A stretch of DNA of 63,144 nucleotides, counting the filler, from Octopus bimaculoides (taxonomy: Eukaryota), in NCBI RefSeq assembly GCF_001194135.2. It is 9 parts of 9 records of this genome, joined end to end, with 100 filler letters (N's around TTAATTAATTAA, not from the genome) between each part and the next. Parts side by side here need not be neighbours in the genome. Positions count along the whole stretch, not along the records: positions 1 to 11,928 come from NC_068986.1; 8 more parts are not named here. One strand, 5' to 3'. The notes beneath the pieces are model-generated. The model had not been told where the DNA came from. It did not search any database and was given only the letters and a program-made list of their open reading frames with translations. Made by a program: the position numbers and the translations under genes. Shown here in pieces: positions 1 to 63,144 of the stretch. How positions within the stretch are numbered: the stretch's first letter is position 1; every line of letters begins with the position of its first letter.

Positions 1-16
1 TATATATATATATATA

Positions 17-224
17 GTTTTAGGGAAAATAACCAATTCTCAAGAACTCATCGATGAAAATCCACTATCACATATAGAAAAATTAATAATTAAAAGCACA
101 ATAAATGAGTATAATATAAAGTAAAGTAAATATCATAAGATAAATATAATATAATATAATATAATATATGTGATAGTGGATTTTCATCGATGAGTTCTTG
201 AGAATTGGTTATTTTCCCTAAAAC
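17..224. repeat. Perfect 60 bp inverted repeat with an 88 bp AT-rich spacer, embedded in (TA)n; MITE/foldback-like
   Basis: 17-76 is the exact reverse complement of 165-224. Confidence 0.9.
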
Positions 225-284
<60 letters not shown>

Positions 285-296
285 AATATATATACG

Positions 297-449
297 ACGA
301 GTTTGTTTCAGTTTCCGCCTACCAAATGTACTCAGAAGGCTTTGGTCGAACCGAGGCTATAGTAGAAGACACTTACCCAAGATGGTACGCAATGGATGTG
401 AACCCGTCACCATGGTGTTGGAAATCTAGCTTCCTACTACACAGTCACT
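297..449 (-). mobile_element. tRNA-derived SINE (family A), 5' part
   Basis: Reverse complement of the head seen at 7456-7610. Confidence 0.8.
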
Positions 450-633
450 TTGAGAACATATCACTATCTCGGAAGTCAGCCTTTCGAGTATTGATGTACA
501 CCTACAGTTCGCTAGTAAATTCCTATAGAACCTTTGGCAAAACCTAAAAACTGATCTAAAACTTGAAAATTACATTTGACCTTTAACATTTATAGATGTA
601 TGCCATTTACATGGTTTACCTTATAAATTGCAG

Positions 634-820
634 GTCAACTATTTTGACAGAGATATAGAAAACGCACCAACCTACTTCCAGTCATTCTTTGGTCAAATGT
701 CTTCTGCGTTGATTATTGGTTTAAAGCCAAATGGTTACTATTGGATGACAGTGCAAGTGTTCAATACAGCAGGACTTAGCGATCTGAGTGAGAAGTATTT
801 GGGTAAAACAGGAAGTGATC
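634..820 (+). CDS. Contactin-like cell adhesion molecule, internal exon (second half of an FN3 domain)
   Basis: Acceptor ttgcag| at 633 and donor |gtaagt at 821. The 187 nt exon (phase 0 to phase 1) reads VNYFDRDIENAPTYFQSFFGQMSSALIIGLKPNGYYWMTVQVFNTAGLSDLSEKYLGKTGSD. The GLKP..Y...VQVFNTAG pattern is typical of FN3 domains. It splices in frame to 3775. Confidence 0.85.
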
Positions 821-1020
821 GTAAGTATTTTTTATAATCTATATTCATTTATAATACATATTTATAATTCACAAATGCATTATTCGTTCAAATTAGTTCT
901 GGCAGAATAGTTCTGGACTGAAGAAATTATACTTGTTAAATTATGTGCAAATATATTTAAAATCTGGGCCAAAGGTTTTATATTTGGGACAGATAATGTT
1001 AGCTTTCTAGTAATGTTATA

Positions 1021-1244
1021 CGAGGGGGAGGTGAGGCTGAAAACTTTCTGGCTTTGAGTAAAAAGAAAATACAGGAGGATCAGTTATTTATGTTTTTACT
1101 CAACATGTTCCCCTCTCAGATTCACACACTTATTGCAGCTGTCCTCCAGCTTTTCTAAGCCCTGTAAAAGAACTCAGTAGGTTGGGCCTCCAACCAGGCC
1201 TTTCACAATACCCTTAAAGCCAGGAACTTTTCAGCACCCCCTCA
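1021..1244. mobile_element. Mariner-type MITE
   Basis: TA-flanked. The left end CGAGGGGGAGGTGAGGCTGAAAACTTTCTGGCTTT and the right end AAAGCCAGGAACTTTTCAGCACCCCCTCA form imperfect TIRs. Confidence 0.75.
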
Positions 1245-2419
1245 TATGAACAGACAGATGTCGGTCGTAAGTGAACCGCAGTCAAGGGCAAACTGCGGTT
1301 TGGGGGACTATCTGAATGGTACGCCTTGAAAATTTTAGTAATGCGACCTGCCTGATGATGAGTCACATCTTATGCAGCTCACTTCTCAATAAAGGCTACC
1401 TATGCAGAAAATTCTCCGGTATAATGTAGGATAAAAAGAAAGAAATAATGATTGTAGTTTTATTACACCAACATCTGGAAATAGCCTTGTTGTGCAACTG
1501 GCATTTATAGTTAAATTTTCTTTCTTTTTCTTTTTAGCGTGGGATTTGCCTTTTAGAATAGACTATAATTATATTATTGTTCTCTGTTGTTGAATCTGTG
1601 TTGGTGGTTATCGTAACCCATTGCTGACTGAATATTTTGAACGACAGAGGAATCAGTTGGAAATGAGTTTGTCTTTAATGATGCAGATAGTGAGTGTATG
1701 AAATGGAGTCAGATGACATAACGCAATCGTTGACCTACAAAACGCCTATTTATTTCACGTGCTAACGCATAAAATAATATAGTCATTTCTATATTTATTA
1801 CTTTGTGAAAGTTTCAGTTTGTGCGTTTGATCTTTGAGAAGCAAATGAATCAAGCTTGATACTGATTTTGTTGCAAACGTTAGTATGTTTCACTACCTTG
1901 GTGGAAATGAAAAACAATTATTTACATAACATTAACTTCACGTTGTAGTCTGTTAATAGTTTAAAATGCGTTTGGAGTAGACTTTAAATGTATTTAGTAG
2001 TAAATAAGTTAACAGTGTGTAATTAATTAGCCAGTTAATTCATTTATTTTTCTCTTAAATACCTGAGAAACATGCTTTTCTGGTTTTTCATTATTGCTAG
2101 TGTATTTTTGTTTTTTATATTTTTCACAATGGATGCTATGAGTAGTGCCGCAAACTGGTGGACTGTTAGTTATGCATTGAACTGTTATTAGTGGTTTAAG
2201 TAACCATCTATAAATCAAGTCCTTTGCCAAACAAGTATAACAGTCATTGTATTTATTTATTTATTTTGCTGGAATTGTTTCTAGCAACATGCATTTATTA
2301 ATACGTAGTTAATAAGTAGTTAAATGTTTAATACTAAGTTGGCTAGCTACGTATGAACTTTGAAAGATAACGAAACACCGCATGTGATTAAATGGAATGT
2401 AATTGCGAAATTCATAACT

Positions 2420-2860
2420 TACGTGAATAGATCGAATAAATGTAGACTTTTGTTTGGATGAAAGAGCGCAGACCCTGTTCAGATCTAAGATTCCTAACTC
2501 TATATTGAACTCCAGATCAGAAATTTTCAAGGGTTGAATACATATGTATAAATATATTTTGAAGAATTGGAAAATTCCGCTTATTCCTGTCTGACTTGAT
2601 ATCTTTCCAGCCTTATCATTTAAGGTCTAAGGAGGATAATGCTTCTACAATTTTACTTTTTACATTTTAGTTTCTGTTTTTCGTGCTCCGTTTTTCGTTT
2701 TCCGTTGTTTACTGTCTGCATTTTCTATATGCTGCCTTCTCAATTTTTTTGCATTTCTTCTATAATTCAATTTTTTTAGTTCGTTATAAGTGGCTAGCGC
2801 CTGAAGAATATGCCTGAGTTTTCTCAACATATGAAACTATTAGTAGCGCTTTAAATAAAT
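2420..2860 (+). mobile_element. Penelope-like element 3' end (GIY-YIG C-terminus plus pseudo-LTR)
   Basis: With one frameshift and one stop it reads CRLCLDERAQTLFRSKIPNSILNSRSEIFKG*IHMYKY, matching the CxLCxxE...LNxRxE..C.H tail of Penelope endonucleases. A T-rich UTR and a hammerhead follow. Confidence 0.65.
2796..2850 (+). ncRNA. Type I minimal hammerhead ribozyme, intact core
   Basis: AGCGC (stem I) - CTGAAGA - ATATG cc TGAG tttt CTCA a CATAT (stem II) - GAAA - C tatta G - TA - GCGCT (stem I). The predicted GUA cleavage site follows 2845. It lies downstream of a Penelope GIY-YIG C-terminal remnant. Confidence 0.85.
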
Positions 2861-3774
2861 ATATATATAAATAAATAATATATATATCACATGTGTTTAC
2901 ATGATTATGGGATGCTGTTACACATTGCTAGTGACATTTGGTTTCCAGTTCTTTCTTGCTTGCGCCATACTTTTTCATCCTGCCTAAATATCTTTAAGAA
3001 AATCGTCTTCCTGTCATCATTGTGGCCTTTCAAATTCTGTTATTTATCTCTTGCATACGACTTAGAAGATCCACTGGTCCATCTGATTTCTGTAAAGCTT
3101 GCGACATGTCCAGCCCAGAGCTACTTGTGCTTTCGGTATCCCGCCTTCGCATCTCTTATTTTGTTTGTTTTTATATCACCTTATTTTGGATATGCTTTTG
3201 CAATGATATTACCTGTATGGATCTTTCCATGGCTCTTTGTGTCGTAGCTAAACTATAGTCTCTCTCGATAGTAACCCGCAACTCACTTTCCGCATGAGAT
3301 ATGAATGTAAGAAACACTTCGAAAGAAAGAAATACATGCTAAACGAATTGGTGGAAATGTCGCGAGATAATTTAAGATTATACAATTATTTTTCAGTATA
3401 TTATTTAAAAACTTCTCTGGTATTAAATGTACGAAATAATATATTCTTTTAATCATTGGAGAAGTATAATCGCATTAATTTTTCATTTACTGCCTTATTG
3501 TACTCATTTAGAAATATAATCCGTTTTACGTATTATATTTCTGAAATCTCATTGCAATGTCTAGAAGTTTGGCTTTCGTTGCGAATATAATTTACACTGA
3601 ATGCATCCAGGTAAGTTATTCAATGAGTTTCAGAGTAAAACATACAACCAGATAGAAATACGATATTGTAACTTACTTCAAAATAATGACTACTTATGAA
3701 ATGTGATATTAGATGCAACTTAACAAATTTGAATAACTAGCTAGTAAAATACAGCTTTGATGTTACTTTAACAG

Positions 3775-3890
3775 CTCCTTTAAAATACCCGATCGAAATA
3801 CACGTTTATTCTCACGGTCCGGAAAGTGTTCGAGTTACCTTCCGTGGAGTTGGCTACAACAACAACGAAGATCCAATCCAAGGGTACAAG
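3775..3890 (+). CDS. Contactin-like cell adhesion molecule, next internal exon (start of the following FN3 domain)
   Basis: Acceptor tttaacag| at 3774 and donor |gtaaga at 3891. The 116 nt exon gives (P)PLKYPIEIHVYSHGPESVRVTFRGVGYNNNEDPIQGYK when joined to the phase-1 end of 634-820. It resembles the last FN3 repeat of invertebrate contactins; the family assignment is from recalled motifs. Confidence 0.85.
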
Positions 3891-6800
3891 GTAAGAGATT
3901 TAATTTATAATACTTTTTAGTGTTTAGTTAGAGGATGTAAGGCAGTACTTTGACTCTACCAGGCCTGTGTGACTGCTTTGAGATCGTGGACTTAACCTAA
4001 ATGCTTGCAACGGAATGTACTATGCTAAAACCAACCGATGATCAGGTGAGCATATTAAACCGGGAAACGAGTTAAGACTACAACGTTTGCCTATTTATCG
4101 AAAATAGTACTTGAAAGTCCGCTAATCTGAAATTCTTTGAAATTAGAAAACATGCAAAGTGATTATATTACCAACATAAACATCTTTCTTCCTTGTTATA
4201 TACAAAGTACATCTTATAACAGTTCAAATCCATCTTTATTCGTGGTACTTTTACATTTCATGCAAAACAAAATACGCGGTAACAAAAAAAGTAACCTTCT
4301 CATTTCAGCTTTCCGGCTAATGAATATGTCTAATGTTATTCGAAAAGTACTTACTAGTAAACATTGCAAGTTTCCTATAGAACAAGTAATCTCTAGAAAT
4401 GAAACTTTCGAGATAAAAGAAATACGCATTTTAAATAAAAGCACACTGTATTTCCATAATATGTATACACGAAGATAAAGAAATATGGGTCATCAAAATA
4501 AACAGCATTATGCAGCAAACAAAAATGTGAAGCCATACAGGAAATAACAGAATTTTGCTGGTTCGTACTTTCTGTAAACTGACTAGCTAAGACATTATAA
4601 TGCCGAATTGGGGAATTCGAAAGAATATATAGATTATTATAAGCAAAAACAAATGAGAGAGAAAACATTGCATGAAGTAAGCAAAGAAAAATTACGAATG
4701 AGAATTCCTAATAAGCAAACAAGTTGCGATAGATCTTGACTGACCCACGTATCAAAAACGTACGTGATTATGTCGGTAAGTGTTGTATAGCTGATCTTTC
4801 ACCTTTCTTCGTCGAGAAATCTACATTTGGTGTTGTGTATGTCACTGAGAGTGTCAACACTAAACTTACTTCCCAATAAGATAATCGGTTGTCAACGGTC
4901 TGAGGATAAATTCCTACTGTTATCTCGGTAAAGTGAATTTGAATCTTGCTAAAACGAAACCATCAATGACCTCACTTCTGTCTGCATGACTGTCATAAAT
5001 ATTATCATCAACCCAAATTTATCGCAATGTTATTAGTATTATTATGATCATCACTTACTTCATTATCATCCCGTCACAAATTACGTATATAAATCTACAT
5101 TTACATTTTCATTTCTGCAAACGGTATCATTTGCTAATTTGTTTAATTCTAGCCAATTTATCAATACAATGACGTTATTCTATCAAATTATCTGTATCTA
5201 CTATGAATAATTAAAATCACTTATGGTTAAGTTTCGAGATAATATCTTTAAGATACTAATTTTAATGAACCAGTTAACATTGGAATTGACATAATTTCGA
5301 AATAATTTGCGTGTACTGTATAGTAAAATTCCTATTTTATTTAACAAATAGTTTAATATCTGTGTTTAAATTCTGAATGAGACAAAACACTCGCAACATA
5401 ATATATAACAAGAATGATTTATTTTACAAACAATTTTCATATCGAGCAGCTAGGTTTGATATACTCCAAATTTGTCATATTATGAATTTAAATGGCGATA
5501 GTGATAGGATTGATTAAGTATATGAAGAAATGCCAAAGGCAAATTAGTTTCTTCCATGTAAACTTTGAGTTAAAATCTTACCGCAATTTGTTTTATATCT
5601 CATCTGTATCAAATCAATAAATAAGCACAACCAAAGTGATGTTCATTCAATCAGCTATAATTCTCTTCCTGCTCGCTGATATAGTTGTAACCAAACCAAG
5701 AAAAATTAATTACCAAAACATAAAATACAATTGATTTATTTTTTTATTGAAAATTTTCTTTTCATAAATTACATTTGGTTTTAACAACATCAGTACTTTA
5801 AAATTCTGTTTGTTATTGTGCCTTTTCATTTGTTTGTTTGCTATTTTTAAATTTGATTTTAAATTGATATGTAACTATATTTGAAAGCCATCATTATTTT
5901 TTAGTTTTTGTAATCCTGAAGATTGTTTAGTGTTTAATACTTAGTAACATTGTAGCCAGAAGTTCAAGGTACTTTGAATATTTTAAAACTACATTCGGGC
6001 GAAATGCAAAGTTTGGAATACACAACTTTATTACAAATTTGTGCTTGGTTTATTTAGAAATCAAGACGCATATATTGTATTTTGATTAAATCACTGAACC
6101 TACAGAAAATTTAAGGAAGCATTTCTCCAGGGAAAATTCTGTAAAATTTTACGCAATACAAATGAAAATTGTTAACAACTTGATTGAATCGACAAAAATA
6201 CATAATCTCAAACCATATTCGAAGATAATTTGAACAGTAGATGGAATATACGTTGAATAATATAGTATAAACATATAAATAGGACACCTTTTGCTAGTCA
6301 CGTCATAAAACACTTTAAACGAAATGACATCAACAAATTACTATTTCAAAATTCTGAAAGTAGAAATACTAATACTAGGAATTGGAAAAATCAATATTAA
6401 TTTCATNNNNNNNNNNNNNNNNNNNNNNNNNNNNNNNNNNNNNNNNNNNNNNNNNNNNNNNNNNNNNNNNNNNNNNNNNNNNNNNNNNNNNNNNNNNNNN
6501 NNNNNNNNNNNNNNNNNNNNNNNNNNNNNNNNNNNNNNNNNNNNNNNNNNNNNNNNNNNNNNNNNNNNNNNNNNNNNNATGCATGTGTACATGTATGCAT
6601 GTATATATGTATGTACGTGTGTATGTAATATTTTTACTGAAAGATTTTTGTAGTAAAGGAAACAGCGAAAAGACTATATACCATACTACTACATTCATGA
6701 GGTAGTAAGAACATTCATCACTAAAATAATCAGCACATATGAAATGAAGAAGTTTAAATCTTGAAGTGACATATTATTGTATATGCGGCTTCTCTACCTC

Positions 6801-7140
6801 ATTTTATTTATTATAAGTATTAAGTGCATTGGTTGCACTAGGCACAACTGTTCCGCTGCTAAGTACAGGGAAGTGAGAGGCTTTTGCGCTAATACCTTTC
6901 CGTTCGTGATACTTTTGCGCTAATACCATTCCGTAAGCGAATTAAAATTGTAGTGTCTCATTGGAGTCACTATTATTTACTTATTGCTTATATTTAGCAA
7001 TATATATAACGAGATAGATAAATAGACAGACAAGGAGAAAGATAGATATTCCTTATTAACTCCTGTATATATACATACGCGCACGCACCCATGTTTAGTA
7101 TTAATTAACAGTAGATGGATTTCGTATTAGTCTTTTATTA

Positions 7141-7187
7141 GGTACAACAAGTATTTCGACCCATCAGTCTGGGTCTCTTTAGGTACA
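7141..7187 (-). ncRNA. Hammerhead ribozyme motif, G5 mutated (left arm of foldback)
   Basis: On the minus strand: TGTAC - CTAAAGA - GACCC agactgat GGGTC (perfect stem II) - GAAA - TACTTG - TT - GTAC. Confidence 0.55.
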
Positions 7188-7365
7188 TTGATAAAGAAGT
7201 TTTACTGATTATGTCATTTTATCTAAACTGGAACGCAAATTTCCACGTTCATATTTGAACTTTCTTGCGTTTCTATAATATTATTTGTTTTTATTCCTTA
7301 CCTAACTTTATGGGCATATAACAAGCCAGTCGACTGAAAAATCTCTAGTGAGATTCCTTTATCAA

Positions 7366-7411
7366 TGTACCTGAAGAGACCCATACTGATAGGATGAAAT
7401 ATACGTTGTCC
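7366..7411 (+). ncRNA. Hammerhead ribozyme motif, stem II decayed (right arm of foldback)
   Basis: TGTAC - CTGAAGA - GACCC atactgat AGGAT - GAAA - TATACG - TT - GTCC. The core boxes are intact but stem II is broken. Confidence 0.55.
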
Positions 7412-7455
7412 CTAATAAAAGTGTAATACGAAATCTGTCTCCTACTATTAATTAA

Positions 7456-7656
7456 TAGGAGTGACTGTGTGGTAAGTAGCTTGCTTACCAGCCACATGGT
7501 TCCGGGTTCAGTTCCACTGCGTGGCAGCTTGGGCAAGTGTCTTCTACTATAGCCTCGGACCGAGCAAAGCCTTGTGAGTGGATTTGGTAGACGGAAACTG
7601 AAAGAAGCCCGTCGTATATATGTATATATATATATGTGTGTATGTGTGTGTGTGTG

Positions 7657-7689
<33 letters not shown>

Positions 7690-7835
7690 TTGTGTGTCTG
7701 TGCTTGTCCCCCACCATCGCTTGACAACCGATGCTGGTGTGTTTACGTCCCCGTAACCTAGCGGTTCAGCAAAAAGAGACCGATAGAATAAGTACTAGGC
7801 TTCCAAAGAATAAGTCCTGGGGTCGATTTTCTCCG
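7456..7835 (+). mobile_element. tRNA-derived SINE (family A), near full length, with internal (TA)n(TG)n
   Basis: A-box-like TGTGTGGTAAG and B-box-like GGTTCAGTTCC, conserved GGGCAAGTGTCTTCTACTATAGCC, and tail GATAGAATAAGTACTAGGC. Confidence 0.85.
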
Positions 7836-8019
7836 AAACAACTCTGAATACATGAGCGCCCAACATATACATAGCTCGAATATCGAACCCCATACTTTAG
7901 GTCATAACAAAAACCCAACTAATCTCACTAACACTAATCAGAATACTACTACCACTATTACAGATAGGATAAATAACAACAACGATAGAAATAGTCATAA
8001 TACTAGTAATAATAATGTA

Positions 8020-8470
8020 TTACCTCCTCCAGTCCTGAGAATAATCACCTCAATGCACTACCGTATAACTGTCAACCTAGGACCATCTGCCCTCCACAAA
8101 CCCGATGCACAAGGTCTTACGTAATCTATACATGCACCGTTCTCAAAACGTTACACAATTCTACAACCATATATAGGGTCAACTATAAATTTTAAACAGC
8201 GATACGCTGCGCATCTAAATTCTTTTAGATACGAGAAACAGTAAATCCACAGCACTCGCCAGTCACATACATCATCTCAAAAATTGAAATATTCTATACA
8301 TCTTTTCATGGTCCCTAATAGATTCAAGGCTTTCATACGAAGGTCAACGTTCAGCCTGCAAGCTATGCATAAAAGAGGCATTCCACATATTAAAACACAA
8401 CTCTTCAATACATAAGTATAATGAGGCCCGAGGTATATGCAACCACCGCTTTTTTCATACCTTCAAATTT
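8020..8470 (+). mobile_element. Penelope-like GIY-YIG endonuclease remnant
   Basis: Degenerate translation contains PYIGSTINFKQRYAAHLNSFRYEK, then STALASHIHHLK and CKLCIKEAFHIL, with frameshifts and stops. UTR-like sequence probably continues to about 9700. Confidence 0.7.
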
Positions 8471-8684
8471 TATCACATATCTAAATGCAACCTAAATCAC
8501 CACACCATACATATCCCAAACACTCCTTAGGCAATCCCAAGCAACCCTACTTCACTTTCCATTGTCTCCGTTTTTAATCTTTTAATATCCGAATCTTATT
8601 TTCTAATTATTTTTAATTGTTCAATAATACATATATGCACATGTATATATGTATTCGTGCATGCGTATGGATGTGTGTGTGTGT

Positions 8685-8771
<87 letters not shown>

Positions 8772-9229
8772 CACACACACATACACACTCATATATATAT
8801 ATGCATATACGCGTATGGGTTTAAGTACATAAGTATGCGGGCCTATATAATAGTGCATATACACACGTATACAAATGTGTGTGCGCGCATTCGTATATCA
8901 ATATACACTTATTTCTTTCTGTCTCTGATTCCTCAGCCCCTTCTATCACATTAAGCAGTACAACAAACACCTCTGTCTATTTTTAGAAACTTGACCATTA
9001 TATCCTATTATTCTTCCCTTCCTTTTTGAGGTTTACTACCCATTTTAATATCCCACCGCCGGTAACATTTTATATACCTATGTCTCCACTTTAGTGTCTT
9101 TCAAACATATCACACCACCTCCCACTCCTCATATTCATTCCTTACATTTTTATCTCTTCTTACCCCCCTACTTTTCTCCCATCCTCCTCATAATATCTTG
9201 ATCAACACTCATTTTTCATTTTCACTTCC

Positions 9230-9261
<32 letters not shown>

Positions 9262-9603
9262 TCCTCACCTATTCCTTTTGACCATTCTCCTCATCTTTTC
9301 TCTCCTCTCAATCTACTTAATACTACCACTACATTCTCAAAATTTCATTCACATCACAAGACCCCTTTGAACGGACAACACATGGAGTCTACGTCTCCAC
9401 ATTGGACAAGAAACATTTCTACCACTTCTCCACACCACTTTACTTGGATAAGGGAATTGCAACTATAACATCCTACATATATTTTTTATTTTTACTTTTA
9501 TTCTCTTATTTTCCGTTATACTTCTTATATCCATCCTTTTCCAAAATAACTCCTTATATTAAACTTTACTATTTATCTCTATGTAACCATCCATTTCACA
9601 TCA

Positions 9604-9650
9604 TCTCCAACGAAGGGATATCTCTAATATCCCAGAAACAGGTGTAAGAC
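9604..9650 (+). ncRNA. Decayed hammerhead ribozyme motif downstream of a Penelope remnant
   Basis: TCT - CCAACGA (two core substitutions) - GGGATAT ctcta ATATCCC - GAAA - CAGGTG - TA - AGA. Probably inactive. Confidence 0.4.
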
Positions 9651-9772
9651 TAACTTTCTCGTTATAAATGTCCTGAAAATTCCACACAGTCTTGGCTTTC
9701 TTGCCTCATTTTATTCAACACACACACACACGCACATACACACACACATACATACATACATACATACATACA

Positions 9773-9808
<36 letters not shown>

Positions 9809-10819
9809 TATGTGTATATATTATACATTCTTACTTGGTTTGGTTGATAAAGACGAAATGCAACGACGGGTCAATCAAGTGCTGAATTCAATGCACATAG
9901 ACGCGTTTAAATGTAGAAATGAAACCGATGCACTTCACCTTGTTTCTGTCAAACTACAGATAAAAGCAATACCACAAATTTTATGGGAAATATATAGCTG
10001 ATTGTGTTCTATATTTTTGAGATGAGGAATATCCGTCCAATGTAAATAATGTAAATAACGTATAGCTGATTGTATCGGAATCAGTCTTTAATTGCTATTT
10101 AGGATGAAAAGTAAAGTCTACCTCATAGAATTTGAGCATAACGGAACATAACTATCTACAGAATGGCATGTTTAGAAAGAATAGATTTAATTGTTTTCCA
10201 CTTTAACTGACTTAGAAATAGTTTGCTTTTAGTATAAAAAATTGCTCTGTTGGGTATTGTCACTAAATTAAAATTAGAAATTACATGCAAGTTTCGTATT
10301 ACACCAAAGAGATTAAATAAATGTCCAATGATATTGAATGTCACAACAGATAATTACTTTCAGGGATGTCAAAATAAAGGATATAAATTACAATATTTGA
10401 TCAGTCGTTTCAATTTCAAACATTAACAAAGCTTCTGCCTCCATATCAAACACATTCTAAGTTCAAGGTATTTTAGAATATTGACTTAAAGAATAGATAC
10501 CATATGAAGGTATGCAACAAACATTTTCAGAATGCATCTCTTTATGCAAATTATTATTGACGGTCAAACAGGTTGGAAATTGTATTCACACTGTTTGGCC
10601 AAAAAGGATCCATTTTGTTTTGTTTTCTATTGGAAATGTAGCTAGTTAACGTGTAGATTATATTGAAATTCAAATAGATGTTTGTTACAAACGCTGCAAA
10701 GCTTCCTCCGCATCCACAAGTACTTAATAGCCTTTTCAGGGAACAACATAGTTTAAAATGTTCCATAATGAATCAAGAGCGTTTAGAGCAACTGATTAAG
10801 AAACTGGTTTCCTATTGAA

Positions 10820-11010
10820 AAATTGAGAAATTGCACCAGTTTTTAATTAACTTGTGCTAGAAAATCTAAGTTATTGTTTTTCCAGCCTTATAACTCATGG
10901 TCTAAGGGAGATAACTCTTTTCCTACTTTTATTTCTGATTACATTTTCGTTTTCTGGTTTACAATCCATGGTTTTGTATGTTCTCATCACAAGAAACTAT
11001 TAGTAGCACA
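10820..11010 (+). mobile_element. Degraded copy of the same Penelope pseudo-LTR family as 2580-2850
   Basis: Shares TTTCCAGCCTTAT..T.A.GGTCTAAGG and GAAACTATTAGTAGC with 2605-2630 and 2833-2847. The 5' half of the hammerhead is missing. Confidence 0.5.
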
Positions 11011-11087
11011 TAAAGACATGTATCTCTCACCAAGTGGAATAATTTTTTGTTGATTTTACCATCACGGAACAATACATTATATACATA

Positions 11088-11843
11088 CAGGGGCGGAATG
11101 GATAAATTGGCACCACGTTATATTTTTAAATTCGCCCATGTACATTGTTTTTGATTTAGTAGGGTCAGTTGGGCACCGTCTGTGAGAAAACAGAACTATT
11201 ACGCAATTCAGTCTGCAGAAATTTGGAAACTACAAGCTCCAATACGAACATTCCAGAGTGTTTGAATGTCAAGCTGAGTGTTTGGCGTGTCCCCAAAACA
11301 TGTGCCGAGGGTGGTAAAAATCAAACATCCAGTCACCATCATGGTGATTGAGTGATCACTAGTGATTGCGACGTTATGCCTCTATTCATCCTTCCACATG
11401 GCCTCATACTCAACGCGGAGGCCTACCTCAAGTATCTGGAGGAGTTAGTGCTGCCCTGCGTCAAAAGAATCGCTGCCGGAAGACGCTATATTTGGCAACA
11501 TCTGACAACCTAACTCCCCACTCTGCAACCCGCTTGACTATTGTCTGGTGCACAGATGAGCGAGAGACCAACAAAACTCCTTGTAACACCAAAGATGAAC
11601 TGAAAGCAAAGATTATGGCAGCATTCACCAACTTAAACAAAGAGACCGTCCAGAAGAGATGCAGGAGATTCCAAAGTCGTCTAGAGGACGTGGTTGCAGC
11701 TAATGGCGATTTTATTGACTAAATTTACTCCTTCGTATTTCAAGATATTTTTATGTAACTTTGGTAAATATATCTGTTAAAATGAGATGTCAGTGTTATT
11801 TTCATTTGTGTGTAATTTAGACGACAGTTTATTCACCGCACCT

Positions 11844-24599: not shown

Positions 24600-24877
24600 C
24601 AGAAAGAAGTTCACAATCTCAATATTATTGAACATTTCTGGTGCATTTTAGAAAAAACAAGTAAGGAGTTGATATCCTCCACCATCATCACTACAAGAAC
24701 TGGAGACTGTTTTAACTGAAGAATTGAGAAAAACTTCTTTGGAAACAATTCAAACTTTGTACGAGTCCGTAACTCGTAGAATTCAAGTTGTAATTGCTGC
24801 CAAAGGCGATCCGACTACATATTAAAATAAATTTGTTTGAAATTTTAAGGTATTTCCATTACTTTGTCCAACCCCTG
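24600..24877 (+). mobile_element. Tc1-like transposase 3' fragment with right TIR
   Basis: LNIIEHFWCIL...PPPSSLQELETVLTEELRKTSLETIQTLYESVTRRIQVVIAAKGDPTTY*. It ends ...TTTGTCCAACCCCTG followed by TA. Confidence 0.8.
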
Positions 24878-24898
24878 TATATGATATATGATATGATA

Positions 24899-24933
<35 letters not shown>

Positions 24934-25112
24934 CACACAACTTAGGACTTATGCGTATCTATGTGCCTATGAATATATGTACACATGTATGTATATTATC
25001 TATATTTTCTCTATCTATCATTCTATCTTTCAACACATACATACATACATACATACATACATACATACATACATGCATGCATGCATACACACATACATAG
25101 TATGTAGGCGCA

Positions 25113-25552
25113 TATGTGGATAAACAAATTAGATATATTAAATATAACAGCTTGGGTATGAAATAGAAAAAATATATATATATGTAAACATGCTAAACAG
25201 GAGAAAGCAAAATGTGAAAACTTTCAGACGATGAATATCGAAGTATAAATATATCGACATTTTTATTACGAGATCCAACTTACACAGAGTACAAACGACA
25301 AATATAATTGAAGATGGAATAAGGTGTTATAAGGCCAACAGTTGAACACCATCTTTCCTCCCGTTTAATTATCTCTGTGTAAACTTGATCTATTAATATA
25401 AATATCTATATATTTATCTTTAAAAAATACATCGTCTGAAAGTTTTCAATTTTTGCTTTCTGTTATTTTGCTTGTACACGTATGTACATATTTTTTTTTT
25501 ATTTCATAGACAAAGTGTTACATTTAATATATTTAATTTATCTATCCGCATA
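25113..25552. repeat. Imperfect foldback, about 440 bp
   Basis: GAAAGCAAAATGTGAAAACTTTCAGACGATG (about 25203-25233) pairs with CATCGTCTGAAAGTTTTCAATTTTTGCTTTC. The outer arms and an inner pair (GATCCAACTTACACAGAG / CTCTGTGTAAACTTGATC) also match. Confidence 0.8.
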
Positions 25553-26057
25553 ATCGCCGTCATGTCTACTCAACTTGATCCCTCTTATAGACATTCTTTA
25601 CCCTGTCAAACCGATCGCTAGTAAAAGCATCGGGGTCTAAGTTTGAATCATTTGAGCATTTCTGTCTTCTATACAGACAATCTATCTTATCTGTTGACTA
25701 TATACATATATACGTATATATATATATATATATATATATNNNNNNNNNNNNNNNNNNNNNNNNNNNNNNNNNNNNNNNNNNNNNNNNNNNNNNNNNNNNN
25801 NNNNNNNNNNNNNNNNNNNNNNNNNNNNNNNNNNNNNNNNNNNNNNNNNNNNNNNNNNNNNNNNNNNNNNNNNNNNNNNNNNNNNNNNNNNNNNNNNNNN
25901 NNNNNNNNNNNNNNNNNNNNNNNNNNNNNNNNNNNNNNNNNNNNNNNNNNNNNNNNNNNNNNNNNNNNNNNNNNNNNNNNNNNNNNNNNNNNNNNNNNNN
26001 NNNNNNNNNNNNNNNNNNNNNNNNNNNNNNNNNNNNNNNNNNNNNNNNNNNNNNNNN

Positions 26058-26190
26058 CAGGAAAAACAAGTCACAATCAATTTATGGGATCCGGACAAAA
26101 CACCCCAAGGACAAAAGCCCCTCGGACAAACCCCACCGGACAAAACCCCGGTGACTTTTTCTTCCTGTGACTTTTTTTTTTTACCTGGAT
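26058..26190. mobile_element. Small MITE-like hairpin with internal GGACAAAA(G)CCCC repeats
   Basis: CAGGAAAAACAAGTCAC ... GTGACTTTTTCTTCCTG inverted ends, with four GGACAAA-CCCC units inside. Confidence 0.5.
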
Positions 26191-26514
26191 TCGCAAAGTA
26201 TACGCGTTTGATAATTCCACCACAGTCACTACCACTGTAGCCACAACTACTAACAATCACCACCACCATAACAATTACCACAACAACGATCACCACAACA
26301 ATCACCAGTACAACAACTACCACCACAACAAACACTACAACAGCCACCATCAGAGCAACCACCACCACAACAATCACCACCACGAGAACAACCACCACCT
26401 CCACTTTCATTCCTGTCAAATCCACCTCAACCCTAGCGTACTACCTCCGTCGATACCACTACCTCCGCCGCCACTTCTGTCAACACTATCGCAACCCCAA
26501 CCACCACCACTTCT

Positions 26515-27320
26515 ATGAACAACATCACAACAGCCATTACCTTCACCACTTCATCTGTCACCACAACCACCACTACAACCCCTGTCAACACCACCACAAC
26601 TGCCACCATCACCTTCCACCTTCTTTCTCAAAATATCCACGTTCACCACCATCTGTCAACACTACCACAACCACAACCACCACCATCACCACCACTGACA
26701 ACATTAACATTCTCACAACACCACCACAACCACCACAACATCACCATTCTCTCAACACCACCACAACTACCACCACCAACATTCTCTCAAGATTCCCCAC
26801 AACCACTACCAACACCATCTATCAGCACCACCAGAACCACCACCACCATCACCATTTATCAATACCACTACAACCACCACCACCACCACTATCACCATTC
26901 TCTCAACACCACCANNNNNNNNNNNNNNNNNNNNNNNNNNNNNNNNNNNNNNNNNNNNNNNNNNNNNNNNNNNNCATCACCATTCTCTCAACACCACCAC
27001 AACTACCACCACCAACATTCTCTCAAGATTCCCCACAACCACTACCAACACCATCTATCAGCACCACCACAACCACAACCACCATCACCACCACCAGCAT
27101 TCTCTCAACAACACCACAACCACCACCACTACCACCCTCACCATTCTATCAACACCACCACCACCACCACCACCATTCTCTCAAAATCACTAGAACCACC
27201 ACCACCACCATCACCATCTATCAAACACCATCGCAACCAACACCACCACCACCATCACCAACATTCTCTCAACACCACCGCCACCACCATCACCATTCTC
27301 TCACCACCACCTCCATCACC
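26515..27320. repeat. ACC/CAA-rich cryptic minisatellite
   Basis: A recurrent CA(A/C)CATTCTCTCAA motif is embedded in (ACC)n. A block of about 55 bp is duplicated on both sides of the gap. Confidence 0.7.
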
Positions 27321-27814
27321 TTTATAAAAACTGACAATAGTTTTTCTACGTAGATTCGAACTTCCAGAGAAAACCGCCGATGCTCTATTATTTGGCGCTC
27401 TTCTTATGATGGTATGATTAGCCGTTCTTCTTATTATTATCATTGTTGTTGATGTTATTGTTATCGTGGTCGTTAGCGTTATTGCTGTCATTTCAATTTT
27501 CTCTTTTTTTCTTCTTTCTTTTTTTATATTCGATTTCTTTTGATCATTTTCGTTTGATGTTATTTTGCTTGTTTTATTGAATCTTTGTTTAAGTTTTGTT
27601 CTTGTTTTACTGTGGGTTTTAATGCTGTTGAGAGTATTGTTGTTGTTATTGTTGTCGTTGTTGTTGTTGTTGGTGGTGGTAGTTTTTGTTGTGGTTGTTG
27701 TTGTGGTGGTGGTGGTTATGGTGGTTATGGTGGTAATGTTTTCTTGGTGGTAGTCGTGTTGCTGGTATTGCTATGGGTGGTACTACTACTACTACTACTA
27801 CCACCATTGCTGCT

Positions 27815-27862
<48 letters not shown>

Positions 27863-28481
27863 ACTACTAATACTGTTGCTGCTGCGGCTACTACTACTAA
27901 TGCTACTACTTTTATGGCCGCTATTGTTAGTCACATGACTGTAATCAAGAAGTGAACTGCGCCTGCATACATCATGGCGTCCGGGCGGAAATTGAATTGA
28001 GTAGACGATGTAAATATTTTAGCAATATGGCTTCTACTTCCGTTATTGTGCACTGTATGATGAAGATGAGTAGTGTCATCAAAGCGAGGCAACAAGACCT
28101 ATGGAAATTCAATGTGCTGATGTAGAAAAAGAAAATCAGGAAACGTCTACCAATACCTCTACCGTCATTATCGGCAGCATTATCACCATTGTCATCATCA
28201 ATGGCAAACAACAGCAGCAACACTACCAACAAGTGATAAACACACACCTAAAACACGCAAAGCCTGGAGGAATCACAGCTTTCGCTAACATCTACATGTA
28301 CCACGCTGCCAAACATCCCTGAGGCTGGAAACAGTAGTTATTTCAATGAGAAGTAATATCATACAGATCCATCAACCAGCGCTCCATTCCTGTAAATATT
28401 CTGGAATATCTATGGCTTGATGTCACTAAGAACCGTTTCAATATTTCCCTTTTTATATGAGAATTCGTCTCCTCCGATATG

Positions 28482-28740
28482 TGAGAGCGCGTGGTTTAGT
28501 GGTTATAGAGTTGACCTCATGATCGTAAGATCGTGGTTTCGTTTCCTGGACCGGGTGATGCGTTGTGTTCTTGAGCAAAACACTTTATTTCACGTTGCTC
28601 CAGTTCACTCAGCTGGCAAAAATGAGTAATCCTGCAACGGACCAGCGTCCCGTCCAGGGTCCAGGCGGGGAAATAATACGCCAAAGAAACCAGGAAACCG
28701 GCTCTTATGATCCAGCATGACTCTAGAAGGGAACCTAACC
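28482..28740 (+). mobile_element. tRNA-derived SINE (family C)
   Basis: GCGCGTGGTTTAGTGGTT A-box and GGTTTCGTTTCC B-box-like motif, followed by TTGAGCAAAACACTTTATTTCAC. Confidence 0.75.
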
Positions 28741-29033
28741 TAACATATAAGAACCAAGGAATAAAATAATCACCGGGTTGCGAATAGCCCAATCGGCTGT
28801 GACAGACTGATAGTACACGTCATTAAAAGGCCCAAAAGGCAGAAAAGGCATCTTCCGAAATCGTTGGGTGCTGGGACGTCTCCTGGTATTTATTGTGTTT
28901 GTAACACAGTACTTCCATAAAAGATGTAATCTTAGGTCGAATATTACAGCCTCTAGCATAGTAGCAGTGTATATACATTAAGTATGATATATAGATGGCG
29001 GTTTTAATTTAATACTGCCTCAGCTGTACTACC

Positions 29034-29082
<49 letters not shown>

Positions 29083-29204
29083 NNNNNNNNNNNNNNNNNN
29101 NNNNNNNNNNNNNNNNNNNNNNNNNNTTAATTAATTAANNNNNNNNNNNNNNNNNNNNNNNNNNNNNNNNNNNNNNNNNNNNGGCACATAAAAGACACCA
29201 TTTC

Positions 29205-29408
29205 GAGCATGGCCGTTTTCGTGCGGGTGACACGTAAAAGCACCCACTACACTCTCTGAGTGGTTGGCGTTAGGAAGGGCATACAGCTGTAGAAATTCTG
29301 CCAAATTAGATTGGAGCCTGGTGTTGCCATCCGGTTTCACCAGTCCTCAGTCAAATCGTCCAACCCATGCTAGCATGGAAAGCGGACGTTAAACGATGAT
29401 GATGATGA
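29205..29408 (+). mobile_element. SINE/LINE-derived 3' tail ending in (GAT)n
   Basis: GTGGTTGGCGTTAGGAAGGGCA...CCAACCCATGCTAGCATGGAAAGCGGACGTTAAACGATGATGAT. The same tail occurs at about 34220-34275. Confidence 0.75.
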
Positions 29409-30040
29409 TTGGAAAATGAAAAATAATAATAAGGCAGAATGCTAAACTGAAAGCATATTTTAATATAGATGTGTAAAAAGGATTTCTAACCGGCTTTCAT
29501 TGCATGGTAAATTTTCAAGAAGAGGGAGGATGAAAATGTTTTTTACAAAAAAGTAAAAAATAATATATAAAAAAATAAATATACCAATACATTATATTGT
29601 CTTTGAGCTTTTAAGGTTCAATGGTAATCCATGTAGATAATAGTTGGAAAAATTAGGATGCATGAAATTGAGTTGTGTTTTGTTCAAAAAAGAAAGGGGA
29701 CTGAAAGTTTATGTGTTAAGCAGGAAGTGTGGTGTCAAAACAGGAAGACAATTCTGTGGGTTTTATACTCTTTAGTTGGAGTTCTGGACTCTTTGTCAAC
29801 AGGAAGTTTATGTATATATATTATAATAATATTATATTTATATGTATATTTGTGCATATATATATATTTGTGAACATATATATATTTATGTATGTATATA
29901 TATTTTTATATGTAAGAAAAAATGAGTTCAAAAAGAACAATTCAAACTTCTTGAGAGATCCAAAAAGAGAGAAAAAATGATTTCTAATAAAGATTCATCA
30001 TATAAAAAACAGCCAGAGCAAGTAATTAGTGTATGAAAAT

Positions 30041-30385
30041 AATAGTTGAAAAATTTCGTTATAGGTATAAATATACCATAAACAAGTATAAAAGAATGGA
30101 GGAAGAAAGATGTTGAATCAAAATTAGATTTAATACAAAATTGGATTCAATACATACACACGTTTCGAAAGACAAAGAAATATGTAAGAAAAAAATTATA
30201 ATCATAGTAATTAATTACTATGATTATAACTTTCTTCTTACATATTTGTATTGTCTTTCGGAACGTGTATATGTATTGAATCCAATTTTGTATTAAATCT
30301 AATTTTGATTCAACATCTTTTTTCCTCCATTTTTTAATACTTGTTTATGGTATATTTATACCTATAACGAAATTTTTCAACTATT
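30041..30385. repeat. Near-perfect 345 bp palindrome with no spacer
   Basis: The centre is AGTAATT|AATTACT at 30212/30213. The arms pair out to AATAGTTGAAAAATTTCGTTATAGG / CCTATAACGAAATTTTTCAACTATT. Confidence 0.92.
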
Positions 30386-30415
30386 TATATATGTATATAT
30401 ATATATTTATATATA

Positions 30416-30630
30416 CAGTAATCCCTCAATGTATCGCAGTTCACCTATCGTGGTTTATTAGTTAAGCTTATGTTGATTCCTCCATGGTGGTGTTTTGCAT
30501 TTATAATAAGATAAATATATACAAATTGTAAACATAAAAAAATATACAATACAGTACTGTTTCTACTTCAGGTTTTCACCCATAGCAGGGGTTTTGAAAC
30601 GTAACACTCGCGATACTTGAAGGATTACTG
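30416..30630. mobile_element. Tigger-type MITE
   Basis: TA-flanked TIRs CAGTAATCCCTCAATGTATCGC / GCGATACTTGAAGGATTACTG. Confidence 0.8.
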
Positions 30631-30809
30631 TATACATATGTGTGTGTAAATATATGAGTGTGTGTGTGTGTGTGTATATATATCTGTCTATATAATATGT
30701 ATATTAGTAAAATATGACTTGATTCATTGAAACTGACTTGTTTAAACATTTGAAACCTCCATGTTATATTTTTAAAGAAAAATTATCTAAAGAACTTATT
30801 TCATTTCAG

Positions 30810-30981
30810 GACTACCATTGGTGGTGGCGGTCATTCCTTACAAGTGGTTTCACAGCAGTTTATTTCTTCATATACTGCATTCATTACTATGTTACCAAAC
30901 TGGAATTGGTTGGATCTGCAAGCACATTGCTCTACTTTGGATACATGTTAATTGTTATGTTTTTATTTTTCTTATTAACTG
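30810..30981 (+). CDS. TM9SF2: Transmembrane 9 superfamily member 2, penultimate coding exon
   Basis: Acceptor tttcag| at 30809. The 172 nt exon reads DYHWWWRSFLTSGFTAVYFFIYCIHYYVTKLELVGSASTLLYFGYMLIVMFLFFLLT plus G. The donor is GC (|gcaagt at 30982). Confidence 0.93.
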
Positions 30982-32152
30982 GCAAGTAGATTTCCTTTAT
31001 TTCATACAAAAATAGCTACTATATATGTTTAAATATTTAATATGTATAATAAAGCCATACAAATTATTTCATCATCATCATCATCATCGTTTTATGTATA
31101 ATTTCCCTGTTGAATTGGGTTGGATGGGTCATCATGGTCTGAGCAAGCCCTTATTTGTGGTTAGATATATTGAAGAGTTTAAAAGACATTTGAGAGCAGA
31201 ATAGACATTAGCCGAGTTTGGTATGTTGAATGTGTAGCTTGAATTTATGAGATAGCCACATTCATAACCACAGGTTCTAGGTTCAATTCTTCTGCATGTC
31301 TTGTTTACAAGTCTTCTCTTGTAACTTTGGGTAGATGTGTGTATGTGCACATACATATTAATACATCTATGAACACAGAAAAGCAAAATACCCAAGAATA
31401 GTAGGTGGAACTATAGAGGTATGTGGAAGAAAACAGAGAGGCAGAAGTAACTTGTGGGGGTGGGAGAAATGCAAGGGAGATAATGAGTTGGATATGCTTC
31501 TACCTGTCATATGAGCTGTGGTGCAAGGTAATTTCACAGTTAATGAATTAGAAGAGGCTGAAATACAGTCATGTAACCATAACTAAAAAGAAAGCTGTAT
31601 AAACATATAGACAAAAATATGATCCCCCCCCCCACCTTTGTTGTGGTCTGGCATACTGACTTCTTCCATACTTCATATTGCATTATCCTGCTTTGCTATT
31701 ATATAATCTTTCTCTCATTTTGCCATTTATACACTGATTCTGACTTTGACAAATGCATGACCCAAAATATTTTTTCTCTTAAGGAAATACTAGTTGTTTT
31801 TTCTGTTTCCAAATAAACAACACAGTTAGTTTAACGTTTCATATTTATAATTTTCCAATTTATTCCTGAAACCACAAAATACTGTTAACCTACCTAACCT
31901 ACCAAGTGTGAGTTCGGAAGAGTTGTATAGGATATATTGGTATCCCTTTTTGTGTTCAGAGACATTGGTTGTTACATAACACTGTGTAACAAAATTTTGA
32001 TTTTTTTTTTGTTCTTTGGTCAGGAAGTGTGACATAAACACAACTTCCTATTATAAGGAAGCTTCTCTTTGTTATATGTTATTTGAGAGTATATCATTTT
32101 TCTTTATGTATAACTTGATTATTATTAATGTTTTTTTTTTATATTTTTGCAG

Positions 32153-32220
32153 GTACCATTGGCTTTTTCTCCTGCTTTTGGTTTGTTTCTAAGATCTATA
32201 GTGTAGTCAAAGTGGACTAA
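32153..32220 (+). CDS. TM9SF2: Transmembrane 9 superfamily member 2, last coding exon
   Basis: Acceptor tttttgcag| at 32152. It reads (G)TIGFFSCFWFVSKIYSVVKVD* with TAA at 32218-32220. This C-terminus matches TM9SF2 rather than TM9SF4. Confidence 0.95.
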
Positions 32221-33504
32221 ATGCTGATTATTTGTATTTTAAACTGTCACTTGTTCAGCAGCCATTTCTGTCAAGTCTTACGTGTAAGCAAACACAGATT
32301 ATGCATTGAATGGAAGGAAACTTTGAAGATTGCAGTCATCTTCTTTTTTTTTTTTGTATTTTCAATTTTGTCAATCTCCATAAATGCACCAAAGGGTGGG
32401 GTGCAAATATTGTTTCTTTATTGGAAACATTTTCCTTTTTTACTTGACATTAACACATCGCTTAATAAAGCCTTCCCTTCTTAGAAGCATATAGATAACT
32501 GGCTGACAAGCAGCCAAGTACAGAAGTATTATTTTTATATAGTCTCTGGTATATAATAGAAGAAATTAAAAAGATCAAGGAATTTAGGACAAATGGGGTC
32601 ATCCGTTTCATCTAGATGTTCTCTCTTATTAACTCAACAGAAAATATTTTCTGAAGAAAAATTGCGAAACACTCCCTAGTTCTACTACAAATGGTTATTC
32701 ATCTTTCTCTTCATTTCTTAAATATAGCTATTTTTCTTTTTCTCATGAAAACTTTGAAATTCCATATCACTCCTTTAGCTTACTCAAAGCAAATTTCTGG
32801 TATCCAGGTAAGAAAGAATTTATAAGAAAAAAAAAAAAGGAAACAAAAAAGAAAATTTGTTTGATATTTTGATGTTTTGTAGTGGTTTTTATGTTTATTA
32901 GTGTATTGCCTATTGGTTAGTTATAAGCCCTCTATGTTAAGGACTTAATATTATTTTTCTGATTTTTGTTATTTTCATAAATTCTAACTGCTGGTTTTTA
33001 AGATCTAATAGTAATGTTGGAGATCTTGGAAAACTAAATTGTAAACTTTACATCATAAATTTCAGTCTGCATAAAATTAGTTTACAATTTAAGAGAAGTT
33101 TTTAATTCTGACAATCTGTTATCTCAGTCATTCTGCATTCTTCCATGTATATAATATCTAATACACTAATGCTAAGTATTATAATATTAAATCTATACAT
33201 ATACATACATATATATACATATATATATATATATTGACTCTAATTAATACTTATTTGACAAAGGAATTCCATAGAGGAGAAATTGCAGAGAAGGAAATAA
33301 GGTTGTCATGGTACATTAATTTTTCATGAAATCGGGTGTTAAATAAAGTTTTATGTAACAAAATAATTTAAAATTTGTTCTAGATTTTTCTTTTGATATT
33401 TAAATATTTAGTTTTGCTGAATTGAAACCTGTGAAACCATAAAATAAATATGCTTTATAGAGGCGCAGATCAGGTTTACCTCACAAGAAGCTTACCTGAC
33501 AAGC

Positions 33505-33625
33505 ACATGTTTTCAGGTTGAGAGGTTCCAGGGCAAGTGTCTTCTACTATGAAAGCTTTGTGAGTGGATTTGGTAGACAGAAACTAAAAAAAAGCCCATC
33601 ATATATATATATATATATATATGTT
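33505..33625 (+). mobile_element. SINE family A fragment
   Basis: GGGCAAGTGTCTTCTACTAT...TTGTGAGTGGATTTGGTAGAC. Confidence 0.7.
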
Positions 33626-35158
33626 TGTTTGTGTGTGTCTATGTGTAATTTGCATAAATGATATGAAAATAAGATAAGAGAAATAACTGAATGTCCAGTA
33701 ATATGTATCTGAACAACAAAAATGAATAGGGTTATATTAGAAAACATACAAGATAAATTCATGATTTATTGAATTGTTTCCAGAGATGATGTAGCAATTG
33801 GGATCATCCTGAATGAGAAGGGGAGATAATCTCAAATATCCTCCAAAGTGGACATGCCGTGAAGAAAAAACAGACCGAGTGTCTGGACATTATACCTCAA
33901 CAGGCATCATTAGCACAGCAGTTTCCCTACCTTATCTCTGGCAAAATAAGAGAAATGTATTCTCTTTGTCTAGCAGTTTTAATGATAGCATTTTCTTTGC
34001 TGAAGAAAGTCTACACTTCATACTACTTCTATGGTAAGTTTTGCATTTATCCAGCAACGGCCATATAATGTTATATCGTGCAGCAGTTTCTGTCAATAAC
34101 CATTTGTGACTCACAGATTTTTGAAGAAGAGAGTATTGGTTGTTGATACTGGCTATGAATTGTCACTACTGAACTCTAAAAGTGGGATATTTTCCTCTTG
34201 TCCTCAAAATCATAAATGTCCAACCCATGCTAGCATGGAAGGCAGACGTTAAACGACAATGATGATGATGATGATAGCTTAACCAACAGGCTGGTTCAGT
34301 TATAACAGTAAGGGCTGGCTCTTTCCCCATTAGTTGTTTTCTCACCACATGTNNNNNNNNNNNNNNNNNNNNNNNNNNNNNNNNNNNNNNNNNNNNTTAA
34401 TTAATTAANNNNNNNNNNNNNNNNNNNNNNNNNNNNNNNNNNNNNNNNNNNNAACGGTGTGCGTGTGTCTTATAAGTGTGAGGGTGCATGCAAGTGAACG
34501 TCTGTTTGTGTATGTATAGATAGATATATATTCCTATATATGTTCATTTATAAAAATGCACATATATTTATATATATATTTATATATAAAAGTGTTTTCG
34601 GCCACACACACATATACGTGCACAGATAAATGTATATTCTGTATGTATATACATACATATATACGCGCATATTTACTTATACATATATATATATATACAT
34701 ATATATGGACGCCGGAAATGCGTTACCACTTTCAAACGGATTTTTATTTCGCTACGGTGTTCATGTTGAAGGTCTCAAATATTTTACTTTTCTAAACTAC
34801 AACATAAACGGAAGTTTAATGGAACAGAGATATAATTCCATAATTGTGTTACAATATTTTATCATGTACTGACTTGTTTAAGATTTAAGTGGTTTGCATA
34901 AAGGCAGTTTAACTGAAATACTGTGACTTCCTACTGATTGTCGCAATATTTACCAATGCATGTCTTGCGTATTCTCTTTTAGTATATGGTGATTTGATTT
35001 AGATATTTTTCAAATTATCTTTCAATGTTTTCTTTATTGATACATAATGCCAGAGATATGATTTGTTTACATGTTTCTATAAAAAATGTCTACATGAAAG
35101 GAAATACGTATTTTTTTACTAATTAGCTGTGTAATAATAAATACATGTATCATGCGGT

Positions 35159-35211
<53 letters not shown>

Positions 35212-35564
35212 TATATGTGTGTATGTTTGTGTGCGTGCATGTATACGAGTGTGTGTCTAGATAGATATTTTGAATTTGTTTGTGACAGTCATTTGTACAA
35301 AAGGTAGCAAGGATTTCGTGAAAACTACATATGCTATAAAACATTTGAGTGTTTTATTGACTCATATCTATTTAGCGCTTATGTTCTCTCATCTCTGAGC
35401 TTTCGTTATTCTACAACAATATCACAAGCACACATCCACTGGAAGTTCAAGTTCCTATTAACTGCGATTATATCATTTTTTCGTTATACTTTCTGTACTG
35501 CTGCAACTGGTGGTGGTGGTGGTGGTGCTGCTGCTGCTGCTGCCACTTACTGCTGCTGCTGCTG

Positions 35565-35601
<37 letters not shown>

Positions 35602-35602
35602 G

Positions 35603-35707
<105 letters not shown>

Positions 35708-37994
35708 AACACTGCTGCTACATTCTGATTATAATTATATCACTTGTGATAAATGATAAAAATTTATTTTCTTTCATACTACTTTTTGAATTAAGCATTA
35801 GCTCGCAGAAAAAAAAATGGTGAAGCTCGAGTTCTAAACATTGTGTTTTTATAACGTATAAATGTTAAATCAAAAAGAAGAGTTAACAAAATATATAAAA
35901 TGTAACTCAAAAAGCTCTACAGATCTTGGAAATTTTCTGAACACGGAGAGAAGAGATTTCTCGAAGGTGTTCTGACATTTTATGCAAGTACATATTTAGA
36001 GCGGGCCTAATTATTTGAGCAGTATCCCTTACTCTCACAATAATAAAATAAATTGGACTCATTGTGCGTATTTACTTAGAGTGATTTGTATCGACAAAAT
36101 TCAGCGCCTGATTCCTTTAACAATGGACATGAAGTGATCAGATAAACATTACATTATATACCAGGCAATTTAAAATATATTTCTAAAAATCAGGCAAAAT
36201 AAAAATTATGTACAAGATGATAATCTAAGGTTGAAAGTTGTAGATGCGTTCAATAATCGCCAAACTAATCAAATGTTTAGATGGTTCCTAATGTATAACA
36301 AATGTACACTTGAAAATATAATAAATTAGATATTAAGAAGTATATATACATACATTCATACGCACGCATATTTACACATACAAGCAATTATATATAAATA
36401 TATGTGTGTGTGTGTACTTATATATATATATTTATGTGTATATGTATATATATATATATATATATNNNNNNNNNNNNNNNNNNNNNNNNNNNNNNNNNNN
36501 NNNNNNNNNNNNNNNNNNNNNNNNNNNNNNNNNNNNNNNNNNNNNNNNNNNNNNNNNNNNNNNNNNNNNNNNNNNNNNNNNNNNNNNNNNNNNNNNNNNN
36601 NNNNNNNNNNNNNNNNNNNNNNNNNNNNNNNNNNNNNNNNNNNNNNNNNNNNNNNNNNNNNNNNNNNNNNNNNNNNNNNNNNNNNNNNNNNNNNNNNNNN
36701 NNNNNNNNNNNNNNNNNNNNNNNNNNNNNNNNNNNNNNNNNNNNNNNNNNNNNNNNNNNNNNNNNNNNNNNNNNNNNNNNNNNNNNNNNNNNNNNNNNNN
36801 NNNNNNNNNNNNNNNNNNNNNNNNNNNNNNNNNNNNNNNNNNNNNNNNNNNNNNNNNNNNNNNNNNNNNNNNNNNNNNNNNNNNNNNNNNNNNNNNNNNN
36901 NNNNNNNNNNNNNNNNNNNNNNNNNNNNNNNNNNNNNNNNNNNNNNNNNNNNNNNNNNNNNNNNNNNNNNNNNNNNNNNNNNNNNNNNNNNNNNNNNNNN
37001 NNNNNNNNNNNNNNNNNNNNNNNNNNNNNNNNNNNNNNNNNNNNNNNNNNNNNNNNNNNNNNNNNNNNNNNNNNNNNNNNNNNNNNNNNNNNNNNNNNNN
37101 NNNNNNNNNNNNNNNNNNNNNNNNNNNNNNNNNNNNNNNNNNNNNNNNNNNNNNNNNNNNNNNNNNNNNNNNNNNNNNNNNNNNNNNNNNNNNNNNNNNN
37201 NNNNNNNNNNNNNNNNNNNNNNNNNNNNNNNNNNNATATACATACATACATATTTATGTATATATTTATTAAATATGCATATACATATTCCTAGTTATAT
37301 TTATATATATATATATATATATGCATGTCGTTCGTGTGTGTGTGCGTATATATATATGTATGTATGTATGGATATGTATGTATGTGTATCATTTTCAGAT
37401 ATCTAATTCGTTGTAACAAAAACAATTGAAATATTTTTATATATGAATTATAGACAATCAAAATTTCTCCAAAGACAGGGTTTTGAAATCTTGAGATTGT
37501 GTTAGAAAGAAGTAAAGACAGTAATAAATACATGAGATAGTAGAAAATAACTTATATACACGTATTTTTTTTTCCTACATAGATTTTTCACGGAATTTTT
37601 CTCAGTCTAAAGAAAATTATATTCCATCATATACTATTGCATATTTTCAAAGGAGCCTCCGCTTATTTGAAATTCTTAACTACTAAATATATACCGCATC
37701 ACATTACTTCAATTGACAACGCTGCAGAACGAGACAAACAACATAGTACCAAAAGATGCTAAAATACCAGTACATTGATAGCTCTTACATAAATATCCTG
37801 ACGTTGAATTAACTATTAGTATATATTAAAACCCAGAAATATTAACAGAACTTCGGTTAAATGTGCTTCAATGGATAGTTGAAAATCTTTATTTATTTTT
37901 ACATTGTTACGATTTCAAAGTGATTTATATTTCACAATTTGGTGTTACGAACCAAATCAGCTTTGTCCTTAAAATCATTCTCTTTTATATTTGA

Positions 37995-38029
<35 letters not shown>

Positions 38030-38904
38030 NNNNNNNNNNNNNNNNNNNNNNNNNNNNNNNNNNNNNNNNNNNNNNNNNNNNNNNNNNNNNNNNNNNNNNN
38101 NNNNNNNNNNNNNNNNNNNNNNNNNNNNNNNNNNNNNNNNNNNNNNNNNNNNNNNNNNNNNNNNNNNNNNNNNNNNNNNNNNNNNNNNNNNNNNNNNNNN
38201 NNNNNNNNNNNNNNNNNNNNNNNNNNNNNNNNNNNNNNNNNNNNNNNNNNNNNNNNNNNNNNNNNNNNNNNNNNNNNNNNNNNNNNNNNNNNNNNNNNNN
38301 NNNNNNNNNNNNNNNNNNNNNNNNNNNNNNNNNNNNNNNNNNNNNNNNNNNNNNNNNNNNNNNNNNNNNNNNNNNNNNNNNNNNNNNNNNNNNNNNNNNN
38401 NNNNNNNNNNNNNNNNNNNNNNNNNNNNNNNNNNNNNNNNNNNNNNNNNNNNNNNNNNNNNNNNNNNNNNNNNNNNNNNNNNNNNNNNNNNNNNNNNNNN
38501 NNNNNNNNNNNNNNNNNNNNNNNNNNNNNNNNNNNNNNNNNNNNNNNNNNNNNNNNNNNNNNNNNNNNNNNNNNNNNNNNNNNNNNNNNNNNNNNNNNNN
38601 NNNNNNNNNNNNNNNNNNNNNNNNNNNNNNNNNNNNNNNNNNNNNNNNNNNNNNNNNNNNNNNNNNNNNNNNNNNNNNNNNNNNNNNNNNNNNNNNNNNN
38701 NNNNNNNNNNNNNNNNNNNNNNNNNNNNNNNNNNNNNNNNNNNNNNNNNNNNNNNNNNNNNNNNNNNNNNNNNNNNNNNNNNNNNNNNNNNNNNNNNNNN
38801 NNNNNNNNNNNNNNNNNNNNNNNNNNNNNNNNNNNNNNNNNNNNNNNNNNNNNNNNNNNNNNNNNNNNNNGGTTCTCATTTTTCGATATTGTTGTTGTTG
38901 TTAA

Positions 38905-38988
<84 letters not shown>

Positions 38989-38989
38989 C

Positions 38990-39070
38990 ATTCGGGTCAC
39001 TGCCTGGAATTAAACTCGTTATCTTGGGGTTAGTAGCCTGCGCTCTTAGCCACTACGTCATAAGCACACG
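38990..39070 (-). mobile_element. tRNA-like SINE head
   Basis: The reverse complement reads GTAGTGGCTAAGAGCGCAGGCTACTAACCCCAAGATAACGAGTTTAATTCCAGGCAGTGACC, with A-box and B-box pattern. Confidence 0.55.
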
Positions 39071-39142
39071 GGCATATGACGTATTGGCTAACTATAGAAT
39101 TATATATACGTGTGTGTGCATATTTGTATGTATGTCTGTGTA

Positions 39143-39185
<43 letters not shown>

Positions 39186-41738
39186 GAGAATTGGGGAAAT
39201 ACTCTAAATTAGAAAGAAAAATATGATGCCTCTGTAGATATATGTGTGTATATTTTATCAGCTAATTCGGAATTATTTCTGACTCTTTCATTGGGATGTG
39301 TGTCATATGTTAGTATATGTCCATTACACACTTCAGTCGTGTTTTAGATCTCGATGATGAGCCTATGTAAACTAATTACAAACGTTCGTTATTATGGTGC
39401 ATTTCAGAACTTTATTTTTACCCTACAGCCTGAAAAATACCAATATAAACATTTAAATCTAGAACATAATAGCATTTTCAAAATACCCTTTTAAATGTGT
39501 GTGCATGCTTCCGTGTGTTGGTGTGTGCGTGTTATTACGTGTGTTCTTTGTATTTTGTTATTCAAGGGTGTACCTATATGTGTGTATATACATAGATACT
39601 ATATATACATACACACACACACACATACACACATATACTTATATATGTGTGTGCGTATACAGCTATATCTGATAACAAATATATACACATATATATGAGT
39701 GTGTCGGTGAATGTGTATGTATTTCCGTATGAGTATATCTATGTATATATCGGCATACATGCCCTTGCAGTTATAATATTTCTGGCAAGTTTATCACATC
39801 ATTTCCATTTTAACTTATGGCATCTTGTATTTATTTATTTATTTTATTTGATTCTAATTTGAAATATAACTTTCATAAGATATTTTAAGAGCTCTACGCT
39901 ATATTCACGATTCAAAATTAAGAAATAAATGTTTTGATCTCTTTGACTAAAATTTCAGTTTGGATACAGACAAGATTTATTTGATAATACTGCTTACATG
40001 TTTTTAATCGCAATTTCGTAATACTTTTTAAAAGTAGCTTAAACAGTATGTTGTTTAGTCTACATATACTTGTGTCTCCGCGCTAACTTAATATATTTCA
40101 CGAATCAGATTTGTTTTAACATATTTTATTTCCATAAGAAATATGTGGAAAATATTGCTTATAAAATCGTCATACACATGAACAATTTTGTCATATTTAT
40201 TTTAATTTCTTTTTAAATTAAATGATATTTTTAAATCGTGATAAACAGAAAAAAAATTGACCTTGAATATAATCTTTCCAAACGGCAGTACATATCTCAT
40301 ATACAAAACACTTAAGACTCATTGGTATATAAATGGTGATAAAACCCAATTTAATTTTTTTCCCGTTGTTATATTTTTCATTATCTTTCATGTTCCTTAC
40401 TTATATTATGCGCGGCCTGCGTAACATCTTTTGAAACGCAATTCTTTAATAAGAATGGAAGAAAAGAATTAAAGGACAGAGTAAGATAATAATGAAAACA
40501 AAATATTTGTGAAATAAACTGAACGTATATTATTTAATTAAAAATAAAAAAAAATGAAAAAGCTTTTAAACCAAAATCTGTACTTATATATGATATAATC
40601 ATTTTGTTTCAAAATGTGCTAAGGACGTGTTTTACAATCCATACACTGTATGCATGGATATTTGGGCTACAAGACAAAATATTAATGACTGTTATCTTCT
40701 ATTGCGGATCAATCTTTACAAAAAAATAAATAAATATAAAAAAACATTACAAGCATTGTCCGTGTTGAGCTTGCATACAGTGCCATGATTTAATTAGCAA
40801 GTGCAACATAAACAAATCTTTCATATTTAAGAAATAAATTAATAAAAAAAGAAAGAAAAAATATTGAATGATGCAAATATGTATCAACATTAACTATTTT
40901 AGTGAACATGTCTGTTTGAAAACTTCGCAGTTATAATAAATGTTTCAAGATATATATTGCGATATTATTTTTTTTCCATTTGGTATGGGCATCGAATCAC
41001 GCAAAGAAATATCAAAAAACATTCTAAAGTAATTACAAACGCTGAAGAATCTATTTTATTTCATATATATGATCTATGATGTTGCTAAATGCTTTATATC
41101 TTAGGTTATAACACTAATCCAAATAGTCTACCAGATGCATATATATTTAAACGTACATTATTCACTTGCAGTGATTCGGATGGAATCCCTCTTACACACA
41201 GAAATGCATGTACACACACACATGCACACACTCATACACACATAAGCGCACACATATACACATACACACACGTGTGGAGGATCATGCATATGCACGCAAA
41301 ATTACATTTGTATTTATATAATTGCAAAAAAGGAATCACCAGTCTAAACAATATTTATTTCGTTGGAGGTATATGTGAAAATCCAAGTCGTATCGTAAAA
41401 GTGATCGTATACTAAAGATATGGACAGTTTGCTCTTAATGTCTTGCGACAAATAATATGATTTAGTAAATTGTTAATGATGTGTGTGTGTGTGTGTTTGT
41501 AATTCGCTGTTCCATCTGAGGTGTAATCAACAGAAAAGCAATCCATCGATTGCAAGTCCTGTAATTTTTTACTCACATAACATCTACCGGTATGCATGGG
41601 TCTGGTGGATTGCGTGGAGATAAATGCCATGTTATGCAGACATGCCCAATTATTGTATTTCTTTACCATAAAGTTATCAGTAGCTGCTTTTTGAAGTAAT
41701 GTTTATTAAATCTTTACAAACACACACACACACACACA

Positions 41739-41801
<63 letters not shown>

Positions 41802-42094
41802 CCACTTAGGGAGCAATAATTATTCCAGGTAATCAGGATATTTACTAAGCAAACATTATCAATTACAATATTATTACAAATTTGTGATTTTACCAATAGG
41901 AGCACAGGACAACTCTACTTTCTAGAGTACACATAGAAAGCTATATCCAAAATACTAATCTAATAATATAAGCATTTTAAAACCCGTACAATAAAATAAA
42001 GTACAATAGAATTAATTAAAACCATTTATACATATTTTAAAATATATATACTTTACCTGCTATTGGTCTGTGGGGAAAGAAGATAATATTAATC

Positions 42095-42178
42095 AACGCT
42101 ACACGTGTTTCTACCATGATGGTTTCTTTACCAGGCTATACCTAATACATAAATCCACCAGTGCGTCGTCAGGCTATT
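42095..42178 (-). ncRNA. Degenerate hammerhead ribozyme motif (left arm of large foldback)
   Basis: On the minus strand: AATAGC - CTGACGA - ... - GAAA - CACGTG - TA - GCGTT. It is the inverted copy of 43367-43451. Confidence 0.5.
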
Positions 42179-42378
42179 ATTTTCTGATTATTATTATTAA
42201 TGAATCCAAATTAATCCTCCAAATTCTAAGATATCTTATTCAAAAATAAGAATAAAAATTTATAAATATATATATAACTTCCTAATATATTTTACAATAT
42301 TTAAAAAATTTTTTAAATTACAAAATTATAAAATTTACAACATTTCTAAAAATTCCATAAAAGTAAAATACAATAGCG

Positions 42379-42409
<31 letters not shown>

Positions 42410-42593
42410 GAAGATAAGCAACAAATTTAGAGGAAGGTAAATTTGAAATTACTAATATCCCTCCAATTAGATTTTAAATTCTTGTTTGATTCACTAGTCT
42501 GTTGAACAGCAGCATAGTCGAGATGGTATGTTTTCTTCTCTTACTCTTGTTTTTTGCAAACATCTTCAAAATGTCTTTCTAAAATGAAATTCC

Positions 42594-42691
42594 ATTATGC
42601 AGCTGAGGAGTACATTTTCATCGTACATTCTATGTGGTGTTCTCACTACATGAATAAATGGAGCTTGTACGAAACGTACGTACTGCTATAA
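42594..42691 (+). ncRNA. Type I minimal hammerhead ribozyme, intact core with extended stem II
   Basis: TTATGCAG - CTGAGGA (42603-42609) - GTAC...GTAC (stem II, with inner TGTGGTG/CACTACA and ATTTTCAT/ATGAATAAAT pairings) - GAAA (42671-42674) - palindromic CGTACG - TA - CTGC(t)ATAA. The predicted GUA cleavage site follows 42682. Confidence 0.88.
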
Positions 42692-43254
42692 CCTATTGAA
42701 TTTTTTTTTTTGCTTATCTTCAAATTTTATTCACCAAATCTCTTGATTTTGTTTTTGGTTTTTACCCTACCAAATTCTGGTGCCTCAACATTTTAAGTGC
42801 CACATTTAATCTTTTGATTAAATCAATATCATNNNNNNNNNNNNNNNNNNNNNNNNNNNNNNNNNNNNNNNNNNNNNNNNNNNNNNNNNNNNNNNNNNNN
42901 NNNNNNNNNNNNNNNNNNNNNNNNNNNNNNNNNNNNNNNNNNNNNNNNNNNNNNNNNNNNNNNNNNNNNNNNNNNNNNNNNNNNNNNNNNNNNNNNNNNN
43001 NNNNNNNNNNNNNNNNNNNNNNNNNNNNNNNNNNNNNNNNNNNNNNNNNNNNNNNNNNNNNNNNNNNNNNNNNNNNNNNNNNNNNNNNNNNNNNNNNNNN
43101 NNNNNNNNNNNNNNNNNNNNNNNNNNNNNNNNNNNNNAACATATAGGGATCAGCAGGAATTGCTTCACCAACATACTGAAAACTTAGAAATAGCTGTTAA
43201 AAAACTACTAATTCTAACTACGAAAAAATGAATATTGTAAAATATATTAGGAAG

Positions 43255-43298
<44 letters not shown>

Positions 43299-43366
43299 TT
43301 ATCTATTTTTAGAAGTAGGATTAATTTGGATCTGTTAATAATAATAATAAGCAGAAGAAGGAGAAA

Positions 43367-43451
43367 AATAGTCTGACGACGCACTGGTGGTTTTCTGTAT
43401 TAGGCATAGCCAGGTAAAACAAGTCACCATGGCAGAAACACGTGTAGCGTT
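43367..43451 (+). ncRNA. Degenerate hammerhead ribozyme motif (right arm of large foldback)
   Basis: AATAGT - CTGACGA (43373-43379) - imperfect stem II (CGCACTGGTG / CACCATGGCA) - GAAA - palindromic CACGTG - TA - GCGTT. Confidence 0.5.
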
Positions 43452-43724
43452 GATTAATATTATCTTCTTTCCCCACAGACTAATAACAGGTAAGGTATAT
43501 ATATATATTAAAATATGTTTAAATAATTTTTTCATTAATTCTATTGTACTTTATTTTATTGTAAGTTACAAATATTTTTAAAATGCTAATATTATTAGAT
43601 TAGTATTTTGGTTAGAATTTTCCTATGTGTACTCCAGAACATAAGGTTGTCCTGAAATAGAAGTTGTGGTCCTATTGGTAAAATCCCAAATTTGTGATAA
43701 TATCTATATATATATATATACATA

Positions 43725-44159
43725 CAGAGTGCGATTGCGTACGCTGTCTGTCTATTCATGAACTTGGACAACTAAATCAAGTGCCTGGCAGAGGTAGTGC
43801 TGCTCTGGGTCAAGAAGGTGGCTTCTGGAAGAAGCTATATCTAGCAACAGGACTCTGAACCATGTCACAAAAACAGGAGAATCCAGTCATGGCTGTCAAA
43901 CAATTTGTGAGACCACATCAGCCCTAATATCTCGCCACCTAACTTCCCAGACTGCAACCACCATGACATGTGTGAGGCGCAGTTGAACGAACGAAGGACC
44001 GAGAAAATTCTTTGTAACACCGAAGATGCGCTGAAAGCAAGGATTATGGCAGCAGTCACCAAATTAAACAAGGAGGCCGTCCAAAGGATCTGTAGAGAAT
44101 CCTGAATTCGTCTGGAGGCCATTGTGGACGCTAATGAAGATTTTGTTGAATAAATTTAC
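43725..44159 (+). mobile_element. maT-like mariner transposase 3' fragment, same family as 11088-11845
   Basis: Nucleotide similarity through CAGGACTCTGAACCATGTCAC to GCTAATGAAGATTTTGTTGAATAAATTTAC. It is truncated by a linker. Confidence 0.8.
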
Positions 44160-44261
44160 NNNNNNNNNNNNNNNNNNNNNNNNNNNNNNNNNNNNNNNNN
44201 NNNTTAATTAATTAANNNNNNNNNNNNNNNNNNNNNNNNNNNNNNNNNNNNNNNNNNNNAA

Positions 44262-44372
44262 AAACAAGGGGCTGATTTTTCGGCCAGAAGCTATAGTAGA
44301 AGACGCCCAACGTGTTACGTAGTGTGACTGAACCCGGGACCATGATGTTTGAGAAATAAACTTCTTACCAGA
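44262..44372 (-). mobile_element. SINE family A head
   Basis: GCTATAGTAGAAGAC...GACTGAACCCGG.ACCATG. Confidence 0.7.
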
Positions 44373-44420
44373 CAGCCAGGCCTGTACCTGCATACGTTTA
44401 AGTATACGGTTGTGTATCTA

Positions 44421-44461
<41 letters not shown>

Positions 44462-44999
44462 GTGTGTTTGTGTGTGTGTGTGTGTTGAGTTTGAACTTCT
44501 GGTAACCAAGATGTTGTCTCTGTAACAGACGTTATTTATCATAAAACCACCAACTGACAGGCAATTAGTGTCCTAATTGACAAACAACCAATTATATAGA
44601 GAAAAGGAGAGTGTAGATTGGGACAGTGAGGAGTGTCGGAGGGTGAGTGGGGGGTTCCAGGGGGAGGGAAATGAAGGAGGGAGTTGAAAATGTTTCAAAT
44701 ACTAAAATATTAAAATCCTATTATTTTAATAAGATTTTTTTTATGTTGATTTCGTTTAGATGTAGTTGTTGTTGTTGTTGTTGTTGTTTGTGGTGACTTA
44801 GTGCTGGTGCTGGTGCTGGTGGTTGTGGTGGTAGCACTGGTAGAGTTGGTGCTTGTACAAGCCTTGGTGATACTGTTGATGGTAGTAACAGCGGTGGTGG
44901 TGGTGGTGGTGGTGGTAGCGTTAAAGGAGTTGATGGTGATGGTGATGATGACGATCGTGGTGGTGATGGCGATCGCGATGGTGATGGCAATCGTGGTAG

Positions 45000-45203
45000 A
45001 CGATATTTTCTGTTTTGGTCGACACTAATTTTCAAATTACTGAAGTCTGTTGCTCTACTCATAGCGACGTATAACTGGCCGCGTATAAACATCGGAGTGG
45101 GTAAAAATACACCTGCACGATCTAAAGTCTGACCCTGTACCTTGTTTGCTGTTAATACACGAGCGGAATCTTTAGGAATCTGCCCATCTACGATGGGTAA
45201 CAA
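45000..45203 (-). mobile_element. Helitron/PIF1-type helicase C-terminal fragment
   Basis: LTANKVQGQTLDRAGVFLPTPMFIRGQLYVAMSRATDFSNLKI, matching PIF1 motif V/VI (TINKSQGQTL...HGQLYVALSR). Confidence 0.85.
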
Positions 45204-45214
45204 AGGAATAGTAT

Positions 45215-45435
45215 TGCAAATGTAAGCCCTCTAAATTTACGAACTATACGGCGGGGTGGGGATCCAGAGTTAATCCTCGTCACCGGAATTTTAACAAAAA
45301 AAATCAAAGGTGATTTATTTATACAAAACTCAATATCCACTAAATAATCATACTTCTTCACATTTAGTCCTGATTACCTCCTTCGTAATCCCGAAAAACA
45401 TCGTGATTGGTCCTGCTGTTTAACCGTGAAAGAGA

Positions 45436-45489
<54 letters not shown>

Positions 45490-45765
45490 GGACATAACGC
45501 CCATTATAGTAGGAAGTTGACTTACTGCCCTTTGCTTCTTTTATTAGTTATCTCCCCCTTAATTTTTATTTACTTTTTTTACGCCCGTAAACTGAACGAT
45601 TACCCTCAATATCCCCTAAATAATCATACTTTTTCACATTCCTTTCGCTAAAATCCTTCCTCATTAACTCCTTTGTAATCCTGAAAAATATCGTGACCAT
45701 TGGTCCAGCCGTTTGACCGTGAAGAGGGAACAGACAGACAGATGGCCATAACCACTCATAGTAAG
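45215..45765 (+). mobile_element. Helitron-associated tandem units with (GACA)n
   Basis: Two related units (CTCAATATCC.CTAAATAATCATACTT...CGTGA..GG..C.GC.GTTT.ACCGTGAA.AG..AACAGACAGAC...ATAAC) at about 45330-45515 and 45605-45765. Confidence 0.55.
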
Positions 45766-46667
45766 ATTATCATCATTATTATTACAATTGTTGTTGATGT
45801 GGTTGTTGTTGTTGCTGCTGCTGCTGTTATTGTTATTGCTGTTGTTGTCGTCGTCGTTAGCCCCAAGCTTCTCTCATCACATCGACGTTTCGAAAGTTTA
45901 CTTTGTCTTTTGTAAATTGCCCTTTGAAAGTTTGGAACTTATTTGGTTTTAGATATTCTCAGGAAAAAGATATCTTTTATTTTTAACAAAAGATCTGTGT
46001 TTAAGCTAATTAAAAGAGGAAAGGCTATTTTCTCTCTCACCGTTGGCAGTCAGCAGACGTACATTTTATTAAAAATGTCAAGACTTCTATTTGGAGATTC
46101 AGGACCAGTGGGAGGCAGCCATATCAGTTGTAGTAGCGATCACGCCGCTAAAAGTGTCGTCTGCGCTGATAATTTTGCTTGTCAAAGCGAAATGGTGACC
46201 TTCTCCGAAGATTTTTTTGGAGAAATATCAGAAATATGTAGATGTTAACTCTGTCAAAACCACCATTGCTGTGATACGACGAGGCAGGTAGATAGAAAAT
46301 GGCATCGAAAACAATAAAATCGAACACAACAAAAACAATGGCAAAACGAAAGATGCAATATGTTAAAGATGGACGATGTTGCGGAATGTCGTCAAGAAGA
46401 AGGAAATAAGAACGAAAATAGCAACAGTATCAACAACAGAATCGATAATGTAGGCACCTGATGAGCACTGAGATCGATATAATTGACTTACCCACTCACG
46501 CGAAATTACTGGCCCTGTGCGAAAATTTGAAACTATTAGCAGAATTATTAACATCATCATCATCATCATTATCATCATCATCCCTTTCCTTCTCACCATC
46601 ATTATTATTATTATTATTATTAATGTTGTTGTTGTTGTTGTTGTTATTGTTGTTGTTGTTGTTGTTG

Positions 46668-46732
<65 letters not shown>

Positions 46733-47482
46733 TGGTGCCGTATTATCAGTTCAAACCGATACGTCATCGCCATTGATTTCGTTCACGTTGCGATTATTGT
46801 CGCATTTAGCAGCCAGTCGCTATCGTTATTTGGAATTGTCCAATCGGTGATACAATTCAAACGCTACTTTTCAAAGAGTTGCATTGAAACCGTTCTGTTC
46901 TATGGCAGCAAGCGATGACTGGACAATAAGAGAAACACTAGCAAAGAGATAAATGCCAAAACATTGCTCTCTTTTTACTCTAAGACTTGCCATTCCATAG
47001 AGGCACCAATGTAAGATTTCTCAATTCAAAACTATAGAATCGCGGCAGTTGTTTGATAACCTCGTTAACATTGCTTGGATTATGATTTCGTCTATACTTC
47101 GTATCAAGATATGTTTGAATGAGTGAGTTAGACGATGATAAGTGACTAATAATTATTCTACAAACGCTAATATCTCGTTGGAAACTCCATTAAAAATTTC
47201 GTCTTCTTTGCGTGTATCTATGTCCGTCACACCGTTTCTATGTTCTGGTCAAAGAACGACAATTGTTCGTCTACACGTCTACATGGTGTCTGTTCACAAT
47301 GAAACGTGACCTACGTAAAGTAATGAATTATATCTCTCAACTGTCGAGCTAACGGAGAAACCGTGAAGTATTATAAAATAGCAGCCAAAACTCCCTCAAA
47401 TTACACGCCACTGTTTTTGAAAGAAGTTATTGAATAACATGATCCCGGAACCATTTTTGGTAGGAAAAAGGCGGAAAGGTTT

Positions 47483-47597
47483 TGGTCGGCCCGAGGCTAT
47501 AGTAGAAGACACTTGCCCAAGGTGCCACGCAGTGGGACTGAACCCGGAACCATGTGGTTGGTAAGCAAGCTACTTACTACACAGTCACTCCTACGCC
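47483..47597 (-). mobile_element. SINE family A head, well preserved
   Basis: GGCCCGAGGCTATAGTAGAAGACACTTGCCCAAGGTGCCACGCAGTGGGACTGAACCCGGAACCATGTGGTTGGTAAGCAAGCTACTTAC. Confidence 0.85.
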
Positions 47598-47825
47598 TAT
47601 TGTATATATGTATGTATATATAGAGAGAGAGAGACAGAGAGGGGGAGGGAGGGAGAGAGAGACACACACGTATATTGATAGATCTCGGAGGAGAAATCAA
47701 CAGAAAGTGAAAGTGAAACAAAAAGGCAAGAATTTCCATCCCAGCAGAGTCAGCATTTCCTTCATCTGCTAGACAAAAGCAAACACTAACCCACATTACG
47801 TTAGAAACATTAATACAACAGAAAT

Positions 47826-47864
<39 letters not shown>

Positions 47865-48267
47865 ATTGTAAAGATTGATAACACTACAAAATAACAAACG
47901 TTTGCCGACGCAGATTAAAAAGACTTAAGAGTGACGTCAATGGGAAAATGTTGTAAAACTCCGGTTTACGGCAGTAAATTCAATAACAACACCCAGCTTA
48001 ATAACAAGAGCATTTCCACCACTACATCTACTACCACCTACACCACAACTAACAGCACCACCTCAAACATCACCACCACTACCAACCAAAAAGTCTGGCT
48101 TACGGTAGTTAATTCAATATCTAGTCCCACTTCGTTTCACATGCTCGCCATATTTCGAAATCCCACAAGGATTATGGGATCACTAAATTCTTTGTTCTCT
48201 GAAATCTCCCGACCCAGAAAATGTGACTATGTTTGGATTGTAGTTAAATAGACTCTTTCGTACATAA

Positions 48268-48300
<33 letters not shown>

Positions 48301-48568
48301 ACTACACACAAACATATTACATACACACAAAGCATACGATCGCGTACAGGCGCATACACACGCAAACACTCCCATATCGCATATCGTATGCGTAAATCGA
48401 TATCTGTTCATGATTGAGCCTAACCACAGGCATGTCTGCGTACACTCACGCTCGCGTGCGCGCACACAAACACACATGTACATATATCTATGTAAGTAAT
48501 GTGTGTATACATATGCATGTAAATAGATAATATAACTATTTATCTATCTATATATATATATATACATG

Positions 48569-48629
<61 letters not shown>

Positions 48630-48955
48630 ACATACATGTGTGTATGCAAGCATATACCCCAGACAACACTACACACCTCACACACACACACACAAACACA
48701 CCCGTGACCATGCACACATGTATATAGACACATAATTATGTGTGTATGCATACGCGCGCGTGCGTCCCATTGTTCGGATGTTTACTACTTTCAAGGGAAA
48801 GGCACCAAGATAATTCATCGTTCCTTTGGAATTACTAATATTTTGTTACATCCCTTTCTATACTTATATGGACATCTACAAAAGGACATGCACTTATGCA
48901 CAGAGATATATGTACGAACATGTATATATATGTGTGTGTGTTTGTGTGTGCGTGT

Positions 48956-49000
<45 letters not shown>

Positions 49001-49305
49001 CACATATATGCGCGCATATACTTGTGTCTCCCAAAGAAGCATGTACATAAACACATGCGTGTACATATATATATGTGTGTGTGTGTGTGTATGTTTATAT
49101 ATAACCATATACATATACATAATATAAATAATATATAGATATATGCATATATCCATACATATATGTACATGCCTACATCTATATGTATACATACATATAC
49201 ATATGTGTATGCGTATGTAGAGAGAGAGAAAGAAAGAAAGAAAGAAAGAAAGAAAGGAAGGAAGGAAGAAAGAAGGAAAAGCATATAAGAGGATGTGTGC
49301 GTGTT

Positions 49306-49356
<51 letters not shown>

Positions 49357-50399
49357 TGTGTGGTGTGTGTGTGTGTACATATATATCTATGTGATAAGTA
49401 TTTATGCGTATTCCTCCCTTCACAAACTCCCACCGTTTATTTATACGCAATCCACATTTTTACACTTCGATTANNNNNNNNNNNNNNNNNNNNNNNNNNN
49501 NNNNNNNNNNNNNNNNNNNNNNNNNNNNNNNNNNNNNNNNNNNNNNNNNNNNNNNNNNNNNNNNNNNNNNNNNNNNNNNNNNNNNNNNNNNNNNNNNNNN
49601 NNNNNNNNNNNNNNNNNNNNNNNNNNNNNNNNNNNNNNNNNNNNNNNNNNNNNNNNNNNNNNNNNNNNNNNNNNNNNNNNNNNNNNNNNNNNNNNNNNNN
49701 NNNNNNNNNNNNNNNNNNNNNNNNNNNNNNNNNNNNNNNNNNNNNNNNNNNNNNNNNNNNNNNNNNNNNNNNNNNNNNNNNNNNNNNNNNNNNNNNNNNN
49801 NNNNNNNNNNNNNNNNNNNNNNNNNNNNNNNNNNNNNNNNNNNNNNNNNNNNNNNNNNNNNNNNNNNNNNNNNNNNNNNNNNNNNNNNNNNNNNNNNNNN
49901 NNNNNNNNNNNNNNNNNNNNNNNNNNNNNNNNNNNNNNNNNNNNNNNNNNNNNNNNNNNNNNNNNNNNNNNNNNNNNNNNNNNNNNNNNNNNNNNNNNNN
50001 NNNNNNNNNNNNNNNNNNNNNNNNNNNNNNNNNNNNNNNNNNNNNNNNNNNNNNNNNNNNNNNNNNNNNNNNNNNNNNNNNNNNNNNNNNNNNNNNNNNN
50101 NNNNNNNNNNNNNNNNNNNNNNNNNNNNNNNNNNNNNNNNNNNNNNNNNNNNNNNNNNNNNNNNNNNNNNNNNNNNNNNNNNNNNNNNNNNNNNNNNNNN
50201 NNNNNNNNNNNNNNNNNNNNNNNNNNNAGTGGTAGAGGTGGTGATGGCAGTGGCGGTGGTGGCGGTAATTGTGTTGGTGTTGGTTGTAGTGGTAGTGATT
50301 GCGTTGGTGGTGGTGGTGGCGGTGGTGGTTTTGGTCGTCGTCGTCGTCGTCATCGCAGGTTATTTATTGTTGTTGGTGTTGTTGACGTTTATTCTCGTT

Positions 50400-50863
50400 T
50401 CTTTCTCTGTCGTTGTTGTTGTTGCAGTTGTTGTTGCATTTACTGACGCACTTATTGCACCTGATGTTATTGTTGCTGCATCTCCTACCCTCCACTTTCC
50501 CTCTCTTTCTCTCCCTCCCTCTCTCTTTCCCTCCCTGTCCTGCTCTCCCTTTGTCCCCTCTCTCCTTCTGTCCCGTCTCCTTCTACCTCTTCCTCTCCCG
50601 CGCTCTCTCCCTTCCTTTACCTCTCTCTCTCTCTTTTCTCCTCTCTCTCTCTACCACAGTCTCCTCTCTCCTCTCTCTCCTCTCCTCCTTTCTCCTCCTC
50701 TTCCTCTCCCTCATACCTCCTCACCCTTTCCCCTTCTCTCCCCTACATCATTCTCCCCCCCCCTTTCAAATTTTCTTGTTTCCTTTTATTTTTACTCATA
50801 AAAGTATTCTCTTCATGTTTTTGTTGTTGCTTCAGATGGTATTGTTCGTGTAGTAGTAGTAGT

Positions 50864-50895
<32 letters not shown>

Positions 50896-63144: not shown

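What the first reader, a model, noticed from the sequence alone, without database searches (positions are those of the whole stretch)
2796..2850. Intact minimal hammerhead ribozyme in the sense strand of a contactin intron
Seen: all core positions (CUGAAGA, GAAA, GUA), a 5 bp stem I, a 5+4 bp stem II, and a 2 bp stem III with a near-palindromic loop. It lies in the intron 821-3774, in the same orientation as the gene, at the end of a Penelope 3' remnant whose coding part is decayed. Established: Penelope pseudo-LTRs carry minimal type I hammerheads, which cleave weakly as monomers and better as dimers, and intronic hammerheads are known in amniotes. Inference: this copy could cut the contactin pre-mRNA or may have been retained while the flanking ORF decayed.
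Basis: partly seen in the sequence, partly recalled or inferred. Interest (0 to 1): 0.75.

Follow-up and report, generated by a model that had tools for sequence, protein, structure and literature searches.

The report
Minimal hammerhead motif in octopus repeat
A complete but weak-looking hammerhead ribozyme motif sits at the very end of a short non-coding repeat inserted in an intron of an octopus contactin-like gene; it is an ordinary transposon relic, with no evidence that it regulates the gene.

Summary
The motif is real. At 2796-2850(+) there is a 5-bp helix I, CUGAAGA, a 5+4-bp helix II, GAAA, a near-palindromic helix III/loop 3, and GUA with cleavage after 2845. Chance expects 0.0004-0.008 such motifs per window, and none of 23,101 shuffles reproduced all its features.

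The host is an Octopus contactin-like gene: the joined exons are 100/101 identical to the O. vulgaris and O. sinensis proteins. The motif is sense-oriented in intron 821-3774.

The "decayed Penelope ORF" was not found. No RT or GIY-YIG remnant is detectable. The motif instead ends a ~290-nt non-coding repeat (2559-2854). A second copy lies at 10815-11014 with the same boundaries and unrelated flanks, and has lost the 5' half of the ribozyme.

The motif is atypical: A10.1-U11.1 instead of G-C, no bulged nucleotide after A9, and no Rfam hammerhead hit. Folding predicts competing structures for the monomer, while the homodimer minimum-energy structure is exactly a double hammerhead. No second intact copy is nearby.

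Best reading: a retroelement-borne minimal type I hammerhead, probably Penelope- or retrozyme-derived, with negligible effect on the pre-mRNA. It is a new member of a known kind and of low interest. Family consensus and orthologous loci could not be examined.

The parts
2796..2850 (+). Complete minimal type I hammerhead motif. Helix I is 2796-2800/2846-2850. CUGAAGA is 2801-2807. Helix II is 2808-2832 (AUAUG/CAUAU plus UGAG/CUCA, with a UUUU loop). GAAA is 2833-2836. Near-palindromic helix III/loop 3, ACUAUUAGU, is 2836-2844. GUA is 2843-2845, and the predicted scissile bond lies between 2845 and 2846.
2559..2854 (+). Copy A of a short non-coding interspersed repeat (~290 nt) whose last ~55 nt are the hammerhead.
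   Evidence: Homology to copy B is confined to this span. The shared blocks score z=10.3 and 8.6 against shuffles, and the flanks score z~0.
10815..11014 (+). Copy B of the same repeat, in the same orientation and shortened. It keeps GAAACUAUUAGUAGC (15/15 identical) but lacks ~90 nt, including helix I 5' strand, CUGANGA and helix II 5' strand. It is not a ribozyme.
2543..2558 (.). TA-rich low-complexity sequence immediately 5' of copy A (ATATGTATAAATATAT).
   Evidence: read directly from the sequence
2851..2887 (.). (TA)n/(TAAA)n-like tract immediately 3' of copy A. Together with the 5' flank it suggests insertion into a TA-rich microsatellite. TAAATATAT occurs on both sides, but this is weak evidence of a target-site duplication in low-complexity sequence.
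634..820 (+). Upstream exon of the contactin-like gene (FN3 region); donor GT at 821.
3775..3890 (+). Downstream exon of the contactin-like gene; acceptor AG at 3773-3774; phase-1 junction.

Best explanation
The motif is the 3'-terminal hammerhead of a short, non-coding interspersed retroelement copy. The element is most likely a non-autonomous derivative or terminal fragment of the Penelope-like element / retrozyme lineage. It inserted, in sense orientation, into a TA-rich tract in an intron of an Octopus contactin-like gene. In its parent element the hammerhead would process element transcripts, and would be active mainly as a double hammerhead formed by two copies. In this solitary intronic copy the catalytic core happens still to be intact. 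The RNA is predicted to misfold as a monomer, it lacks loop-loop tertiary contacts, and it has no intact partner nearby. It is therefore expected to cleave the contactin pre-mRNA rarely, if at all. Shown here: the motif, its improbability by chance, its place in a repeat with defined ends, the gene and its orientation, and the predicted folds. Inferred: retroelement and Penelope ancestry, dimer-dependent activity, and negligible effect on the host gene.
For: The motif is complete and far above chance. It is part of a repeat: a second copy has the same two boundaries and unrelated flanks. Given the shared 3' half, a matching 5' half (helix I strand, CUGANGA and helix II strand) arising independently is about 1e-7 by my estimate, so the common ancestor of the two copies almost surely carried the whole motif. 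None of 57 random genomic occurrences of the 3'-half string has CUGANGA within 60 nt upstream. Helix I of 5 bp, a long helix II and a palindromic helix III/loop 3 are features reported for Penelope min-hammerheads (PMC4209133). Hammerheads lie near Penelope 3' ends, and (TA)n is a preferred target of some clades (PMC8557442). The homodimer minimum-energy structure is exactly the double hammerhead, at -28.9 versus 2 x -12.3 kcal/mol. Other hammerhead-bearing repeat relics occur in the same window and in a cephalopod-like contig, L003. For the monomer, the hammerhead fold has about 0.1-0.5% Boltzmann weight. The minimum-energy fold pairs core CUGA with loop 3, and in 161 nt of native context the core GAAGAA pairs with an upstream UUCUUC. 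Penelope min-hammerheads show no detectable monomer cleavage in vitro (PMC4209133). No RNA-seq ends were found at the hammerhead site of an Anolis Penelope element (PMC11167929).
Against: Only two copies of the repeat could be examined, and only one has the full motif. No family consensus, covariation or copy number is available. No Penelope RT/EN remnant is adjacent. G10.1-C11.1 is replaced by A-U, and the bulged nucleotide between A9 and 10.1 is absent; both were called highly conserved in Penelope min-hammerheads (PMC4209133). No Rfam hammerhead model scores the motif, while a clean min-hammerhead in L003 scores 30.1 bits. No copies were found in 64 kb of other octopus or cephalopod-like DNA. 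No cleavage data exist.
Confidence: 0.6

Rival explanations
1. Chance look-alike: the repeat belongs to a family unrelated to hammerhead-bearing elements, and the motif is a fortuitous match with no ribozyme history.
For: A10.1-U11.1 and the missing bulge are atypical for the family. No Rfam model scores the motif. The sequence is AT-rich. Copy B has no functional motif. With the lax descriptor, about 0.008 motifs per 12 kb implies over a thousand chance hits in a ~2.7-Gb genome (the genome size is from my own knowledge).
Against: With the motif's actual features (helices I and II >=5 bp and a palindromic helix III), 0 of 23,101 shuffles match. The palindromic helix III and the exact double-hammerhead dimer fold were not part of the search criteria. 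The position at the extreme 3' end of a repeat next to TA-rich sequence fits known hammerhead-bearing elements.
Confidence: 0.15
2. Still-competent element ribozyme: copy A belongs to an undescribed octopus family of short hammerhead-carrying non-autonomous retroelements. These would be analogous to schistosome Sm-alpha SINE-like elements or solo retrozyme monomers. The atypical hammerhead would be catalytically active, as a dimer or with cofactors, in the element's own life cycle.
For: The unit is short with defined ends. The core is intact. The dimer fold is correct. Animal retrozymes are reported to derive from Penelope pseudo-LTRs and also occur as solo monomers (bioRxiv 10.64898/2026.07.22.740005). 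Hammerheads without the canonical tertiary contacts are active in mussel retrozymes (PMC7229834).
Against: There is no tandem arrangement here. Only two copies were seen, at 76% identity and one of them broken, which suggests an old and decaying family. No copies occur in 64 kb of other cephalopod DNA.
Confidence: 0.17
3. Exapted intronic ribozyme: the sense-strand hammerhead cleaves contactin pre-mRNA and modulates its processing, like the conserved intronic hammerheads of amniotes.
For: The motif is sense-oriented within an intron and has an intact core. There is precedent in amniotes (cited in PMC7229834).
Against: The motif lacks the stable helix III and loop-loop contacts of the amniote intronic ribozymes. 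There is no HH9/HH10 hit. The monomer is predicted to misfold, both alone and in context. Retrozymes are reported to be depleted from introns, suggesting that intragenic copies are selected against rather than co-opted (bioRxiv 10.64898/2026.07.22.740005). No conservation data are available.
Confidence: 0.04

Closest known systems
Minimal type I hammerheads of Penelope-like elements (Cervera & De la Pena 2014, PMC4209133; Lunse et al. 2017 as cited in PMC6765202)
   Same: Type I topology; short helix I (5 bp); long helix II; very short helix III with a palindromic loop that favours a double hammerhead; occurs as a dispersed single motif; lies at an element's 3' end next to TA-rich sequence.
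   Different: A10.1-U11.1 instead of the highly conserved G10.1-C11.1. No unpaired nucleotide between A9 and 10.1. Helix II is interrupted by an internal loop. No RT/GIY-YIG ORF or pseudo-LTR pair is nearby.
Non-LTR retrozymes of animals (PMC7229834; bioRxiv 10.64898/2026.07.22.740005)
   Same: A non-coding, AT-rich unit of a few hundred nt carrying one type I hammerhead. Solo monomers are known. They are thought to derive from Penelope pseudo-LTRs.
   Different: Retrozymes are defined by tandem repeats with a hammerhead in each unit. Here there is a single unit, plus a broken copy 8 kb away. Retrozymes are reported to be depleted from introns.
Schistosome Sm-alpha / Sj-alpha SINE-like elements with hammerheads (cited in PMC6765202)
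   Same: A short interspersed non-autonomous element that carries a hammerhead.
   Different: No pol III promoter or tRNA-like part was found (ARAGORN found none). There is no sequence similarity. Activity is unknown.
Conserved intronic hammerheads of amniotes (Rfam HH9/HH10; De la Pena & Garcia-Robles 2010, cited in PMC7229834)
   Same: Sense-strand hammerhead within an intron of a protein-coding gene.
   Different: The amniote ribozymes are ultraconserved, have stable helices and tertiary contacts, and are efficient as monomers. This motif is minimal and repeat-borne, gets no HH9/HH10 score, and its conservation is untested.

Membership tests
Hammerhead ribozyme, type I (core definition) | Core CUGANGA ... 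GAAA, A15.1-U16.1, and H17 not G | tested here: met
   CUGAAGA 2801-2807, GAAA 2833-2836, A2836-U2844, A2845
Hammerhead ribozyme, type I (core definition) | Three helices around the core, with helix I open | tested here: met
   Helix I 5 bp, helix II 5+4 bp, helix III 2-3 bp
Hammerhead ribozyme, type I (core definition) | Match to Rfam covariance models (Hammerhead_1, _3, _II, HH9, HH10) | tested here: not met
   No hammerhead hit at E<=10 on 2700-2950. A control min-hammerhead in L003 scores 30.1 bits, against a gathering score of 34.
Hammerhead ribozyme, type I (core definition) | Site-specific self-cleavage | not testable with these tools
   Needs in vitro transcription or RNA-end mapping
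Penelope-like-element min-hammerhead (PMC4209133) | Short helix I (4-5 bp) and enlarged helix II | tested here: met
   5 bp, and 9 bp interrupted by an internal loop
Penelope-like-element min-hammerhead (PMC4209133) | [quoted passage not shown] | tested here: not met
   A2808 pairs with U2832; treating it as a bulge leaves a U-U mismatch
Penelope-like-element min-hammerhead (PMC4209133) | G10.1-C11.1 base pair | tested here: not met
   A2808-U2832
Penelope-like-element min-hammerhead (PMC4209133) | Palindromic 15.2-16.2 and loop 3 (dimer-capable) | tested here: met
   ACUAUUAGU is self-complementary except for its centre, and the dimer minimum-energy structure is a double hammerhead
Penelope-like-element min-hammerhead (PMC4209133) | Located in a pseudo-LTR flanking an RT-GIY-YIG ORF, or demonstrably derived from one | tested here: not met
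   No Pfam RT/GIY-YIG hit in the + frames of 821-3774 at E<=1. The unit is ~290 nt with defined ends. Derivation from a full element elsewhere in the genome could not be tested.
Penelope-like-element min-hammerhead (PMC4209133) | Member of a multi-copy consensus family with compensatory changes | tested here: inconclusive
   Only two copies were reachable, and the second lacks the 5' half
Non-LTR retrozyme | Tandem repeats, each unit with a type I hammerhead | tested here: not met
   Copy A is single. The only other copy lies 8.2 kb away and is broken.
Contactin gene (host) | Exons identical to annotated contactin-like proteins that have several Ig domains followed by fn3 domains | tested here: met
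   100/101 identity to O. vulgaris CAI9724527.1 and O. sinensis XP_029638021.1. Pfam finds several Ig domains followed by fn3 domains in P0013. P0019, a 62%-identical relative, also has an N-terminal C-type lectin domain.

The most novel reading that the evidence does not exclude
Copy A represents an undescribed cephalopod family of ~200-300-nt non-autonomous retroelements that end in an atypical minimal hammerhead (A10.1-U11.1, no bulge, interrupted helix II). The ribozyme would be catalytically competent as a dimer. Intragenic sense copies such as this one would then occasionally cut host pre-mRNAs, here that of a neuronal adhesion gene.
Probability: 0.1. Interest if true: 0.45.

Novelty: new member of a known kind. 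Interest (0 to 1): 0.2.

Why it matters
Minimal hammerheads carried by Penelope-like elements and retrozymes are already known to occur by the thousands in many animal genomes, so one more copy changes little. The modest value lies in two points. First, I found no published description of hammerhead-bearing repeats in octopus. Second, this one departs from the family consensus at 10.1-11.1 and sits at the end of a very short element. If the family proved large and active, it would add a cephalopod case to the link between retrozymes and Penelope-like elements. For the contactin gene, nothing suggests a regulatory role.

Tried and rejected
- **Rfam.** Searches of the whole window and of a 251-nt slice gave no hammerhead at the site. 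The many mir-297/mir-466 hits elsewhere are microsatellite artefacts.
- **Pfam.** The three + frames of the intron gave nothing.
- **First protein search.** The joined exons found nothing. HMMER against representatives later found the contactin-like orthologue. I had also first mis-set the exon junction (A instead of P) and corrected it.
- **Six-frame translation of both repeat copies as a protein query.** This aimed to find ORFs called over other copies and found none.
- **Exact look-ups.** 17 window or guessed ORFs were not in the collection.
- **DNA pattern scans.**
  - Viral contigs: none.
  - JGI metagenomes: none, then one unrelated GC-rich hit, L005.
  - Prokaryote genomes: 57 random hits to the 3'-half string, none with CUGANGA upstream.
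- **Orthologous intron.** The gene spans ~198 kb in both O. vulgaris and O. sinensis, so no DNA was returned.
- **Other cephalopod DNA.** 64 kb fetched through a mariner relic (L001-L004) holds no copy of the repeat by blastn or nhmmer.
- **L004 GIY-YIG remnant.** It was too decayed to serve as a cephalopod Penelope reference, and no hammerhead was found next to it.
- **tRNA-derived SINE.** ARAGORN finds no tRNA-like part.
- **Lunse et al. 2017.** The paper is not held.

Full report
**Observation**

The 55 nt at 2796-2850(+) read AGCGC CUGAAGA AUAUG-CC-UGAG-UUUU-CUCA-A-CAUAU GAAA C-UAUUA-G U A GCGCU. This satisfies every core requirement of a type I hammerhead:
- CUGANGA, GAAA, A15.1-U16.1 and H17=A;
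- a 5-bp helix I;
- a 5+4-bp helix II closed by UUUU;
- a 2-3-bp helix III.

The scissile bond would lie between 2845 and 2846. My own descriptor scan finds this motif and no other in the window on either strand.

In 23,101 dinucleotide-preserving shuffles, the expected number of motifs per window (both strands) is:
- 0.0078 with the lax descriptor;
- 0.0028 with helix I >=5 bp;
- 0.00039 with helices I and II both >=5 bp;
- zero when helix III/loop 3 must also be self-complementary, as it is here.

One caveat applies. No Rfam hammerhead model reports it, even at E<=10 on a 251-nt slice. A clean min-hammerhead in a cephalopod-like contig, tested as a calibration, scores 30.1 bits with Hammerhead_1.

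**Gene context**

Exons 634-820 and 3775-3890 have canonical splice sites and a phase-1 junction. Joined, they are 100/101 identical to contactin-like proteins of Octopus vulgaris (CAI9724527.1, residues 876-976) and O. sinensis (XP_029638021.1). The O. vulgaris protein has several Ig domains followed by fn3 domains. A more distant relative, P0019, adds the N-terminal C-type lectin domain typical of invertebrate contactins (the lectin point is from my own knowledge).

Other repeats in the window match O. vulgaris DNA at up to 91%. The window therefore comes from an Octopus species. The gene is contactin-like, the intron is 821-3774, and the motif is in the sense strand.

**What the motif belongs to**

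Pfam detects no reverse transcriptase or GIY-YIG domain in the + frames of the intron.

The motif is instead the last ~55 nt of a short non-coding repeat. A second copy lies at 10815-11014 on the same strand:
- Its 5' block is 76% identical to copy A.
- Its 3' block includes a perfectly conserved GAAACUAUUAGUAGC.
- Global alignments against shuffles give z=10.3 and 8.6 for the shared blocks.
- The 100-200 nt upstream and the 100 nt downstream of the unit give z~0.

Both ends of the unit thus coincide in the two copies. This argues for a ~200-300-nt element, not two randomly 5'-truncated long elements.

Copy B lacks ~90 nt, including the helix I 5' strand, CUGANGA and the helix II 5' strand. 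Its differences from copy A in the retained 3' half all fall in helix strands. It is not a ribozyme.

Given the shared 3' half, a matching 5' half arising independently in copy A is about 1e-7 by my estimate. None of 57 random prokaryotic occurrences of the 3'-half string has CUGANGA upstream. The common ancestor therefore very probably carried the whole motif.

Copy A is flanked on both sides by TA-rich low-complexity sequence. This fits the (TA)n target bias reported for some Penelope clades, and hammerheads are described near Penelope 3' ends (PMC8557442).

**Comparison with the known family**

Cervera and De la Pena (PMC4209133) list four features of Penelope min-hammerheads that lay outside their search descriptor:
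- consensus families with covariation;
- an unpaired nucleotide between 9 and 10.1;
- a highly conserved G10.1-C11.1 pair;
- a palindromic 15.2-16.2 and loop 3.

Here the palindrome is present (ACUAUUAGU). The short helix I and long helix II also fit. However, 10.1-11.1 is A-U, there is no bulge, and the family test is inconclusive with only two copies. The element is not a retrozyme in the strict sense, because there is no tandem array.

I therefore file it as working like a retroelement-borne minimal hammerhead. Membership in the Penelope lineage is inferred but not demonstrated.

**Likely behaviour**

- **Monomer alone.** The hammerhead fold (-9.0 to -9.9 kcal/mol) loses to a fold that pairs core CUGA with loop 3 (-12.3 kcal/mol). 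Its Boltzmann weight is about 0.1-0.5%.
- **Monomer in context.** Within 161 nt of native sequence, the core GAAGAA pairs with an upstream UUCUUC, and only the inner helix II hairpin survives.
- **Homodimer.** The minimum-energy structure (-28.9 kcal/mol) is exactly the double hammerhead, with intermolecular helices III and I and unpaired cores.

Published Penelope min-hammerheads show no detectable monomer cleavage and only weak dimer cleavage (PMC4209133; review PMC6765202). No RNA-seq ends were found at the site of an Anolis element (PMC11167929).

The only other copy within reach is broken, and its helix I strand would mispair with copy A. I therefore infer that cleavage of the contactin pre-mRNA is negligible. 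A 2026 preprint reports that retrozymes are depleted from introns. This points to selection against intragenic copies, and against co-option (bioRxiv 10.64898/2026.07.22.740005).

**Limits**

I could not reach other copies of the repeat or the orthologous intron:
- The contactin-like gene spans ~198 kb in both annotated Octopus genomes, so no DNA was returned.
- 64 kb of other cephalopod DNA holds no copy.
- Pattern scans of viral, metagenome and prokaryote collections found nothing related.
- A six-frame protein query failed.

The one comparison available shows the motif lost in copy B.

**Verdict**

This is a genuine, intact-core minimal type I hammerhead at the 3' end of a short repeat in an Octopus contactin-like intron. 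It is most likely a relic of a Penelope- or retrozyme-type element with no role in the host gene (confidence 0.6). It is a new member of a known kind, and interest is low (0.2).

Noticed in passing
window 7080-7220(-) and 7335-7475(+): An inverted pair (84% identical arms, ~140 nt apart) of a different repeat, each arm carrying a type I hammerhead-like motif. The left arm scores 19.4 bits with Rfam Hammerhead_1, but its core reads CUAAAGA (G5 changed to A). The right arm keeps CUGAAGA, but its helix II has decayed. Dual hammerheads on opposite strands a few hundred nt apart are described for Penelope relics (PMC4209133).
   Followed up: partly
L003 4114-4158(-): A clean minimal hammerhead, gcacug-CUGAUGA-gac..guc-GAAA-cagcug-UU-cagugc, with a palindromic helix III. 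It lies in an ENA long-read contig (ERZ21867824) of cephalopod-like DNA and scores 30.1 bits with Hammerhead_1.
   Followed up: partly
window 240-449(+) and 7457-7833(-): Two inverted copies (79% over 210 nt) of a SINE-like repeat next to TA/TG microsatellites. Many copies at 75-91% identity occur in 20 kb of O. vulgaris chromosome OX597814.1 (L001).
   Followed up: partly
window 11078-11878(+): A frameshifted relic of a Tc1/mariner-type transposase. It is 77% identical at protein level to an O. vulgaris 'hypothetical predicted protein' (P0003) and ~84% at DNA level to L001. It lies directly downstream of repeat copy B.
   Followed up: partly
window 1-76 and 165-240: A perfect (100%) 76-nt inverted repeat around an 88-nt AT-rich spacer, bounded by (TA)n. 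It could be a foldback or MITE-like element, or an assembly artefact.
   Followed up: no
window 6407-6578: A run of 172 N (assembly gap) inside the piece. ORFs listed across it are artefacts.
   Followed up: yes
window 8600-8870, 9700-9830, 7600-7710: Long (TG)n/(TA)n/(CATA)n microsatellites produce strong but spurious Rfam hits to mir-297, mir-466 and similar families. All are far below the gathering scores.
   Followed up: yes
window 8000-10000: A strongly C-over-G skewed stretch (GC skew down to -0.69 at 9001-9500) with CT-rich low-complexity repeats. Not examined.
   Followed up: no
L004 13803-14120(-) and 11904-12212(-): A decayed GIY-YIG (Penelope-type endonuclease) remnant and a LINE-type RT fragment in the ERZ21867824 contig. 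No hammerhead was detected next to the endonuclease remnant.
   Followed up: partly
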